The notes under the pieces: generated by a model
Told to the model about the DNA's origin: nothing
Databases searched by the model: none
What the model saw: the letters and a program-made list of their open reading frames with translations, nothing else
In this document: positions 1-64,000 of the stretch, in pieces
Layout of the letters: every line of letters starts with the position of its first letter
Numbering within the stretch: the stretch's first letter is position 1
Program-made: the position numbers and the translations under genes
From: a virus
Length of the DNA stretch: 64,000 nucleotides
Direction: 5' to 3' (one strand)
IMG/VR virus record: IMGVR_UViG_3300010399_000001
Span: 1 to 64,000 of that record

Positions 1-1250
1 AGGACCCCGTAGGGGCTCAAGGGGGTACCTCCCACAACGCCATGGGGTGATATGCAGCGGGTGATCATCAGCGCTCGTCTCACGGTCGTGATAACGGCCT
101 ATCACCGAGCGGATATGCAGGGCGTGACATGCGGATATGCAGATCACCACCCCCCCTATGCTCTGCGGGATGGCGCAGCCCACCCCCGCCTGCATAGGGC
201 CCCCCCGCCCCCCTATATCACCCCCGGATTATCAAGGCTGATGCATTGCTAGATGATCCCTCTAGCGAGGATCTTCCACCATAATCGGGATTATGGGGGG
301 CCCTAGATGATCTTGCCCTAGCTGCATCACCCCCTGTATAGCAGCCTCTATAGAGCGCTCTATGGGATCTTGTTTTGGCTGGTCAGGCTCGGTCTCTATG
401 GAAGCTGTGTGCTATAGAGCGCTGTATAGCAGGGGGATTCCATCACGGGGGTGATCTCAGGCCGGCTGATCTCAGAATCCTGATGTGTAGGGGGGTGATG
501 TCACGGCCTCTATGGCAAGTCCTGACGATCAAGACCTTGACGAGGGACCTTGATCCTCCCTTTCGAGCCTCGCATCATGATCCCTCCTGGTTAAGATCCT
601 TTCCCTCAGCGACCAGGCCCTTCATATATAGAGGGTGCCATACAGGCCTCTATAGAGCATCGCAGCCATGATCCTTGATCTTGCCTCGATGATCTTGGTC
701 TGACGGATCTTGGTCTTCCTTGATCGACGATCTTGGTCTCTCATGATCGTCTAGACCTCGATCCCCCGCGCTGCGCGCGGTGATCTCCATCCCTTACCTC
801 TGAGATCTCACGGGGGTGAGGGTTGATCTATAACGATCGTGGGATGCAGCTAAAGCAGCAGGAGCGCCGCTGAGCGCTTGGGAGAGCAGGGGCGGGCGAT
901 TGCTTGCGCGGGGCCAAAGGATCTCGTCTCCGTCGCTCTGAGCGCTTTTGATCAGCTATCGCGGCCCCCCGCGCTGACGCTTTCATGATCAACCCCCGCC
1001 TGGCCGGCGGATCTTGAAGCGAGATCTCGCATAGCTCGGGGGAGCGATGCTGCCCCCTGCCCCCTAGATGGCCCGCAGAGAGGCCCTGAGCGCTTTTGAT
1101 CATGTCTGCGGCGCATCTCCGCCTCGGGCATGGGATCAAGCGGGAGCAGCGCTCTGAGAGCTTTTGATCATGAGCGGATGATCATGGCAAGCAAAGATCC
1201 CCCGCAGCATGATCGCTGGCGGGGGATCTTGGATTGCTTGATCGTTTGGC
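1..1250. other. Non-coding, compositionally biased terminal region (probable genome end)
   Basis: No credible ORF; G/C runs, TATAG words, about 38 GATC in 1260 bp by manual count, few AC/GT dinucleotides. Confidence 0.6.
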
Positions 1251-1259
1251 TCTAGATCA

Positions 1260-1532
1260 TCACCGGCCCGTGATCATCTTGACGATGCGCGCGATGATCG
1301 ACTGCTTGCGGATCTTGGTCGGCCGCTCGATCGAGCGCAGCGCTTCGGCCATCTCTCGCTCGGCCTGGCCGATGATCACCCAGACCTCATCCGTCATGAT
1401 CCTCATCTGCGCGCGGGCTGCATCGCGCTGAGCGCAGGCCGCCTGCCTGATCTGCTCTGCGGCAATCTCGCGCTGCGAATCCAAGATCCATCCGGCCGCG
1501 CCATCGATGGCCGACTGCGGGATCTGCATCAT
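1260..1532 (-). CDS. Hypothetical early protein
   Basis: GGAG RBS, promoter motif at 1572, hairpin downstream (about 1194-1230). Confidence 0.6.
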   Translation of the reverse strand: MMQIPQSAIDGAAGWILDSQREIAAEQIRQAACAQRDAARAQMRIMTDEVWVIIGQAEREMAEALRSIERPTKIRKQSIIARIVKMITGR

Positions 1533-1675
1533 GATCGTCTCCTCTGCTCTGCGCTCTCTCTGAGCGCATGAGAGCATCGTAGCGCTATGCAGGGTCAAAG
1601 CAAGCAGCCGACCAAGATCATCGACCAGTCGGTATCGAGCTGGGATCTGATCTTGGTCGGCTGCTGCTGATCTTG

Positions 1676-2224
1676 CTAGAGGATCTCCCCTTCAAGATCA
1701 CCGCAATCGTGAGCGGTCTGAGCCCAGACCTTGATCTCAACCTCCTGCGATGCATCGCTCAGCGCGCGGTAGAGCACTTCTTCGTCATCGCCTTCCATGC
1801 TGCCGACGCGCTCGTAGGCCTCTTCCACCATCATCTCACCGATCTTGGTAAGACCGTCCAACGAGCTGGAGGGTGCTCCCATGATCACCCGCAGATCATC
1901 GACGATCATCAGCCAGGCCATCGGGCCGATGACCGCGACCTCGACGGTAAGGGCCTGATCAATCACCCCGTGCATCAGCATGCGACCATTAGCCCGCTCA
2001 TCGAAGATGGCCATATCAGCGCCCGACCGCTCGATGCTGCTCTCGAAAAGGATCTTGGGTGAGCGGTTGAGATCCCGAAGCGCGGCCTCGCTCAGCTTAT
2101 CGCGCAGCGCATTGCGCTCCTCCGTCACCGCCGTGATGATCGCGCCCTGACGCGCGATGGTCTCGCGCGCCTCGGCCATCGCGCGCTCCAACCGGAGGAT
2201 CTCGCGCTGCTTGCGGATGATCAT
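1676..2224 (-). CDS. Hypothetical protein with N-terminal coiled coil
   Basis: ORF downstream of promoter motif at 2271; heptad-like N-terminus. Confidence 0.6.
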   Translation of the reverse strand: MIIRKQREILRLERAMAEARETIARQGAIITAVTEERNALRDKLSEAALRDLNRSPKILFESSIERSGADMAIFDERANGRMLMHGVIDQALTVEVAVIGPMAWLMIVDDLRVIMGAPSSSLDGLTKIGEMMVEEAYERVGSMEGDDEEVLYRALSDASQEVEIKVWAQTAHDCGDLEGEIL

Positions 2225-2640
2225 CTCATGCTCGCTCTCTGCTCTCTCGCGCTCGCCGATCGAGCGCTGAGAGCAGCGTAGCGCAGAGCGAGAGCAGCGC
2301 GAGCAGTCGACCATGATCCGCCGACGAGCGGTATCTATTCGGTATGCAGAGCGAGAGAGCAGCGCGAGGCCTCTGCGCGCGATGACCCCTCAAACGCTCT
2401 CAGAGCGCTCCTAACAAGATCGAAGGGCAGGGCCCATCTCATCTATCGCCCCCCATCGGGATCATGCGGGAGGAGCGATTTTGCCAGCGCTAACCCTTCG
2501 GCCTGCATATCAAGGGCTGGCGATCGAAACCGCTCAGGCCTTGATATGCAGGCCGTGATCCCGCATAGCGACGAGAGCGCAACGCAGAGCAGCCCCCCTC
2601 GGATGATCCCGAGGGGGGCTGCTCTATCGAAGGGAGCTGA

Positions 2641-3189
2641 TCAGGCCTTCGCAGAGGCCTTCGGCTGAGCGGCCTTGCGCGCGGCCTGCGGCTTGGGCGC
2701 GGGGGTCTCGGCCTGCGCGCTCTGCTCGGCCGGGGCCGCGCTCTGCTCGGCCTGCGCGGTCGGGGCCTTCTCTGCGGCCTCTTCTTCGGCCAGCATGCGG
2801 CTGAGCGTCGGGGGCACATAGTGCGGGCCCGCCAGGCGGAGCACGCCCTCGTCATCGACGCGAAGGAAGCCCATGACGTTATTGGCCTTGGCCCACGCCT
2901 CGTCCTTCGTCGCAACCCACTTACGAACCTCGGCCTTGGTGACGTTCGCACCGCTGCTGGGGTGGGTGATGGAACCCCCGTTACCCGCGCTGCGCTGACC
3001 GCTACCGGTGCGGCGGGTGCTGGCGATCTGGCCCGCCTCAACCCACTTCGACAGGTCAGCCTGCGCCTCGGCGAAGTGGGTGTCGTTCAGGTCGAGCTTG
3101 AAGGCCGTGCCATCGATCACGAGGGTGATCTCGTGCGTCGCCTCGGTGGTCGGGTCGAGGTCGTCGGTCTTGATCGTCTTGAGCGCCAT
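2641..3189 (-). CDS. lsr2: Lsr2-like nucleoid-associated protein (divergent)
   Basis: MALKTIKTDDLD...IDGTAFKLDL...LSKWVEAG matches the Lsr2 dimerisation domain; EVRKW...WAKANN in the C-terminal part. Confidence 0.8.
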   Translation of the reverse strand: MALKTIKTDDLDPTTEATHEITLVIDGTAFKLDLNDTHFAEAQADLSKWVEAGQIASTRRTGSGQRSAGNGGSITHPSSGANVTKAEVRKWVATKDEAWAKANNVMGFLRVDDEGVLRLAGPHYVPPTLSRMLAEEEAAEKAPTAQAEQSAAPAEQSAQAETPAPKPQAARKAAQPKASAKA

Positions 3190-3638
3190 GATCTTGCTCT
3201 CTCTCTGCTCTGCGCCGCGCCTCTTGCTCGGCCGCTGAGAGCAGCGTAGCGCAATGCAGCGCTGCCCGCACCTCGCGATTGACCTGCGCTCATGCGGCTG
3301 CGAGAGCGCATGAGAGCAGCGCTCAGCGCTGCTCTGAGCGCTCATGCGGCCGATCAGCCAGGCCGCTCTCACCGCGCGCAGAGCGCGAGCGCGCGCAATT
3401 AGCGCAAGATCCGTCATTGCGCACCCCCTTCGGGCAAGATCTTTTAGGGGCCGGCCTGGCATGATCAACTGCCGGCCAGGCTGCTATCGTCGAGCCTTCA
3501 TCCGCCAGATCATCGTCTTCACCCCTTCGTCTAACCCGTTCGATATCACGAGCCTGATGGCTCGGTCGTCGACCCCTTCGATCGTGGGAGCGGTCCCACG
3601 GGGTCGGTTTACCAAGATCGTCGGCGGGCTGGGTTCAT

Positions 3639-3760
3639 GATCAACAGTCGACTGCCGGCCTCTACGCGGCCGGGAGGGAGGTGGTCGGCGTCTATATATA
3701 GGTCGGCCAGCGTGTTTTTCGTTTTGGCGGCTCTATATAAGGGTCACCAGCGTGTTTTCG
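3639..3760. repeat. Dispersed non-coding element, copy 1
   Basis: Blocks GATCAACAGTCGACT, CGGCCGGGAGGG, TATATATAG, CGGCCAGCGTGTTTT and a second CCAGCGTG, shared with 9334-9433. Confidence 0.8.
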
Positions 3761-4200
3761 GATTTGCCTGCGTCGCCAGCGCTCTGCGCAATGCCCCCTA
3801 GAGCAGCCGCAGAGCGCTCTAGGGGGCATTGGATCATGAGTTGCGGGGCGATGCCCGCAAGGCTCGGGATCAAGCGGGAGGCTCGCTCTGCGAGCTTTGG
3901 ATCTTGCTCAGTGGATCTTCGTCAGATGACCATGATCATCTTGCAGTCGATCACCAGCACCGACTCCTCGTCCATGGTGATGATCTGAAACGATCCGCCC
4001 CTGCTCTGCCCCTCGTACGCCAGCTTCCAGCGCCCTCCCTGCTCGTCGATCGCGTAGTCGTTACCCTGCTCGTCTTCATGCCACTTGACGGTGCCCATGG
4101 TCAGCCCTTTATCGTCGTGCGCCCGCTGATCGAGCGCTGAGAGCAGCGTAGCGCTATGCGGGCGAGGGACACAAAGGTCGTACTTGTCCCACCCAACGCA

Positions 4201-4230
4201 AAAGACCCCCGACCGCAGCCGGGGGTCTTT
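4201..4230. terminator. Bidirectional intrinsic terminator
   Basis: AAAGACCCCCG...CGGGGGTCTTT inverted repeat next to the stop of 4241-4933. Confidence 0.7.
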
Positions 4231-4240
4231 CGATTGATGG

Positions 4241-4933
4241 TCAGTCGGTACCGTAGATCCCGCCGGGCCTGATGCACTCGGCGGGCGAGAGGGTCAGACC
4301 GTCACCCTGGACCATGATCTTCAGTTGCGGCATGAGCGACTGCGCGTAGACCAGGATCTTGACCAGCTCGTCCTCCAGGTCATCGACGCAGCCGCGACCG
4401 ATTAGATCGGCCACGTCCAGATCGTTCAACTCGATGCAGGTCGCGACCACACGCACCAGATCCGCATCGTCGCAGACCATGATCCCGGCGTTGCCGATGG
4501 GCTCGCGGATCATGTGCAGGTCGCCGCTCGACTCGATCTTGACGTCGATGGCGGGCTGACTCACGTGCCTGGTCCAGTCCTCGATGCCGTCGATGATCGG
4601 CTGCGCCAACCATGCGAGCGTGACGACCACCTCGCGCGGCTCCTGGGGGTTGAGAACGTAGTTGGTGACCCAGGAGTTGGCCTGCCCGGTCTCGATCCCC
4701 TTCGGCAGCGAGCCATAGTAGACGATCTTGGTGCCGACGAAGATCGTGATGCGACCCTTGAGCAGTTCGAGTTCGGCGGTGACCTGCTCACCACCGATGC
4801 ACAGCGGCTTGGCGTCCTTCAGGCTGGTCGCACCGGGGAAGTTGGGCTCCAGGTGAATGGTGCCGGGCTTGCGCGGGGCAACGTCACTGCTCAGGATGTC
4901 GTAGCCGCGCTCGTCGATGTACTCGGTCTGCAT
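4241..4933 (-). CDS. Hypothetical protein
   Basis: GAGG RBS, promoter motif at 4977, terminator downstream. Confidence 0.65.
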   Translation of the reverse strand: MQTEYIDERGYDILSSDVAPRKPGTIHLEPNFPGATSLKDAKPLCIGGEQVTAELELLKGRITIFVGTKIVYYGSLPKGIETGQANSWVTNYVLNPQEPREVVVTLAWLAQPIIDGIEDWTRHVSQPAIDVKIESSGDLHMIREPIGNAGIMVCDDADLVRVVATCIELNDLDVADLIGRGCVDDLEDELVKILVYAQSLMPQLKIMVQGDGLTLSPAECIRPGGIYGTD

Positions 4934-5071
4934 AGCCTCGCCTCTCTGGTCTGCGCTGCTCTCATGCGCGCGCTGAGAGCAGCGTAGCGCATGCATCCAG
5001 GGGGCACACCCCGCGCAGGCAGACGAGAGGGACCTCCGCGCAGTCTCACGCGGAGGTCCCCTCGGTTGCGC

Positions 5072-5161
5072 CTATCTACCGCCGCATCCTGCATGGCCGC
5101 AGCCACCGCACCACCCGCCGCTGTTGCATGCGCACGGGCAGGGCTTGGGTCGACCCTTCAT
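5072..5161 (-). CDS. 29-aa Cys/Gly-rich microprotein
   Basis: MKGRPKPCPCACNSGGWCGGCGHAGCGGR with AAGGAG RBS. Confidence 0.55.
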   Translation of the reverse strand: MKGRPKPCPCACNSGGWCGGCGHAGCGGR

Positions 5162-5178
5162 CTCAGTCTCCTTCCCAT

Positions 5179-5622
5179 TCACCAGGACAGGTTGCGCCTG
5201 CGCAGTTCCGCCTGGATCGCCTCCAGGTCGCGCTCTCTCTCGTCGGCCTCCTGCCAGTTGTTGCACTTGCGCCTGGCTGCTGCGTCGTAGAGGTCGAGCA
5301 GATCTTGATCCTGCACCACCTCGACCCGTCGATCGGTCTTCATGTCAGCCCCCTTCTCGTCTAAGGCGATCTGCCGTCTCGAATCACGCTCGGTCATCCT
5401 CGGCTCGAAGCGTTTTAGCGGCGGTCCCAGGTTGCGCCCCACCTCGACGTTAAACCTCTGCCGCCACTTGACTATGCTCGGCAGGGAGTAGCCGGTCATG
5501 GCCGCAATGTCCCTGGAGGGCTCGTTACGCGTCGCATTGATCAGGTGCTCCCAGTCGCGGTAGCCGCACTCGCGCGCCTTCGCATTGCGGACTTCCTCGC
5601 CGCGAATTGAGTTCTGGCTCAT
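5179..5622 (-). CDS. Putative HTH DNA-binding protein
   Basis: SRDIAAMTGYSLPSIVKWRQRF resembles an HTH. Confidence 0.5.
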   Translation of the reverse strand: MSQNSIRGEEVRNAKARECGYRDWEHLINATRNEPSRDIAAMTGYSLPSIVKWRQRFNVEVGRNLGPPLKRFEPRMTERDSRRQIALDEKGADMKTDRRVEVVQDQDLLDLYDAAARRKCNNWQEADERERDLEAIQAELRRRNLSW

Positions 5623-5632
5623 GGCCGACCTC

Positions 5633-6751
5633 TCAGTCGCCGATGTCGTACCAGTCGTCCCGACCGCACTCGGGGTTGTCACAGGTGGTGCGGTCACCGT
5701 ACGCCTCCTGCTTGTAGATGGTGCTACCGGTGTGGCACTTGGCGCAGTGGTTCTGACCCTCGAATCCGCAGGTCTGGCAGCGCGGGAAGGTCCAGCCCAA
5801 ACTGTGATCCCACGGGCCGGTCCCGTCCGCATGGCGGATTCCGTCGAGATGGTGATCCTCGTTGATCTGCCCGATGGTGACGCAGCCGGGCATCTGGTTC
5901 GACCAGCGGTAGAAGATGCGCAGAACGGGCTTCATGCACTTGTCGTTCCGGTCGGGGATGTAACCGGCGCAGTGCTCCTCATGCTTGACCAGCCGCACAC
6001 CCTCGAAGATCTCCCAGCCGCGCAGGAATGGGGTGAGCTTGCGCAGGATGACCACCGACAGGGTTTCGATACCGCCGGGGTACACCCCACCGCCAGCGAC
6101 GCGGTGCGTGAGCGGCTGGAAGTCCACGTCTGCAACCCAGCCGGAAACGTCGTTCTTGTAAAGTGCGACGATCCGCCCGACCTGCTGGTGGGGGTTGCGG
6201 CAGCGGTTGCGGTTCTCCTTGGGGTCGGGACTCTCCTTGTAGCAGTCCGGCTCCTGCGCCAGGCTATGCAGGCCGACGTGCACCCAGTCGCCGATCACCA
6301 GCGAGGTCTCGACTATGCGCATGGGAATCGCAGCGGCGCTGCCACCCCGGTAAGAGTGGTGCAGGTAGTACCCAGCCGCCTCCTCACCACCGCCTCGGTG
6401 CACGAACTCGACCTTGTGGTTACTGGGGATGCCGTGGAGGTCTCGCGCGAGTCGGCCTGCATAGCTGCGGGCGGTGGACAATGTCGCCCACTGTGCGTGA
6501 TCGGTCGCTTCGGCGTGGCCCGATTGGGCATTGACCGCGAGAGACTGGACCTGGAACAGGCGCAGCGGCTTGGGACCGTACTTCTCGGTCTCGTCTTCGG
6601 TGTACGGGTTGTGGTGCGAGCACAGCACCTTGCCGTCGATCTCGTACGCCGCCGGAGCGGTGCGCTTCTTGCCGTGGTAAGTGGTCTCCTTGTCGCAGCC
6701 CGGGAAGGTGCAAGCCAGCCCGAGCCCTCGGATGCTGATGATCGTGGTCAT
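5633..6751 (-). CDS. Cys/His-rich hypothetical protein (several putative Zn sites)
   Basis: CTFPGC, CQTC, CAKC and CDNPEC motifs; promoter motif at 6790. Confidence 0.6.
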   Translation of the reverse strand: MTTIISIRGLGLACTFPGCDKETTYHGKKRTAPAAYEIDGKVLCSHHNPYTEDETEKYGPKPLRLFQVQSLAVNAQSGHAEATDHAQWATLSTARSYAGRLARDLHGIPSNHKVEFVHRGGGEEAAGYYLHHSYRGGSAAAIPMRIVETSLVIGDWVHVGLHSLAQEPDCYKESPDPKENRNRCRNPHQQVGRIVALYKNDVSGWVADVDFQPLTHRVAGGGVYPGGIETLSVVILRKLTPFLRGWEIFEGVRLVKHEEHCAGYIPDRNDKCMKPVLRIFYRWSNQMPGCVTIGQINEDHHLDGIRHADGTGPWDHSLGWTFPRCQTCGFEGQNHCAKCHTGSTIYKQEAYGDRTTCDNPECGRDDWYDIGD

Positions 6752-7028
6752 GGTCGCCTCTCGTCTCGCCGCGCTCTCTGCGCGCATGTGAGCATTGTAG
6801 CGCTATGCGCGCTGAGCGCACCTGGACCAGTTCGTTGACCTTTGGTTTTGACCAAATGGTTGCCGGCCCAGCCTTTGCGGATCTTGATGCCGCGCGAGCG
6901 GCGGCAGGGATCATGCCCCTTGCGCGCGCTCAGAGCAGCGCTGAGCGCTGTGGATCATGCGCCGGGCACAGCGCAGCGCCCCTGCCCGGATCATGCGGGA
7001 GGGGCGCTGCGAGAGCTTTCGATCTTGA

Positions 7029-7346
7029 TCAGCCGGGCAGCTCGACGAGCCGACCTCCTAGTGATGCGATGGTCTCGACCAGCCTGGCCTGAGCCCCGGC
7101 TGACGCGATGATCCCGCGCGCACCCTCGCGCTCGACTCGGACGATATCGGCTTCGGTGCAGTAGATCTCGTCGGTCAGTTCGCAGTCGACGATCTTGCCG
7201 AGCATCAGCGGCTTACCGGGCTCCCAGCACCGCACGCGGGCGATGCTCTTGCCGCCGAACTCAGCCTCTGCGATCACCAGCCACTCGCGGCCGGACTCGT
7301 CGATGGCCAAGTCCTGACCGAACAGTTCCAACCAGTCAACTCTCAT
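7029..7346 (-). CDS. Hypothetical protein
   Basis: ORF consistent with minus-strand gene packing. Confidence 0.5.
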   Translation of the reverse strand: MRVDWLELFGQDLAIDESGREWLVIAEAEFGGKSIARVRCWEPGKPLMLGKIVDCELTDEIYCTEADIVRVEREGARGIIASAGAQARLVETIASLGGRLVELPG

Positions 7347-7501
7347 GATCCCTACCCCTAGTTTCACGAAACGGTCAGAACACTGAAGATCACCAGGGCG
7401 ACCGCGCTGAGCGCAGACGCGAAGCGGATCATGGCCGCGACTCGATCAGCGGCGCGCAGAACGGTCTTCATGGTCACTCCCTCGTGATCGCTGGTCGCTG
7501 C

Positions 7502-7921
7502 TCAGCCGCAGGACCCGCCGAAGATCAGGTGGTCGTCGATGCACAGCATGAACTCGCGGTTACCCTCGTAGTGCTCGACGCCGAAGAAGGTCTTCTCGCC
7601 GCCGAAGATCCAGCCGGTGTCGCCGGGGTTCTTGAACGCGGAGTAGTGCACTCCGGCGGCGACCAGGACCTCCAGGAGCAGGGCCACGGCGATCGCGACG
7701 ACCGTGGCGCGCTCCAGCGAGCGCTGCGACGGCAACAGGCGGCGCAGGGATGCCAGCGGGCGCACGAGCTTCCGCAGGTCGATACCCCGACCGGCCAGGG
7801 GCGCGTGACCGACCCGGCGGTGGGTGGTCGGGATCTTGCTGGCGGCGGCGATCGCATCGCGGGAAGCGGTGAGCGGGTTGAGCGCGCGAGCCTCGGCGAT
7901 GTGAGCGGCGGTGATGGTCAT
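7502..7921 (-). CDS. Membrane protein
   Basis: Hydrophobic stretch VVAIAVALLLEVLVAAGV; promoter motif at 7965. Confidence 0.6.
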   Translation of the reverse strand: MTITAAHIAEARALNPLTASRDAIAAASKIPTTHRRVGHAPLAGRGIDLRKLVRPLASLRRLLPSQRSLERATVVAIAVALLLEVLVAAGVHYSAFKNPGDTGWIFGGEKTFFGVEHYEGNREFMLCIDDHLIFGGSCG

Positions 7922-8037
7922 GGTCGTGAGCCTCCCGATCTGTGCGCGCTCTCTGCGCGCTTGTGAGCAGCGTAGCGCAGAGAGCGGCAAAGCGGACCCC
8001 CTTGCGGGTGATCCGCTTTGCCGCGCTGCCTGACCGC

Positions 8038-8997
8038 TCAGAGCAGGTGGGTGACGTGATAGAGGACCACCAGGTCCAGACCGAAGACCCAGTGCAGGAA
8101 GGTGCCGAGGCAGGCCATCACGACTCGCTCGACCCAGATGCCGGAGACCACGCCGAGAACGAAGATGACGATGATCAGATCCCAGCTGACGTGACGCCCC
8201 GGCCGTCCGACTGCGGGCATGATCTGGGTCTGACCGTCATTCGACGCGGCCTCCACCAGTCGCAGCACGTACTGCTCCATGCCCGGCTGGTCGTCGTCGG
8301 TCATCTCGCGATAGCGCGCCACCACGTCGTTGATGGCGTCCTCGACCGTGGTCTCCAGCAGGTCGGCGTAGATGCGCACCCTCTGCGGCAGATCGTCGGA
8401 CGTTGCGACCACGGCGCTGGCGGCCTGCTCCAGCGCCTCGGCGCGGGCGGTGACCAGCCTGGGGTCTACCGGCTCCAGGAGGGTCAGGATCGCATCAACC
8501 TGCTCGGCGCGAGGTTCGTCGATGACCGGGACCTCGCCATCGGTGTAACGGGAGTGCGGCTGGTCTTCGACACCCCACGCGGCGATGATCCGCTCGGCCA
8601 CCGCGACGATCTGAGAGTAGCGGCCGTCCTCGACCTCGGACCAGCGACCGTGGGTGACGTGGAACTCACCGTGCTCCTCGGTCACCGCGCTAGGCCAAGC
8701 CTGAACCAAGATCCCGACGACACCCTCGCTCGGGACGATCAAGATGTCGCCGTCCTTGACATCATCGTCGTACTGCGAGATGTCGTAGGCGTCGCGAGTC
8801 GAGTTGTAGAGCCGCGCGACGACTTCGCGCTCCACGTAACGGGTGACCGTCTTGGCGGGGTCGAAGTCTTCGCTGAACTCGAACTCCTTGTGCGTCAGCA
8901 CAGCGCCGACCGAAAGGCGGATCTCGGGCACGCTGCCGTTGATCGCCGCACGGATCTCCGCCACGATGTTGTCGACCTTGGTGTCGGTCTCGGTCAT
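8038..8997 (-). CDS. Hypothetical protein with C-terminal transmembrane segments
   Basis: 319 aa; promoter motif at 9039. Confidence 0.65.
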   Translation of the reverse strand: MTETDTKVDNIVAEIRAAINGSVPEIRLSVGAVLTHKEFEFSEDFDPAKTVTRYVEREVVARLYNSTRDAYDISQYDDDVKDGDILIVPSEGVVGILVQAWPSAVTEEHGEFHVTHGRWSEVEDGRYSQIVAVAERIIAAWGVEDQPHSRYTDGEVPVIDEPRAEQVDAILTLLEPVDPRLVTARAEALEQAASAVVATSDDLPQRVRIYADLLETTVEDAINDVVARYREMTDDDQPGMEQYVLRLVEAASNDGQTQIMPAVGRPGRHVSWDLIIVIFVLGVVSGIWVERVVMACLGTFLHWVFGLDLVVLYHVTHLL

Positions 8998-9333
8998 GAT
9001 CGCCAGCCTTTCTCGTCGCGCGCCCCTTGCGCGCTAGCGAGCATCGTAGCATACGGCGCGATGCCTGCGGACCCCGGCAGGCCAAGATCTTTGCGACCCG
9101 GCGCGCGAGGCAGCTTTAAATGCACGCATGCGCGCGATAGCAGATCCGCCCCCGCGCATGCACGAGGCTCCCTCAAGATCTTTACCACTCATGATCCACA
9201 GCGACCAAACGCCGTGATGATCTAGTCGTAGCAGGTTGAGACTGTAAGTCGCCGGCCCCTTACGTCACTGTCTTTAGTTAACGGCAAGCCGGCCGGTTCT
9301 CGACGCACAAGATCAACTGGCAACCGAGTCCAA

Positions 9334-9433
9334 GATCAACAGTCGACTCTCTATGCGCCCACTCGGCCGGGAGGGGTGGTGGTGTTTATATATAGAGGGC
9401 GGCCAGCGTGTTTTCAAAATGGCTACCAGCGTG
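9334..9433. repeat. Dispersed non-coding element, copy 2
   Basis: Same ordered blocks as 3639-3760. Confidence 0.8.
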
Positions 9434-9548
9434 CAGCTCCTGGCATGGCGACAGCCCCGGACGGGGGGGAAGACCGGGGCTGTCCAAGTAGCGCAGGGAG
9501 CGCCTTGCCATCCGGCCCGAGGGGTTTAAGCCGGATGGCCTCAGCGTA

Positions 9549-9995
9549 CTAGAACGGTTTCCACTCTTCTACTGGCGTCCGAACCCGCCAGCCATGGGAG
9601 CTGGCTATCTTCACCAGCATCTCCAGATCGTCCAGACCAACCTCTACGCGGCCCGGACGCAGCAGGCGGACGAATGAGCTGAGGTTGTCGCCGATCACTA
9701 CTCGCAGATCATCCAGTTTGTCGCCGTCGCGTGCACCGATCGGCATCACCGCGTCGGGATCTGCGATGTACCGTCTACCGGCTTCGGTGATCGTGTAGTA
9801 CGTACGGAGCGGACGCTTGAGGCCAGGCTGATCCTTCTCCTGGCGCTTGGTTATGAATCCCGCGTCCAGCAGGCGCTCGACGGTCGGATACAGCGATCCG
9901 GTTGCCACGTTCAGGGCCCGGCAGATCTCGCGGCCATACTGTTCTCCGTGTACTAGTTGGCCTAGCACCCGCCTTGGGAGCGTGCTTGCGCTCAT
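9549..9995 (-). CDS. PadR-family winged-helix regulator
   Basis: YGREICRALNVATGSLYPTVERLLDAGFI...RTYYTITEAGRR. Confidence 0.85.
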   Translation of the reverse strand: MSASTLPRRVLGQLVHGEQYGREICRALNVATGSLYPTVERLLDAGFITKRQEKDQPGLKRPLRTYYTITEAGRRYIADPDAVMPIGARDGDKLDDLRVVIGDNLSSFVRLLRPGRVEVGLDDLEMLVKIASSHGWRVRTPVEEWKPF

Positions 9996-10453
9996 CGTAC
10001 TGACCCCTTGATCGCCAGCTGCATCAGCCTGTCGAGGATGTCGACGGGTACCATGGCCCACTCCGAGTGCAGGTCCCCCACCCATCGAACGTGCTCGCCA
10101 GCCTCGAAGCCGATGAGGGCGAGCGCCTCGTTGAACTGGTTGATCCTCTCCTCTGGCAGCAGCGCCTCCTCGTCCACCCCCCACTTGGCCAACTGCGTGC
10201 GGCCCTTCTCGGTGATCTCGTACACGAAGGTGCGGTCAACCTTCTCGCGGGTGACCAGGCCGTTCTGCGCAAAGCCGACCATGACGCGCGAGACGGTGAT
10301 CGGGCTCGGCCCGGACTTGCCGTTCCGCAGCGCCATGGCGATCTGTGCGGCGTATACCGGCTCTCTGGACTTGGCCAACAGCGTCAGCGCCGAGAGGCTG
10401 ATGTTCGTGCGGTAGTGGCCGCGCCCGTTCGGATAACGCTCACTCTCACTCAC
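9992..10453 (-). CDS. Winged-helix DNA-binding protein (PadR/MarR-like)
   Basis: TVSRVMVGFAQNGLVTREK...FVYEITEKGR. Confidence 0.7.
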   Translation of the reverse strand: MSESERYPNGRGHYRTNISLSALTLLAKSREPVYAAQIAMALRNGKSGPSPITVSRVMVGFAQNGLVTREKVDRTFVYEITEKGRTQLAKWGVDEEALLPEERINQFNEALALIGFEAGEHVRWVGDLHSEWAMVPVDILDRLMQLAIKGSVR

Positions 10454-12597
10454 GTTCGTTCTCTCGCTTCTGCGACCAGGCCCTTGACGAAGCCCTGGTA
10501 CGCCTTGGGATGCGTCTCGCGCACGTACTGGACGAAGGACTGTATGACTCCAGGCCGACCAGTCATGTTCGCGGACGCTTCCTGGATCAGCTTCTGAACC
10601 AGGACAGACTCGGGACTGGGCGCTTTATCCTTGCCGCCTGCGTGTTTCTCAGTGCTTGCTTGCACGCTCGGCCTCCCTGGCTTCCCGCCTGCGGTGGAAA
10701 TCTTTCAGTTCCACCAACATCGTCACGGTCTTCAGGTGGAGGGCGTCCAGATCCTTCGGGAAGAACATCTGAGGCCGCCATCCGGAGTCATGCGACTCGA
10801 TGAACCAGGCCACGAGGTATTCCATCTGATCCGCCGACAGGTCGGCGAAGATGGCGCGGCGGTTGCGCTCGATGCGCTCAGCCATTGCGGTACGACTTGC
10901 TTGGACCGCCGGAGCCGTCGATGGCCAGGCGTGCGGCCTGGATGGCGCTGATGATCCGCCCGGCCTCGGTGGGCGGAGCGGTGCCGAAACCGTTCCAGCC
11001 GTCGATGTTCGCCTCGACGGTCTCGTTCCACAGGTCCAGCTCCTCGCTGATGCGGTCCAGATCCGCCAGCTGCCCGTTCTTGGCCTTGTTGCGCCCGGCC
11101 TGCGGGTCCTCGAACCGCAGCATGACTCTGCGGTGGATGTTTCGATACTGCCTCCACGCCTCCTCCCCGAGGCTGTGGGTGCTTGCATACGACCTGCTGA
11201 ACGCGCCGGAGATCGCCTTTGCCGCCTTCTTGCTGCGAACCGTGCTACAGATGATGGTGTTGTCCGGCATGCAGATACGCAGACTCCAGGAGCCGGTCCC
11301 GAGCCGGTCGATGAAGTAGTCGATCCCTCTACACTGCGACGCTAGGTAGACGCGATCGCCAATACCGATCATCTTGACCCACTGCAACGCACACAGGTCC
11401 GCAGCGCGATCCTTGGCCACGGTGATGCGGTTGGGGATCGGACCGGCCTTCTCGTACTCGCGCGCCGTAGTCTGCGCCAGATCCAGCGCCGCGAGGTACT
11501 CGGTGAAGTTGGCGCCCGTTCTGCGTCCATCGCCGTGGTAGATGTCCAGCCGGTAGCTGGAAGTGCCCATCGGATCGATGACGTAGAAGTGATCCCTCCC
11601 CTGCGCCTCATAGCTACGGCCGTGCGCGGCGGTATCGGGGCCTTCCTTGAACTTCACGGTCATACTCCCATCAGCAGATAGTTGGTGGTCCCCAGGCGCA
11701 GCGGATACTCCTCGTCGGCGTGCTCCAGGTCGAAACACCACCACATCCCTGCGGCCTGCTGGGAGCTGGATACCGGATGGCCGCACTCCGGTAGCAGGCC
11801 ATCGGCCAGCACGTGCGCGTAGTGGACGTACATGCGCGCCTTGCGCCATCTGGCCTGCGCTACCTTCAGCGCCTCACGCGCGGAGGAGCCCGGCTGGGAG
11901 CCGAACGCATAGGACTCCGCACTGGCGCGATGGCGCTCGGCGGTAAGGACTATGCCCTCTGCGTGATCGAGCAGGATCATGCGCCCATGGCGCTCCCTGG
12001 CGTCCTCGCCTGCGCCGTAGATCTTCTCCAGGTCATCGACCGGATGCGAGGTCATTCCCTCGCCCAGCCACATCACGTCGGCCGCAACTTCCTCCGGGAA
12101 GTCTCCGCAGATGTCGTAGCCGACGCGACTGACCTCACCAAACGATCGGCTGCGGGTGATGGTGCCGCCGCGCCGCAGGATTACCAGATCGTTCTTGCGC
12201 AGACCGAGTTCGTCGATCATGGCTACCACACCTCGTGCTTGAGGCCGCCATGGGATGTCAGATCCCAGCCGACGATGTGCACCGGCGAGTAAAGCTCCAG
12301 TACCTCGGGCATCACCACGTCCACGATGTCGCAGGCAGAGTGCTCGGGATCACCGTCCGCCGCCTTCCACCTATCCAGCGACCCGTGCCGGGAGATCAGG
12401 CCCGCCAGCATGCCGACGACGAACAGGTTGTCGCACGCCAGCAGGATGTTTCCGCCCTCGTCGCACAGGGCTACCAGGTGCTCGGTCTCCTCGTCGATGT
12501 TCATGACGAACAGGTCGCTACCCAGCGGCGAGGGTGCGCTCCAGCCGGGATAGTCAGCCAAGGCTCTCGCCTCTACACCCACCGTCAGTGTGGTCAT
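10450..12597 (-). other. Run of small hypothetical phage genes (10450-10665, 10649-10884, 10878-11663, 11660-12229, 12223-12597)
   Basis: Tightly overlapping start/stop codons downstream of the promoter motif at 12633. Confidence 0.55.
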
Positions 12598-12892
12598 AGC
12601 CCCTCCTCATCTCTCGCGCGCTCTGCGCATGCGAGCATCGTAGCATGTGCGCGCAAGCAAAGGCACCCCCGACCGTGATCGATCGGGGGTGCCCTCTAGG
12701 GTTTGCTATTGCCTGTGACGGACCTCATCGACCATCCGGTAGATGATCTGGAAGCGCTGTGCTGCGAACGTCGCAGTGATGGCGATGCACAGCGATGAGG
12801 TCACATCGCGCGTCACCATCACCGCCGCCCCGGCGCTCAGGAAGCCGGTGCCGAGTTGGCCGAGGGCCGGTAGCAGCCGGGGGGTGTCCACC

Positions 12893-13270
12893 TCACACCT
12901 GGCTGTACTTCTGGCGCGGCTGGCGCAGCAGGGTGATGCGCTTGCGGTAGGACTCCAGGTCCATCTGAACTGCTGGGGACAGTTCGCCGAAGGTGACATC
13001 CAGCCATGAGCAGCCGTGATTCTCACCGCCGCAGGAGCACTCACAGTCGGGTCCGACTGCCATCATGCAGGTCGGGTCGCACGGGATGACCTCGTCGACC
13101 TGAGCGCTCACCCGCGTGAGCTGGACCGGTTTGGCGCAGTTCGGGCAACGCACGCGCCTGAAGTTGCCCTGCCATTCCACGTCACGCGCAACCGGGAGGA
13201 TGCAATCTTCGCAGCGCCCGAGGAACCTGTTGGTAGTGGCGAAAGTTCGCGGGAGCATCAGGGTGCCCAT
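12893..13270 (-). CDS. Cys-rich zinc-binding protein
   Basis: CEDC, CPNC, CDPTCMMAVGPDCECSCGGENHG. Confidence 0.65.
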   Translation of the reverse strand: MGTLMLPRTFATTNRFLGRCEDCILPVARDVEWQGNFRRVRCPNCAKPVQLTRVSAQVDEVIPCDPTCMMAVGPDCECSCGGENHGCSWLDVTFGELSPAVQMDLESYRKRITLLRQPRQKYSQV

Positions 13271-13496
13271 GTGGATCAACTCCTCTCTAAAGGGATGCTG
13301 AGAGCATTGTAGCGCATGCGCGCACAGCAGCACACCCCCGCATCGATTGACGCGGGGGCACTGCTTAGGTCTATTCAGTTATCTTGCCGTGTGTCGCGGG
13401 TCATGTCGTCATGCAGACGCGCCATGCCGCGACCTAGACGCCAGAGGAACGCACCGAAGGCGAGGCATGATGTGGTTCCGATGGCGATTGCGGTGA

Positions 13497-15236
13497 TCAC
13501 GCTGATGGTGGCAGGCCAGTGCCCAGGCAGCCGCGCCGCCTGTCCCCCTCGTCGTTATAACGGGACTTGTGCACCTCTTTCGAGGGGTGCCACATGACCA
13601 TCCCGTCTGCGTCCAGGAGCTTCTCCTCGCCGCACTTCAAGCACGATCCGATACCACCGGTCGGCTCGACCAGGCTCTTGGGGATGCCGAGCAGGATGTC
13701 GACCTTTCCGCGAGTTGGCTGCCCGTCGATACTCTTGCTGCCGGGATGCGGATCTACCCACGTGTCGAAGCCCATCAGCCCCTCCTCGATTCGATGGCGC
13801 GCTCCGGATGCCACAGCGGCCACACCCACGTCTCGCAGCTATCGTGAATCCGATAGCCGAAGTACTCGCGCCACCCGGCACCCTTGTAGTCGATCGCATC
13901 GGCCGCATAGGAGCCGCAGATGCAGCACTGGAAGTGATCGGGCGGCCAGACTCGTGGAGTCTTGGACTGCTCCACCTCGACCAGCCCCACGCGCCGCGTA
14001 CGAGCCAGCGCGATACCGATACTGCCGGTGGCTAGGACGGTGAACAGCCACCCCATAGCGGCTGGCATCCCGAAGATGAAGATGATCGCCGCCATCGCCG
14101 CGTACAGGATGGCGTATGCCGCGTCCCTGCGGGCTTGGGTACGCATCATGTCGAGGCCGTGGCGATCGACGATCTTGGGGTTGAACCCGCTCATTTTCCA
14201 CCTCCCGTCTTGCATGACTTCCAGATGACAGTACGAACGAACCGCCCCTCCACCGTCTCCACCTCGGTAATGCGGTCACCTGTCGCACGCGTGGCGGTGA
14301 TGGGATGGGTGATCATGACGACCTCCTCCAGGATCGCCTTATCCGCCAGCTTCACGTAGACGGTCGCCTCCACCGCGCCGGTCCGCTCCGTCTCGCGCAG
14401 GTGCTTGATCAGAACCGACTCGTCTCCAGCCATGATGCCGCCCGCTGCGGCGACTACGTACTGATCTTCGCCCTCGAATACCGCGAAGCTCATTCCTCTC
14501 CAACCTCCCACTCCAGTTCGCCGATGACCTGGCGCTTGTAGATCTCGCGGATTGCAGTCCAGTGCAGCGTCTGCCGCATCCCGTCGATGGTGACCATGAT
14601 GGCGCTGTGCTTGATCGCGTGCAGGATCATCTGCTTGCGTCCGCCGTTGCGGTACTTCAGCATGATCTCCATGCCGTCCTGCACCTCGGACTCGTCTAGC
14701 GGGATATGGGCGACCAGCTTGGACTTCGCCATCCTCGGCTTGAGGTCGCCCTTCCCATCTACCACCGTCTCGGTGATGAACGTCTGAAACGGTGTGACAT
14801 GACCGGGGAGAAGAACCCAGATCGCGTCGTCTTCAGAGCCGGGCTCGTCGGTGAGCCAGAAGATCCTACGCATATAGCTGACCAGCTCGTCGGTGCTCAG
14901 CATGCGCGGAGCGAGGACCGGAGAGGTCAGCAGGAATCTGGTCTGCGCGCTGCCGACTCCGGAGTATGACAGCAGTGGGTAGATCCGTGCCGGGACGACG
15001 TGCGTCGGAGCGCCCTCGCGATCGGGGCGAATGCAGATGGTCGAAGGCACCAGGGCCTCGCCATCCTCGTAGAACAGGTGGCCGCGTGGCGTCCAGTCCG
15101 TGACCTTCCCCATGGCCGCCGGGATCTGCTTGACCAGCTCGGCCTCGGCGAACTTCTTTGCGTCCGCCTCCCTCAAGCCCTCCGCGAGCTTGCTCATGCC
15201 GTTGAATACCGAGAACTTGTCGTCGGTCGGGTTCAT
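13497..15236 (-). other. Run of hypothetical genes (including membrane protein 13775-14215 and 14490-15236)
   Basis: Coupled ORFs downstream of promoter motif at 15271. Confidence 0.5.
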
Positions 15237-15410
15237 CAGCCCTCCAGTCTCTTGCGCGCTCTCTGCGCGCGAGTAGCGTAGCATGCTCCCCTATGCCGGG
15301 ATCACGCTCTCAGAAGCGCTGAGAGCAGCGCTCCCCCATGATCACCAGCGCAGCGCTGCCCCGGCGCGGGGCAGCGCTGGCAAGCGCTCAGCAGCGCTCT
15401 GCGCGCTCGC

Positions 15411-16316
15411 TCACGGTCGAACGAGCTTGCGCACCAGCTCCCGAGCCAGACCCTCTACCTCATCCGAGACAAGCTCGATGGCCTCCAGCGACTGCGGGAA
15501 GCCGCCGCTCTCGGTCTTGTCGATGGCCTCCAGCCAGGCCACCAGATCGACGAACATCTGCGGCTCGGTGCGCGGCATATCCCGCAGTACGTAGGTACCG
15601 AGCGAGTCCATATAGGTGCGCAGGTCACCTCCTCCGCGCTCCGTGGCGAGCAGGTTGGCGCACAGCACCACGAACACGCCGATCAGCTGACCCCTGCGCA
15701 GGTCGGGATTGGACGGGTCCTCGCCGCCGTGTATGAACTCCTCTTTGACGCTCATCGCGGTCTGGAAGGCGGCGTCCAGCAGGCACTCACCGCCGTCGTC
15801 GTGGCACGCGCGCCACTTGGGCTGCCACTCGGGCGTGATCGCCAGGAACATCGCCCGCGCGGCTTCCACGTCGCCGTAGTTGCTGGCAGCGCCATCGTTG
15901 AGTTCGATCAGGTAGGTGTGATCGCGTTTGCACGGACTGGTCCGCAGCATGGTTTCCCTCGCCTCTGTGAATGCGTATATCCACGCCGGTCTCCCGGAAT
16001 CGGAAAGCCGGTCCCTCTGCGCCAGTTCATCGATGATCGCCGTGGCGATCAGTATTCGCATGGCCTCGCGCCACGCGCGGTACTTGTCCTTCCCCCTCTC
16101 GGTGTTGGTGGGTCTGGTTCTACCGCGCTCCCAGTCGCTGAGGCCGGAGAATGAGACCGTCCTGCCGAGCAGCTGCCTCATGACCTTCGCGACTTCTGTC
16201 AGCGGTATGTTGTGCCGTGCGCGCAGTTGCCTTGCCCAGACGAACTCAGGTTCCGGTTTGCCGGTTGCAACCTTGACGTACTTCCACGTCGATCCGGCCC
16301 TGCTGCGGGGTAGCAT
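15411..16316 (-). CDS. XRE-type HTH domain protein
   Basis: RQLRARHNIPLTEVAK...VSFSGLSDWERGRTRP. Confidence 0.7.
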   Translation of the reverse strand: MLPRSRAGSTWKYVKVATGKPEPEFVWARQLRARHNIPLTEVAKVMRQLLGRTVSFSGLSDWERGRTRPTNTERGKDKYRAWREAMRILIATAIIDELAQRDRLSDSGRPAWIYAFTEARETMLRTSPCKRDHTYLIELNDGAASNYGDVEAARAMFLAITPEWQPKWRACHDDGGECLLDAAFQTAMSVKEEFIHGGEDPSNPDLRRGQLIGVFVVLCANLLATERGGGDLRTYMDSLGTYVLRDMPRTEPQMFVDLVAWLEAIDKTESGGFPQSLEAIELVSDEVEGLARELVRKLVRP

Positions 16317-16324
16317 CCGACCTC

Positions 16325-17095
16325 CTAGATCTCTGCGCCATTGGACATCTTGTCGTTCAGGGCCAGGAACTCCTGGCCCATCTTCAGGCCCATCTCGTCG
16401 ACGATCGCGCATGCCTCGGCGAACGCCTTCACGGCCCGATCGCGCATGCCAGCGCGCCAGTAGGCGGTGACCAGCTTGACCCGCAACGACTCGCGCGTCG
16501 GATCGAGCGCGATCAGTTGCAGCAACTGGGTGATCGCGCCCTCGTTGTCACCGCGAGCAAGCAGAGCGCCGACCAGGGTCTCCTGCATCTCCGAGCGCAC
16601 CTGGGTGTAGTGTTCGGCCGCTGCGGTCAGGACCGGGCCTACGGCCATGCCCATCAGGAACGTGCCACGCCAGAGTGAGAGGGCGTCGGTTGCGGCTCGC
16701 TGGACCTGGGCCCAGTGACCATTGGCCTGGGCGATGCGCGCATGTGCGGCCAGGGTGGCGAACTGCTTGATGTCCGTGTCGGAGTCGCCCAGGTCTAGGC
16801 GGTGACCGCCAGATACCGTCCTGATCATCTCGCGAGGCAGGCCGATCTCCATCAGACCGGTGCGCAGATGATGGATGTAGACCTGCATCGCCGTCCGATA
16901 AGAGGATGGCACCTCATCCGGAGTCCACAGCTCTGGACGAACCTCCTCGCGCGCCACGTTCTCACCGGCTCTAATGGTCAGAAGTCCCAGCACGAGTTGC
17001 TGGTGGCGTGAGGTCGGTTCCCAGACCCGAAGACCGCGCGTCACGCGCATCGGTCCCAGCACCTCGAAACTCGCTCTCGTGTTAACGGTATTCAT
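16325..17095 (-). CDS. SARP (AfsR/DnrI/RedD) family transcriptional activator: OmpR-type wHTH plus BTAD
   Basis: FEVLGPM...ELW...MQVYIHHLR...TDIKQF...ALSLWRG...DPTRESL...AYWRAG. Confidence 0.9.
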   Translation of the reverse strand: MNTVNTRASFEVLGPMRVTRGLRVWEPTSRHQQLVLGLLTIRAGENVAREEVRPELWTPDEVPSSYRTAMQVYIHHLRTGLMEIGLPREMIRTVSGGHRLDLGDSDTDIKQFATLAAHARIAQANGHWAQVQRAATDALSLWRGTFLMGMAVGPVLTAAAEHYTQVRSEMQETLVGALLARGDNEGAITQLLQLIALDPTRESLRVKLVTAYWRAGMRDRAVKAFAEACAIVDEMGLKMGQEFLALNDKMSNGAEI

Positions 17096-17097
17096 CT

Positions 17098-17418
17098 CTA
17101 CTCCGGTAACTCCTTGACCAGCTCGTCGAGTACGCGTGCAAGCAGGGGTGGCATGCCGCGTGCACCCTCGTATAGGTGGCTGCGCGAGCCCTTTCCGGTC
17201 GCTCTCGGTCCGCCCACCTCGACCGTCGTGCACCGCCAGATCGGCTCGTTCGGCGTGCGGGTGAAGGTGGCGTCGATATAGTCCGGTCTGATGGTGATCT
17301 CGGCGTACTCTCCCCGATACGCACTCGGGAAGGTGATCGTCGCCGTACCATCCAGGGGTGCGCGCAAGATCTCGATACTGCGCTTCTCGACATCGCCGAT
17401 GGTTATCTCGTGGCGCAT
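17098..17418 (-). CDS. Hypothetical protein
   Basis: Translationally coupled ORF. Confidence 0.5.
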   Translation of the reverse strand: MRHEITIGDVEKRSIEILRAPLDGTATITFPSAYRGEYAEITIRPDYIDATFTRTPNEPIWRCTTVEVGGPRATGKGSRSHLYEGARGMPPLLARVLDELVKELPE

Positions 17419-18113
17419 CAGATCTCCCGACTTCCGCGAATGCCGTCCCAGACTTCCCGCTCGTAGAGCGTCGCCGATGCAGCCTTGACCAGGCTGTCCC
17501 TTGCGAACGCGAGCCTGGCGTCGATCTCGGCGCTCCACGCGCTGCGCTCCAACTGCTGCGCATCCGGGGTCAGAGTGATCGAGTCGATCAGGCGCATACC
17601 AGCCACGGTTGCGGCGAAGAATGCCGCAGCCCCCAGTGCGGCGTGCACTGGCCCGTTGTCCAGCATCAGCTGGAAGTCGTCGATGGTGTCATCCCCCCCG
17701 TCGCCACCGCCCGACCCGTCCGCGCTCTCGACCAGAAATCTGATCTCGTCGGCGATGCGCTCCTGCCTGCGGCAGAGGTTGTCTAGACCAGCCATGATGA
17801 TCTCGTGCATGCCGTCCGGGCCGAATGCGACGCCGAGTTTGATGGCCCAGAACAGTCCCTGCCCGTAGAACAGGGACGCGCCGCCATCCTCACCCGGCAG
17901 CGAGCCGCAGATCTCGTCTGTAGCCGACATCAGCACGCCAGCCAGGACCGCGCGCCTCTGTGGGCCGGGTAGCGTCAGGTCGCCTTCGACCTTCCGCGCG
18001 GCGAGGCTCGCCACTCCACCGAGCGATCCGAGGGCGAACATGATGTCCTCGTCGCTCGGTACCTCGCTCGGTTCGCTGGAGCCTTCCGGCTCGCTGGTCT
18101 CGTCGGAATCCAT
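17418..18113 (-). CDS. Hypothetical helical protein
   Basis: AGGAG RBS; promoter motif at 18151. Confidence 0.6.
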   Translation of the reverse strand: MDSDETSEPEGSSEPSEVPSDEDIMFALGSLGGVASLAARKVEGDLTLPGPQRRAVLAGVLMSATDEICGSLPGEDGGASLFYGQGLFWAIKLGVAFGPDGMHEIIMAGLDNLCRRQERIADEIRFLVESADGSGGGDGGDDTIDDFQLMLDNGPVHAALGAAAFFAATVAGMRLIDSITLTPDAQQLERSAWSAEIDARLAFARDSLVKAASATLYEREVWDGIRGSREI

Positions 18114-18243
18114 GACCGCTCCTACTCTCGCGCGCTCTCTGCGCGCATGAGAGCAGCGTAGCATAATTTCCGCATAAGGGCACCGAGAGCGCAGATGGAG
18201 CGGTACCCGCTCACGGGTACCGCTCCAGTCTCACCAGGAGTGC

Positions 18244-18678
18244 CTACTCCTGATCGTCGGACTCCTCTTCGGGCTCGCTCTCACCTGCCTTACCCTCCAG
18301 GAGGGCGACCAGGTGATCGCGGTACTCCTCCAGCACGGACGGGCCCACGAAGAAGCCGATCTTCGGATAGCCGTTGTCCTTCGCCCACATCCGCGCGGCA
18401 TCCTTGTCGATCGGAGTGCCGTCCGGCATGGTGATGACGATCTTGCCTGTCGGCTCGGACCCGGAGCGCTTCTTCGGTGCGGTCGTGGTAGCCGCCTTGC
18501 GCTGACGCTCCTTCTTGGCGTCGGCCAGATCGAGGTACTTCTTGATGTCGGTCTGGAAGGTAACGAAGTTTGCATCCCCGAGGTCCAGGTTGCAGCGCGA
18601 ACCATCCACGATGATCGACACCTGATGTGTTGCATCGGTGCCGTCGATGTCGTCTGTGCGCACCACCTTGGTCGCCAT
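18244..18678 (-). CDS. lsr2: Lsr2-like protein (second copy)
   Basis: MATKVVRTDDIDG...VDGSRCNLDL; C-terminal ARMWAKDNGY...VLEEY. Confidence 0.85.
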   Translation of the reverse strand: MATKVVRTDDIDGTDATHQVSIIVDGSRCNLDLGDANFVTFQTDIKKYLDLADAKKERQRKAATTTAPKKRSGSEPTGKIVITMPDGTPIDKDAARMWAKDNGYPKIGFFVGPSVLEEYRDHLVALLEGKAGESEPEEESDDQE

Positions 18679-19704
18679 GTAAAGCCCCTTCCCGTCGCTC
18701 TCTCAGCGCTTAGCGCGCTAGAGAGCATCGTAGCATGTGCGCGCTCTGTGATCAATCATCACTATCAGGGCTGTTCAGATCCAGGCGTGGCCTATCTCTA
18801 TGAAGTGGCGTTCTGAACAGCCGCTCCAGACTGCCGTACAAGTCGATCAGGCCATCTAGTACGGTCGGGTAGTCCAACCCGGTTGCCGATTTCCATCCCG
18901 GGAGCGGATCGGCAGTGGCACTTCTTTTTAGAAGGTCGACCAGCGTGTCTTCATTCGGTCTGGTCATCCCAGGTCTCCACCAGGTTCATCAAGGCATCCA
19001 CCTCCGAGCCGCCATAGCCGGTCTTGCCTGTTGGGATGTGAGTGACCTTCTTGTAGTGCGCGCTGTTGGGTGTCGTCTGGAAGCGAAGATCCCCGCTTCT
19101 ACCGAGAGACGCGAGCAGCGCCAGGAGGCCGGGTCGCTTCTGATAGTCGATCCGCTCGGCTTCTGCGAACTCGGGCGACGGTGGCCAGATATTGCTGACC
19201 CGACCCGCATCTACACGCGAATCAACCAGCCATCGGTTATGTAGATCAGCGATGTGCGATGCGGTCTTCTCGTCCATGAAGCAGCCGACCTCATGCATCA
19301 CCTCACCCTGGGTGATCTCATCCGCCTCGGCGGGAGTCGCATCGATCGTCATGATGCACCACCCGCCTATCAGATCGTTCGACTTCGCATGCCAGGGCGC
19401 GTTCAGCATCTCTTCGATGTCGACCTTCGGATATCCCTGCGCATCAGGCGCAGATCGTCCAGCCTCTCCCAGATCTCCGGGTCCTGGTGATCCAGCATCC
19501 ATGAGCACTCCTTGCGATAGTCGTGGAGATCGGCCATCCCTCGCACATCGCCACCCTGAGCGAACCCCTCACCCTTGCGCCATATCGGCCGCCAGTCGAA
19601 GTAGTGGCGCTTGGTGTGGATTCGCAGGCCGATCGGACTACCCCAGAGTCGCCTGTCGACGCTCCAGGGCCAGGTGAAGAACACCTTCACCCACCGGGTG
19701 TTGA

Positions 19705-20169
19705 TCACAGGATCTCCTGGAGGCAGTCCTCTGGATCGTAGCCAGCCTCATCTGGAAATCTGTTACCCCTGTCCGGCCACATCACCTGCCAAGCCTTCGG
19801 ATAGTCACCGTAGAGGCGCTTGGCGACGCCGAGGAGCGCCTTATCGGTAATCTCCCGCAGCTTGACGTTGTAGCCGCCACTGATGATCCCCTCGATGATC
19901 AAACCGTCCATCGGTTTGATGCCGCGATTGGTGATGGCGATCGGCAGGTCGTTGAGCAGATGGTGGGACTGATGGGGGGAGAGCCCGGACTGCATGATCT
20001 CGTAGCCGAACCTCTCGTCAGCCGTGAGTCCAACGGTGTAGGAGAAGTTCTGCTCGCGCCCCTCCCCCGCACCCACGTAGATGATCGCGTGACCGCACTT
20101 CTCGATCGTGGCCATCAGGTCGAGCATGAACTCGTCCTCACCCTTCTCGCACATGTCGCACATCGTCAT
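19705..20169 (-). CDS. DUF4262-like protein
   Basis: FSYTVGLT...EIMQSGL...WQVMWPDRGNRFP pattern. Confidence 0.7.
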   Translation of the reverse strand: MTMCDMCEKGEDEFMLDLMATIEKCGHAIIYVGAGEGREQNFSYTVGLTADERFGYEIMQSGLSPHQSHHLLNDLPIAITNRGIKPMDGLIIEGIISGGYNVKLREITDKALLGVAKRLYGDYPKAWQVMWPDRGNRFPDEAGYDPEDCLQEIL

Positions 20170-23100
20170 TCACTCCATTCGACTGTCTCGTACTCGTGAT
20201 TGCAGGCGGGTCTGCGCTTGCGAACCAGCCGCCCCTCATCTCGGGACTTGATCACGCATTCGTCGCACAGGTTGATCTCAAGATGCGTCCGATCCATCAG
20301 ATCGAACACCTCCGAGCCGTAGTTGCCGCTGGCGGAGAACATCACCCCGCAGTCCGGCTGCAATGGCGCATAGGCGGGATCGACCGGCTCTAGCGCCTTA
20401 CCGCACCTGATGCACGGCAATGGTGCACTCATGACGCCTCCGCATGCGTCTTGCAGAACCACTCGCCGCCACGGATCACCCAACCGCCGCCAAGGAGGGC
20501 CTTGGCTGCGTTCTCGTTGATGCTGCGGCTGTTATCGGACCACTTCTCGGCTGCCTGGCATGTCGGGCTCGGGCACCGCAGCAGGTGCTCGTAGAGGTTG
20601 CGGGACGCATGTCCCGGCGGGTCGTCTGGAAACCTATCCGGTGGAATATCTCTCGGCATCAGGTCCGGATATGCAGACCTACGCATACCACGCCTCACCT
20701 CGATCCATGGCTTGTACTCGCCATCCTTCAGGACGAAGACAGTCAGATCGCACGTAAAGATGCCATCGACTACCTTCTGGTATGAATTGACGCGCGGATC
20801 AAAGCGGATGCGCTGACCTACTGCGGACTTGACCAGGCCAAGAGTGCTGTGCGACTTGAACTCAGGCTTGCGGCCGGGAATCCTCGTCGCATAGGGCTTC
20901 GGCTTGAACTCTATAGGCTTAGTCACTTTTTCCCCTTGCTGAGCTTCTCCAGCTTTTCCATCGCGTAGGCGTAGCGCACCGAGCCTGGTGAGGATTGCGC
21001 CGCCATATGCTCGTAGTGGTATTCATCGCTCTCCCACATATGCGTCATGTCTCGCATGCGCAGGCCAGAACCGGGAAGGAATAGACGATCAATGCATCTC
21101 CTACAGTGGCATCCCGGAATCGTATTGGTGCGATCATCCAGATCTATCTCGCGCCACTGGCGCTTGCGGTCGCATGCCTCGCACTCGGGAACCGGATAGG
21201 AGTCGTGCTTACCGGCCTTATGGTCTCCGTCATAGATCTCTTCTGCCGTTGGCTCGTACGGGCAGGTGATCACGCATGACCAGTGGGCGTCGCGCTCCCC
21301 CCACTTCTGTATATAACGGTCAATGCCGGTCAGCTCTAGAAAGGCGTCCTTGTAGCGATACTCGGCCAAGTCACTGATGCCGCAGACGGGGCACTGGTCG
21401 ATCGACGGGGAACGGGTGTAGGGCTGCATCTTCGCCGCTATCGGCTTCGGCTTCACCGTCCCGATCGGCGCGTAGGACACCCCGTAGAGCATCCCGCCAA
21501 TGGCGCTTGGGATCAGAGCGAAAGGGAGGGTGCTCCAGTGAATCATTCCGACGTTGGCCAGGATGATGCAGACGACGAGAAGGATGCCGGAGTATGCGAT
21601 CTCATGCCTGCCCACCCTGCGCAGCGTCGAGCGCGTCGACTCTCTCATCATGTCCCCTCGGGTATCTCAAGCTATGAGCATTGTAGCATGTGCCCTCGCG
21701 CGAGGGCACGAGGGCACCGCTAGTTCAGAGGTCAAAGATCGCGCTGAGTATCGCTACGATCAGATCGCCGATCACCTCGAAGCAGCCATCGCCGTCAGGA
21801 AGCGAGATCGTCTTCTTCGATCTCTTCTTCGAGATCTTCGAGTTCCGCTTCCAGCCCATCCGGCTCTCCATTCAGCCCCAGCATGTCGATCAGCAGGTCG
21901 GCGTCGGGCTGAGTCATGCATCGCTCGATCATCGCCTCGCGCACCTGCGAGGTGACATTTACCGGTCCGCTATCCAGCCCCCTCTTGCGCGCGCTCATAC
22001 CTGCGGATCGATCAGTCCGGGCAGGTCTGCCAGCCCCTGCTCCAGCAGTTCGTAGGCCACCGCGATCCTTGCACTGCCGGGATCGTTCGGGTGCTTGTCG
22101 ATCCACCCCTTGAGCCAGGTCATCACCTGGCGGTGCCCCTCGCTGATCACCGATAGCTGGGACTTCAGGGCGTTCAGGTTGCCGTGTGCGTCTTCACTGA
22201 GTTCACGCGCATTGTCAGCGCGCTCCCGCCACTGCTCAGTGAATCCCAGGTTCTCGTCGTGCAGCTTGAGCAGGTCGGTGGTCGCCTGCTGCCAGAAGTC
22301 GCGCTGGGCGATCAGGTGCCCGACGAATCCCTGTTCGATGGCCTGACGGATCTCGGTGATCCGGTCCGGCTTCTCCTCTACGGTCTGCTCGATCACTACT
22401 CACCCTCCTGTGCTGTAGAACCGTGCGCCCACTCGCTGCGGGGCAGCAGGTTGCCGAAAGCGTCGTGCGTGTCATACCAACTCGCAAGCTCTGCGATCTG
22501 AGCTGCGTCCAGCCATGGGTCCTTGCTGTCACAGATGACCCGGTCGTTGCCGTAGACGGTATGAAGACAGATGGCAGCCACGATGATCGCCTGCTCGAAG
22601 CTGTCACCGCCGCAGTTCAGATCCGTGTCATGGAAGTGCGCGTCGCGCAGCGAGTGCTCATCGATCGGCTTGCTGGTCGGCCACTCCCACTTGCCCATCT
22701 CCACCCATACCTGAGTGTGGGTGTTGAGAGCGTCATCATCCTCGGCGTGACGGGTGATCGGGTCTACCTTCACCACCGCGATATCGACCGATCGGGTTAT
22801 GCCGTGATCGCGCATCAGCCTTCGGTGGTGGATGCGCTCCTGCGGCGTCTGGGAGCGATCGCCGTCGAACTGCCAGAAGGCGGGATGGCCGTCAAGAAAG
22901 TGCCACGCGTTGTAGAAGTCGAGCGGATTGCTCTCGAAGGCCCGAACTGTCTCCCTCCACTCCTTATCGTGGATGCCCTGAACGTCGGCGAACAGCTCAC
23001 CCCAGGTGCCATCTTCGCGACCCTCATCCTGGGCCCAGGACTCGCGGATGCGCTCGTCGTTGCAAGGAATAACGGGCAGGACGATCGGCTTCTCCTCAAG

Positions 23101-23530
23101 GCGCTTCTGGCTGCGGTCATACACCACGGCCTTGACGATCTGATATGCGGTATCTTCCGTCAGCGCGCGCCACCCCTCGATCTCCTCCCCGTGTTGCTCG
23201 GTGGGCAGGCGGCGAAGGCGTTCACGCAGGCTGTCCTGGTCGTGCTTGGTGAGCTTGTCGGCCCACTCGGGCATCTCAGTCACGGTAGGTCTCCGGGTTC
23301 AGTAGCGCGATCAGGACGATGAGAAGCAGTAGCGGTAGCCATAGCACCCATGAGAGGACGAGGACGATGAACGTCAGACCCCAGATGCGTGAGTGCGTCA
23401 GTGCGTCCAGTCGCGGCTTGCCCTCGCAGTACAGCGAGAGCAGCGGCATGCCGATGAAGAACCCAGCCAGCGCGTACGCGCACCCGGCCAGTATCTTCAG
23501 CATGGTCATCAGGTGAATGGTGATAGTCAC
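20166..23530 (-). other. Run of hypothetical genes (several Cys-rich or membrane)
   Basis: Coupled minus-strand ORFs such as 20429-20926, 20923-21651, 21995-22396, 22396-23283. Confidence 0.5.
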
Positions 23531-23976
23531 TCGCGCTCCCTCATTACATTCAGCGCGTGGGTGGCGGACGCGACGATCTGAGTCACGGTGAGACTCAGCA
23601 GATCCTCACCGCCAGCGGCGCACGCTTCAAATAGGGCGATGAACATCGAGTCATCGCCGTTACCCACCGCAGCCACCATCTGACCCGCTCTGGCTACGTG
23701 CGTAGGGACCTCATCAGAGTCCTTGATCTGCTCGGTTGCGAAGTGCAGGAACTTCGGCATCATCACCTGCCCCCGCGCCTTGCGCTCCTCCCAGTCGGGG
23801 ACCTGCTCCTCCAGGATCATTTCGCACATGGTGCCCACCATCGCCATGAGGGGCGCGCGGTGCTCACTGAGCTTCGCGACCAAATCGGCGATCTTCGCAT
23901 GATCACGGTCATACATGGCCGCCATGAGTTGCTTGAATAGCGCGCCATGCCTAAGCAGGTCATCGAACGAGGTCAC
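23527..23976 (-). CDS. Hypothetical protein, paralog family A
   Basis: Motif AGQMVAAVGNGD...ALF shared with 23973-24410 and 37457-37936. Confidence 0.6.
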   Translation of the reverse strand: MTSFDDLLRHGALFKQLMAAMYDRDHAKIADLVAKLSEHRAPLMAMVGTMCEMILEEQVPDWEERKARGQVMMPKFLHFATEQIKDSDEVPTHVARAGQMVAAVGNGDDSMFIALFEACAAGGEDLLSLTVTQIVASATHALNVMRERE

Positions 23977-24410
23977 TTCGCAGCCTCCTGAATCGTTTTC
24001 ATCGCACGCGTCACCAGCTCGGCCATGAAGTCGGTGAACATGTCCGAACCGAGCTTGACTGCTGAGTTGAATATGGCGATCTCCATCGCCATATCGTTGT
24101 TGGCCACCGCCGTTATCATCTGACCAGCCAAGGCGATGCATGGTGGCAGCTCTGACACTTCCAGCGGGTCACCGCGCTTGGAGAACAGCGGGCTGAAGAA
24201 CGCCCCTTCGGGAGCGTTCTGAAACGCCTCGCCGACCTTCGCCATACCGATGATGCCTGCGAGGGCCGTCGCTGTCGCAAACCCGGCCTCGTAGCCTCTA
24301 CCGAGCTGCAAGCTGAGCGCGTTGCTCACCGCATGCATATCGCCAGACCTCATAGCCCCATATAGGTCATCGAAGCCTTCTAGTGCACCCGCAAGGCCAT
24401 CGTCACTCAC
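23973..24410 (-). CDS. Hypothetical protein, paralog family A
   Basis: AGQMITAVANND...AIF. Confidence 0.6.
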   Translation of the reverse strand: MSDDGLAGALEGFDDLYGAMRSGDMHAVSNALSLQLGRGYEAGFATATALAGIIGMAKVGEAFQNAPEGAFFSPLFSKRGDPLEVSELPPCIALAGQMITAVANNDMAMEIAIFNSAVKLGSDMFTDFMAELVTRAMKTIQEAAK

Positions 24411-25005
24411 CGAATCCCTCCCTCTCTGACAGATCTGCCGATCCGTCCTTGCCCACGCCAAGCGACTTGGGTCGCTTTGGCTCCTGCTTATAGCCGGGGC
24501 ATCGCATATGACCCTTGCCCGGTACCTGATGAGAGCGCATCGTGCCGTCCAAGCGCAGGGCGCGGCTATGGCCGCAGCCTGGGCATATCGCGCGCCTGCC
24601 GATGCCGGGCAGCTTGCCGTCCTTGAGCATCGCCAGCGCCGCCAGAGCCTTCCCGGCCCGCAGGTAGCAGTAATCGCATGGAACCGGGTCGCTGACGTTC
24701 TGGTGCATGTGCAGCGACTCGTTCGCATGCAGGTACTGCGCGATGATCTCGACTTCGACTTCCTTGCCGCCAGCCAGCCCGTAGGCGTGCTGACGGGTAT
24801 CCTCTCGCGACACTTCGCCCTCCGGGTTCGGATATTCGACCCGCCATGTCGGATGGGCTACGCCTATCGAGCGGTCATCGTCGAAACGGATTCGCAGGTA
24901 TGCGTATCTCGCTCCGACGATGACCCCAGCGCGCCCATCCACCGCTACACGCATGCCGCGCTTGGCGGGCACCGCGTAAGAACGGCGGATGTACGCCATG
25001 TTCAC
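24403..25005 (-). CDS. Hypothetical phage protein (SH3-like N-terminus, Zn ribbon)
   Basis: YIRRSYAVPAKRGMRV...HPTWRVEY; CPGC...CPG. Confidence 0.55.
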   Translation of the reverse strand: MNMAYIRRSYAVPAKRGMRVAVDGRAGVIVGARYAYLRIRFDDDRSIGVAHPTWRVEYPNPEGEVSREDTRQHAYGLAGGKEVEVEIIAQYLHANESLHMHQNVSDPVPCDYCYLRAGKALAALAMLKDGKLPGIGRRAICPGCGHSRALRLDGTMRSHQVPGKGHMRCPGYKQEPKRPKSLGVGKDGSADLSEREGFGE

Positions 25006-26416
25006 TCCGATGTACCGCCCTCAGCGAGGACCTCTTCGAGAATTGCGTTGATCTTCTCGTCAGACACGCCGTTCTCGAATGCCTCCAGTGCGATGACCAG
25101 CTTCATGTGATCCGAGAGTGGTACCTCTCTGGCGGTCAGATCGGCCATCAGGGCTGCCATGGCACCCCAGATGGACCTGAAATGCGTGTAGAAGACCGCA
25201 GCAGACGGCAACCTGCCAGCGGTCTGTGGGTCCTTGCTGAACTGCTCGCGCACTCTGCGCATGATCTCCGTGGGGCCGATCTCGCGCCATGGCAGATCAC
25301 CCTCGTCGATCAGCCTGTGCAGTTCGTCCAGGATGGCCTGACGCACCCGCTTGCCGCGCTCGCCCAGGGCCTTGCCGTTGCGGTCGGTGATCTGCTTCTC
25401 GCTCATGCCGGTGCCAGTTCGCTAGGGGAAGGATCGGGGACTTTCTCGGTCTCGCTACCGCCACGACCGTGACCGCAGTGCTCGCACCACGGCTGAAGCT
25501 TGCTATGGGTAGCGAAGATGCGACCGAACCAGTAGGGCTGTGGGGCCATGGTGATCGTGATCAGCACGTTGTCCCAAAACCGGCTAAGGCCCGCACGCTC
25601 ACCGAAAAAGCTGGCCAGGAAGTACGCGATGATGGCGGCGTAGAGCAGCTTGACGCGAAAGTGCGCCGAGTACAGCTGCTTCTTGCGTCTCGAAGCCATC
25701 GCCGGACCATCCAGCGGGAACTTGCCGATGCACCTCTCGCACAGGAAGTGCGAGTGATACAGCCCGCCCAGCATCAGCACCATCCAGACCGTCGAGCCGA
25801 TGAAGGTGGCGACATCCTGCCAGGCGCTGTGGGACTTGGGCAGCCAGTTCGACGCGATGATGACGATCAGTGCGATCGGCATACCCTCGTGCGCATAGTG
25901 CGCCAGGCGCGGGTAGCGGTTCCACACGCCCGGCCTCGGGTTGGGGCGCGACATCCGCCGTCCGATGTCCGCGATCTTCTCGCGAAGACGCCCGAATGCG
26001 GCCCTCACGCGAACACCAGCTCCCAACCGTTCTTCGAGCACACCTTCATCGTCTCGGTGATCTGCTCGCCGAAGCCGATGATCCGATCGGTCACACCCTC
26101 CGGAGCGTCGCGCCTCCAGCCCTCGACGATGCGCTCCATCGTCGGGTAGACCGCGAAGCATTCCAGGGGTCCGATCGAGCCGTCGTCGTCCTCGTGGTTC
26201 AGGAACGGCTTCAGTGGGCTTTCCACCTCATCCCACGGGCGTTCGCCGTCACCGAACCCCTCCATCTGCATAAGGTCGAAACCCTCGGTCTCGGCTAGAG
26301 CCCGTCGCAGGACGGCCAGCTCCGCATAGCCGAGCCTGATCGTCGCTCCCTTGGCCTCCCAGAAGCCGGATTCGGTCTTCTCGCCGGGGTAGATCATCAT
26401 CTTCGGTTCACTCCCT

Positions 26417-26740
26417 TCATCTCATAACGGGTGCGGCTCGTCGCACCGGCTTGAACTTGCGCGCCAGCTTGCGCAGCTTGCGCTTGGTGCCGTTACCGCC
26501 ACCCTTGTTCCACCAGGCCCAGATGAAGATGGCATCGATCGCCGCTATGACCGATGTGAAGAACGTCGGCAGATGAAGTAGCACGTATCCGACTATCTCG
26601 ATAGCGCCGCCTATCGCGCCGACGCCAAAAGCCTGATGGATCGGCGCACCGCCTATGATGATGGTCATGATCGCGTATATGATCATGGCGAACGCGACCA
26701 CTAGCAGGCCAAGGCCCAGCGCCTCAGCCGGACTGGGCAT
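26417..26740 (-). CDS. Membrane protein, paralog family B
   Basis: Three hydrophobic segments followed by WWNKGGGNGTKRKLRKLARKFKPVRRAAP. Confidence 0.65.
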   Translation of the reverse strand: MPSPAEALGLGLLVVAFAMIIYAIMTIIIGGAPIHQAFGVGAIGGAIEIVGYVLLHLPTFFTSVIAAIDAIFIWAWWNKGGGNGTKRKLRKLARKFKPVRRAAPVMR

Positions 26741-27766
26741 CGTACTTTTTCCTGGCGTGGTCATGCCACTTCTCGTCGGTCCAGGTCTCATCGATGTCCA
26801 GCATGTAGATCTCGGCGCGGGACACCTCGAATCGACTGGCGAGGTAGTCGATCACCATATCGGTGGCCATGATGCCAGCCCAGCCCTGGAACCTCTTGCG
26901 CTCGATCTGAGTGAAGCCGACGTTGTGGATCTCGACGGAGCGCACGCGGGAGAACCTGCCATCGGGTCCCCAGACAGTGACCTGGAGCGGCCTGCCAGAT
27001 TCCCTGACTGCGGCCAGCAGCTCCTCAAGCGTCTCGTAACGGTTTTCCATCAGCTCTGATGCCTCCTGCGCTTGCGGTGGCCGATGTGATACTTGCCGCA
27101 CCATCGGCATCTATAGACCTCCAGGGACCTGCGGCGAGCCCCCTTGTTGCGCATGAGCGAGAACAGGTGATCCTGGGCGGCCCTCCGGGTCTCATGGGCC
27201 TGCTTCGGATGATCCTGCGACCCGTGCTCGCGCTGCCTGGTCATGGGTTGATGCTCAGGCAGAGCGGCTTATGGAAGGACATGCACAGCGGACACAGGTC
27301 GCACTCCTTGCGCATCTCCTCGACGCACTCATCGCACGGACCGTCAAACCAGGTGCGCATGTTCCTGCCCGGGAAGATGACGACCGTCCCGAGCAGCCTC
27401 GGTAGCACGAAGATCAGGCTGCGATTGCAGTGCTCGTCAGCGCTGGCATCCCAGCGCGAATTCCACGGCTCCGTCGTCTTCCAGGGAGCCCAGTACTGGA
27501 AGCGCTTGCCGTAGTAGCATCCACCGCGCCATCCGGACTCGTCCCAGATATCGCATGGGTCATATCCGATGTCCGCGATGAACCGGTCCCACGCCTCGTT
27601 GAAGTGCTCCTGCGTGTAGGTCGGCATGTACCCGCAGCGGGTCATGTTGCGCACGCTGGCGCGGAAAGCCAGCGTCTTATAGGCGCACAGAGTCGCTTCC
27701 GGCAGGGTCTGGGAGCTGATCTCACGCGCCTGCGGCGAGCCGAACGAGGAACGCTCTAGGAGGCGA

Positions 27767-28264
27767 TCAAAGAACGCCATCGAGGCCACCTTCCACTTCG
27801 GTCGCCTCGCCGCTTTCCGGATCGATCTGAACGATCGTGGTGTTCTCGGCGATGCGCGCATACACAGCCTTCAAATCCGCCTGAGACATGCCCTCCAGCG
27901 CATCGATCGCGTCGCGCCACTTCTTCGACATGTCGACCGGCTCCTGCATCAACTCGGCGAGCATGTCGCGCGCCCACTCCGGAGCGCGGAAGTAGAAGGT
28001 CGCATACGTTCTGTCGAACTCGTCGTCCGCATCTCGCAGGTAATGCGGGTTGGACTGCATGCTCTCGATGGCCTCGGCCTGATCTTCGCGATTCGGCCCG
28101 CCGTTGCGGGTGTAGATCGCGATGACCGGCTCGCCGTCGTGGTTCTCCACCCAGATGTCGCGGAATCTACCGACGAAAGCCGGTTGCTCGAACACCGGCA
28201 GAATCTTGGCCGCGCGCAACATCTCGTTGCCGTCACCGAGGACCGCGTTATAGAAACCACCCAT
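27767..28264 (-). CDS. Hypothetical phage protein
   Basis: RFRD...IYTRNGG...DDEFDRTYATFYF; GGAGG RBS. Confidence 0.6.
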   Translation of the reverse strand: MGGFYNAVLGDGNEMLRAAKILPVFEQPAFVGRFRDIWVENHDGEPVIAIYTRNGGPNREDQAEAIESMQSNPHYLRDADDEFDRTYATFYFRAPEWARDMLAELMQEPVDMSKKWRDAIDALEGMSQADLKAVYARIAENTTIVQIDPESGEATEVEGGLDGVL

Positions 28265-28409
28265 GAGTCACCTCCAGTCATGCTCGCAGACATAGGGGTG
28301 GTGCGTGCCTGCGGGAGACCCCGAGAGGATTACTCTCCCGATCCCGCAGGCTTTAGGCGATGCCGTGTCGTCGACCATCGCCAGGGCCGCGCACCCGGCC
28401 CGAACTAGG

Positions 28410-29117
28410 TCACTTGCCGATCAGGGCAAGCAGCGAGCGCGCGATGATCAGCGGGTTGGTCACCGAGTCGAAGGTGAGCAGCCGCACGTGGCTGTTGTTC
28501 TTCGCGATGTCGGTGTACTGCTTGACGGTGCGCTCGTACGCCTTGCCGTGGCCGATGACGGCGACCACGATGTACGTGCGCTTGCCCTGCTTGGCCAGCA
28601 GCTCGGCGAAGAGGTCGCCGTCCTCCGCCGCGCCGTCCGTGATGATCAGACCCGCCAGGTGCGGCTGGTCCTGGATCGGCCGGTCGCCGAACTCGTCGTC
28701 GTAGTGCCCGGCGATGGCGTTCCAGCCGCCGACGATGACGGTGCCGCCGCCAGCCCTGGATCGGATCTCGGCGCGCTTGCTGGCGACGTTCTTCGAGTTC
28801 AGGTCCTTGAAGTCGAAGATCTGGTCGGAGAAGCCGATGGTGTAGATGCCACCCTCATCCTCCTCCTCCGGGTTCTCCTCGTGCTCGGAGTCCTCACCCT
28901 CCAGCGCCTCGACGATCGTCGGCAGCGCTTCGAGAACCACGTCGATCTTGCGCGGGGAGTTGTCGTCGGCCGACGCGCCCTCCATGACCATCGAGCCGGA
29001 CAGGTCGAGCAGGAGCATCGGCTCGACCTTGCCCTGCGTCAGGGGCGTCACGTCGTTGAGCGCCGCGATCTCCTCGCGGGTGGGCTCGTGGTAGTCCTGG
29101 ATATCGGTGTCGATCAT
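28410..29117 (-). CDS. von Willebrand factor A (vWA) domain protein
   Basis: MIDAS motif LLDLSGSM; GGT; IITDG. Confidence 0.85.
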   Translation of the reverse strand: MIDTDIQDYHEPTREEIAALNDVTPLTQGKVEPMLLLDLSGSMVMEGASADDNSPRKIDVVLEALPTIVEALEGEDSEHEENPEEEDEGGIYTIGFSDQIFDFKDLNSKNVASKRAEIRSRAGGGTVIVGGWNAIAGHYDDEFGDRPIQDQPHLAGLIITDGAAEDGDLFAELLAKQGKRTYIVVAVIGHGKAYERTVKQYTDIAKNNSHVRLLTFDSVTNPLIIARSLLALIGK

Positions 29118-29244
29118 GTCGACCCTCTCGTCATCAGGGAGGGGGCTGCAATGCCCCCTTGCGCGCTCATGCGCGCTTGTGAGCATTGTAGCACATGCTT
29201 AGGGAACCTCGCGAGGGCAGCGCCTGCGCCGATTTCGAGACCCC

Positions 29245-30258
29245 CTACTTGAGGATCAGCAGTTTCGTACCGGCGATCAGCTTGCGGTTGGGCGCGGTGG
29301 ACTGGACGAACGTGATGTACTTCTTGTTCGGGTCCGGCTTCGCCCTCACCTGCACATCCGGCAGGCCGATCAGGTCGCGGGCCTGCTTGCCGTTGTAGAC
29401 CTTGCCGGTGGTCACCTCCAGGAGCGCCACATCCTTCTGCGGCTGGATGGTCTCGGTCTTCATCAGCTGGTAGTAGTACTTGCCCAGCCTGAACTTCAGG
29501 CCGAGGTCCTCTACCGTCTCCTTGATCGGACCATCCTTGATGATCGGCACCAGGTCATACTTGGAGGGAGGAACCGGCTTGAGGCCAGCGGCCTTCACGG
29601 TGGTGGCGTTCACCTTGTCCTCGCCGGTCGCGAACAGGTTCTGACTGCTGCGCACACCGGCCGCGCGGTTGGTCATGTACGTCTTGGTGGCCGCGCGGAT
29701 CGCCTGACCGGCATCCTCGACGCCGCGATCGGAGTTCGGACTCCACACCGCGACGTTCTGTGCCGGGAAGCCGAAGCTCTTGGCGGTGAACACCCCGGAG
29801 GCGTCCGGCACCAGAGCGCCGATGGTCCAGTTGTCCGGCAGCTTGCCGAGGCGCAGGGACAGCGCGGGCGGCCCATACTTGCGGCTCATGTTCTCCCGGC
29901 CATCGGTCAGGATGTAGGCCAGGAAGGCGTGGTCGCCGTAGCGCTGCGGGAACTCGCTCATGTCGTCGAGCGCCTGCATCGTGGCGTCGATCAGCGCGGT
30001 GTTGCCGCACGGCGAGTACACCGTGGCGATCGACGGCAGGCGCAGCACGTCCTTGTCGTAGATCACGCAGCGCACGTCGTCGGCGAAGGTGTAGACCGTG
30101 ACCCGGGTCTCCTGATTCAGGGTCTTGGACAGCTCCGCGAGGTCCGCGATCAGCGCGTCCGCGACCTTGATCACGGTATCGGTACGGATGTACATCGACG
30201 ACGATGCGTCGAGGATCAGGCCGATGTGGTTGATGTAGTTCTGGGTGCGATCGCCCAT
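29245..30258 (-). CDS. vWA domain protein with C-terminal extension
   Basis: ILDASSSM; GNTALIDA; ILTDGREN. Confidence 0.85.
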   Translation of the reverse strand: MGDRTQNYINHIGLILDASSSMYIRTDTVIKVADALIADLAELSKTLNQETRVTVYTFADDVRCVIYDKDVLRLPSIATVYSPCGNTALIDATMQALDDMSEFPQRYGDHAFLAYILTDGRENMSRKYGPPALSLRLGKLPDNWTIGALVPDASGVFTAKSFGFPAQNVAVWSPNSDRGVEDAGQAIRAATKTYMTNRAAGVRSSQNLFATGEDKVNATTVKAAGLKPVPPSKYDLVPIIKDGPIKETVEDLGLKFRLGKYYYQLMKTETIQPQKDVALLEVTTGKVYNGKQARDLIGLPDVQVRAKPDPNKKYITFVQSTAPNRKLIAGTKLLILK

Positions 30259-30327
30259 TTCTCACTCCCTTGCCAGTATTCGACGGACACCGCCCGCCCC
30301 GGTGAAGGCCGGGGCGGGCGGGTACTG

Positions 30328-31833
30328 CTAGACCGCCTCGGGGACGATCAGGTCGAACATCTTGTCGCCGTAGTTGTCGTGCACCTCGACGTTGCCGATG
30401 CGCTCGTCCAGCAGCTTGGCCAGAGCCGTCTCGATCTCCGGCTCGGGGATGCCCTCGGAGGCCTTGCGCAGCAGTTCGAGCTGCGGGTGCAGGGACTGCG
30501 CGGCGCTCACCAGGTCCTTGGTGGTCAGCACGTAGTCCGGCTTACCCTCGGCCCGAGTCAGGGCGAAGGTCTTGGCGCGATCCGCCGTCGCGCGGACGAA
30601 GGCGGGCTCGAACTTCTCCATGTTCTTGTAGACCTCATCGAAGTCCACGGTCGGGTCGAGCTTGCCGGGAGCGACCACGGCGCGCACAAGGCGCTCGGTG
30701 CCGTTGCGATCCAGCGCGGCGATCTCCACCACGAAGTCCAGCCGACCGGGCCGCATCATGCCCGCATGGATCTGATCCACGTGGTTGGTCGTCATGACCA
30801 GCATGACCTCGGTGCCCTTGGCGGTGATGCCGTCGAAGGACTCCAGCAGTTCGGAGACCTCCTGCGGCTTGCTGGTCGAGGACTGGGTGTCGATGTCCTC
30901 GACGAACACGACGGCGGGCTGGTAGAGCTTCGCCGTGCGCAGCACGTCCTTGACCTTGTCGCGGCCGGTGCGCGCCATCAGGAACGTCCAGCCGTTGGAC
31001 TCGGCCACCTGCGCCGTCATGTTGCCGATCGACGACTTGCCGGTGCCGTAGGGGCCGTAGAGCAGGAGCGAGCGCTTCAGCGGGATGCCGTCCTGGCGGA
31101 ACTCGGGCGAGAACTTGAGCGCACCGAACAGACCGGCGTTGAGCGTGGCGGTCACCTCGTCCGAGAAGACGATCTTGTTCGCGTCGAAGGTGGAGGTGTC
31201 CAGAAACTCCAGCTCGTCCGCGCCGACCAGAGCCTTACCCCGGTAGATCGAGTTGTCCTTGAGGTACAGGTCGATCTCGTCGAACAGACCCTCGATCTCC
31301 GTCTTGTGCTTCTTCGGGCTGGAGACCACCACCGCGAAGACCGGGCCGTAGTCCGGGTCCATCGTGCTGGTCAGGGTGATGTCCGCACCCTCCAGGATGG
31401 GGATGCCGATCTTCTCCCACGGCACCTGCTTGGTCTTGTTGTGCGCGACCTGGATGGTGCGGATGACCGGCGGGCGGGTGCCGAACATCATCTGAGTGCT
31501 CTTGCCGATGGTCAGCCCGTAGCGGCTCTTGAGCACCTCGGCGGCGGCGTTCGCGCCGTCGTCCGGACGGAACCGGAAGATCCGCTGGAAGCTGATGACG
31601 GTGTTCTCCTCCTTCCGCTTCGCCTCCAGGATCTCGATGGCGCGGGTGTAGGTGGTGCCCTCCGGGAAGGTCATCCAGGGGAACTGGTGGAACTTGACCT
31701 CTTCGCCGGTGATCACGTCACCCTTCAGGCCGAGGTTCTGCGAAGCCAGGGCCAGCATCAGCATCTCGTTGGAGATGCCACCGTTCTTGTCCAACTCAAC
31801 CCCTAGGTTAATTTTGTTAGTATTTATGTGCAT
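30328..31833 (-). CDS. AAA+ ATPase
   Basis: Walker A GPYGTGKS, Walker B VFVEDID, TTN, arginine finger RPGRLD. Confidence 0.92.
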   Translation of the reverse strand: MHINTNKINLGVELDKNGGISNEMLMLALASQNLGLKGDVITGEEVKFHQFPWMTFPEGTTYTRAIEILEAKRKEENTVISFQRIFRFRPDDGANAAAEVLKSRYGLTIGKSTQMMFGTRPPVIRTIQVAHNKTKQVPWEKIGIPILEGADITLTSTMDPDYGPVFAVVVSSPKKHKTEIEGLFDEIDLYLKDNSIYRGKALVGADELEFLDTSTFDANKIVFSDEVTATLNAGLFGALKFSPEFRQDGIPLKRSLLLYGPYGTGKSSIGNMTAQVAESNGWTFLMARTGRDKVKDVLRTAKLYQPAVVFVEDIDTQSSTSKPQEVSELLESFDGITAKGTEVMLVMTTNHVDQIHAGMMRPGRLDFVVEIAALDRNGTERLVRAVVAPGKLDPTVDFDEVYKNMEKFEPAFVRATADRAKTFALTRAEGKPDYVLTTKDLVSAAQSLHPQLELLRKASEGIPEPEIETALAKLLDERIGNVEVHDNYGDKMFDLIVPEAV

Positions 31834-31987
31834 GGCCCCCCACCTATCCGGATAAGTGAGGGCTTTGACGGAAGATCTAGTCCCCCGACCCATGGCCGCA
31901 TGCCCAGCCATGTCAATGCCTTGCTTTCAGCGCTTTGATGTCCTGCGCTTGATGTTGAGTAGCGTAGCACAATCCTTTGAGCGAGCG

Positions 31988-32434
31988 CTACTCCGCTGCG
32001 CTGAGAAAATTGCCGAGGGCGAACAGTTCTTCGACCAGTGATGAGGTCATCTCGGGTCCCAGCGCATCGCGGATCGACTTATCCAGAACGCGCATCCGCC
32101 CTTCCGCCTGGCGCAGGGCCGCGAGTCCATCGGTCGTGATTTCGACCGAGAGACGGTTGCCAGATCCAGGCGTCCAGGAGCGACTTACAAATCCTGCGCG
32201 CTCTAGTCGGTACATCACCGGCAAGATGCTCTGTGCTGTGACCCTCAGAGTGCGCGCTATCTCCGCTGCGGTGATGTCGCCGACGTGATCGATCAGTTGC
32301 ATAACCTCGAACTGGGCCTGAGTCAGCCCGCAGTCCGTCAGGACCTCATCGCAGCGCACACGCAGAGCGCGAGATGCCTGCATCAGGACGCGCGGCAATC
32401 TACCGCGCGCCGGATCGTATTCGTGCTTGGTCAT
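31988..32434 (-). CDS. MarR-family regulator
   Basis: GLTQAQFEVM...TAAEIARTLRVTAQSI...RLERAGFVSR. Confidence 0.85.
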   Translation of the reverse strand: MTKHEYDPARGRLPRVLMQASRALRVRCDEVLTDCGLTQAQFEVMQLIDHVGDITAAEIARTLRVTAQSILPVMYRLERAGFVSRSWTPGSGNRLSVEITTDGLAALRQAEGRMRVLDKSIRDALGPEMTSSLVEELFALGNFLSAAE

Positions 32435-33510
32435 CTATAGACCTTTCCGTAGTGCTTCTCGCACAGCCCGTCGTAGACGTGCGTACGCGCACACCGCAAT
32501 CGCCAGCGCTGATATATGCATCTGCCCTGGTTCGCTTCCGACTCGCTCAGGCCTAGCGCCATGTCGTAGCGGCAGCACGCCCAGGAGACGATCGGGCCCG
32601 GCATCAGGTGGATGTTGTGATGCCATCGATGCCGGTAAGCCCTGCGACCTAGACCGGTCGGCTCATAGAGGAAGTGGCTGAGCGAGTCGATGCGGCCCCA
32701 CAGCCTCGCCCTCACGGCTTCAGGCCCGTGCAATGACGAAGGCTGATCAGTCCGATGACGTGGGCCAAGCACGTCTCATACGAGCCGAATCCGACGAACA
32801 CCGGATCTGCTTTGGGGTCATGAGTATCCACCTCAAAGAGATTCCAGTGATAGCCGGGATGGGTCGCGCGGTCCCGGTCATGCTTGATCTGATAGCGCCT
32901 CATGGCTCACCCGTACCAAGAGACGATCCACCAGCCGGGCTGGTTCTCACCCTCGGGAGGCTCGATACCGTTGCGCTCCAGCTCCTCCTCCAGCCTGTCC
33001 TCCCAGGCCAGCGGTACGGAAGTGCTCGGTAGCGGCTTGGGATAGCCACGCCACGCAGTCACCTTGCTGTCCTCGATGGCCAGGTAGCGCATGGGTGATG
33101 CATCAGAGCAGTGCCAGCTCCACTCCACACCGTCGATCGGCTTGGTGTTATGACCGGCCTTACGCTGTTCCCCCTCCTCGCCCCAGCAGTAGCCATAGAA
33201 GACGATCGCATCAGTCGAAACGCTCATTGCAGTTCCTTTCCTAGATAGAAGTGCGCGCCGGTGATCGCCGCCATGTTCACCAGGCCGTTGACTGTCATGC
33301 CGTCGTCGATCATCGATGCGCCGAGGGACGACAGGATGAGCAGAGTCGCACCGATGTGCTCCGGTGGAATACCTTCCAGCTCCTTACTCATCACCTCCAT
33401 GCACGCGCTGCCGATCAGCACTGCACCTGGCTTGGTGGCGCGTTGCAGTGCCAGTTGCTTGTCGGCATGGGTTGCCAGCTGGTCCAGCAGTCCCACATCC
33501 ATGTGCGCTC

Positions 33511-33819
33511 CTATGTCAACTGCGGCGCTGCGCGCCGAACGGGTGAGAACTTGCGCGCCAACTTCTTCAGGCGCTTCTTGGTCTTGTCGCCACCGCCACC
33601 GTTCCACCACACCCACAGATAGAAGGCGGTCCAGATCGCATCCCACACTGCGCCCCATCGGTCATGCTCCATGACCGATGCGATCAGGAAGTTGCCACCT
33701 GACAGCGCGTACCAACCGCACGCTCGCCAGAAGCCGAATCTGCGCAGCCATATCAGTAGCCCGATCCACTGGCTGAGCATGCCCGCCCACATGAAGATCC
33801 CTTCTAGGGCATCTTTCAT
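33511..33819 (-). CDS. Membrane protein, paralog family B
   Basis: WWNGGGGDKTKKRLKKLARKFSPVRRAAP. Confidence 0.65.
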   Translation of the reverse strand: MKDALEGIFMWAGMLSQWIGLLIWLRRFGFWRACGWYALSGGNFLIASVMEHDRWGAVWDAIWTAFYLWVWWNGGGGDKTKKRLKKLARKFSPVRRAAPQLT

Positions 33820-34691
33820 GGTTCGACCAGGTCGATCACGACCTTGCGAGATTTGCGACGGTAGATCTCCAGTCGATCGTGCACGCCCCACCAGGACACG
33901 TGGGCAGCGCAGTAGTCCTCCAGCTCCCAGTTCTGCTCCAGCTCGACGAACAGGTCGTCATCGCCGCAGCAGCCCTCCATGCCCTCGCCGATGTAGACGA
34001 AGGTGTCACCCCCGTAGATCTGGAGCGCCTTCGTGGCGTAGTCAGCTTCATACACCGGCCAACTGATCATCAACGCGCGGTCGGGATAGCCCGCAGCGAC
34101 CTGCTGGTCACCATCTTTCACGGGGTGGTAGAGCTTGTGGGTATTGAAGCCGTTTCCTTCACCGGGCGGCCTCGGATCGTAGGCGTCTACCTGCATGCCA
34201 GCTTGGGTCAGCTGCCACGCCCAGTAGCCGGAGCCTGCCCCGACCTCCACTATGTCCTGACCCATGAGCCTGTCCTCCAGCCACTTGATGTCGCCGCTAG
34301 TCGGTATCGCCCAGCTGTAACGGGCGCACAGGTGGAAGCGGGTCAGCCCGGCATTCGCCGCTTCTATCATCGCCTCGGGATGCAGAGTCCAGGACCAGTA
34401 GCCGTCCGGCTCGATCATCGGGTTGAACAGATATGGCCGTCCGGGGATGCGCCGCACGATGTCCCAGTAGGGATTGTCGATGCCATTCGGAATCGGCTGG
34501 TCGAAGTCGGAACGGATGATGGGTTTGTTCTCGTAACGCGAACCTGGTGTGAAAGCACCCAGGAACGAGGTTCGAGAGTCGGCCCGCTCATACGGTGCGC
34601 TGGCCAACCTGTCCGCGAGGCGTATCAGTTGCTCCTCGGGAAGGTAGGCCAGCGGGGTGCCGTCGAGCAGGTAGGGCTCCCCTTCGCTCAT
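33816..34691 (-). CDS. Class I SAM-dependent methyltransferase (substrate unknown)
   Basis: IVEVGAGSGYWA motif I. Confidence 0.75.
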   Translation of the reverse strand: MSEGEPYLLDGTPLAYLPEEQLIRLADRLASAPYERADSRTSFLGAFTPGSRYENKPIIRSDFDQPIPNGIDNPYWDIVRRIPGRPYLFNPMIEPDGYWSWTLHPEAMIEAANAGLTRFHLCARYSWAIPTSGDIKWLEDRLMGQDIVEVGAGSGYWAWQLTQAGMQVDAYDPRPPGEGNGFNTHKLYHPVKDGDQQVAAGYPDRALMISWPVYEADYATKALQIYGGDTFVYIGEGMEGCCGDDDLFVELEQNWELEDYCAAHVSWWGVHDRLEIYRRKSRKVVIDLVEP

Positions 34692-35581
34692 GCCGCCGGA
34701 CACCAGACGACTTCGCACGCGTGACGCACCGGGTCCCAGATCTCAACCTGAGTGCGCAATCCCTGCGCGCACCCCTCCAGGAAGTACTGGTCCTTCACCG
34801 CCTCAGTCTTCGCGACGCGGTGATGGGAGCTATGAGCGCCATCGTCGTACGTGGAGACCATCCAAACCGGGTGCATCACAACTCCATTCCACATGGCGCG
34901 ACTTCGAGCATCGCGCTGTCGCCTATGCGCATCACGTACTTACCGCCGGGTAAGCCGCCGGGTACCTCGTCGTCTATGTAGTAGGCCGCAAGGGCTGGGC
35001 AGGGATCGTCCAACGTGCAGCCGCAGTCCGGGTTGGGTCTACCGGCGGACCATCTCTGCCCATCGTCATCGCCGACTTCCAGCTCATGCCACAGACCAGC
35101 CATCAATCATCCGTCTCATTGATCAGGCCGTTGTCGTCCAACAGCCAGAAGTCGGTGACCAAATCGGCAATGCGCGCCGCCTTCAGCCCGTCGCAGGTTC
35201 CAGATTCAAGGGCGCGGAGATCTCGGGCCAGTCTTATCCGGCGCACGACGTAGCTCACCGTTCCTAGCCCGTACTCGATGAACAAGACGATCCCCAGGGT
35301 CGCGGTGGCGATGCCGATGCAGGCCAGAAGCCCGATCTCGCCCTTCGTCAAGTGCGCTCCCAGTCTCAGGAAGTAGTAGATCAACGACATTGGTGCTCTC
35401 GCATGGGTCGGATTTTGAGTATTGTAGCATGTTCCCGAGGGCATGAGCAATGCCCGCGTAACCCATGACGAGCCCGCCGATGATGGCGACCACTGCCACC
35501 GTGATGGTCAGATAGACCATCTGGTGCTGGAAGTTGATGAAGACGCCGTAGTGCCGCACCCTGGGAACCATCTTGATCACG

Positions 35582-36229
35582 TCAGTCGCTGAACAGGGTC
35601 GAACTCTGCGCAACGGATGACGGCTTCGCGCCAGCGGCGAGGTTCAGCTTGACGGTGTTGGACAGGTTCTCCAGGCGCGCGTCCGCATAGAGGACCGGGC
35701 CGTCCCAGTAGATGTACACGCCGTCCGGGGTGAAGAAGAACTTGCCCATGTCACCACCCTCGTTCTTCCCGAACGAGAGGTCGTCACCCGGCAGCTCCAC
35801 CGTGAGGTTGCCGCCGCCGCTGGAGCCAGTCGAGGAGTACACCCCGACAGCGGTGGTCATGGACGACTGGGTGGAGGAGACCTTGCCGAGGACCGGCACC
35901 TCCATGATCAGCTCGCCGTTCGGGCTGAACAGATACGCCCAGCCGGTCTTGGTCTTCTGGTTGAACCGCAGGAGCTTCTCGCGCTGCTGGTGAAGCTCCA
36001 GCGAACTCTTCATCAGCGAGAGCGGGTACGCCTGGCTGGGGTCCGCCTTGACCTGGTTCCACGCCTTGTAGGACAGCTCACCCTGCTGCACTACCAGGTC
36101 GTTGACGCTACCGGCGTTCTGCGTCAGGTCCGTGCCGGTGTTGCCGCCTGACGAGCCAGAGCAGGCTGCGGCTGTACTACCGAGCGCTGCCACCGCTACC
36201 CCGCCGGTCAGAAGCTTGCGACGATCCAT
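35582..36229 (-). CDS. Putative Tat-exported lipoprotein
   Basis: MDRRKLL twin-arginine motif, hydrophobic core, AAAC lipobox. Confidence 0.7.
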   Translation of the reverse strand: MDRRKLLTGGVAVAALGSTAAACSGSSGGNTGTDLTQNAGSVNDLVVQQGELSYKAWNQVKADPSQAYPLSLMKSSLELHQQREKLLRFNQKTKTGWAYLFSPNGELIMEVPVLGKVSSTQSSMTTAVGVYSSTGSSGGGNLTVELPGDDLSFGKNEGGDMGKFFFTPDGVYIYWDGPVLYADARLENLSNTVKLNLAAGAKPSSVAQSSTLFSD

Positions 36230-36254
36230 ATTCCCCTCGTTATCCCTGTTGTCG

Positions 36255-36680
36255 TTACTGGCACACGTCGACGCTGAAGCTCGGCGGATCGTCCGCCGGA
36301 CGCCAGTCCTTCATGTTCATGTCGCCAGCATCCTTGTTGTACTCCTCGACCGCCTGAGTGCAGACGCTCTTGTCGAGGGCGAGCTGGGCCCTATCACCGG
36401 TATCGGTCGGCCGATCTCCGAACTGATCCTTGTCCGAGCGGATCTTGATGATGTCGGCGGTGATCTCGCCGTTGAGCTGGTTGAACGCATCCTGCGCCGT
36501 GGCGCGGTTGGTGGCGTCGTTGTTCTGGATCTGCTGCTGAGCCGCACCGCGCGCCGGAGCGAGCGCGGCGTCGATCTTCCAGCCGATCAGAGACAGACCG
36601 CCAGCCACACACATGACCACCACCACCGCGATGATCCATGCGGTCACCACGCCTACGGCGTCACGCAACGCATCGAACAA
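36255..36680 (-). CDS. Membrane-anchored protein
   Basis: N-terminal transmembrane helix followed by a coiled region. Confidence 0.6.
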   Translation of the reverse strand: MFDALRDAVGVVTAWIIAVVVVMCVAGGLSLIGWKIDAALAPARGAAQQQIQNNDATNRATAQDAFNQLNGEITADIIKIRSDKDQFGDRPTDTGDRAQLALDKSVCTQAVEEYNKDAGDMNMKDWRPADDPPSFSVDVCQ

Positions 36681-37456
36681 GTTGACCCCCTGCTGGTATG
36701 GAAATTCGTTGAGGGACCACGCGGGCGCGTGGTCTCATCCGGTTCGCGATCCTCGCCCGGTCGACCATGATCGACGCCAGCTGAGCGGGACTCACCGAGC
36801 CGATGCCGAGCATGCCCGCGTCGTCGTAGAACCGCTGGACGAACTGTTGCAGTTGAGCCTTGCGCCTCTTCAGCAGCTCCAGCCAGTGCCTGTGGAAGTC
36901 GTACTCGAACTCCAGCAGCCACTCATACACCGGGTGCCCCGGAGCGATCATCTCGCCGCGTACGGTGAAGACCCTGACAGTACTCGGTTCCGCTGATGGC
37001 ACATGCGCCGGGCTAGCGGTACCGTCCTCGGGATGCACGTAGGCATGACGCGCCTGGTGCTTACTGCGTCCCCATCCCATTTCTTTCACCCTTCCAGTCG
37101 ATGCGCCGCTGCGCCCGGAGCCTGCGAGCAGCGTAGCACATTGCGCGCGCTATGGCACGCTGTTGCTATGCGGCTTTCCTAACCCCACAGAGTGCAGACC
37201 CATTCGGGCTTGCTCTGCGTTTTGCCGTTCACCAGGGTGGGGGCGTTGCGCAGTTCGATCTTGATGCAACGCCCCCACGCCGGGTCTGGATGCAGCCGGT
37301 ACCAGGTGCCATACGCGGCCATTGCGATAACGAACGTCATCATCATCACTCCGCCGAGGGCGGCGAAGAACCTGATGCCGATATCCAGGCGGAACGTGAA
37401 GAACGAGCCGATCGCAAGCCACGCGGTACCGACACCGACCAGCACCCAGAACAGGG

Positions 37457-37936
37457 TCATGCGATCTTCACGCCCATGTCCCACAGCGCGCGCAATTGAC
37501 CGGCGGTCATCTTGAACATGGTCGTTATGCATGTCGCGATGTGCTCCGCGCCGCCCTCGACGGCCGCATTGAACAGGGCTATGCATGCGTCCGGATCACG
37601 GTTGGCGTAGGCGATGCCGAAGCGTCCTGCGAACAGGAAGTCCTCGGGCGGGTCGTCCATGGCCTTGCCCGTGGTCGTGTCGACGACGCTCTCGAACCCG
37701 TAGAAGGCACCCTCTGGCAGCTTGCCGATCGTCTGCCTGTAGTACGTCTCGGCGATACTGCCTAGACCGAACAGGCAGATCAGACCCTGGGCGCTGCTGT
37801 CACCCAAGGCCTCAGCCAGTGCGTGACCTCCACCCTCCAGGTTGCCGGATGCCGCCATGGCGACTGCGCGGTGCACCTCGCGGATGCGCTCGCGATAGCC
37901 AGAGACCTTCTCGCACGGGCCGTTCTCGTCACACAT
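37457..37936 (-). CDS. Hypothetical protein, paralog family A
   Basis: AGRFGIAYANRD...ALF. Confidence 0.6.
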   Translation of the reverse strand: MCDENGPCEKVSGYRERIREVHRAVAMAASGNLEGGGHALAEALGDSSAQGLICLFGLGSIAETYYRQTIGKLPEGAFYGFESVVDTTTGKAMDDPPEDFLFAGRFGIAYANRDPDACIALFNAAVEGGAEHIATCITTMFKMTAGQLRALWDMGVKIA

Positions 37937-38172
37937 CGGCCGCCTCCGATGATGAGGAGCGGCCCAGTACGGCTGTGACCTGGCTACGCGCAGCGCGGTG
38001 CATGGTGCCGAGCCTGTCCTTCAGGACCAGCTTGCCGTCCTCGAACCGCTCGATGATGCAGGTGGTCTCGTGCCGGTCTCCATTGAACTGAACGGAGACC
38101 TTGTCCCCCTGCGTGAGGGATTCCAACTGAGTTGATGAAAGACCGCTCCCCATCATTGGGGCTACTCCCGTT

Positions 38173-38769
38173 CTATCGCTGGGCGCACTGAGCCTGACTG
38201 AAGCGGATGGTGGGACCGAAGTTCTCGATCACCTTCACGCCGTCGTGGAACATGGCCATGTAGATCTTGTACTGGCCGGGCACGCAGTACGCGAATGTTG
38301 TGTAGTGGCTGGTGTCCGGGAATTGCAACGGAGCGCCCGGGATGACCTTGATCGACTCCGGCGCCTCGAACCAGATGGCGTGCGTGACGTTGAAGGTCCA
38401 GATCGACAGCTTGAACGTGACGCCGGTGGGTGGGGTGCCGGTGCAGTATCCGAACACGTCGGCATCCACCTTGCCGCCGCCAGCGATCAGGCCGCTGACG
38501 CTCTCCAGGTAGAGATTGCAGTCGTAGACTCCGACGCCGATGATGATGTGGTTCGGCAGGTTGGGTCGCGGCTCGGCGTCGACCTTGGGACTTGGTGCGG
38601 AATTGCCGCACGGGTTGAAGCTGTAGCCGCAGTCACTGCCGCCCGAACCGCTGTTGCTGCCGCTGTTGCTGCTACCGCTGCCGCTCTTGCTGTCGCAAGT
38701 CGAAGCCATGGTCAGCGGTAAGATCGCGCAGGCTGCGATAGCCGCCAGAGCGCGCTGGTACATCTTCAT
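38173..38769 (-). CDS. Secreted protein or lipoprotein with Ser/Gly linker
   Basis: Signal peptide ending MASTC, followed by SGSGSSNSGSNSGSGG. Confidence 0.65.
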   Translation of the reverse strand: MKMYQRALAAIAACAILPLTMASTCDSKSGSGSSNSGSNSGSGGSDCGYSFNPCGNSAPSPKVDAEPRPNLPNHIIIGVGVYDCNLYLESVSGLIAGGGKVDADVFGYCTGTPPTGVTFKLSIWTFNVTHAIWFEAPESIKVIPGAPLQFPDTSHYTTFAYCVPGQYKIYMAMFHDGVKVIENFGPTIRFSQAQCAQR

Positions 38770-39090
38770 GGTTCCCTCCTTCTACATGAGTTCGTGCGCC
38801 GGGCTCGGGGGAAGGCGAGCCCGGCGCGTTCGGTCGTTACTTCTGCGACTCGGTCTGATCCGCGCCCGACTCGTCGATGAACTTCTTGACGCTCTCGGCC
38901 AGGGCGGTCATCGCAGTCGCGACACCGAGGCCGAACACGGCCGGGTGCTGCTTGTCCTTGACGACCTTGACCAGCCCGAGACCGGTGCTGATCAAAGCCA
39001 CTCCGGCGACGCGGATCAGCTCCAGCGTCTCCCTCTTCTTATCCACGGTCCTCCTCAGTTGTGGTGCCACCCGCAGCGGATCGTGCGGGC

Positions 39091-39172
39091 TGGTGCCGGG
39101 GACGGGGTTCGAACCCGCACTGGGGCTGTGGCTTTTGAGACCCGCCGCCTCTGTTAGTTGGGCCACCCCGGC
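39091..39172 (-). tRNA. tRNA-Leu(CAA), atypical
   Basis: GCCGGGG/CCCCGGC acceptor with ACCA end; T-loop GGTTCGAACCC; loop CTCAAAA; D-loop lacks GG and the anticodon stem is weak. Confidence 0.7.
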
Positions 39173-39595
39173 TGCCTGGCTACAGGGCGATGAGGCGCAG
39201 GTTCTCTACCTCGCGACGCAGATGGCCCTTCGCGAACAACTCCGTAGCCAAATCATCATTGGCGAACGTGATGATGAAGTCGCCAGCGCCGAGGCAGCGG
39301 ATGATCCGGATCTCGAAACCGATCGAGAGTTCCTCCATCTCGTCGGCCGTCTCCGGCTCCGGTACCGGCCTACCGTCCGAGTACTCGATGCGCGCCAGCA
39401 CCATGCTGTCGATGGTGCTTGCGGCGTCAGCCCTCGCGAGTAGGGCATTGAGCCAATTGGTGGTGTGCGTGTTGAATCGCTCGGCCAGCACCCTGCGTCG
39501 CAGGCCCATCTCAGCCGCCATGGAGTACCCCTCTCTCATGAGCGCGCTCGCGCTCTTGCGAGCATCGTAGCATAGCGCTGAGCGGAAGGGCACTG

Positions 39596-39955
39596 CTAGC
39601 GAGCGCGCACGCGGATCTCTATCCCGGTCTTGGGCCAGCGCACTCCCTCGACGTAAGACACCCTCAGCAGGTGTCTGGAGTTATCGTCAGGCAGGACGCC
39701 AGCATCGACTATCCCGTCGATAAGCGGCTTGGCCGAACTGGAGTAGTTGCTCGGGTCCAGACGGCGGGTGCGATTGCCGGGGTGCACGATGACCTCGATC
39801 TCCGCCTTCTCCAGCGGCGGTATCTTGCGCACCTTCGCAAGGGTCATACCCGTAAGGCGCAGAGCTTTGACCCGCTTCATCTTCACCGCCCAGTGCAGCC
39901 TGTCATTGCTGCTCAGCAGCGGCATCTGCGGTACGGCTAGAGTCCACTCACGCAC
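39596..39955 (-). CDS. RusA-like Holliday junction resolvase
   Basis: RRLDPSNY...KPLIDGIVDAGVLPDDN. Confidence 0.75.
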   Translation of the reverse strand: MREWTLAVPQMPLLSSNDRLHWAVKMKRVKALRLTGMTLAKVRKIPPLEKAEIEVIVHPGNRTRRLDPSNYSSSAKPLIDGIVDAGVLPDDNSRHLLRVSYVEGVRWPKTGIEIRVRAR

Positions 39956-40562
39956 GTATCGCCACCGCCAGGGATAGCCAGCGGTCTTGACCCCATTCCG
40001 TTCCGCAGGTGCGGCAGCGGATAGAGGTCGCATAGGGGCTGGCCCATAGCGGAGTGCCACATGGCTTGCCGCTTACATCCTCCGGGCACAGACCGATCTG
40101 ACGCGAGTCGCCCTTGCCGTCGATCTCGGCACGGCACGTCTGGTGCAGGTCTCGTATCTCGCTGACGAAGTCCTGCGGGGCGGGATGCTTGTCTGCCGCC
40201 CATGGCCAGTTGGCTCGCAGGAACTTGCACGCGCCCACCACGGACTGCTCGATGGTGCCACGGAACGGTCGCCTAGACCAGGCGAGGATCTCGCGCCAGT
40301 CGTCCTCCCAGGAGTGCAGGATCGCAACCATGCTGCCGCCGGATCGCAGGGCGAGAGGGCCGAGGCGAACGGGTAGCGGAGGAGTCTTGGAGCCGGAGAC
40401 CCTATCGCCCGAGCCCGAGCCGGGAGCCAATACGGCTTCGAGAGAACGGTAAAGCTCCGGCAGCTCGGAGATGTTGCGGTCCGTCACCTCGGCGCAGCGG
40501 TTGCAGATGCGAAGCCTGCTCGGGCGAGAACACGAGAGGCAGGAGGTGACCAGTTGGTCCAT
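39948..40562 (-). CDS. Zn-finger phage protein
   Basis: N-terminal and C-terminal CxxC pairs. Confidence 0.55.
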   Translation of the reverse strand: MDQLVTSCLSCSRPSRLRICNRCAEVTDRNISELPELYRSLEAVLAPGSGSGDRVSGSKTPPLPVRLGPLALRSGGSMVAILHSWEDDWREILAWSRRPFRGTIEQSVVGACKFLRANWPWAADKHPAPQDFVSEIRDLHQTCRAEIDGKGDSRQIGLCPEDVSGKPCGTPLWASPYATSIRCRTCGTEWGQDRWLSLAVAIRA

Positions 40563-40640
40563 AAGAAAACTCCCCGGTATGGATGACCTCTCACGAGAGT
40601 ACCGCCATACCGGGGAATATCTACCAGTTGGTCTCTGGAT

Positions 40641-41522
40641 CTATGCGTCTGGGCTGTATCCGGCATCCTTGGCGAGGTCCTTTGCGGCGGCCTCGGCGGC
40701 TGCCCACGGGTCCTCATCCACGATGTGCTCCTCGACGACCTCGCCCTCCATGGTCTCGGTCACCTCGATAGGATCAGCCTTCGGAGTCAGATCCAGGCGC
40801 ACGCCGCCATCCACGGACATGCCGATCATCAGCTCCGGCGACTTGGGCAGCAGCTTGGCCAGGCGCAGCACCGTGGTCTTCTTGGCCATCTCGTCGAAGT
40901 GGTCGCGCCACGGGCCGAGGATCACGCCCTCCTTGGTCTTGGCCATGGCGAACTTGTCGCGGTGCTTCTCCGCATCGGACTTGCTCAGCACCTCGAACTT
41001 CACGCCGTTCGGATTCATCTGCGCCACCGAGTAGTACGCGATCGGCTCACCGCGATCGCCGAACAGCATCGGCTTGTGCTTGAGCTTCGGCTTGAGACCG
41101 TAGTCCACATCGAACTTGTCGTTGGCGTAGACGGTGTACGCATCCAGGGTCGCGATGCGACTGGAGCGGTACGCCAGCTCCGCATATCCCTGATAGCCGA
41201 TGATCAGCTGAGCCTGGAACGAGCGCGACTTGCCGTTCCATAGCGGCAGCAGCCATGCCTGGCCCAGTACAGCCGGACGCAGGCCGAGCTGCGCGCAGGT
41301 CATCAGGCCACCCATGACACTGGTGGCGTCGCACTGGGCCAGCTTCGGAGTCTTACTCAGGCACGTCAGTGCATCGCGCACAAGCTGCGCTGCCTCGAAT
41401 CCGCGCGGCATCGCGGCCTGGAACTGCTCGGTCATCGTCTGGATCTGCTGACGCAGGGTGATGGTCGGGCGCTGAGCAGGGTCTGACTGAGCCGCCACGC
41501 GAGAGGCGAGATCGGTACCCAT
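40641..41522 (-). CDS. recT: RecT-family recombinase (single-strand annealing protein)
   Basis: CAQLGLRP...GQAWLLP...AQLIIGYQGY...W..HFDEMAKKTTVLRLAKLLPKS. Confidence 0.92.
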   Translation of the reverse strand: MGTDLASRVAAQSDPAQRPTITLRQQIQTMTEQFQAAMPRGFEAAQLVRDALTCLSKTPKLAQCDATSVMGGLMTCAQLGLRPAVLGQAWLLPLWNGKSRSFQAQLIIGYQGYAELAYRSSRIATLDAYTVYANDKFDVDYGLKPKLKHKPMLFGDRGEPIAYYSVAQMNPNGVKFEVLSKSDAEKHRDKFAMAKTKEGVILGPWRDHFDEMAKKTTVLRLAKLLPKSPELMIGMSVDGGVRLDLTPKADPIEVTETMEGEVVEEHIVDEDPWAAAEAAAKDLAKDAGYSPDA

Positions 41523-41529
41523 GATCCTC

Positions 41530-42546
41530 CTAGATCTTGTGTGCGGGAAGGAAACGTCGCGACCGGAAGGGAGTGACCTGATCGCCTTGGGCAGAGAACA
41601 GCGCCGCCGTGTCCAGCGCGGGGCGAAGGATCGTGTAATGATCCGCGACTTCCGGCAGGGCGGACCGTAGAGATACCTCATCCACGGGGCCTGTATTGCG
41701 CCAGGAGACCACGGGGCGGCTCTGCCATGTACCGATCACGGCATCGCCGAGTTCGGCCGCTACGCGGGCGCGCAGCTCCTCTCTGGCGGCACCGATCTCC
41801 CGCATCTGCCTGGTCATCTTCTTGTACTCCGCCAGAGCGGCATAGGCGTCAGCGGACAGCTCCACCGATGCGTTCGGATCGCCGTGCGGGTGCAGATGGT
41901 CGAGGATCGCGCTGTCCAGCGGATGCGATCCCAGAGGGGGAGGCGTCGCCGTCTCGACCAGAGACCAGAACTCAGCCTCGATCTTGGTCAGGTCATCGAT
42001 CAGGGCCTCGTCACGCTCCACGATGCGCATCTGCGGCTCCTGGCCCCAGATGCCGACCACCACGTAGGCGCGGCGCTTACCGGTAACGGACATGCCGTGC
42101 TGGACCTGAAGTTCGGCATGGTCGGAGACCTTGCCGTCCCCCCATTCCTCGGCGTTCCAAGGGCTGGTGGTCTTGAACTCCACCAGCGAGTCATCCTCGG
42201 CCAGACGGTCGGGGGTGTAAAGCTGCCAGGGCAGGTCGGGGTGGCCGAGCATGCCGCACCGATAGGCGGGAATACCGGTCTGCTCGGTGAACCAGTCCGC
42301 CAGGGGCTGCTCCAGGATGTGACCCCAGCGCATCTGCGGAGTCTCTTCGACCTGCGGAGCATCGGGGTGGCCGACCTTCTCCAGCCATACACCCATGGGG
42401 GAGCGCCACGGGCTGAGACCCGTGACTGCGAGAGCATCGGAGCCTCCGAGTCCCGAGCGGCGCAGCTCCAGCCACGCCGCTCGGTCAGTCTCGGGCTCAC
42501 TCAGGACGCGTACGCCCTGCGGTATGAGAGAGACGGGGTTCGGCAC
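41530..42546 (-). CDS. YqaJ/RecE-like exonuclease
   Basis: WLELRRSGLGGSDA...WGHILE...TPDR...VEFKT...QVQHGM. Confidence 0.9.
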   Translation of the reverse strand: MPNPVSLIPQGVRVLSEPETDRAAWLELRRSGLGGSDALAVTGLSPWRSPMGVWLEKVGHPDAPQVEETPQMRWGHILEQPLADWFTEQTGIPAYRCGMLGHPDLPWQLYTPDRLAEDDSLVEFKTTSPWNAEEWGDGKVSDHAELQVQHGMSVTGKRRAYVVVGIWGQEPQMRIVERDEALIDDLTKIEAEFWSLVETATPPPLGSHPLDSAILDHLHPHGDPNASVELSADAYAALAEYKKMTRQMREIGAAREELRARVAAELGDAVIGTWQSRPVVSWRNTGPVDEVSLRSALPEVADHYTILRPALDTAALFSAQGDQVTPFRSRRFLPAHKI

Positions 42547-42554
42547 ACTACTCC

Positions 42555-42779
42555 TCAGTGCCTGGCTGCAAGCTCGACGCGCCTGCGGTGATTCTGTCGC
42601 AGGTCAATGCCGGTTGTCAGCCGGATGTCGCGGATGGTGTTCTGTCGCCATCGCCAGTCACTTGGAGTGTACGGCAGGGTACCGACGCGCCGATCTCCGA
42701 TCCAGAGTCCATAGTGCGTGCCGCCGTCGATGCGCGCGTCTATGCCAGCACCGCGCAGCACTCGTATGAACTGCTTCAC
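42555..42779 (-). CDS. HicA-like small protein
   Basis: GGTHY...TPSDWR pattern of phage HicA-like proteins. Confidence 0.55.
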   Translation of the reverse strand: MKQFIRVLRGAGIDARIDGGTHYGLWIGDRRVGTLPYTPSDWRWRQNTIRDIRLTTGIDLRQNHRRRVELAARH

Positions 42780-42835
42780 ATCGCTCCTCCTACTCGTGAG
42801 TACCACCTCCTCGGTAGGAGCATCGTAGCATATTG

Positions 42836-43357
42836 CTACTCGGTCTGCACGTTGGGCGTGCTCTTTGGGTTGTTGATGTCCACCCCCTCCCATGCCTCGG
42901 GTCCGAGCCAGCCGAGCTTGGCGGCGCGGGTCGCCGTCTGCGCGTCCGATCCCTTGCGGTCCTTGTGCTTGGCGTAGTACGCGTCGATCTCTTCGTCGCG
43001 GGCCTTGAGTATGTACCGCTTATGGCCGCGCCGCACGTCGCTCATGTACCCCTGCGTCGCCATCGGTATGTCTGCGGCTATGGTTCGCAGGCTGTAGCCC
43101 TGCACTGCGAGGGCCATCAGCTTCCGTCGCGCTCCGGCGGCGGATCGCAGTGCGCCGATCGGCGGCTTCTTGATGGCCAGGATCTTGTCCTGGGTCTCCC
43201 GCAGGATCAGGTCGCGATCACCGCGCTCGATGGCGCGCACGACGGTCGGAGCGACGCCGCACGCGTCCGAGATGGACGTGCTGTTCGCGCCCTGGGCGAT
43301 CAGGTCCTTGATGTGGGCTTGAGTCCTATCCGCCCGGACCGTCTTGGATCTAGCCAT
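42836..43357 (-). CDS. Double-HTH DNA-binding protein
   Basis: ISDACGVAPTVVRAIERG; RRKLMALAVQGYSLRTIA. Confidence 0.6.
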   Translation of the reverse strand: MARSKTVRADRTQAHIKDLIAQGANSTSISDACGVAPTVVRAIERGDRDLILRETQDKILAIKKPPIGALRSAAGARRKLMALAVQGYSLRTIAADIPMATQGYMSDVRRGHKRYILKARDEEIDAYYAKHKDRKGSDAQTATRAAKLGWLGPEAWEGVDINNPKSTPNVQTE

Positions 43358-46242
43358 TGATCGCTCGCTTCGGCAGGCTCGCCTTGACGCGAGCGACGAC
43401 AGCGGCCAGTGCTTCGAGGGTCAGATGATGCCCTCCCGTTGTAACCATCCTGGCGAAGTCCTCTTCCGTGAAACGATGTCCGCTCTTGGAATGCGCGGGT
43501 TCACCCGTGAACGCGGTCATGTCCCGATCGAACCGGACCTCGCCGTTCGCGACAGTCCAGGTGCCCCACACCCTGCCCATGGTGATCGGGTACTCGTTAT
43601 AGTTCCCGTCATAGAGCATGCTCACCACCTGGCAGTGCAGATCGAGGAACGGGAAGGCCTGCGCTATCGCCTTCCAGTCCTCCGTGATCTCATCGCAGCT
43701 CGGCCACTTGCCGATGTTGTAGTCGGCGCAGCCGATCTTCCCGTTCCAGTCGCACCAGCCATGCGAGCCGCCTATGTAGGAGGTGGCGATGCGGCTGTTG
43801 TCCAGGTAGTGAAGGCGCAGCATGCCCAGCTCATCCATGGACCGATCCTGCCGGTCGAACAGGGAGGAGAGGTAGCCCCTCTCGTCTCGCCGCCCATCGT
43901 CTAGCTCGACGAACGGGTCGAATATCCCCAGAATCTCGCGGGCGGCCTTCTCCCACTCCTGATCGTTGCAGTGCAGGTAGCCGCCGTTGGTTCGGATGAT
44001 GATCTGCTCGGCCTGGTCCCTGGTCACATCCTTGCCATCGACCACGAGGCGTGGCCACTTGTCGTCGTAGTGATCCGGGCGAGCGGGTAATCCGCTCATC
44101 AGTCCCCCTCCTTCCGGTACGGCCAGTGCGGATCATCGGTGAACAGCACCGAGCCGTACGTTTCGTTACCCCAGATGGTGACGTGCTGCGAGCCGCACCG
44201 GCAGTCGATGATCGAGCCGGTAATGCCGACCACATCATCCTCGCTGGTGATGTGACCCACGCAGTCATTGCGCATATCCCTGTCGTCGCATGGCGTCAGC
44301 TTGAAGCCGCCTTCACGCAGGGTCCGCAGAGCCGCCTTCACCGTCTCCAGCGCGTCCAGGAGGGTCGGCTTCGGCTTCATGGCATAGGTTCGCGCCTGCT
44401 CTAGAGTCAGCCCCGTGATGCACGGACCGCCAGCCTCGTGCCGGATGCGGTAGGTGCCGTAGTCCGGGTGTGAAGGATTGCGCACGCGGCTCTTGTGCAG
44501 GATGTAACCCCTACTGCGCACGAGGCGTCGGATTCGGGCCTCGTGCGCAGTAGGGGAGACGGTCTCAGCCACCGATCGCCTCGCGGATGTTGCTCAGGTC
44601 GGTGAGCAGCTCGTCTCTGACGCGATCGACAAGGCCCACCGTGTCCGCCCCCTTGCGGGCCAGCAGCAGCGCCTTGCCGTAGTAGCGCTGGGTTGCTACA
44701 CCCATCGCCACCGCGAGCGCTGTGGCCACCCGATTGACCTGCGGCTCGTCGGTGTTCAGACCCTCGTCATCGATCCACATATCCAGCTCGTCGTCGAGCT
44801 GAACGCAGTCCAGCAGGCTGCATTCCAGGTAGCCGCGCATAGAGGCGAGCTTGTTGGCCTCCTCTACCTCGACGGTGCTGACCGCATCGAAGTCGAGTGT
44901 CGGATTGATCAGGATGCCCTGCATGGTTCCTCCATCTAGATGTGTACGTCCACGGCGATGAGGATTGCATCGCCGGGTAGGTTCTCCAGGTACTCGTTGA
45001 CGAACCTGCGGAAAGTCTCGCGACTGTCCTCGGTGTCGCTAGACATGCCCCACCAGCCCATCTTTCCCGCCTCGCGCCAGACGCCATCGGTACCCAGAAG
45101 CGCGAAGCCGGGGACCGCCCCGGTCCTCGCGATGCGCTCATGCTCGTATCGACTGGCGCTGAAGGTGTCCAGCGGGCACTCCAGCCCGTAGTACAACTTG
45201 CGCTCCCTCAGCTCGGCCAGTAGCGGCTGCTCACGGTAGGCCTTGCGCGCCGTATCGATATCCAGCTCGTTGGAGTCGATCATCTTGCGGAAGTGCGACC
45301 AGGGCTTGCTATCCGGGAACTCCCTGGCGACGGCATGGAACTGGTCATACTCCGCAAGCCTCTCGGCGGCTACCCGATCGCGCTGCGCCTCGAAGTCCAG
45401 CAGGCGCCTCGGCCCACCGTCGCAGCGGTAGGGATCGGAGTTCGCCTCGGTCATCAGGCCTGGCGAGCCGTAGATCAGCTCACCGGAGCCCAGTGCGGAC
45501 GGGATGCAGTTGAAGTATCCAGTCCACCGGCCGCCGATGCTCCACCAGTCCCACCGCGCCCCGGCGATGATCCCGCTACCGTCCTCGCTGGGCACGTCAC
45601 GCGGGTAGGTGCTCCAGGTGAAGGCGCGAAGCCCATCCCCAGTCACTTGCAGCCCCTCCTCCGGGTCGTCCTTGCAGTACTCCGAGTTGTACGCCGCCGC
45701 CACCTCGTGCCAGGTCAGCGTGCCGCCACGCAGCTTCCCCGCCTCGCGCAGTTCCTTCACGCACCAGTGGCTGTCCGCAGTCCCGCCCTCGTACTCCTCG
45801 TACTGCTCATCCCGCTTGTTCTCGTCGAACGGCGCGAGCGCCTCGGTGAGACGATCCTCGACGGGAGTGTCGTCATCCTCGTCGGTGACGGGTGGCAGGC
45901 AGACGATGGTCACTGAATGGGACATGCGGACTCCATTTGCTACGTGGCGGGATCACCCGCCTTCAGATAAGGGGTGCCGAGAATCGGCAGTAGCTTGTCC
46001 AGGGATTCACGCAGACCGTCCATCCGTCCGCTCACATTGAGCGCGAGGAGCTGGCCCGTGGTCCTGGTGGGGTTGGCCCTGTTCTGTTCACAGAGCCACA
46101 GATAGTTGACCTTGAGGCGGTTGAATTCCTCGATCAGGTCCCACAGGGTCCTGGCGGTCAGATCTTCGAAGACATCGAAGACGTAGGTCTGGTCGTTGTA
46201 CTCGCTCTCGACCTTGCCGTCCGTAGCAAGCTTGGCGTCCAT
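43350..46242 (-). other. Run of hypothetical genes, including DUF3846-like 44565-44924 and 44936-45925
   Basis: DMWIDDEGL...YYGKALLL in 44565-44924; promoter motif at 46274. Confidence 0.55.
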
Positions 46243-46324
46243 GGCTCCCTCTCTCGCGCGCTCGCGCTATTGAGAGCAGCGTAGCATATGCCAAGCGCTT
46301 GACACACGCGAGAGAGGGTCGCCA

Positions 46325-46972
46325 CTAACGACCGCTTCTTGCCGCTTCCATCACCTCGGTCCACAGTCCGAGATCCAGATCATGCTTACCGCCATCCAGG
46401 TCCTTCATGTCGTCATCGGTGAGGTGGGGAAGCTCATCGAAGTCCCAGAAGGCGATCAGCCGAACTGGGTAGTAGCGATCTTCCTCCTCACTTACGTTGC
46501 TCTCCTCTCCGCCGAGGAAGGCGAAGCGACCTGCTGCATGGGGGGTTTTCTGAAAGCCCTTATAGACCTCCAGGATGCGCGCATCGAAGTCGACCAGGTA
46601 TCCCCACTCGCAGAACAGCGAGTCGATCGGGAAGGTGCTGGCGTCCTCGTAGAGACCTGCATCCAGCATCGCCTGCGGATCGCCCTGGGTGTGGCGCAGC
46701 AGTTGGTACCAGCTGATGCGCCCGGTCGGAGTGGGACCTCCGACGCCGGGATCGAGATACTCGTGCAGACACCGAAGCTCCTCGTCGGTCGGTGGGGTCT
46801 CGTCGTCTACGGCGCGCAGGGCTGCCGCCGCGACCTTTGCCTGCGCAAGATCCGCAGTGCGCAGCCATCCCAGTACGTTGCAACCAAGAAAGCTCGGATA
46901 CGAATCGTAGTGGTTGTATGCGATGGAGGTCTTGCCATCGGCCGTGAAGCCTAGGAAACCGCGAGTACCCAT
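46325..46972 (-). CDS. Hypothetical phage protein
   Basis: MGTRG...YNHYDSYPSFLG...FCEWGYLVDFD. Confidence 0.6.
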   Translation of the reverse strand: MGTRGFLGFTADGKTSIAYNHYDSYPSFLGCNVLGWLRTADLAQAKVAAAALRAVDDETPPTDEELRCLHEYLDPGVGGPTPTGRISWYQLLRHTQGDPQAMLDAGLYEDASTFPIDSLFCEWGYLVDFDARILEVYKGFQKTPHAAGRFAFLGGEESNVSEEEDRYYPVRLIAFWDFDELPHLTDDDMKDLDGGKHDLDLGLWTEVMEAARSGR

Positions 46973-47000
46973 ATCAGTCCTCACTCTGGGAGATGTTGCG

Positions 47001-47132
47001 CGGGCTGGGCAGGACTCGAACCTGCCTAGGCGGGCCGTCGCCCTATTTGGCCACCCTGGTAGTGGGGAATCGAACCCCTCCTGCTCGCCGAGAGCACGCC
47101 GGAATCGAACCGGCTACCTTTCCATTCAGCCC
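47001..47132 (-). ncRNA. tRNA-like RNA with three T-arms
   Basis: GGGCTG/CAGCCC closing stem; T-arms at 47098-47114, 47064-47078 and 47009-47025. Confidence 0.65.
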
Positions 47133-47135
47133 TAG

Positions 47136-47227
47136 AGCCCATGGCAGGATTCGAACCTGCGATGAGGGGTCATGACTTCCCTCTCGGCACCGGGGACCCG
47201 ATGCCCGACCGCCTGCGGTCCATGGGC
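47136..47227 (-). ncRNA. tRNA-like RNA (non-canonical D and anticodon arms)
   Basis: GCCCATG/CATGGGC acceptor, GCAGG-TTCGAAT-CCTGC T-arm, three internal hairpins with no canonical anticodon loop. Confidence 0.6.
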
Positions 47228-47254
47228 GTGAATGCGCGCTGTTTCTGCACACCG

Positions 47255-47327
47255 CGCTCCTGGCGGGATTTGAACCCGCGGCCACCGCCGTGACAGGGCG
47301 GCGCTCTGACCTCTGAGCTACAGGAGC
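47255..47327 (-). tRNA. tRNA-Asp(GTC)
   Basis: Canonical cloverleaf, loop CTGTCAC, G73, no encoded CCA. Confidence 0.9.
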
Positions 47328-47998
47328 AAACCTTTGGGGCTACTCGCCATTCATGATGCGCTCGATCTTGGCGGTATCCTCGACGCTCACCCAGTCATCG
47401 CCGAACTTCACGTACATCAGCTTGCCCCTGATGCGGTGCTCGTGATCTCTCGCCGCCTCCTCGATGAACGCACGGGCATCATGACCGGTCCTGCGCTTGC
47501 CCGGCGTGGTCGCGTTGGGCGTCGATTTGTTCTTTCCGAACATAGTTCACCTCCTGCCAGCGTTGCATGGCACTTCCAAATGGTCGGTCAGATCCCACGC
47601 ATGGGTCCGATCACCCTCACGGGCCATCGGGTCGCGCTCACACGCCTCGATGACTTTGTGATAGCGCGTCATAGCCTCGACGCGCGAGTCGAATGCAACG
47701 ATGATCGTCTCGTGCTTGCCAGCCCCGAGGGCGACCAGGGCGTAGCCGGGACCGAAGCCCGAGTCGAAGAACGGATGAACCCGCAGATCCGCATAGACGT
47801 GGCCGCTGGCCTGGTCGAATGTGACGCTGCGGGCTATCGGTGAGGTCCTGCCGACCGACAGCATGATCCACTGCCTCTCGACTCCATCGATATCCGGGGG
47901 CACGTTGGGGTGCGATATCAAGCGCTCCATGTCAAGCTCCTTGCATCTGCGAGGCTTTCCTGCATGTGAGCATCGTAGCACATGCGCGCGAGAGAGCG

Positions 47999-48373
47999 CT
48001 ACTCCCAGAGCGCTTTGTATGAGCCCTCGGATGTAAGGAGCCTGAAACCCTTGCCGTGGATACGGGCAGGTATGGCTCGTGAGTCCTGACCTGAATAAAG
48101 AAGGTAACCGTCCTGGTATGCCTGACTCCTGTTGGATTCCAGAGCGCCATGGCAGCCGGTGGTACCGCTGCCGCATACCAGCATCAGGTTGGAGGGATCA
48201 TTGATCATAGGATCGGACGTGCCGCCCATCCTTCGCGGCTTGCGATGGTGGACGGAGACCATACCGATGTTCACGTCCTTGCCGCATATCTCGCAGCACC
48301 CCATCGCGCGTCCCCATACAGACGAGCGCACCACCTGACTCGGCCCTGTGGGTGCCTTGCGACGCCTCAGCAT
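47999..48373 (-). CDS. HNH endonuclease
   Basis: CEICG...HHRKPR...NLMLVCG...CHG. Confidence 0.85.
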   Translation of the reverse strand: MLRRRKAPTGPSQVVRSSVWGRAMGCCEICGKDVNIGMVSVHHRKPRRMGGTSDPMINDPSNLMLVCGSGTTGCHGALESNRSQAYQDGYLLYSGQDSRAIPARIHGKGFRLLTSEGSYKALWE

Positions 48374-48651
48374 GCGGTCACCGCGCGAGTGCCGCCCTTG
48401 CGCTCGCTACCGCGCCATATGTGACCGCCAGCTATCCCCTCGAAAGCGCGGTCGGCCTTGGCCCAGGCGTAGCACTCCCTGCGCACTTCGCAACGCGAAC
48501 ACATCTCGCGCGCCTGGACGTACATCGAATCGGTCTTACAACTCGGTACATCGAACATCTCCGGATAGGCGATGCCCGCGCACGCCGCTCTCTCGCGCCA
48601 GTAGGTTCCGGTCATTACTGTCGCAACCTGGTCGCGGGATAGCGCGTGCAT
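48367..48651 (-). CDS. whiB: WhiB-family Fe-S transcription factor
   Basis: W..RAAC...MF...AREMCSRCEVRREC...GIAGG. Confidence 0.85.
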   Translation of the reverse strand: MHALSRDQVATVMTGTYWRERAACAGIAYPEMFDVPSCKTDSMYVQAREMCSRCEVRRECYAWAKADRAFEGIAGGHIWRGSERKGGTRAVTAC

Positions 48652-48928
48652 GAGTTCTCCTAGGCCGTGTACCGCATCTGCCTCTTCGCGCCGCGCACCG
48701 CCTCGCGAGCGGCTGCGGCCATCTGAGAGCGGAAGTACGGATCGGCCACGGAGCCATGCGGCGGGGGCGGGCGGCTATCGCGTGGCAGCGGTACCCGCCA
48801 ACCCTCCGCGCGCATGGCATCGATGATGATGGTCGCCCGTCGACCCGGTTCGTCCACTCCCCATAGATCGTAGACTTCTTCGAGGTGACGAGCTAGAGCG
48901 CCCCATGCGGCCTCTACCTCGGGAGCGC

Positions 48929-49324
48929 TCACACCATTTCCAGCCCAGCGGACTTCAGTGCGGCCTGATACAGCTGGCCGTATTCGTCGCGGTGGCGCTC
49001 ACGCAGCTCGGCGAGGGCGCGATACTGGGCAGCGGAGCGAGCGGATCGCCGCTCGCGCACTTGATCATCGGTGGCGTACATCGCCACCCGATCGGCTTCC
49101 TTCGCCCGCGTCTTTACGGTGGAGGTAGCCTTCCGGCGGTTGCGCTGGTGCTCCTGCTGGCAGGGGATGCACCACGAGTGACGGCGAACCTGGCCGGTCT
49201 TGCGGTCCTGAATGGTCCTGAACATCTTGAGCGGCTTAGGGTCGCCGCACTTGGTGCACTTCTTCTTCGCGCCCTTACTCTGACTATCAGTCAGATCCTG
49301 GGTGCGATCCAACACTTCGGTCAT
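48929..49324 (-). CDS. Zn-ribbon protein
   Basis: KKCTKCG...WCIPC. Confidence 0.55.
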   Translation of the reverse strand: MTEVLDRTQDLTDSQSKGAKKKCTKCGDPKPLKMFRTIQDRKTGQVRRHSWCIPCQQEHQRNRRKATSTVKTRAKEADRVAMYATDDQVRERRSARSAAQYRALAELRERHRDEYGQLYQAALKSAGLEMV

Positions 49325-49401
49325 ACGGCCTCCTCGGCGGTAGGTAGCCCCTCCGAGTAATGTAGCTCATTATGATCTAAGTCCGATATCTACCTTTCGA
49401 T

Positions 49402-50787
49402 CTAGCTCTCTCGGCATACCCGGCAGACCCCACTGGCGGGACCGATGCCGTCTACGAACGGAGCCTCGCACTCCCGGCAGAGAGCGCGAGCCCTAGGAGC
49501 CACGCTGAGGGGCTGGCAGCGCTGCCCCTCGCTATGCCCCGCAATCGCTGCCTTGAAGCGCTCAGCATCGCTCTGAGCCGCTCTCTTGGCAGCAGCGCGG
49601 GCGAGCCTGCGCTCTCGGCAAGCGGTGCAGGATTCGCCGGGGCATCGGCGGGTGTAATCCCACTGGAGCCCGTCTTCGCAGCCCAGGTCTGCGCACCCAT
49701 CAGGGCGGCGAAGGGCGAAGCGCAGGAATCTTGCCAGGCCATCAGCTCCGGGCTTGCGGTACAGCTCTCCGCACTCCAGGCGCAGCACCGCATTGGAGAC
49801 CCGGTAGACCAGGCGTTCCACCGGGGTACCCCGATCGATCTCGCGAGCTATCCAACCGTTCGCGCAGCGCCCCATACCCGCAGCCGCGACCTGCTCCCCG
49901 ATGTTGGCCCCGAATGCGCGGCGAACAGAGGCGACATCCTTGCGATCGATCGATGGCATTGCCCGTTCGCCTCGCGCACGCGTCCGAGAAAGCGCACCTG
50001 CGGTGCGAACGGGACCATCGCATCCATCCTTAGAACGAGAGAGATCATCAGAAGGTGAGATAGAGCTATCTAGGGTGTTGTCTAAGGCTCGTGCACCAGC
50101 TTGCGGCATCTGCGTCTCCACCTGCGCGTTTGCGGGATTATGCTGCGGAATCGAGCTACTAAAAGCGTGGCTAGAAATGTTCTGAGCCCTCATCAGGGCG
50201 GCAAGATCCGAGGCGATCCATCCGCGCTGAGTCATCGATGCCAGGCTCTTGGCGACGGTCGCGGCAGACACGGAGCGACCAGAGCAAGTGCGGGTGAGTG
50301 CCGCCATCGCCTCGCAGTCCAGGGCTGGGGCGCCCGCCAGCTCGCGATGCAGGCCGATGGCCAGAAGAAGATACTCGCGAGGGGTCAGGGCTGGGGCGTC
50401 GTCCGCTCCACCGAGCGGACCGAACGGCAGCGGGCACCAGCGCTCGGTGGAGGCGACGCGCACACCGTCATCGCTGATCTCTACGTAGGGGGAAGCCAGT
50501 GCCGCACGCACCAGGGGAACGGATACCTTCAGCTGCCTTGCGATCTCAGTCGGTGGCAGCGAGCACCAATCACGAATCCACTTGCCGCCGCTGCGGACGA
50601 TGGAGCGCTGACCGATGAGGGCGAAGACCATCAGAGCGCCCTCGGGAAGATCCCGGTCGTAGATCGCAGCGGTCGGAGCCTTCACGAACCGATGCGACTG
50701 GTAGGCGTCCTGACGGTAGCCGCACTTGGAGTACCGGGTCCTGCGGTCACGCAGGATGGACACCCTCCGTGGTCGACTCGCGGCCAC
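49402..50787 (-). CDS. Putative replication-initiator-like protein (HTH, C-terminal Cys pairs)
   Basis: HTH-like N-terminal segments, low-complexity linker and C-terminal CxxC pairs, as in actinophage RepA-like proteins; start uncertain. Confidence 0.45.
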   Translation of the reverse strand: MAASRPRRVSILRDRRTRYSKCGYRQDAYQSHRFVKAPTAAIYDRDLPEGALMVFALIGQRSIVRSGGKWIRDWCSLPPTEIARQLKVSVPLVRAALASPYVEISDDGVRVASTERWCPLPFGPLGGADDAPALTPREYLLLAIGLHRELAGAPALDCEAMAALTRTCSGRSVSAATVAKSLASMTQRGWIASDLAALMRAQNISSHAFSSSIPQHNPANAQVETQMPQAGARALDNTLDSSISPSDDLSRSKDGCDGPVRTAGALSRTRARGERAMPSIDRKDVASVRRAFGANIGEQVAAAGMGRCANGWIAREIDRGTPVERLVYRVSNAVLRLECGELYRKPGADGLARFLRFALRRPDGCADLGCEDGLQWDYTRRCPGESCTACRERRLARAAAKRAAQSDAERFKAAIAGHSEGQRCQPLSVAPRARALCRECEAPFVDGIGPASGVCRVCRES

Positions 50788-51035
50788 GGGAATGGATAGT
50801 ACGGCGGGGACTGGAGGTGGAAAGGGTCTGCATGCTAACCTCCGATTACACGTTTGGTTGCGCTCTCCGTTGGGCTCGGACAGTGCGCGGAAAGCCCCCT
50901 GGCAATAGGGGGCTTTCTGGTGTCTGGAGCCGGAGCGCTAAGCGAGCATAACCCGCTGAGCATCAAGGGCGCACTCTCCACCCCCTTCCATGCATTTTCG
51001 CAGGTGGGAGCTTGTTTTGGAGAGTGCGCCCTAGC

Positions 51036-51563
51036 TTACGCCGCCTCGGCCTCTCGCGCCAGGCCGCGCTCATTCCGGCCATAGACGCGCTGAGACTTCT
51101 TCTTGGCTAATGCCCTTAGCCCATTGGCTAGGACCTCTAGCGCTTCGGACTTGCGGCTTGCGGGGCGGCAGCAGCCGTCGCAGCCGTGGACCTGCCAGAC
51201 ATCGCGCCTGTCGTACCGCGCGAGCCAGTCCAGAGAGTCCGGGTCGGGATGACCCACCCCGTGCGGGCAGATGCGCTCGCTCAGGGTCAGCTTCATCCCG
51301 TTGCGTACCACCTGGCGATCCATGCGGTGAACCAGCGGCCAGTGGTTCATGTGGTGATTGGAGGGATTGTGGATGCAGCATCGCTGCCCCGCGCAGACCG
51401 AGGGGCTGTGGGTGTGCAGGACCGGACGACTATGGATCTCCTGATCCGGACCATCCTTGCCGAGGATGGCGCTGATTTGATAGTCGTCGAAGATCATTGC
51501 ATTGGCGATCCTGATGCCATCCCATGAACCGGACATGCTCACTGCCTGCTCCCCTCCGCCCAT
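51036..51563 (-). CDS. Cys/His-rich metal-binding protein
   Basis: CCIHNPSNHHM...ERICPHGVGHPDPD...HGCDGCC. Confidence 0.6.
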   Translation of the reverse strand: MGGGEQAVSMSGSWDGIRIANAMIFDDYQISAILGKDGPDQEIHSRPVLHTHSPSVCAGQRCCIHNPSNHHMNHWPLVHRMDRQVVRNGMKLTLSERICPHGVGHPDPDSLDWLARYDRRDVWQVHGCDGCCRPASRKSEALEVLANGLRALAKKKSQRVYGRNERGLAREAEAA

Positions 51564-52075
51564 CGGCGGACGTTGCCGAGGTGCTTATCGGTGATACCGG
51601 TGCGAGGACTGACCGGCTCGTAGAGGGTCGGCGCGATCATACGGTCCCGCATTCCGGCCTCGGTCAGATCCATCGGGGTGAACTCGTCATCCAGCCATGC
51701 GTACGGGCGATGGCGGACATACTCCTCCACGCTCGGCCGCTTCCAGATCCGCAGGGGATCGCCCCGCTGCCACACGCACTCGATGGTCGGTAACTGCGGC
51801 AGACCCAGGATGGGGGCGATCAGCTTGTTTGCCAGATCGTTCCACGCGGTAGCCCAGACTAGATCCACAACGTCGGTCAGCTCAAGAAGCTGCCTGCCGT
51901 GATCGGGATTGAGCCACACCCGGATGCCACCCTTGACCCACGGGCGGCCGAGTGGATCGGTGAATGCCCCGCTGAGCAGGCGGTGCGTCTGGAATCCCGG
52001 CGGCCTGCGGGTCGGCTTGGCCGCGTAGGGGTTGAGCGGACCGTCCACATCGATCAGCAATAGCGGCTTGTTCAT
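51539..52075 (-). CDS. HAD-superfamily phosphatase (RNA-repair-associated type)
   Basis: LLLIDVDGPLN motif I; WATAW; AWLDDE motif. Confidence 0.85.
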   Translation of the reverse strand: MNKPLLLIDVDGPLNPYAAKPTRRPPGFQTHRLLSGAFTDPLGRPWVKGGIRVWLNPDHGRQLLELTDVVDLVWATAWNDLANKLIAPILGLPQLPTIECVWQRGDPLRIWKRPSVEEYVRHRPYAWLDDEFTPMDLTEAGMRDRMIAPTLYEPVSPRTGITDKHLGNVRRWAEGSRQ

Positions 52076-52076
52076 C

Positions 52077-53039
52077 TCAGAAGTCTCCGTACTCGACCTG
52101 GTGGCAGGGCAGCTTGTAGACCAGCCGCCACAGATCGACCACCTGGTTGCGGTCGTCATAGACGGCCTCGACGTTGTAGCGGCCTCGGATGTTCTGCTCG
52201 AACAGCTGCGACTTGACCACGAAGTCCGGCCGCCTGTCCCCAGTGGGGCGCATGTGCAGGTCGCTGTACTTGATGTTGTGGGCTCGCAGCCACGCCTCGG
52301 TCTGCCTGCGGTACTCCTCCTGGCGGCCGGACAGAAGGATGATCTTGATCTCGCCGTCGACGTACGGGTAGATGTCGATCAGATTGGCAACTGCCTCGTT
52401 CAGGCTGTCGGTCTCCAGCTCCTCCAGGTCGTAGGGACCCCTATCCGCATGCTTCGCCAGGGTGCCGTCGATATCGAACAGCACGCACCAGGGCAGATCA
52501 TCGTCGATAACGCAGGGCTGAACTGGGCGGATCAGGTCACGCCACTCGTTCATCCACTCATCGGTCAGCTTCCAGCCGTCCTTGCGGGTGGACTGATGGC
52601 GCTCCCACATACCCCGGATGACCGACTCGCCCACTCGCTCCCCATCGCGCCGCCCGGCGTCCACGGCGATGCACTCCTCGACCGTCATATCAGTCAGGTC
52701 GTGAACCCGGAAGATCACATTGCGGGTGGAGAGGGTCGTGCGGTACCGATTGGGCAGCTTGTAGCCCATGTGGGTGTTGTCGATCACCACGTCGTATCCG
52801 GCGTCCACCGCGCTCATGACGCCGCGCAGCATGGCCTTCTGAACCACCTTCTCGATGGCGTCATCCCATCTGGGGATGCTCATCATCCGGCGGTAGTCGT
52901 CCAGATTGAAGCGCATGGCCGAGATGCTGCGAGCGTACGTGCTCTTGCCAGAGCCGGGCAGGCCGTGCATCACATGGATCACCACCTCCTTACTGGATGG
53001 ATCGTGACGCGGATCAGCCGCGAGATCGTAGACGCGCAT
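52077..53039 (-). CDS. pseT: Polynucleotide 5'-kinase/3'-phosphatase (T4 PseT/Pnkp-like)
   Basis: P-loop GLPGSGKSTY, DDYR; C-terminal HAD FDIDGTLA, SGR, K, DDR. Confidence 0.92.
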   Translation of the reverse strand: MRVYDLAADPRHDPSSKEVVIHVMHGLPGSGKSTYARSISAMRFNLDDYRRMMSIPRWDDAIEKVVQKAMLRGVMSAVDAGYDVVIDNTHMGYKLPNRYRTTLSTRNVIFRVHDLTDMTVEECIAVDAGRRDGERVGESVIRGMWERHQSTRKDGWKLTDEWMNEWRDLIRPVQPCVIDDDLPWCVLFDIDGTLAKHADRGPYDLEELETDSLNEAVANLIDIYPYVDGEIKIILLSGRQEEYRRQTEAWLRAHNIKYSDLHMRPTGDRRPDFVVKSQLFEQNIRGRYNVEAVYDDRNQVVDLWRLVYKLPCHQVEYGDF

Positions 53040-53127
53040 AGGTGTCTCCCGTCAGATGCAAGCGCTAGAGCGCTCCTAGCTTTATATAGAGTATTGTAGC
53101 ATGTGCTTTAGATGAAGCTTGGATGTG

Positions 53128-53167
53128 CAGCTGCCCCGCTCTCAGGCCTGCGAGAGCGGGGCAGCTG
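53128..53167. terminator. Hairpin terminator after the Ro60 gene
   Basis: CAGCTGCCCCGCTCTC...GAGAGCGGGGCAGCTG inverted repeat. Confidence 0.65.
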
Positions 53168-53178
53168 TATCAGCTCTG

Positions 53179-54843
53179 TTAGAAAGGCCAGCTACCATCA
53201 CCGGCAGACAGCGAGGCCAGCATCGTGAACACCTTGTCGGAGAACCCGCCGATCTCGTACCGGTTCGGCTTGCTCGTGTCGATGCTGGATGCACCGTAAC
53301 CCGAGGTGTTGATGCCGAACATCGGCACGCGGTCCGGAATGGCCTCCGACACGCTCATACCGCGCACCTTGCCGATCGCATCGTAGTAGCCGACCGAACC
53401 ACCACCGGGGTAGTGGAACGCCTGCATGTCCGAGACGATGACCACCCGATCATGACCGGAGTAGCTGGCCTTGAGGGCGGCGACCGTCTCGGTACCGTGA
53501 CCGACCGAGCCGACGCGCTTGCTGAATCCCTCGATGTCGCGCAGCAGGCTGCCGCCGTTCTTGAGCGGGTACTGGAAGACTCCGTTGGCGAAGCCGACCA
53601 GGTCCACATTCTTCGGACCGCACTTACGCGCGATCGCCACGCCGATCAGAGCGCCGATATCGACATGACGGATGCTCGACTTGGCCGAGACGTTGCTGTG
53701 CATCGATCCGGAGGTGTCTACCAGGACCAGGGTGCGGCCCGGCAGGTTGGGGATGTTGGCGCATGCGTGACCCAGCGCCTCCTCCAGCGGCTGACCCCAG
53801 CGCAGCGAGTTGAGCGAGCGGTAAGCCGACAGGAACCGGTACGGGAACTGGCGGGACTTGGCCACCTGAGCCGGGTCGCTGATGCGCGAGGCGACCTTCT
53901 CGTAGACCTCCTTGCCAAGCTTGGCCTCATCGAAGTTGCGCAGGTTGCGCAGCAGCGCCATGTAACCCATCGACGGGATGATCGCCTCCCAGGCGATGCG
54001 ATCCATCGGGCCCTGGAGCCAGCCGGACAGCGCCTCCCAGGTGATGCCAGCCTCACGCAGCCGCTCCGCTGCACCGGAAGCCTTGACAAAGCTCCGGCGC
54101 TCAGCGAGGGGGAGGGACAGCAGCTCCTTGCGCTTGCGCAGCATCGTCAGCGACTCGGGGATCTCCTTGCCGCGCCCGTGCCTCTCGTCGATGATGTGCT
54201 CGAACAGGTCCCCCTGCTCGGGCGTGACGAATGCGGCGTTGAACCGGTCGACAGGGTGCACCATCTCGATCACGTCGGCGAAGCGCACACTCTTGTCCGG
54301 CGAGTCGTACTTGGAGTACGAGTACTCGCTGTAGAGGCGGCGCACCGCATCACCGGTACCGCGCTTGATCGAGATCGGGATGCGGTTGCGGCCATAGTTG
54401 GCGATCCAGTAGGCCAGCAGCTCCCCCGGCTCGTCGGCGCGAGAGCACGCCAGGGAGATCAGGCGGCGGTTGATGCCGACCGGCACATCGTTGCGGATAT
54501 CGGTCGGAGCCATGAGCGTGCGGGTACGCACCGCCTCGGCGGCGATGACGATAGACGCGGTGCGCATGTTGGCCTCGTTGCGCAGCCACGGGATGAAGCC
54601 CAGCAGCCACTGCGGGTCCTCGCGCGCAACGGCGGCGGCCAGCTCCTTCAGGCGCTTGGCCTGGTCGCTCTTGGACTCGTAGAACTTGTCCTCGCCCATG
54701 TAGGTGACGGCCAGGATGAACAGGTCGCTCTTGGCGTCACGCTTGAACGCCGCCCCACTCTCGAAGGTGGTGGTCTTCTCCCCCGTGGTGCGCACCGGCC
54801 CGAGGGTCGCAGTGCCACCCGAACGCTTGTTGAATCCAGACAT
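53179..54843 (-). CDS. rsr: Ro60/Rsr TROVE-domain RNA-binding protein with C-terminal vWA
   Basis: FYES...WLRNEANMRT...TWEALS...MGYMALLRNLRNF...SRQFPYRFLSAY...LVDTSGSM...SDMQ...GFSD. Confidence 0.95.
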   Translation of the reverse strand: MSGFNKRSGGTATLGPVRTTGEKTTTFESGAAFKRDAKSDLFILAVTYMGEDKFYESKSDQAKRLKELAAAVAREDPQWLLGFIPWLRNEANMRTASIVIAAEAVRTRTLMAPTDIRNDVPVGINRRLISLACSRADEPGELLAYWIANYGRNRIPISIKRGTGDAVRRLYSEYSYSKYDSPDKSVRFADVIEMVHPVDRFNAAFVTPEQGDLFEHIIDERHGRGKEIPESLTMLRKRKELLSLPLAERRSFVKASGAAERLREAGITWEALSGWLQGPMDRIAWEAIIPSMGYMALLRNLRNFDEAKLGKEVYEKVASRISDPAQVAKSRQFPYRFLSAYRSLNSLRWGQPLEEALGHACANIPNLPGRTLVLVDTSGSMHSNVSAKSSIRHVDIGALIGVAIARKCGPKNVDLVGFANGVFQYPLKNGGSLLRDIEGFSKRVGSVGHGTETVAALKASYSGHDRVVIVSDMQAFHYPGGGSVGYYDAIGKVRGMSVSEAIPDRVPMFGINTSGYGASSIDTSKPNRYEIGGFSDKVFTMLASLSAGDGSWPF

Positions 54844-54844
54844 G

Positions 54845-54873
54845 AAAAAACCCCTCTCGTCTTGACGGAGGGG
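54845..54873 (-). terminator. Intrinsic terminator between the RNA array and the Ro60 start codon
   Basis: Minus strand CCCCTCCGTC-AA-GACGAGAGGGG-TTTTTT-C-ATG. Confidence 0.7.
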
Positions 54874-54880
54874 AAAGGCA

Positions 54881-55033
54881 TGGTAGCGCCCGAGATCAGA
54901 AGTCGGTGGCGGTGTTTTCAGTCTTATGCTCTACCTGACTGAGCTACCCCACCCGAAGGCGGGGGCAGGATTCGAACCTGCGACCGTAAGATTAGCAATG
55001 AAGTATCCGTCACCTGCGCTTCGGGCGCTGCCA
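54881..55033 (-). ncRNA. Y RNA unit 7 (YrlA-like permuted tRNA domain)
   Basis: Scaffold CCGAAGCGCAG/GATACTTC/TGATCTCGG; T-arm, then TTCG-capped acceptor stem, then D-arm; TAAGA-CTGAAAA remnant. Confidence 0.85.
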
Positions 55034-55040
55034 AAACCTT

Positions 55041-55127
55041 TCCCGAGATCAGTGTGAATGGCGGTATTATGCCTCGAACTACCATGTGAAGGTTATTGAG
55101 AAGTAACCGTCATTCTGCGCTTCGGGA
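55041..55127 (-). ncRNA. Y RNA unit 6 (short; hairpin with TTCACAT loop)
   Basis: Same scaffold motifs and terminal stem. Confidence 0.8.
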
Positions 55128-55140
55128 TGAAGCCTTTGGT

Positions 55141-55250
55141 CCCTCCGAGATCAAGATGGCGATGGAGAGCGGGACTTGAACCCGCAGAATTCCGTTGCTT
55201 AGACAGAATCATTCAACCAATGAAGTAACCATCACCTGCGCTTCGGAGGG
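55141..55250 (-). ncRNA. Y RNA unit 5 (non-permuted D/anticodon/T arms ending in GCCA)
   Basis: Same scaffold; ATTCTGT-CTAAGCA-ACGGAAT arm; GCGGG-TTCAAGT-CCCGC T-arm. Confidence 0.8.
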
Positions 55251-55262
55251 TGAAGCAGTAGA

Positions 55263-55417
55263 TATGGACATCCCCGAGATCGAGTCGACCAAGGTAACGT
55301 TAGGCGCTTTAGGCCACTAAGCTACCCCCGGATGAGCCCAGGGGGCAGGATTCGAACCTGCGATCTCCCGCTCCCAATGCGAAGTAACCCTATGTCTGCG
55401 CTTCGGGAATGTCCATA
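55263..55417 (-). ncRNA. Y RNA unit 4 (YrlA-like, ATTGGGA loop)
   Basis: Scaffold plus anticodon stem-loop, T-arm, closed acceptor stem and D-arm. Confidence 0.85.
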
Positions 55418-55428
55418 ACAAAGCAGGG

Positions 55429-55576
55429 GATGCGGTCCCGAGATCAATTCGGCTGGGAGGTGTTTAACGTGCTGCCATTGCACCACCGGCCCAGGAGTGG
55501 ACCGGACAGGATTCGAACCTGCATCTCTCCATTAGAAGTGAAGTAACCCCTTATGCCTGCGCTTCGGGGCCGCATC
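55429..55576 (-). ncRNA. Y RNA unit 3 (YrlA-like, CTTCTAA loop)
   Basis: Scaffold plus CTTCA-CTTCTAA-TGGAG, T-arm, closed acceptor stem and D-arm. Confidence 0.85.
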
Positions 55577-55605
55577 TTCTCATTCTCTATTCAGTTGTGA
55601 AAAGC

Positions 55606-55738
55606 ATCCCGAGATCAAGCCGGTGAACGAAAGCGCATTGGACCACTCTGCCACGACCTGCCTGCACTAGTCAGACAGGCGCTGGGATTCGAACCCAGGT
55701 TCTCTGTGAGAAGTAACGCTCAACCTTCGCTTCGGGAT
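55606..55738 (-). ncRNA. Y RNA unit 2 (YrlA-like, class II-type D-arm)
   Basis: Scaffold; CTGGG-TTCGAAT-CCCAG T-arm; long acceptor stem; GGCAGAGTGGTCCAATGC. Confidence 0.85.
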
Positions 55739-55749
55739 ATGAAGTTTGA

Positions 55750-55830
55750 CAGCTCCGAGATCAAGTCGATGCCAGGCGTTGGTGTCTAATTTACAGTTAG
55801 AAGTAACCCGGCTTCTTCGCTTCGGAACTG
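55750..55830 (-). ncRNA. Y RNA unit 1 (minimal; TCTAA-CTGTAAA-TTAGA stem-loop)
   Basis: Same scaffold carrying a single 5-bp stem with a 7-nt loop. Confidence 0.8.
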
Positions 55831-55835
55831 AGACT

Positions 55836-55864
55836 AAGCTACCGTGCTCATCGGCTAAGTGCAA
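55836..55864 (-). promoter_or_regulatory. Sigma70/HrdB-type promoter for the Y RNA array
   Basis: TTGCAC-17 bp-TAGCTT, ending 5 bp before the first unit. Confidence 0.7.
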
Positions 55865-55867
55865 GTC

Positions 55868-56647
55868 CTAACTGATGTGCCTGGCGAAGAACGCGGCGAT
55901 CTCGTGGGTGTCCTCGTCCGGTACCGACGCCAGGAAGCATCCTGCCACAGTGAGGGCTGAGTCCAGATCGTCATTAGCCAGAGCCGTGGCGATCTCGTAC
56001 CCGGTAAACGAGACTCCGTCGATGCTCAGACCCCCATACGGAGCGGGCCCCGAGCTGGCGATCGCCGCCTTGGCCAGGCTGATCAGAACGCCGAGCTGGG
56101 TGTTCATCAGCCCGTCCGTACCAATCAGCGCCCTCCAGATCTTCTTGAAGGACTCCATGTCGTCCTTGGCCGACACAAGCTCCTGGTAGGCGATGTTGGA
56201 GGTCTCGGCGGAGTTGTGCGCGACCTCCTCCATGATCGGGCGCAACATGCTGATCAGCGCACCGAACAGCAACCGGGCGTTACCCTGCGGGTTGGCCTCG
56301 ACATACCGCCAGATCATGTCGCCGAACACCTTGCTGTTCTCGGGCGAGGGCGTATTGCGCGCCATGTCTAGGAACGGCGGCACGTCCTTGGCGATCTGCG
56401 AGTAGTGCGCCTGATCCTGATTCAGGAACTCCACCGCCTTCTCGTTTGTATAGTCCTTGCCGACCCATACGCACAGCGCGCCGATAGAGCCCATGACCTT
56501 GAACTTCGCGGCCGGGTCCCCCTTCAGGGCGTTCGCCTCATTCAGGCCCCACCATGCAGAGCAGGCGAGCATCCCTTCGTCGCCGCTGTAGAAGCGGTAC
56601 ATGAGAGAACGTATCTCTTCGGCGAGATCTCCATGCGTCGTCCCCAT
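55868..56647 (-). CDS. Hypothetical helical protein
   Basis: ORF between the ParB-like gene and the RNA array. Confidence 0.55.
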   Translation of the reverse strand: MGTTHGDLAEEIRSLMYRFYSGDEGMLACSAWWGLNEANALKGDPAAKFKVMGSIGALCVWVGKDYTNEKAVEFLNQDQAHYSQIAKDVPPFLDMARNTPSPENSKVFGDMIWRYVEANPQGNARLLFGALISMLRPIMEEVAHNSAETSNIAYQELVSAKDDMESFKKIWRALIGTDGLMNTQLGVLISLAKAAIASSGPAPYGGLSIDGVSFTGYEIATALANDDLDSALTVAGCFLASVPDEDTHEIAAFFARHIS

Positions 56648-56711
56648 GAGGACCCATCCTTTCGAAGCGCGGCGGACCGATGCGTACACCGGTCCGCCGC
56701 AAAGCCGGTGC

Positions 56712-57572
56712 CTACCTGCGAGGCTGGGGGAAGTTGTCGTTGGACAGTCCACCCTGCGGGAGCTGGAGCTTGTACCGCGACGCCTTAGAGCGGTACGCGT
56801 TCCATGCGTAGATGATGAATGCGATGTACACGTCGGACGGGATGCGCCGGTGCTCCTTCTGGCGACGGTCGTTCTCGCGCCGGATGCGGTCGCGCAGCAC
56901 CAGGATCGGGTGATTGGCCTCCAGCCCCGCTCCGTCGCACAGGCGCTCCAGGAAGTACGTGCCTTCCACGGGATTGCTGTTCATCAGCAGCCAGTGCACG
57001 AAGGACAGGATGGAGGCGTGCACACCAACCTTGCGGTAGTTGGTGATGCCGTAATCCACCGACACCCGCAGGTGCGGGTACCGGGCGAGCACGTCCTCCA
57101 GTTCAGAGTGGCTGGGGCGCAGGCCACTACCGCCCTGGACGTAGCACCCAACCTCCCATAGGGCGATACGCCGCAGCGCCGCCGACAGGGTGGAGTAGTG
57201 CGACTCGCCAGCCAGGTTCAGCTGGTCACGGAACGCCCTCGGGCGGCCCGTATCGATCACCTTCTGGTCTTCGATCGAGGCTCCGTAGTGCACCAGAAGC
57301 TCTACGGTCGCACCAGACTGCGCGATAGCTGCCAGCCGGTGCTGACCATCCACGATGACAAGGCCGCCATCCTGGGTCCTGGCGAACTCGACGGCCTTGG
57401 CGATGCGACGCCAGCGACCAGCGAGCATGTCGCGGGCGTACTGATCCACGACGGACTGGGAGATCGTGCGGTTGTGGCCGTTGCGCGTCTCCAGCCACAG
57501 CTTCGCCATGGCGGGAGTGACCTTCACCCACTGCGGGGCGGTCGGAGGTTCAGATTGAATGGCCTTGGGCAC
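56712..57572 (-). CDS. ParB/Srx-like DGQHR-domain protein
   Basis: VTPAMAKLWL..N..NR...YARDM..GRW...IVDGQHRLAAI. Confidence 0.8.
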   Translation of the reverse strand: MPKAIQSEPPTAPQWVKVTPAMAKLWLETRNGHNRTISQSVVDQYARDMLAGRWRRIAKAVEFARTQDGGLVIVDGQHRLAAIAQSGATVELLVHYGASIEDQKVIDTGRPRAFRDQLNLAGESHYSTLSAALRRIALWEVGCYVQGGSGLRPSHSELEDVLARYPHLRVSVDYGITNYRKVGVHASILSFVHWLLMNSNPVEGTYFLERLCDGAGLEANHPILVLRDRIRRENDRRQKEHRRIPSDVYIAFIIYAWNAYRSKASRYKLQLPQGGLSNDNFPQPRR

Positions 57573-57629
57573 GTCATGCCTTTCTAGTGATGCTCTCGGC
57601 AAGCTCAGCATGTCAATCCCTGAGCATGT

Positions 57630-57738
57630 GAGCATCGTAGCATAATGAATATCACCGGGCAAACATCTGAGCGCATCTTTATCTCTAGCTATTGATATCG
57701 CAAGGTGTGCGCTATGCGCGCAATGTGCTACGCTGCTC
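57630..57738. promoter_or_regulatory. Divergent promoter pair at the transcription switch
   Basis: GCTACGATGCTC on minus (57630-57641) and GCTACGCTGCTC on plus (57727-57738). Confidence 0.75.
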
Positions 57739-57981
57739 TCAGCGCTCCCGCTCATGCTTCCCCGCCCCCCAGCGGAGCGGGGGCGCGCTGCCTCCGCCCT
57801 CGCTCGTTGCCCCACGCTGCGAGCGAGGGCGGCTCCAGGGCACCCGGGTTCGAGACCTAATCGCCCGGGAGATCGGCCGTCGCTGGGGGCGGCCGATCTG
57901 CGACCCCGCCCTCACCGCACTGGGGGCGGGGTCGTCTGCATGTAGGCTACAATGCTCATAGCGATCGGAGAGGAGGTCTCC

Positions 57982-58578
57982 ATGTTCCACCCACTATCCC
58001 AATTCGGCTCCGTGGTCGGTGTCGACTGCGACGAGATCACTGTCGCAACCGATGCAGCACTACATCCCGGTCGCGGGGTTCAAGGGCTGGCATTCCTGGC
58101 CAGCAATGGCAAGTACGGTCTCGCCCTGCGCGCCATCAACCCGAGAGATGGGTCCGATCGCACCACCGTGGCGGAACTCAAGGCCATCTCCTACGCCCTG
58201 GAGAAGCTGAGCAAGACTGCGCGCATCACGATCCTGAGCGACTCGCGCAATGCGTTGCGGATGATCGAGCGCTGGATATCCGGCGAAGAGGTCTACCCAG
58301 ACGGTTACCACGCGGGTATCCGCGAGAACGGTGACCTGCCACGGCTGGTGGAGATGCGCGCGCTGATCCTGCGCGACCCTTCTCGTCTGACCCTGATCTG
58401 GCAGCAGGGGCATGAAGGGCACCCGCTCAATGAGTTTGCGGACTCGGCAGCAAAGCTGGCGCTGCGTACCGGCAAGGACGCGTCGCGCCTGGATGTGAAG
58501 ACCCTGCCGAAGATCTGGGCCGCGACGCGCCTAGCCGATTGGCGCGCGCTACGCTCTGGAGCATGCCGAGCCGCGTAA
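57982..58578 (+). CDS. rnhA: Ribonuclease HI
   Basis: ATDA, AELKAI, SDS, W..GHEGHPLNEFADSAAK catalytic pattern. Confidence 0.85.
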   Translation: MFHPLSQFGSVVGVDCDEITVATDAALHPGRGVQGLAFLASNGKYGLALRAINPRDGSDRTTVAELKAISYALEKLSKTARITILSDSRNALRMIERWISGEEVYPDGYHAGIRENGDLPRLVEMRALILRDPSRLTLIWQQGHEGHPLNEFADSAAKLALRTGKDASRLDVKTLPKIWAATRLADWRALRSGACRAA

Positions 58579-58850
58579 CACAGCCCCTGCTGGATACCGA
58601 GGATGTCTGGTACCTGGAGTACTTCGACGTTCAGGTAGAGGAGTGGACGGGGCTTTACCCATACACCGAGTACCACTCAGAGGTCGCGGCGTGCCGCGCC
58701 CACCTGGAACACAAGAAGAAGGTGCCCGGCGGTAACGCTCGGGTGGTGCGCGAGACCCGGCAGCGCTATCTGGTGACCGGACCGCTGCAACCTAAGCGGC
58801 CGTTATCTCGCCGTAATCGAAACGATAGGTGAGGCAGGTAGCATGAGCCC

Positions 58851-59459
58851 ATGGCTACCTTCCTTGGGTTCGAGACTCTCAAGCTCGACGAACTGATTCC
58901 CTTCCCCGGCAATGCGCGTCGCGGTGACATCGACGGCATCCGCTCCTCGGTGCGCGCTCACGGCCAGTACCGCTCCCTGGTCGTTAGGCGCACTCCTGGT
59001 GGGGATGTGGTGCTCGCTGGCAACCACACGCTGCGCGCCCTGATCGCCGAAGGATTCACCGAGGCGCGCTGCGAGGTCATCGAGTGCAGCGAGGCTGACG
59101 CTATCAAGATCAACGTCGGAGACAACGGCTGGGGCGACAAGGCGACCAATGACGAGAGCGCGCTGGCCGACCTGCTGGAGCTGCTGAACGGTGACTTTGA
59201 GGGCACCAGCTACACCCAGCAGGACTTCGAGGACATGCGCGGGCTGTGGGATGCGGATGAGAACTCCACGCCCGATCTGGACAAGCTGGCGGACGAGCTG
59301 GGAGATCCGGTCGACTCGGATCTGTGGCCCACGCTTCGCTTCAAGGTCCCCCCGCAGGTGCGCGACGACTTCTATGACCTGACGAACAATTGCGCCAATC
59401 CGAATGACGACAACAATCGGTTCATGCACCTGATCCAGAAGGTTCGGAGTGCAGAGTGA
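58851..59459 (+). CDS. ParB-like N-terminal domain protein
   Basis: LIPFPGNARRGD...VLAGNHTLRA...DN. Confidence 0.8.
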   Translation: MATFLGFETLKLDELIPFPGNARRGDIDGIRSSVRAHGQYRSLVVRRTPGGDVVLAGNHTLRALIAEGFTEARCEVIECSEADAIKINVGDNGWGDKATNDESALADLLELLNGDFEGTSYTQQDFEDMRGLWDADENSTPDLDKLADELGDPVDSDLWPTLRFKVPPQVRDDFYDLTNNCANPNDDNNRFMHLIQKVRSAE

Positions 59460-60565
59460 CCTTCAGGTTCCTAGTCTCGTTCCACTATCACGAGAAGACG
59501 GACCTACAGGCGATCGTCGATGCCTACAACGGCCCATGCGAAGTGTTCGCCGACTCCGGCGCGTACTCCGCCGCCTCTCTCGGTGCGACGATCAAGCTCG
59601 CCGACTACGCCGCATGGCTCAAGGATTGGGAACACCTTCTGACCATCAAGGCGACGCTGGATGTGATCGGGGACCCGCAGGCCACCGCCCGCAACACCCG
59701 CACGCTGGAGCGCCAGGGCATCAACGTGCTTCCCGTCTTCCATGTAGGCACCCCATGGGGCGAGCTGGAGAAGATGGTCAAGCAATACGACTATCTGGCC
59801 CTCGGGGGAATGGTCCCGCACAGCGGCAAGGCCGATGCGGTGATGCGCTGGCTGGTGAAGGCGTTCCAGGTGGCAAGGGAGACCGGCACCGTCTATCACG
59901 GCTTCGGTCAGACCAGACTGGAGACCATCAAGAAGCTGCCGTTCTATTCGGTGGACTCCTCGGCATGGTCATCGGGGATGCGCTACGGCACGATCGTCCT
60001 ATGGGATGAGAAGTCATCGAACTTCATCAAGCTACAGGCGTCAGACCCGGCTCAAGCGCGCCGCTATGCAGCTCTCTTGCGCTCTCATGGCGCTAATCCG
60101 TCCCTGGTCGCGAAGCCAGGCTTCGCGATGCTCTCGCGCCGTACGCCGGAGCAGTTCAGGCGTGAGGTCTCGATGATGCGCGGAGCGCCCGCCATCGCCT
60201 ATATGCGCATGGGGGAGTATCTGGCGCGGCGTCACAAGGTGCCCAGGCCCGCGAGCCTCGGCGATGGAAAGAACGGTACTGCCGTCTATGTGGCGGACGC
60301 CGCGATGAGGCATCTGGTGGACGCCGCACCCATCGTCAATGACGTTGGAACAGCTGTGTACCTGGCTGCGGATACCGGCGGCAGCTGCATGAAGATGGCG
60401 CTGGACCATATGCGCGATACCGGTACGCATGTCTATCTGGCCAACACGGCTGCCATCAATCTGCGCGGCGCGGCAATGGTGGCGGGTGGCGTAGACGCTA
60501 ACGAGGTAGACAAGAGTGTCTACATCGACGAGATCCGAAAGAAGAAGGATGGGGAGAATGAGTAA
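59456..60565 (+). CDS. dpdA: DpdA-like DNA-guanine transglycosylase (TGT fold)
   Basis: FADSGAYS, LDVIGD, PVFH, LALGG, HGFG, SVDSSAW; adjacent to queCDE/folE. Confidence 0.8.
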   Translation: MTFRFLVSFHYHEKTDLQAIVDAYNGPCEVFADSGAYSAASLGATIKLADYAAWLKDWEHLLTIKATLDVIGDPQATARNTRTLERQGINVLPVFHVGTPWGELEKMVKQYDYLALGGMVPHSGKADAVMRWLVKAFQVARETGTVYHGFGQTRLETIKKLPFYSVDSSAWSSGMRYGTIVLWDEKSSNFIKLQASDPAQARRYAALLRSHGANPSLVAKPGFAMLSRRTPEQFRREVSMMRGAPAIAYMRMGEYLARRHKVPRPASLGDGKNGTAVYVADAAMRHLVDAAPIVNDVGTAVYLAADTGGSCMKMALDHMRDTGTHVYLANTAAINLRGAAMVAGGVDANEVDKSVYIDEIRKKKDGENE

Positions 60566-61253
60566 GCCGCTTGCGGTGGTGTCCCTCTCGGGCGGGATGG
60601 ACTCCACGACCCTGCTGGCCCACCTGCTGCAAGACAATGAGGTGCTGGCTCTATCGTTCGACTACGGACAGCGCCACCGCAAGGAGCTGGACGCGGCCAG
60701 GGATGTCTCGCAGTACTACGGCGTCGAGCATCACGTGATCGATCTGACCTCGGTGGGCAAGCTGCTGACCGGCTCGGCTCTTACCGACAGCTCGGTAGAG
60801 GTTCCCGAGGGTCACTACGAGGCCGAGAACATGAAGGCCACCGTCGTGCCGAACCGCAACGCGATCATGGCCAGCATCGCCATCGGTATTGCCAGTTCGC
60901 GCAAGGCGAAGTTCGTGGCTCTCGGCATCCATGCCGGTGATCACGCGGTCTACCCGGACTGCCGGCCTGAGTTCGTCGAGGTGCTGCGGGAGCTGGCCTC
61001 TGTGGCGCTGGACGGCTTCCATGCCCCACGCATCGAGACTCCGTTCGTGCTGTGGTCCAAGACTGGCATTGCGCGTGAGGCTGGACGCCTCGGGGTCCCG
61101 ATCGAGCGCACGTGGAGCTGCTACAAGGGTGGCGAGAAACACTGCGGCCGATGCGGTACCTGCGTCGAGCGCATCGAGGCGATGCGGGACGCAGACGTGG
61201 CAGATCTGACCGAATACGAAGATAAGGCGTTCGCCGAGGGGGTGCTGGCCTGA
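60558..61253 (+). CDS. queC: 7-cyano-7-deazaguanine synthase
   Basis: SGGMDS, YGQRH, VPNRN, YPDCRPEF, TWSCY, CGRCGTC. Confidence 0.95.
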   Translation: MSKPLAVVSLSGGMDSTTLLAHLLQDNEVLALSFDYGQRHRKELDAARDVSQYYGVEHHVIDLTSVGKLLTGSALTDSSVEVPEGHYEAENMKATVVPNRNAIMASIAIGIASSRKAKFVALGIHAGDHAVYPDCRPEFVEVLRELASVALDGFHAPRIETPFVLWSKTGIAREAGRLGVPIERTWSCYKGGEKHCGRCGTCVERIEAMRDADVADLTEYEDKAFAEGVLA

Positions 61254-61687
61254 TGTATGAGATCGCGGTACGGCATAACTTCGAGACCGCACATCGGCTA
61301 CCGCACCTTGAGGGCAAGTGTCAGTCTCTCCACGGGCACTCCTGGTGGGCTGAGGTCACCGTTGCCGCACCTGTGCTGCGCGGCGGCATCCTAGTTGAGT
61401 TCGGACCGTTCAAGAAGGCCCTGCGCGAGTGGATCGACACCAACCTCGATCACGGTGCAATGCTCGGCTTCGATGATCCGCTGCTGCCGATCCTGCGCGG
61501 CCACGGCAGCAAGGTGTATGAGTTCACCCACTGGCCAACGGTTGAAGAGGTCGCATCCGAGATCGGCTTCAAGGCTCAGGAGATACTCACCACAATCACG
61601 CGCGCACCGGGAGCGGCGGTCATCCGCTGCGATGTGCAGGAGACCCACGTCAACCGAGCATCTTGGACGCCGCCGCATGATGCCTGA
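61253..61687 (+). CDS. queD: 6-carboxytetrahydropterin synthase
   Basis: AHRL...C..LHGHSW...LDH...PTVE...ET. Confidence 0.92.
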   Translation: MYEIAVRHNFETAHRLPHLEGKCQSLHGHSWWAEVTVAAPVLRGGILVEFGPFKKALREWIDTNLDHGAMLGFDDPLLPILRGHGSKVYEFTHWPTVEEVASEIGFKAQEILTTITRAPGAAVIRCDVQETHVNRASWTPPHDA

Positions 61688-62384
61688 GAAGTCGCTGATG
61701 GTCAGCGAGGTATTCGGCCCCACCTTCCAGGGGGAGGGGCCGAGTACCGGACGTAGGGCGGTATTCATCAGGCTAATGGGCTGCAATCTGACCTGCAAGT
61801 GGTGCGATACGCCGTACACCTGGGACGGCAAGAGGTTCGACCTGCGCGCCGAAGGCAAGCGGATGCAGGTCGCTCGGATCATCCGCAAGATCAGCGGTAA
61901 GCCGGAGCTGGCGGTTATCACCGGAGGCGAACCTCTGCTGCACCAGGAGCAGAGTGGCTGGATACCACTCCTGGATGAACTGGTCGCACATGGCCTGAAG
62001 ATCGAGATCGAGACCAACGGTACCCAGCTACCCACGACGCAGACGGAGATGCGGGTGGCCCGCTTCAATGTCTCGCCGAAACTGGCGCACGCGGGCGACA
62101 AGGAAGATAAGCGCCTGAAGTACGACGTGCTGCGCGCGCTGGTGGTGACTGGAGCGGCGATCTTCAAGTTCGTCGCGCGCACCGCCTCCGATCTGGACCA
62201 GGTGGAGCGCATCGTAGAACGGGCTCAGATCCCTAACGAGCTAGTCTGGATCATGCCCGAGGGTACCGATGCCGAGACCCTGACCCGGGGCATCCAGACG
62301 CTAGCGCCGCTCGTCGTGACGCGCGGATGGAATCTCACTACGCGTCTGCATGTGATCGCGTATGGCGATAGAAGAGGTGTATAG
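61677..62384 (+). CDS. queE: 7-carboxy-7-deazaguanine synthase (radical SAM)
   Basis: TFQGEG, CNLTCKWCDT, TGGEP, ETNGT, VSPK. Confidence 0.93.
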   Translation: MMPEKSLMVSEVFGPTFQGEGPSTGRRAVFIRLMGCNLTCKWCDTPYTWDGKRFDLRAEGKRMQVARIIRKISGKPELAVITGGEPLLHQEQSGWIPLLDELVAHGLKIEIETNGTQLPTTQTEMRVARFNVSPKLAHAGDKEDKRLKYDVLRALVVTGAAIFKFVARTASDLDQVERIVERAQIPNELVWIMPEGTDAETLTRGIQTLAPLVVTRGWNLTTRLHVIAYGDRRGV

Positions 62385-62960
62385 ATGACCGATACCGCTG
62401 CCGCTCAGGCTGGCGTGCGGGCGCTGCTGCTTGGCATCGGAGAGAATCCGGACCGGCCTGGCCTGAAGGAGACTCCGCGCCGGGTGGCGAAGGCGCTTAT
62501 CGACTTCACGACACCTACCGGTCCAAGTCCGCAGGAGCTTCTGGCCGTCACATTCAACGACGCCGATCCCGCACCGGACCAGATGATCACAGTAGGGCCG
62601 ATCGAGTTCGCATCGCTCTGCGAGCATCACCTTCTACCATTCACCGGGCACGCGTATGTCGGCTACATCCCCGGCGCGGCCGGGGCGGTGGTGGGCCTGT
62701 CCAAGCTGGCACGCCTGGTGGACTGGTATGCGCACGGCCTCCAGATCCAGGAGCGCCTTACCGCTCAGGTGACAGGGGCGATCGACAAGTACCTCGATAC
62801 CCTCGGCTCGGCCTGCACGATCCACTCGTCGCATTCCTGCATGACCTCTCGCGGCGCTCACAAGCCTGGTGCGATCATGCGTACCACCTCTCTAACTGGA
62901 GCGTTCCGGGATCAGGATGCGACCAGGGCAGAGTTTCTAGCCCACACGCGCTGCTGCTGA
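62385..62960 (+). CDS. folE: GTP cyclohydrolase I
   Basis: ETPRRV, CEHHLLPF, GLSKLAR, QERLT, HSCM..RG. Confidence 0.95.
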   Translation: MTDTAAAQAGVRALLLGIGENPDRPGLKETPRRVAKALIDFTTPTGPSPQELLAVTFNDADPAPDQMITVGPIEFASLCEHHLLPFTGHAYVGYIPGAAGAVVGLSKLARLVDWYAHGLQIQERLTAQVTGAIDKYLDTLGSACTIHSSHSCMTSRGAHKPGAIMRTTSLTGAFRDQDATRAEFLAHTRCC

Positions 62961-63078
62961 GGGGTGTGCCCGAGCGCGCTCTTATGCTACGCTACTCAAG
63001 GCAGATGCACGCGAGATCTATCACCCTCGTGAGATGCATCAACACATTGAGTCCCTACCCCCGGGAGAAGGGAGTGGC

Positions 63079-63327
63079 ATGGCCAGCAAGCTTTACCGCG
63101 TCAAGACTCTGACGCTAGGCGAGGTATCCATCGAGGAGGGTTCCGAAGCCAAGGAGCTGGAGGAGGCGATCGCCAAGGGCGAGGAAGCCGTCTTCGACCT
63201 CTTCAACGAGTACGAGATCGGCGTCGATCTGGATGACGCAGAAGTCGTCGGCGTGGAGATCATCGACGCCGATGGCAAGGTCATCGCCAAGAGAGGCCAG
63301 GAGTTGCCCGGAATCGTCCGGGTCTAG
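63079..63327 (+). CDS. Acidic hypothetical protein
   Basis: GGAG RBS; promoter motif at 62986. Confidence 0.6.
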   Translation: MASKLYRVKTLTLGEVSIEEGSEAKELEEAIAKGEEAVFDLFNEYEIGVDLDDAEVVGVEIIDADGKVIAKRGQELPGIVRV

Positions 63328-63338
63328 AACGGAGCAAC

Positions 63339-63518
63339 ATGCCCAGGCAGAAGAGGTCGGTATCCCCGAATCCGGGTAGGCGCAGCGGCGAGCCGTCGAA
63401 GCACCAGCGGCGCGTCAAGGCGAAGCTGGCCGAGCGCACCGCGCGCTACGAGGCCGTGCCTGCCCCGATCAAGGGCGGCTTCAGGAAGCCGGGTTCGCAG
63501 AACCTGCACCACCAGTAA
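63339..63518 (+). CDS. Small basic protein (59 aa)
   Basis: GGAG RBS; MPRQKRS...FRKPGSQNLHHQ. Confidence 0.5.
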   Translation: MPRQKRSVSPNPGRRSGEPSKHQRRVKAKLAERTARYEAVPAPIKGGFRKPGSQNLHHQ

Positions 63519-63558
63519 CCCCTACGCGGGAGGGAGTCCACCACCCCCTCCCGCACCC

Positions 63559-63626
63559 GCCCCTGTCGCCCAATTGGCAGAGCATCCGGTGCACCGGAGA
63601 TCGAGGTTCAAGTCCTCGCGGGGGCT
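63559..63626 (+). ncRNA. tRNA-like RNA with collapsed anticodon loop
   Basis: GCCCCTG/CGGGGGC acceptor, D-loop AATTGGCA, T-arm CGAGG-TTCAAGT-CCTCG; anticodon arm TCCGG-TGCA-CCGGA. Confidence 0.7.
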
Positions 63627-63660
63627 CTCTGCGGCCGACCGGCCGTGAGAGGAGGAGGTT

Positions 63661-64000
63661 GTGGATCTCAGTGGGGAGGCCAGACGCATCGGAGACGCAC
63701 TCCGGCTGCACTGGCCTGAAACGAAGTTCTACGTCTCAACCCAGCCGTCCGAGGGTGAGCATTGCGCTCTGGTGATCGTCGAATGGGAAGACGCACCGCG
63801 CGCCACCATGGTGCGACATGTAGCCAGGGAGGCTGCTGACTTCTCCACCAGCAAGAGGCCGGGATGGAAGATCGCCTTCCGTCACCGCATCTCCCGCGAC
63901 CTGCGCCTTCGGGTGCGCGAGGTGATTCTGGCCCAGTATCCGGGCTATGACTACATCACGCAGACCGGTGATCTGAATCCGGATGCCGTCTGGCGCTACC
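63661..64000 (+). CDS. Partial ORF, possibly LPD29-like
   Basis: AGGAGG RBS and GTG; IGDALRLHWPETKFYV...VEWEDAP; runs off the window. Confidence 0.45.
   Translation, partial: MDLSGEARRIGDALRLHWPETKFYVSTQPSEGEHCALVIVEWEDAPRATMVRHVAREAADFSTSKRPGWKIAFRHRISRDLRLRVREVILAQYPGYDYITQTGDLNPDAVWRY

What the first reader, a model, noticed from the sequence alone, without database searches (positions are those of the whole stretch)
47001..47132. tRNA-like RNA with three T-arms
Seen: inside a GGGCTG/CAGCCC closing stem lie three GGTTCGA-T-CC T-arms. Two of them, plus a TGCTC/GAGCA hairpin, are enclosed by a GGTAG/CTACC helix, and the third sits in the canonical position before the 3' acceptor strand. There is no anticodon arm. 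Inference: a multivalent T-loop RNA (possibly with interdigitated T-loops, as in RNase P, T-box RNAs and the L1 stalk), which could bind tRNA elbows or act as a sponge for elbow-binding proteins.
Basis: partly seen in the sequence, partly recalled or inferred. Interest (0 to 1): 0.7.

Follow-up and report, generated by a model that had tools for sequence, protein, structure and literature searches.

The report
Phage tRNA mimic with three T-arms
This 130-base stretch of a soil phage encodes a small folded RNA that keeps the outer frame of a tRNA, carries three copies of the tRNA "elbow" arm and has no decoding loop; it belongs to a widespread phage RNA family that I could not find described, and its job is untested.

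Summary
It follows tRNA-Asp and a second aberrant tRNA-like RNA in a complete 115-kb phage genome.

It is not tRNA debris. A covariance model built here finds 45 members at 67 bits or more in IMG/VR phage contigs, three more in later scans, and relatives in seven cultured Streptomyces phages such as Comrade. Six helices covary strongly: the acceptor stem, three T-arms, a D-arm-like hairpin and a 4-bp hairpin. 87% of cells are paired, against 45-50% when the partners are slid.

Thirty-two of 45 members sit inside tRNA gene clusters, always co-oriented and often 1-5 nt from a tRNA. No Rfam family matches, and ARAGORN of 45, both partial.

Three conserved GG motifs change or disappear together with particular T-loops, so each T-loop probably forms its own elbow.

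My best reading is a tRNA-processed, non-decoding RNA that displays three tRNA elbows and engages tRNA-binding factors. Phages carrying it encode Ro60 more often (11/45 against 2/43). Function is untested.

The scan has noted other tRNA-shaped phage RNAs, but not this family.

The parts
47001..47132 (-). Whole RNA gene (about 131 nt plus a discriminator G at 47001); member of the three-T-arm phage family ('Fam-A')
   Evidence: Model R1 scores it 129.6 bits, E 5.5e-36, full length. No Rfam or ARAGORN call.
47127..47132 (-). 5' strand of the acceptor stem (GGGCTG)
   Evidence: Pairs with 47007-47002. All six pairs covary in 45 sequences (helix 1: 12-30 double changes per pair).
47122..47123 (-). 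GG1: conserved GG in the unpaired AATGG after the acceptor stem; proposed D-loop mimic that pairs with the loop of T-arm 3
   Evidence: G in 37 and 38 of 45 members, and not part of any search pattern. It is lost in L396 and L379, where the T3 loop has U55->G. The pairing itself is an inference.
47114..47118 (-). GGTAG, 5' strand of the local helix P2
   Evidence: Complementary to 47062-47058 in this copy. Not conserved as a pairing: the best helix across the family is no better than shuffled, and RNAalifold omits it.
47099..47113 (-). T-arm 1 (CCGG / TTCGATT / CCGG, with a possible fifth pair G47114-C47098)
   Evidence: The stem covaries (helix 4, 96% paired).
47082..47096 (-). Hairpin H (TGCTC / TCGGC / GAGCA); D-arm-like, with GG2 at 47089-47088 in the loop
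   Evidence: The stem covaries (14-22 double changes per pair). The loop GG is conserved in 40 and 38 of 45 members.
47064..47078 (-). T-arm 2 (GGGG / TTCGATT / CCCC)
   Evidence: The stem covaries and is 100% paired (helix 6). It is absent in three members, which also lack a free GG3.
47058..47062 (-). CTACC, 3' strand of the local helix P2
   Evidence: See the entry for the P2 5' strand.
47054..47055 (-). GG3: conserved GG in AGGGTGG after T-arm 2; proposed partner of the T2 loop
   Evidence: G in 39 and 45 of 45 members. In L165 the T2 loop has C56->U and the GG here reads GA.
47030..47052 (-). Conserved core: GGC, then the AAATA bulge, then the P4 hairpin (GGGC / GACG / GCCC), then GCC
   Evidence: The A-A-U-A positions are 40-45 of 45. 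P4 covaries (helix 8, 94% paired). The outer GGC/GCC pairing is only 70% paired, so it is weak.
47008..47026 (-). T-arm 3 with a 6-bp stem (GGCAGG / TTCGAGT / CCTGCC), in the canonical position next to the 3' acceptor strand
   Evidence: Covaries (helix 9, 95% paired). A 6-bp acceptor plus a 6-bp T stem gives the 12-bp stack of a tRNA minihelix.
47002..47007 (-). 3' strand of the acceptor stem (CAGCCC); G47001 is the likely discriminator; no CCA is encoded

Best explanation
The stretch is a real gene for a non-decoding tRNA mimic. It belongs to a widespread phage RNA family of about 130 nt.

Shown:
- An acceptor stem and an adjacent T-arm form a tRNA-type minihelix.
- No D stem follows the acceptor stem, only an unpaired segment with a conserved GG, as in the tRNA-like domain of tmRNA.
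- Where the anticodon arm would be, there are two further complete T-arms separated by a short D-arm-like hairpin with GG in its loop.
- A third conserved GG and a conserved AAAUA-plus-hairpin core precede the last T-arm.

Inferred:
- The RNA is transcribed with the neighbouring tRNA-Asp and cut out by the host's tRNA-processing enzymes (RNase P at the 5' end, tRNA 3' trimming and CCA addition).
- Each T-loop docks on its own GG element (T1 with the hairpin loop, T2 with GG3, T3 with GG1), so the RNA displays three tRNA elbows on one molecule.
- With no anticodon and no conserved acceptor identity, it cannot decode. It most likely binds, titrates or recruits factors that recognise the tRNA T-arm or elbow, whether host factors or phage RNA-repair and quality-control factors.

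The target is unknown. The confidence given is for the whole statement including the functional inference. That it is a real structured RNA gene family I rate at about 0.93.
For: Family and covariation: R1 finds 45 full-length members at 67-135 bits in IMG/VR contigs, plus L396, L379 and L485. On the 45-sequence alignment 87.3% of cells are paired, against 45-50% with slid partners. There are 410 double-changed cells against 53-101, and 0 of 500 shuffles reach any measure. RNAalifold independently recovers the acceptor stem, T1, H, T2, P4 and T3.

Cross-validation of features: members fetched by a pattern that needed only three T-arms carry the AAUAGG..CGC core. Members fetched by a pattern that needed only that core plus T3 mostly carry T1, H and T2.

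tRNA-like processing context: 32 of 45 members have tRNAs within 3 kb, all on the same strand and none opposite. Twelve lie 1-5 nt from a tRNA. Standalone copies are flanked by hairpins. No promoter or terminator signal lies between tRNA-Asp and this RNA.

Elbow inference: three GG motifs that were not in any search pattern are conserved in 37-45 of 45 members. There are four co-changes. L182, L200 and L191 lack T2 and lack a free GG3. L165 has T2 C56->U together with GG->GA. L396 and L379 have T3 U55->G together with loss of GG1. L183 has a degenerate T1 and no hairpin H.

Non-decoding: ARAGORN of 45, both partial, and Rfam gives nothing on nine members. The acceptor pairs vary freely and the discriminator varies: A 24, T 12, G 8, C 1.

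Phage-specific so far: no match among 93 bacterial pattern hits or in 151 Actinomycetes genomes. The positive control worked.
Against: - There are no expression data: no RNA run was listed for this DNA. Mature ends, CCA addition and modifications are unknown.
- The T-loop/GG docking rests on a few lineage-level co-changes, not on statistics, and the T1 variant in L191 (C56->A) has no visible partner change.
- The alignment used for counting pairs was fitted to the model, which inflates the percentage paired.
- The invariance of the T-loops and of AAUAGG partly reflects the search patterns.
- No binding partner is identified, and no neighbouring protein gene is conserved.
- The inner closing helix seen in this copy is not a family feature, so the global fold is open.
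Confidence: 0.48

Rival explanations
1. It is an accessory RNA of the phage's Ro60 (Rsr) RNA-surveillance and repair module, working like or alongside the Y RNAs. For example, it could bring the same tRNA-binding partner that the tRNA-like domain of YrlA is thought to engage.
For: - This phage encodes a TROVE/Ro60 protein (54843-53179), a PNKP (53039-52077) and an array of Y-RNA-like modules about 6-8 kb upstream on the same strand.
- TROVE is found in 10 of 44 other family-bearing records, against 2 of 43 control phage records that also carry multi-T-arm or tRNA clusters. Counting this phage, that is 11/45 against 2/43, Fisher p = 0.014.
- In L071 the TROVE gene is about 1.2 kb away.
- Comrade has a Ro-like protein, an RNA ligase and a PNK in the same region.
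- YrlA also combines a T-arm with a D-arm in permuted order (PMC4201824).
Against: - 34 of 45 records, including 11 of the 18 complete genomes, have no TROVE gene.
- The RNA lacks the Ro-binding stem and the CGAA-type motif seen in the window's own Y modules.
- Rfam YrlA does not match it.
- RtcB is present in only 1 of 45 records.
- Related phages inflate the count: Comrade-like records appear three times.
Confidence: 0.2
2. It is mainly a processing or stability element. Its tRNA-like minihelix would make RNase P and 3' trimming enzymes cut the long phage transcript at fixed points, or protect neighbouring RNAs, and the released RNA would have no function of its own.
For: - It lies between tRNA-Asp plus a second tRNA-like RNA and the start of the next ORF, 30 nt downstream, with no terminator in between.
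- Family members abut tRNAs.
Against: A minihelix alone would be enough for that job. Selection also keeps two inner T-arms, the hairpin, three GG motifs and the AAAUA core across very diverse phages of 44-70% GC. Thirteen members are standalone, with no tRNA within 3 kb.
Confidence: 0.1
3. It is an aminoacylatable, non-decoding tRNA-like RNA. A synthetase that ignores the anticodon (Ser, Leu or Ala type) would charge it, and it would donate or sequester an amino acid outside the ribosome's normal decoding.
For: - The acceptor/T minihelix is intact.
- A hairpin sits where class II tRNAs carry the long variable arm.
- The discriminator is A in 24 of 45 members and G here.
- Annotators labelled the Comrade copy tRNA-Ser.
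Against: - No acceptor-stem identity element is conserved. Pair 3:70 reads GC, AU, UA or GU, so there is no fixed G:U.
- The discriminator is variable and no CCA is encoded.
- The tRNA-Ser label covers only the 5' two-thirds and is a software artefact.
Confidence: 0.07
4. One reading: the T-loops interdigitate with each other, as in RNase P, T-box stem I and the L1 stalk. They would form a platform that stacks on the elbows of real tRNAs, so the RNA would bind tRNAs.
For: T-arm 1 and T-arm 2 are close together in one junction. Interdigitated T-loops are the known RNA solution for recognising elbows (PMC4810234).
Against: The known platforms use 5-nt T-loop motifs inside internal loops, not full T-arms. 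Here each T-loop has a conserved GG candidate partner that changes with it, which fits self-contained elbows better.
Confidence: 0.05
5. It is a set of decayed tRNA gene fragments, or remnants of integration sites, with no function.
For: It sits next to a tRNA gene and is made largely of tRNA-type parts. Folding energy alone is not exceptional (z = -1.8).
Against: There are 45 or more homologues with the same architecture and compensatory changes in six helices. There is no integrase context, and near-identical soil contigs show no change inside it.
Confidence: 0.02

Closest known systems
tRNA-like domain (TLD) of tmRNA (ssrA)
   Same: The ends pair into an acceptor stem stacked on a canonical T-arm. 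There is no D stem, only an unpaired stretch with GG after the acceptor stem, and the anticodon arm is replaced by other RNA. This comparison of frames rests on my knowledge of tmRNA.
   Different: - There is no fixed G3:U70 alanine identity pair.
- There is no tag reading frame and there are no pseudoknots.
- It is 130 nt, not about 350 nt.
- It has two extra T-arms.
- ARAGORN finds no tmRNA here, and the Rfam tmRNA models give only 12-bit T-loop scraps.
YrlA-type Y RNAs of bacteria and phages (Rfam RF02553; Chen et al. 2014, PMC4201824)
   Same: These are non-decoding RNAs that imitate the upper half of a tRNA, with a T-arm followed by a D-type GG loop in permuted order. They occur in phages and co-occur with Ro60. 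This window carries both kinds.
   Different: - There is no Ro60-binding stem.
- The ends form an acceptor stem instead.
- It has three T-arms, not one.
- RF02553 does not match it.
- Most carriers have no Ro60 gene.
Phage T4 stable RNAs species 1 and 2 (rnaC, rnaD)
   Same: They are small stable RNAs of unknown function encoded inside a phage tRNA cluster on the tRNA strand. rnaC ends in a T-arm plus an acceptor-like 3' strand.
   Different: They are not homologous by the model (best 20 bits, covering only the 3' part of rnaC). They have no extra canonical T-arms.
Interdigitated double T-loop motif (RNase P specificity domain, T-box stem I, 23S L1 stalk; PMC4810234)
   Same: Several T-loops act in one RNA in connection with the tRNA elbow.
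   Different: Those motifs recognise the elbows of other tRNAs and are embedded in internal loops. Here, full T-arms with their own GG partners appear to build elbows.

Membership tests
tRNA (Rfam RF00005; ARAGORN) | Acceptor stem stacked on a T-arm with a canonical T-loop | tested here: met
   6-bp acceptor stem plus 6-bp T-arm 3 with loop TTCGAGT. Both helices covary.
tRNA (Rfam RF00005; ARAGORN) | D-arm and anticodon arm with a 7-nt loop; detected by tRNA models | tested here: not met
   No D stem and no anticodon loop. ARAGORN gives no call. There is no RF00005 match even at E <= 10. ARAGORN of 45 members, both partial.
tmRNA (RF00023, RF01850, RF04321) | tRNA-like domain without a D stem | tested here: met
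   Read directly from the sequence. The comparison with tmRNA rests on my own knowledge.
tmRNA (RF00023, RF01850, RF04321) | G3:U70 pair, tag-peptide frame, pseudoknots, model match | tested here: not met
   Pair 3:70 is G-C here and variable in the family. ARAGORN finds no tmRNA in the genome. The only Rfam matches are 12-bit fragments.
YrlA / Y RNA (RF02553) | Terminal stem that binds Ro60 (the conserved CGAA-type helix seen in this phage's own Y modules) | tested here: not met
   The motifs of the 54903-55870 modules are absent. There is no RF02553 match, whereas the true modules score 25-50 bits.
YrlA / Y RNA (RF02553) | Encoded next to a Ro60 gene (within 4 kb in Chen et al. 2014) | tested here: not met
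   It lies about 6 kb from rsr here. TROVE is in 11 of 45 carrier records, enriched over 2 of 43 controls but not general.
YrlA / Y RNA (RF02553) | Binding to Ro60 protein | not testable with these tools
   Needs immunoprecipitation or a gel shift.
Interdigitated T-loop platform | Two T-loops each inserting a base into the other's gap, forming a flat stacking face | not testable with these tools
   No RNA 3D prediction was available. The indirect evidence (GG partners) argues against it.
Three-T-arm phage family defined here (model R1) | Acceptor stem, GG1, T1, GG-loop hairpin, T2, GG3, AAAUA plus 4-bp hairpin core, T3 | tested here: met
   129.6 bits over the full model, the second-best score of all members. 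Every element is present.

The most novel reading that the evidence does not exclude
The RNA is a new class of phage counter-defence or takeover RNA. One molecule would present three tRNA elbows and jam a multimeric or multi-site tRNA-recognising machine. Candidates are an oligomeric tRNA-targeting defence nuclease or transferase, or the ribosome's elbow contacts. It could instead hand damaged tRNAs to the phage's Ro60 and repair enzymes.
Probability: 0.12. Interest if true: 0.85.

Novelty: new variant of a known kind. Interest (0 to 1): 0.66.

Why it matters
Phage tRNA clusters have been known since T4 to hold stable RNAs of unknown function. This finding defines one such family precisely, with a model, a covariation-backed structure and about 48 members. 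The family is widespread and missing from Rfam, and cultured Streptomyces phages carry it, with part of the gene labelled tRNA-Ser in five of the seven records. Because cultured phages such as Comrade have it, its expression, processing, partners and knockout phenotype can be tested directly. If the three-elbow reading holds, it is an unusual multivalent form of tRNA mimicry. It could show which host or phage factors read the tRNA elbow during infection and how that connects to phage Ro60 and RNA-repair modules. It also gives phage annotators a practical correction.

Tried and rejected
1. Relatives through the downstream ORF (46984-46325): nine loci were found, but none has the RNA at the syntenic place.
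2. BLAST of the 501-nt region against cultured phages found only tRNA-Asp. The 132-nt query later found the Streptomyces phages.
3. A conserved neighbouring protein: all-against-all BLAST of 438 flanking ORFs gave no cluster present in more than 4 of 45 loci.
4. Expression: no RNA holder was listed for this DNA. The contigs of three soil DNA runs show no variant inside the element, so they gave no extra covariation.
5. Bacterial genomes: the core pattern hit mostly ordinary tRNA-Arg(CCT) genes, and no family member was among them.
6. A third pattern (T-arm, gap, core) in viral and metagenome contigs was swamped by tRNA arrays and added only three members.
7. The P2 helix as a family feature was rejected.
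8. Homology to T4 rnaC or rnaD was rejected.
9. Linkage to tmRNA: only 3 of 44 loci have a tmRNA nearby. The tmRNA_permuted hit in L127 merely borrows the last T-arm next to a true tmRNA.
10. RtcB co-occurrence: 1 of 45.
11. Pfam, PHROGs, NCBIfam and PDB searches on the neighbouring ORFs gave no function for the genes immediately flanking the RNA.
12. Literature searches found no description of the family. This does not prove there is none.

Full report
**Where it is.** The window is the first 64 kb of a complete 115,046-bp virus record with direct terminal repeats, about 63% GC, assembled from soil. Genes here run on the minus strand, and the finding must also be read on that strand. In transcript order the locus holds:
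- a canonical tRNA-Asp(GTC) at 47327-47254 (ARAGORN; Rfam 75 bits);
- a 27-nt spacer;
- a 92-nt aberrant tRNA-like RNA at 47227-47136 (Rfam tRNA 27.2 bits, just under the cut-off; fold z = -3.8);
- three bases later, the reported element at 47132-47001;
- 30 nt further on, the start of an ORF of unknown function.

No promoter-like or terminator-like site separates these RNAs.

**Check of the observation.**
- GGGCTG/CAGCCC closes the molecule.
- Three T-arm motifs lie at 47111-47101, 47076-47066 and 47022-47012.
- TGCTC/GAGCA forms a hairpin between the first two T-arms.
- GGTAG/CTACC can enclose these three hairpins.
- The last T-arm abuts the 3' acceptor strand.
- There is no anticodon arm.

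The motif GGTTCRANTCC occurs 11 times in the window against 0.18 expected. The other copies belong to tRNA-Asp, to the neighbouring tRNA-like RNA and to a Y-RNA array. The minimum-free-energy fold is not exceptional (z = -1.8), so the sequence alone cannot decide whether this is a gene.

**It belongs to a family.**
- A scan of IMG/VR for three closely spaced T-arm motifs returned more than 119 contigs. Inspection showed a recurrent architecture identical to the window's.
- I aligned 25 of them (A1) and built covariance model R1.
- R1 finds 45 full-length members at 67-135 bits, with the window at 129.6 bits. tRNAs and other T-arm RNAs score below about 58 bits.
- A second scan keyed only on the conserved core and the last T-arm recovered members that mostly also have T-arms 1 and 2. 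Members from the first scan, which did not require the core, carry it. The two halves of the architecture therefore validate each other.
- A later scan added L396, L379 and L485.
- BLAST of the 132-nt element finds about 72% identical copies in seven cultured Streptomyces phages: Stigma, Moab, Patelgo, Comrade, SparkleGoddess, Belfort and Karp. In Comrade the 5' two-thirds is annotated tRNA-Ser(tcg), which is an artefact.
- None of the 93 bacterial pattern hits I scored was a member. R1 found nothing in 151 sampled Actinomycetes genomes, while the same pipeline recovers the window's copy. The family was thus found only in phage sequence among what I searched.

**Structure.** On the 45-sequence model alignment (A2):
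- 87.3% of cells form standard pairs, against 45-50% when the 3' partners are slid by 1-3 columns.
- 410 cells carry changes on both sides, against 53-101 in the slid controls.
- None of 500 shuffles reaches the observed values.
- The acceptor stem (12-30 double changes per pair), T1, the hairpin H, T2, the 4-bp hairpin P4 and T3 are each supported. RNAalifold predicts the same six helices on its own.

The alignment was fitted to the model, which favours pairing, but the margin is large.

The best helix between the corresponding segments averages 3.8 bp, against 4.1 bp in shuffles, and AT-rich members have an A/U linker there. The short GGC/GCC pairing around the AAAUA bulge is weak (70% paired).

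In many members, including this one, a 6-bp acceptor stem and a 6-bp T stem keep the 12-bp stack of a tRNA minihelix.

**Elbows.**
- Three GG dinucleotides that were in no search pattern are conserved. One follows the acceptor stem (37 and 38 of 45), one is in the loop of hairpin H (40 and 38 of 45), and one follows T-arm 2 (39 and 45 of 45).
- In tRNA, G18 and G19 of the D loop dock on positions 55 and 56 of the T loop to form the elbow (established; reviewed in PMC4810234).
- Four lineage-level co-changes link particular T-loops to particular GGs:
  - The three members without T-arm 2 (L182, L200, L191) also lack a free third GG.
  - L165 has C56->U in T-arm 2, and GG->GA at the third site, unlike its close relatives.
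  - L396 and L379 have U55->G in T-arm 3 and have lost the first GG that their relative L062 keeps.
  - L183 has a degenerate T-arm 1 and no hairpin H.
- These cases are few and not a statistic. One T1 variant (L191, C56->A) shows no partner change.
- Together they favour three self-contained elbows (T1 with the hairpin loop, T2 with GG3, T3 with GG1) over T-loops that interdigitate with each other.
- The order 'T-arm, then GG element' is the permuted order found in the tRNA-like domain of YrlA (PMC4201824).

**Context.**
- Thirty-two of 45 members have tRNA genes within 3 kb, all on the same strand and none on the opposite strand. Twelve lie 1-5 nt from a tRNA, as in co-transcribed tRNA operons.
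- Thirteen members are standalone and are often bracketed by hairpins.
- No neighbouring protein family is shared.
- This phage encodes a TROVE/Ro60 protein, a PNKP and, upstream of rsr, an array of Y-RNA-like modules. One module scores 50 bits on Rfam YrlA.
- Prompted by this, I tested co-occurrence. TROVE is present in 10 of 44 other carrier records and in 2 of 43 control records, which are phages with other multi-T-arm or tRNA clusters. Counting this phage gives 11/45 against 2/43, Fisher p = 0.014. Among genomes at least 90% complete it is 7/18 against 1/15.
- RtcB is not associated (1 of 45).
- The enrichment is moderate, is not corrected for relatedness, and leaves most carriers without Ro60.

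**What it is not.**
- It is not a tRNA.
- It is not a tmRNA: there is no tag frame and no fixed G3:U70, and no model matches.
- It is not a YrlA: there is no Ro-binding stem and no RF02553 match.
- It is not T4 rnaC or rnaD.
- Rfam 15 has no match for this copy or for eight other members.
- Full-text searches found no paper describing it.
- Earlier notes of this scan describe other tRNA-shaped phage RNAs with non-decoding inserts. A sequence look-up found this family only in this window.

**Mechanism.**
- Shown: this is a conserved, structured, non-decoding RNA gene embedded in tRNA transcription units.
- Inferred: it is released by tRNA-processing enzymes, it forms three elbows, and it acts by binding factors that read the T-arm or elbow.
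- I rate 'real RNA gene family' at about 0.93 and the multivalent elbow-mimic function at about 0.45-0.5.
- The rivals are a Ro60/repair cofactor (0.2), a processing or stability element (0.1), a chargeable non-decoding tRNA (0.07), a binder of tRNA elbows through interdigitated T-loops (0.05) and debris (0.02).

**Verdict.** This is a new family within the known kind of phage and bacterial tRNA mimics. It is interesting because it is widespread, is partly labelled tRNA-Ser in cultured phages, and can be tested in culture.

Noticed in passing
window 47136-47227 (-): A second aberrant tRNA-like RNA lies between tRNA-Asp and the three-T-arm RNA. It has a perfect 7-bp acceptor stem and a T-arm, but three GC-rich hairpins in place of the D and anticodon arms. 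One hairpin has a 10-nt loop containing CAU. Rfam tRNA scores it 27.2 bits (cut-off 29) and the fold z-score is -3.8.
   Followed up: partly
window 54880-55870 (-), upstream of the TROVE gene 54843-53179: An array of about six Y-RNA-like modules. Each has the motifs CCCGAAGCG.. / GGTTACTTC, a T-arm, an acceptor-like hairpin or D-arm, and TTGATCTCGGG. Rfam YrlA scores them 50, 28 and 25 bits, all below its cut-off of 69, and one module was called tRNA at 30.6 bits. A PNKP gene (53039-52077) follows rsr.
   Followed up: partly
own genome G000:C1 96850-96960 (-) and 98270-98400 (-), outside the window: Two more non-canonical tRNA-like elements lie near tRNA-Met. One is a cloverleaf whose 'anticodon' hairpin has only a 4-nt loop. 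The other has a canonical T-arm plus a T-arm-like hairpin. The phage has only three true tRNAs (Asp, Met, Asn) but at least four such mimics.
   Followed up: no
loci L039, L014, L025, L036, L038, L049, L051-L053, L058, L086, L101, L111, L124, L126, L129 and others: A second recurrent phage family with two T-arms, usually starting right after a tRNA. Its layout is AAGGTC, T-arm, a short hairpin with a GTGGT loop, the motif GTCTGGTGAGAAG, then a second T-arm. It resembles the inner domain of the family studied here and scores 37-50 bits on R1.
   Followed up: no
loci L123, L125, L173, L179, L047/L100, L066, L090: Variants keep the same outer frame (acceptor stem, AATGG, the AATAGG..CGC core and the last T-arm) but have only one inner T-arm or other inserts. 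The frame therefore seems to accept different cargo.
   Followed up: partly
L338 (Streptomyces phage Comrade NC_048728) 8985-9066 and 9215-9492: The family member is partly annotated as tRNA-Ser(tcg), which looks like a mis-annotation repeated in sister phages. A true tmRNA gene lies about 100 nt downstream. A Ro-like protein, an RNA ligase and a polynucleotide kinase are in the same 18-kb region.
   Followed up: partly
L091 2048-2126 (-): An element of about 80 nt lies directly upstream of the family member. It has a 7-bp acceptor stem and a T-arm but no anticodon arm, and it scores 30 bits on Rfam tmRNA (cut-off 47). It may be a minimal tRNA-like-domain RNA.
   Followed up: no
window 39094-39172 (-): A weak tRNA match (31.6 bits, barely over the cut-off) that ARAGORN does not call. 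It overlaps ORFs and could be another tRNA-like element or a chance hit.
   Followed up: no
window 47999-48373 (-) and 48929-49324 (-): An HNH endonuclease-like ORF and an endonuclease VII-like ORF lie just upstream of the RNA cluster. This recalls the homing endonucleases found in other phage tRNA regions.
   Followed up: no

Follow-up and report, generated by a model that had tools for sequence, protein, structure and literature searches.

Y RNAs have been known in bacteria since 2000 and those of the YrlA kind since 2013–14, with a tRNA-like module that is described as a mimic of the D, T and acceptor arms only. What this module is for is a question that the locus described here raises sevenfold. 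On the minus strand of the window (the whole 64,000-nt stretch analysed, from IMG/VR record IMGVR_UViG_3300010399_000001), seven structured units, U1 to U7, occupy positions 54882–55830, directly upstream of a phage Ro60 gene. What kind of RNAs are these, what does each of them display, and what could read it?

The array and its gene neighbourhood

Three motifs, CCGAAGCG, TACTTC and GATCTCGG, occur seven times each within the array on the minus strand and alternate strictly, and no copy of the combined 5' motif was found outside the array in the 115-kb genome. The features of the locus are the following.

55836–55864, minus strand: weak promoter-like site TTGCAC-17 nt-TAGCTT, putative, read from the sequence
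55825, 55735, 55567, 55406, 55246, 55125 and 55024, minus strand: the copies of CCGAAGCG (motif scan)
55805 to 55005, minus strand: seven copies of TACTTC (motif scan)
55762 to 54897, minus strand: seven copies of GATCTCGG (motif scan)
55750–55830, minus strand: U1, hairpin-only (YrlB-like), scaffold plus hairpin (folding, z −3.40)
55606–55738, minus strand: U2, permuted tRNA-like, with T arm, closed acceptor stem and D-like arm (folding)
55429–55576, minus strand: U3, complete circularly permuted tRNA body (Rfam tRNA 30.6 bits, a match that uses the scaffold as a mismatched acceptor strand)
55266–55414, minus strand: U4, likewise a complete circularly permuted tRNA body (partial match to Rfam YrlA, 27.9 bits)
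55141–55250, minus strand: U5, non-permuted cloverleaf-like body inside the scaffold (minimum-energy fold a cloverleaf, z −3.89)
55036–55132, minus strand: U6, hairpin-only, with a degenerate T-loop-like GUUCGAG (folding, z −2.84)
54882–55032, minus strand: U7, classical YrlA-type (Rfam YrlA RF02553 50.2 bits, E 5.7e-10, local, full model length)
54845–54873, minus strand: terminator-like element, a 9-bp hairpin with a single bulge followed by T6 (read from the sequence)
53179–54843, minus strand: Ro60 (Rsr/TROVE) gene, 554 aa (Pfam TROVE 1.8e-14, phrog_850 2.8e-50)
52077–53039, minus strand: polynucleotide kinase/3'-phosphatase, Pnkp (Pfam HAD_PNKP 1.8e-46, AAA_33, phrog_505 5.3e-76)
51539–52159, minus strand: HAD phosphatase, 'Swiss Army Knife RNA repair' type, weak match (Pfam HAD_SAK_2 1.1e-05; 26.3 bits, cutoff 27.5)

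Different tRNA-derived bodies are hung on a constant scaffold. Each unit is closed by its own terminal stem, in which CCGA/TCGG is lengthened by 3–10 pairs whose sequence differs between units, and these closing stems covary. Every unit also folds a second stem of its own, at −9 to −14 kcal/mol, and the folding z-scores of the seven range from −1.8 to −3.9. YCCGAAG lies inside the covarying terminal helix in 7/7 units, the first G of the published GNCGAA(N0-1)G motif not being kept, and YUAY, as GUUAC or GAUAC, is likewise found in all seven; both the CGAA and the YUAY motifs match those described by Chen et al. 2014 (PMC4201824). The permuted order of T arm, closed acceptor stem and D arm, together with YUAY, is seen in U2, U3, U4 and U7 and is absent from U1, U5 and U6.

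The first-pass annotation had described seven minus-strand units with shared motifs and terminal stems of their own, four of them permuted, one non-permuted and two bare hairpins (U1 and U6), and the motif counts, the covariation and the folding of each unit bear this out. Its size range of 81–155 nt is right at the lower end, the upper end being 151 nt by our delimitation. Its view of the units as YrlA-type Y RNAs, built on a constant scaffold of the Ro60 type and placed immediately 5' of a phage Ro60, is also supported, and the Rfam check that it proposed succeeded in part: U7 aligns with the YrlA model over its full length, U4 and U3 (25.4 bits) align partially, and none of the seven reaches the gathering threshold of 69 bits. 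The Rfam model contains neither the extra hairpin nor the phage scaffold.

The Ro60 ATG lies 38 nt past the end of the array on the same strand. The terminator-like hairpin, which is missing from the scan output because of its bulge, stops one base short of this ATG, and its 3' arm probably carries the ribosome-binding site of Ro60. On the other side, both hexamers of the promoter-like site have 3/6 consensus matches, and a start from it would fall near the first base of the U1 closing stem; the consensus promoter scan listed neither this site nor any other upstream of the array. We are highly confident that the locus is a single transcription unit in which seven YrlA/YrlB-type Y RNAs, each closed by a CGAA helix of the type bound by Ro60, are followed by a leaky terminator and the Ro60 gene. 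Since this terminator would separate the array from the gene, the RNAs may be produced in excess over the protein and would afterwards be cut apart.

The Ro60 protein shares 36–42% identity with annotated actinophage Ro-like proteins, and its best solved-structure matches are those of the Thermus phage phiLo Ro60 (9KOP and 9L5Y). Among the other roughly 170 loci compared, no Pnkp homologue was found beside Ro60, so that this linkage is particular to the present phage, and no conserved partner gene was found downstream of Ro60. A HAD_SAK_2-type homologue lies upstream of the array in one relative, L104. Searches of the genome with RtcB and RNA_ligase gave no match; neither did one with the T4 Rnl1 family (PF09511), for which the control was also matchless. 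A downstream 461-aa ORF was considered as an RNA ligase and rejected, as it looks like an HTH protein.

An anticodon-arm look-alike with a variable triplet

A megablast of 20 kb of the window against phages found no close relative, and an IMG/VR search with the single Ro60 protein found no match; the relatives came from an alignment-based search. An exact-motif scan of IMG/VR was discarded, since among its 90 loci only L065 held a real array and the others were single chance matches. Homologous arrays directly precede Ro60 and share its strand in BRock, GiJojo, LuckySocke, pSt2308, VanLee, Quantum, Frankenweenie and L065, as well as at 80 IMG/VR loci and in 80 Actinomycetota genomes. About 90 actinophage contigs, among them those of the GenBank phages BRock, GiJojo, LuckySocke and VanLee, hold arrays of 2–9 units, and Actinomycetota chromosomes hold arrays of 2–6. 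Published YrlA loci usually carry one or a few copies, against seven consecutive units here. The number of copies given as usual by the first-pass annotation is therefore right for the literature and wrong for this clade, and the array is not the exception for which it was taken: 2–9 units are the rule in actinophages. U1–U7 are Y RNAs of the known YrlA/YrlB kind and constitute no new class.

The arrays of the relatives sit within large tRNA gene clusters, and these phages carry dozens of tRNAs, compared with the three that ARAGORN finds in the whole of the present genome. In the GenBank phage records the arrays are without annotation except where annotators have called pieces of units as tRNAs (Arg-cct in GiJojo, Ser-gct in LuckySocke, Arg-tct in VanLee and Pro-tgg in Frankenweenie). 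A practical point is that such pieces currently pass as tRNAs in annotation.

In 112 units, the hairpin that precedes the T arm on its 5' side (the "V arm" of the literature) has the exact geometry of an anticodon arm (5-bp stem, 7-nt loop, 4–5-nt variable loop), and its loop follows the grammar C32-U33-NNN-R37-A38. With the T loop as anchor, we applied a grid of hairpin geometries to 111 viral units in which this loop lies 26–31 nt after TACTT. One geometry alone, the 5-bp stem with 7-nt loop and 4–5-nt spacer, gave full pairing (34 + 29 units for the two offsets, of which 60 are distinct), and the alternatives, in loop length or in offset, were fully paired in just 0–9 units; in the bacterial units the same geometry is fully paired in 16 + 39 of 87 (54 distinct). 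Automatic picking of minimum-energy hairpins was dropped as unreliable, having taken CUUC-UAAU-GGAG in U3 and, in unit 3 of VanLee, an alternative of 7 bp and 4 nt. Across 83 non-redundant hairpins, C32 is found in 65, U33 in 77, R37 in 80 and A38 in 81, and 34 distinct triplets occupy positions 34–36. G36 is coupled to G37 (counts 19/1/1/62, p 1.5e-16, a value that overstates independence because the sequences are related). Two-sided changes of stem pairs were seen among 107 sequences at 30-40 (in 60) and 31-39 (in 50), in hairpins chosen for full pairing, so that the percentage paired is given by construction. No triplet is repeated within an array (0/18 arrays). The hairpins of 21 orthologous Streptomyces-type units differ from each other at positions 34–36 only, with divergent flanks.

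This comparison establishes the anatomy, the conservation, the loop grammar and the triplet variability of the arrays: the "V arm" of the actinobacterial and actinophage clade is a true anticodon-arm look-alike with a freely variable triplet. The anticodon reading put forward by the first-pass annotation depended on the conservation of U33, of a purine at 37 and of the stems in homologous arrays, and all three are conserved, with covariation, over about 170 loci; the variation in unit number and triplet that it suggested looking for is also present. For the window itself, its reading has to be narrowed. Three of the six anticodon loops that it proposed conform to the family grammar, and their coordinates were correct: UCUAA-CUGUAAA-UUAGA in U1 (55785–55801), CUUCA-CUUCUAA-UGGAG in U3 (55527–55543) and UUCGC-AUUGGGA-GCGGG, with G36-G37, in U4 (55367–55383). 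The other three do not. CUAAGCA in U5 has C at position 37, and this unit scores just 19.4 bits with Rfam tRNA and draws no ARAGORN call; UUCACAU in U6 sits on a stem of 3 bp. The case for these two as anticodon-like loops is weak. The CUGAAAA called a remnant in U7 comes indeed from an anticodon arm that is opened, being its 5' half; the stem of this arm, UCUUA/UAAGA, continues into the scaffold as in the classical YrlA arrangement, and CUGAAAA forms no grammar-conforming loop. The hairpin 5' of the T arm in U2 has a loop of just 3 nt. Thus, 3/7 units carry a conforming loop: U3 and U4 have the complete set of features (a 5-bp stem, a loop of 7 nt with Y32-U33 and purine 37, and 4–5 nt of variable loop before the T stem), and U1 has those of stem and loop. 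The look-alike of U1 (GUA) is supported by related bare units of Quantum, VanLee and L104, which also carry CUGCAAA or CUGUAAA loops.

Could the permuted units become chargeable tRNAs? In U3 the anticodon arm is followed by a 4-nt variable loop, the T arm, a 7-bp acceptor stem closed by ACUCCU and the D arm, and the last unit of BRock has a nearly identical acceptor hairpin. The free ends of U3 and U4 are at the junction of D arm and anticodon arm. Once un-permuted, and only then, both are called as complete cloverleaves with 7-bp acceptor stems by ARAGORN, as tRNA-Arg(tct) and tRNA-Pro(tgg), at the default threshold and with the canonical junction only; permissive runs on many junction variants were set aside. 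In this scenario, RNase P would open the acceptor loop, CCA would be added and the two-piece RNA would be aminoacylated according to its anticodon, as a tRNA supplement or as a charged-tRNA mimic offered to toxins whose target is the 3' end. RNase P opening and CCA addition have been shown for the YrlA of Mycobacterium smegmatis, ACCA is encoded in the acceptor loop of some relatives (L143 and L151), the genome has just its three tRNAs where relatives have dozens, and for many displayed triplets the cognate synthetase relies on the anticodon as its main identity element. Even so, we think this very improbable. Many acceptor stems are capped by UUCG (in relatives, and in U7 here) and lack discriminator and CCA; one acceptor stem carries CAU, CUU, GAU, GUU and CCA variants in Streptomyces-type units; a helix at position 26 should produce a clash inside the ribosome; and a PolyA_pol search found no CCA-adding enzyme in the genome. 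Bacterial tRNA-Ser has a long variable arm, which SerRS needs, and the commonest triplet of the family, GCU (Ser), is displayed on units with a 4–5-nt variable loop; for this reason we judge that the units are not true tRNAs. In native order ARAGORN finds no tRNA within the array, the acceptor ends are closed, and the units are not functional tRNAs.

Another possibility is that the grammar is inherited and unselected, the hairpin having no function of its own, either because the units are decaying dimeric tRNA transcripts (the origin model of Sim and Wolin) or because neighbouring tRNA genes overwrite them by recombination. The dimeric origin predicts an anticodon arm 5' of the T arm, and the surrounding tRNA clusters of the relatives and the tRNA calls on unit pieces, by ARAGORN and by GenBank annotators, would also fit. 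However, TACTTC, the motif found throughout the family, forms the 5' strand of the hairpin stem, and the hairpins are therefore of one ancestry; yet the grammar is retained across loci whose Ro60 proteins share just 42–58% identity. The hairpin is also kept, with its grammar, at chromosomal rsr loci without tRNA clusters, and its invariance outside 34–36 beside divergent flanks is hardly that of a residue. We give this explanation very little chance indeed.

What could read the displayed loops

An anticodon-arm grammar with a free triplet leads to a testable hypothesis, namely that a partner reads anticodon loops. We infer that the units are transcribed and bind Ro60, and that they may interact with nucleases. 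Ro60 would grip the scaffold of each RNA, and the tRNA-like body with its anticodon stem-loop mimic would be presented to proteins that read the anticodon loop of tRNAs, the closed acceptor end, often UUCG-capped in relatives, barring the RNA from translation. The RNAs could then act as decoys or competitive inhibitors of anticodon-loop-directed nucleases from host defence or toxin systems, with specificity set by the freely changing triplet 34–36, and in this phage Pnkp could heal the cut ends. As a whole, this mechanism of Ro60-anchored decoys is a tentative proposal, to which we give somewhat less than an even chance. The Pnkp and HAD phosphatase genes that follow Ro60 count in favour of a link to anticodon damage, but the linkage of Pnkp is found, among the loci compared, in this phage only, which weakens one prop of a decoy or adaptor function. 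A stoichiometric decoy would also face competition from a very large tRNA pool, and free variation at 34–36 fits a lack of constraint as well as an arms race. Moreover, the same architecture is found in bacterial chromosomes, and the function is therefore not specifically phage counter-defence.

This last observation, that the architecture is common to cellular rsr loci, also favours an effector tether, in which the tRNA-like body brings to Ro60 a tRNA-binding protein of the host, so that RNA is degraded or quality-controlled during infection. The protein would read the shape of the loop (the U-turn and positions 32, 33, 37 and 38) and ignore bases 34–36, which would drift, and multiple units would simply mean a higher dose or a wider range of stabilities. 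The protein could be PNPase, RNase P or a modification enzyme such as TrmD, the t6A complex, MiaA or TruA, and the Deinococcus Ro60-Y RNA-PNPase machine offers a comparison. Enzymes that modify position 37 of tRNAs require coupling of G36 with G37 and of U36 or A36 with A37, and the loops show this coupling. In the tight Streptomyces group, the acceptor-stem loop is about as variable as the triplet, as drift would have it. Tethering is the known function of Y RNAs (PMC4201824), and the Ro60 and Yrls of phage phiLo form a complex with the host PNPase (PMC12135203). On the other hand, a tether leaves unexplained why no array repeats a triplet and why phages expand to 7–9 units with different bodies, and no effector is known for any YrlA. 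We regard it as a rather unlikely alternative.

The loop could also pair with a codon in the decoding site of the small subunit and so bring Ro60, with an associated nuclease, to ribosomes or to particular mRNAs. Isolated anticodon stem-loops do bind the 30S decoding site, and Deinococcus Rsr co-sediments with degrading ribosomal subunits, its authors deeming a ribosome interaction possible. That association is, however, independent of Y RNA, and the hairpin-only and classical units would be left unexplained; we consider such a role extremely unlikely.

Returning to Ro60-anchored decoys, it is tempting to speculate that the Ro60-Y RNA particles of Actinomycetota and their phages are a programmable display of anticodon stem-loops, with a fixed frame (positions 32, 33, 37 and 38 and the coupling of 36 with 37) and a triplet diversified both within and between arrays, forming an RNA shield against tRNA-cleaving toxins and defence nucleases, although we doubt that so broad a reading will hold. 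In that case phages would enlarge the set to 7–9 cassettes, bacterial Y RNAs would gain a concrete molecular function, and a new, RNA-made class of phage counter-defence would emerge.

Comparison with known systems

What is new here is the anticodon-arm reading of the "V arm"; membership in YrlA/YrlB and arrays of these RNAs are of an already known kind. The literature consulted gave no anticodon reading of the V arm and no mention of large phage arrays, though the reviews by Sim and Wolin 2018 and Sim et al. 2020 or the supplementary tables of Chen 2014 could contain either; it also gave no such reading of the YrlB-type hairpin. YrlA (RF02553) is known from Salmonella, from Mycobacterium smegmatis and from mycobacteriophages (Chen et al. 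2014, PMC4201824; Wang et al. 2018, bioRxiv 10.1101/312249), and it shares with our units a Ro60/Rsr neighbour on the same strand, a CGAA-type Ro motif near the 5' end, YUAY and the permuted T arm, closed acceptor stem and D arm. Published YrlA is, in contrast, described without an anticodon loop, the extra hairpin being taken as a variable arm, whereas here and in about 110 related units it has the geometry and grammar of an anticodon arm, and in units with this arm a long linker joins the scaffold at position 26/27. Salmonella YrlB and Yrl1/Yrl2 of phiLo (PMC12135203) are short RNAs with a CGAA stem and no tRNA-like domain, encoded beside a larger Y RNA, a description that U1 and U6 fit; unlike YrlB, U1 and several homologues have a 5-bp/7-nt hairpin with anticodon-loop grammar (CUGUAAA or CUGCAAA).

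The decoy idea for YrlA predates our work. Hughes et al. 2020 (PMC7790460) reported that tRNA halves induce the Salmonella rsr-yrlBA-rtcBA operon and suggested competitive inhibition of an anticodon nuclease by YrlA. The permuted tRNA genes of algae (Cyanidioschyzon merolae and others; in Wang et al. 2018) likewise encode the 3' part first and have loop-joined acceptor ends. Those mature to ordinary tRNAs through a circular intermediate, whereas here a Ro60-type scaffold lies at the break point; because this scaffold fills the break point and many acceptor loops are stable tetraloops, maturation of the units to tRNA is unlikely. In phage T4, Pnkp and Rnl1 mend tRNA-Lys cut by PrrC, and the tRNA sets of phages stand in for cleaved host tRNAs. 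Our locus differs from such answers to anticodon nucleases in that no ligase was found and its RNAs are not functional tRNAs, and it resembles them in having Pnkp two genes downstream of the array and triplets that vary like a specificity determinant.

The array and its class of RNA

The source record, of 115,046 bp with direct terminal repeats and a G+C content of about 0.63, contributes its first 64 kb as the window, where the following features are relevant.

Features of the array region (window coordinates)
51539-52159, minus strand: HAD (SAK-type) phosphatase, weak match
52077-53039, minus strand: Pnkp-type polynucleotide kinase/3'-phosphatase, 3' of Ro60
53179-54843, minus strand: Ro60
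54882-55830, minus strand: seven Y-type RNA units, U1 to U7 in array order, U7 nearest Ro60
55667-55864, minus strand: 65-codon ORF with a TTG start, overlapping U1 and U2
60573-61190, plus strand: QueC (7-cyano-7-deazaguanine synthase), scoring 210 bits and lying some 5 kb away from the array

Between the stop codon of the upstream ORF (55868) and the Ro60 ATG (54843), the scaffold motifs CCGAAGCG, TACTTC and GATCTCGG occur on the minus strand in seven copies each, strictly alternating, and a whole-genome scan found the combined 5' motif nowhere else. Every unit is closed by CCGA/TCGG plus 3-10 extra pairs whose sequence differs per unit, and a further stem, likewise unit-specific, lies between AGCG(C/A)AG and G(U/A)UAC; since both helices are unit-specific across the seven paralogues, both show covariation. 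Folding z-scores range from -1.8 to -3.9, and the spacers are short (8-30 nt). The 65-codon ORF is almost certainly spurious, because the RNA structure there is conserved. A weak promoter-like TTGCAC-17-TAGCTT just 5' of U1 and a hairpin followed by T6, ending 1 base before the Ro60 ATG, were read from the sequence; neither passed a simple consensus scan, so we infer that the array may be co-transcribed, with attenuation before Ro60.

The permuted T arm/closed acceptor stem/D arm domain is present in U2, U3, U4 and U7, while the body of U5 is non-permuted and cloverleaf-like. U1 and U6 consist of the hairpin only, like the small second Y RNAs YrlB and phiLo Yrl1/2 (PMC12135203). U7 aligned to the entire Rfam YrlA model (50.2 bits, E 5.7e-10, under the gathering score of 69), and U4 and U3 matched it in part. 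YrlA RNAs are defined by a CGAA-type motif, YUAY, the permuted order and Ro60 adjacency (Chen et al. 2014, PMC4201824), all found in this array, with YUAY as GUUAC or GAUAC. The array is a case of an already known kind, the Ro60-adjacent YrlA/YrlB Y RNAs, and it is unexceptional in its clade; motif counts, folds and Rfam matches bear out the first-pass annotation, which had described seven scaffold-sharing units of these architectures next to Ro60.

Related arrays and neighbouring genes

Against the Ro-like proteins of Streptomyces, Arthrobacter and Gordonia phages, the window Ro60 shows 36-42% identity; against the chromosomal Rsr of Catenulispora and Streptomyces, identity reaches 58%. GenBank phages have the same architecture directly 5' of Ro60 with variant scaffold motifs: CGAUGCGYAG...GWUACUUC...UUUUCUAG in BRock (4 units), GiJojo (5), LuckySocke (5) and pSt2308 (4-5); VanLee (4), Frankenweenie (3) and Quantum (3) show further motif variants. 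Atuin has its units downstream of Ro60. One IMG/VR contig (L065) holds four units with motifs identical to those of the window, and 80 further IMG/VR loci, retrieved by a Ro60 alignment search, carry 2-9 TACTT-anchored units 5' of Ro60; in 80 Actinomycetota genomes there are mostly 2-3, with a maximum of 6.

These arrays are unannotated in GenBank, except that pieces of single units are called tRNAs. In the four calls listed, the scaffold 5' strand stands in for the acceptor and D arms, and they are probably mis-annotations.

GenBank tRNA calls overlapping Y RNA units
GiJojo (locus L095), 2769-2843: tRNA-Arg(cct)
LuckySocke (L097), 2274-2347: tRNA-Ser(gct)
VanLee (L099), 2177-2248: tRNA-Arg(tct)
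Frankenweenie (L101), 2245-2335: tRNA-Pro(tgg), 91 nt

In the BRock group, no more than about 10 nt separate the array start from the 3' end of an authentic tRNA-Asn(gtt) gene (junctions at 2420-2430 in compared locus L094, 2285-2300 in L095, 1785-1795 in L097 and 1805-1815 in L102), which suggests that one precursor probably yields both tRNAs and Y RNAs. Whereas Ro60 in BRock, GiJojo, LuckySocke and pSt2308, phages of similar size, sits inside clusters of at least 12 tRNA genes, ARAGORN called only three tRNAs in the whole genome studied here: Asp-gtc at 47254 (window 47254-47327, minus strand), Met-cat at 98014 and Asn-gtt at 108992. It made no call at window 39094-39172 (minus strand), where the match to the Rfam tRNA model reaches 31.6 bits, barely above threshold; with its odd D arm and variable-region insertion, this may be an atypical or decayed tRNA.

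No conserved partner gene was found downstream of Ro60 across the compared loci. The only neighbour gene of the window that recurs near Ro60 is the HAD phosphatase, with a homologue (35% identity over 175 aa) at 642-1136 of L104, on the 5' side of the array of IMGVR_UViG_3300045049_000234, which has nine units. The QueC gene may point to deazaguanine modification of the phage DNA; the genome has no Pfam match to TGT/DpdA.

An anticodon-arm mimic with a variable triplet

Blind to loop sequence, we asked which loop length and T-stem distance allow a fully paired 5-bp stem. Among 111 non-identical viral units with a T loop 26-31 nt after TACTT, the tRNA geometry (7-nt loop, 4 or 5 nt to the T stem) gave full pairing in 34 and 29 units, against 0-9 for every other combination; in bacteria the counts were 16 and 39 of 87 (54 distinct), against 0-12. 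Sixty distinct viral units entered the loop analysis and, once two true tRNA-Thr genes were discarded, 112 hairpins (83 non-redundant) remained. The 83 follow a grammar, C32-U33-NNN-R37-A38 (C32 in 65, U33 in 77, purine 37 in 80, A38 in 81), with 34 different triplets at positions 34-36. As in real tRNAs, G37 occurs almost solely after G36 (19/1/1/62, Fisher p 1.5e-16; p 1.2e-10 on 48 distinct loop sequences). Both sides of stem pairs 30-40 and 31-39 have changed in 60/107 and 50/107 sequences, while the 100% pairing of the helix follows from how the hairpins were chosen and carries no weight. The conserved U33 and purine 37 and the covarying stems that the first-pass annotation looked to in homologous arrays are thus present.

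In 21 orthologous Streptomyces-type units, UACUUCCACU-NNN-AAUGGGG is invariant outside the three anticodon positions, which read GUU, CAU, CUU, GAU, CCA, GCU, ACU or GGU. None of the 18 arrays with at least two such hairpins repeats a triplet, and the loop frame is retained across loci whose Ro60 identity is only 42-58%. The family-wide TACTTC includes the 5' strand of the hairpin stem, which argues that the hairpins share one ancestor rather than reflecting repeated tRNA-gene captures.

Ordinary tRNAs are ruled out. ARAGORN does not call the units in native order, the commonest triplet is GCU yet the long variable arm of tRNA-Ser is absent, a single acceptor stem serves many triplets, and many acceptor stems bear UUCG caps.

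Un-permuted at the D-arm/anticodon-arm junction, U3 and U4 become complete cloverleaves, called tRNA-Arg(UCU) and tRNA-Pro(UGG) by ARAGORN at default threshold. Their D arm is separated from the scaffold by an 8-11-nt linker, whereas in U7 the anticodon stem UCUUA/UAAGA starts one base after the D arm and continues into the scaffold, an arrangement shared with the Salmonella structure. Two classes can therefore be told apart: YrlA of the classical type with no anticodon loop, the loop being absent from YrlA according to Wang et al. (bioRxiv 10.1101/312249), and a complete permuted tRNA joined to the scaffold at position 26/27. The U1 hairpin, CUGUAAA, obeys the grammar and has counterparts in bare units of Quantum and VanLee (CUGCAAA) and of L104 (CUGUAAA), although the signal is weaker among bare units overall. 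Of six anticodon loops claimed previously, three (U1, U3, U4) stand; those of U5 (C37) and U6 (3-bp stem) fail the grammar, as does U2, with a 3-nt loop.

Within the literature surveyed, a large subfamily with what reads as a bona fide anticodon-arm mimic of variable triplet appears new, as does the phage expansion to as many as nine cassettes. The hairpin 5' of the T arm, published as the V arm, calls for re-reading as such a mimic, which also appears new.

Possible functions of the array

The strongly constrained loop frame and free triplet suggest that the partner of the hairpin would be one that reads anticodon loops. We tentatively favour units that would decoy or competitively inhibit anticodon-directed nucleases, given their non-tRNA features, the fixed frame with free triplet, the operon of enterobacterial Ro60/Y RNA loci, and Pnkp. 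Several observations count against over-reading this function: among about 170 loci compared, Pnkp adjoins Ro60 in the window phage only; there is no conserved downstream partner, and a genome search found no ligase or CCA-adding enzyme; the architecture is common to host chromosomes too; and in close relatives the triplet is roughly as variable as the acceptor loop. We rank next, as somewhat less likely, that the units tether a tRNA-binding effector blind to the triplet.

The decoy reading has parallels in known systems. Pnkp is the end-healing enzyme in the classic T4 response to anticodon nuclease, and the window phage likewise has one. Enterobacterial Ro60/Y RNA loci lie in an operon induced by tRNA anticodon-loop cleavage, whose discoverers suggested that YrlA is possibly a competitive inhibitor of the nuclease (PMC7790460).
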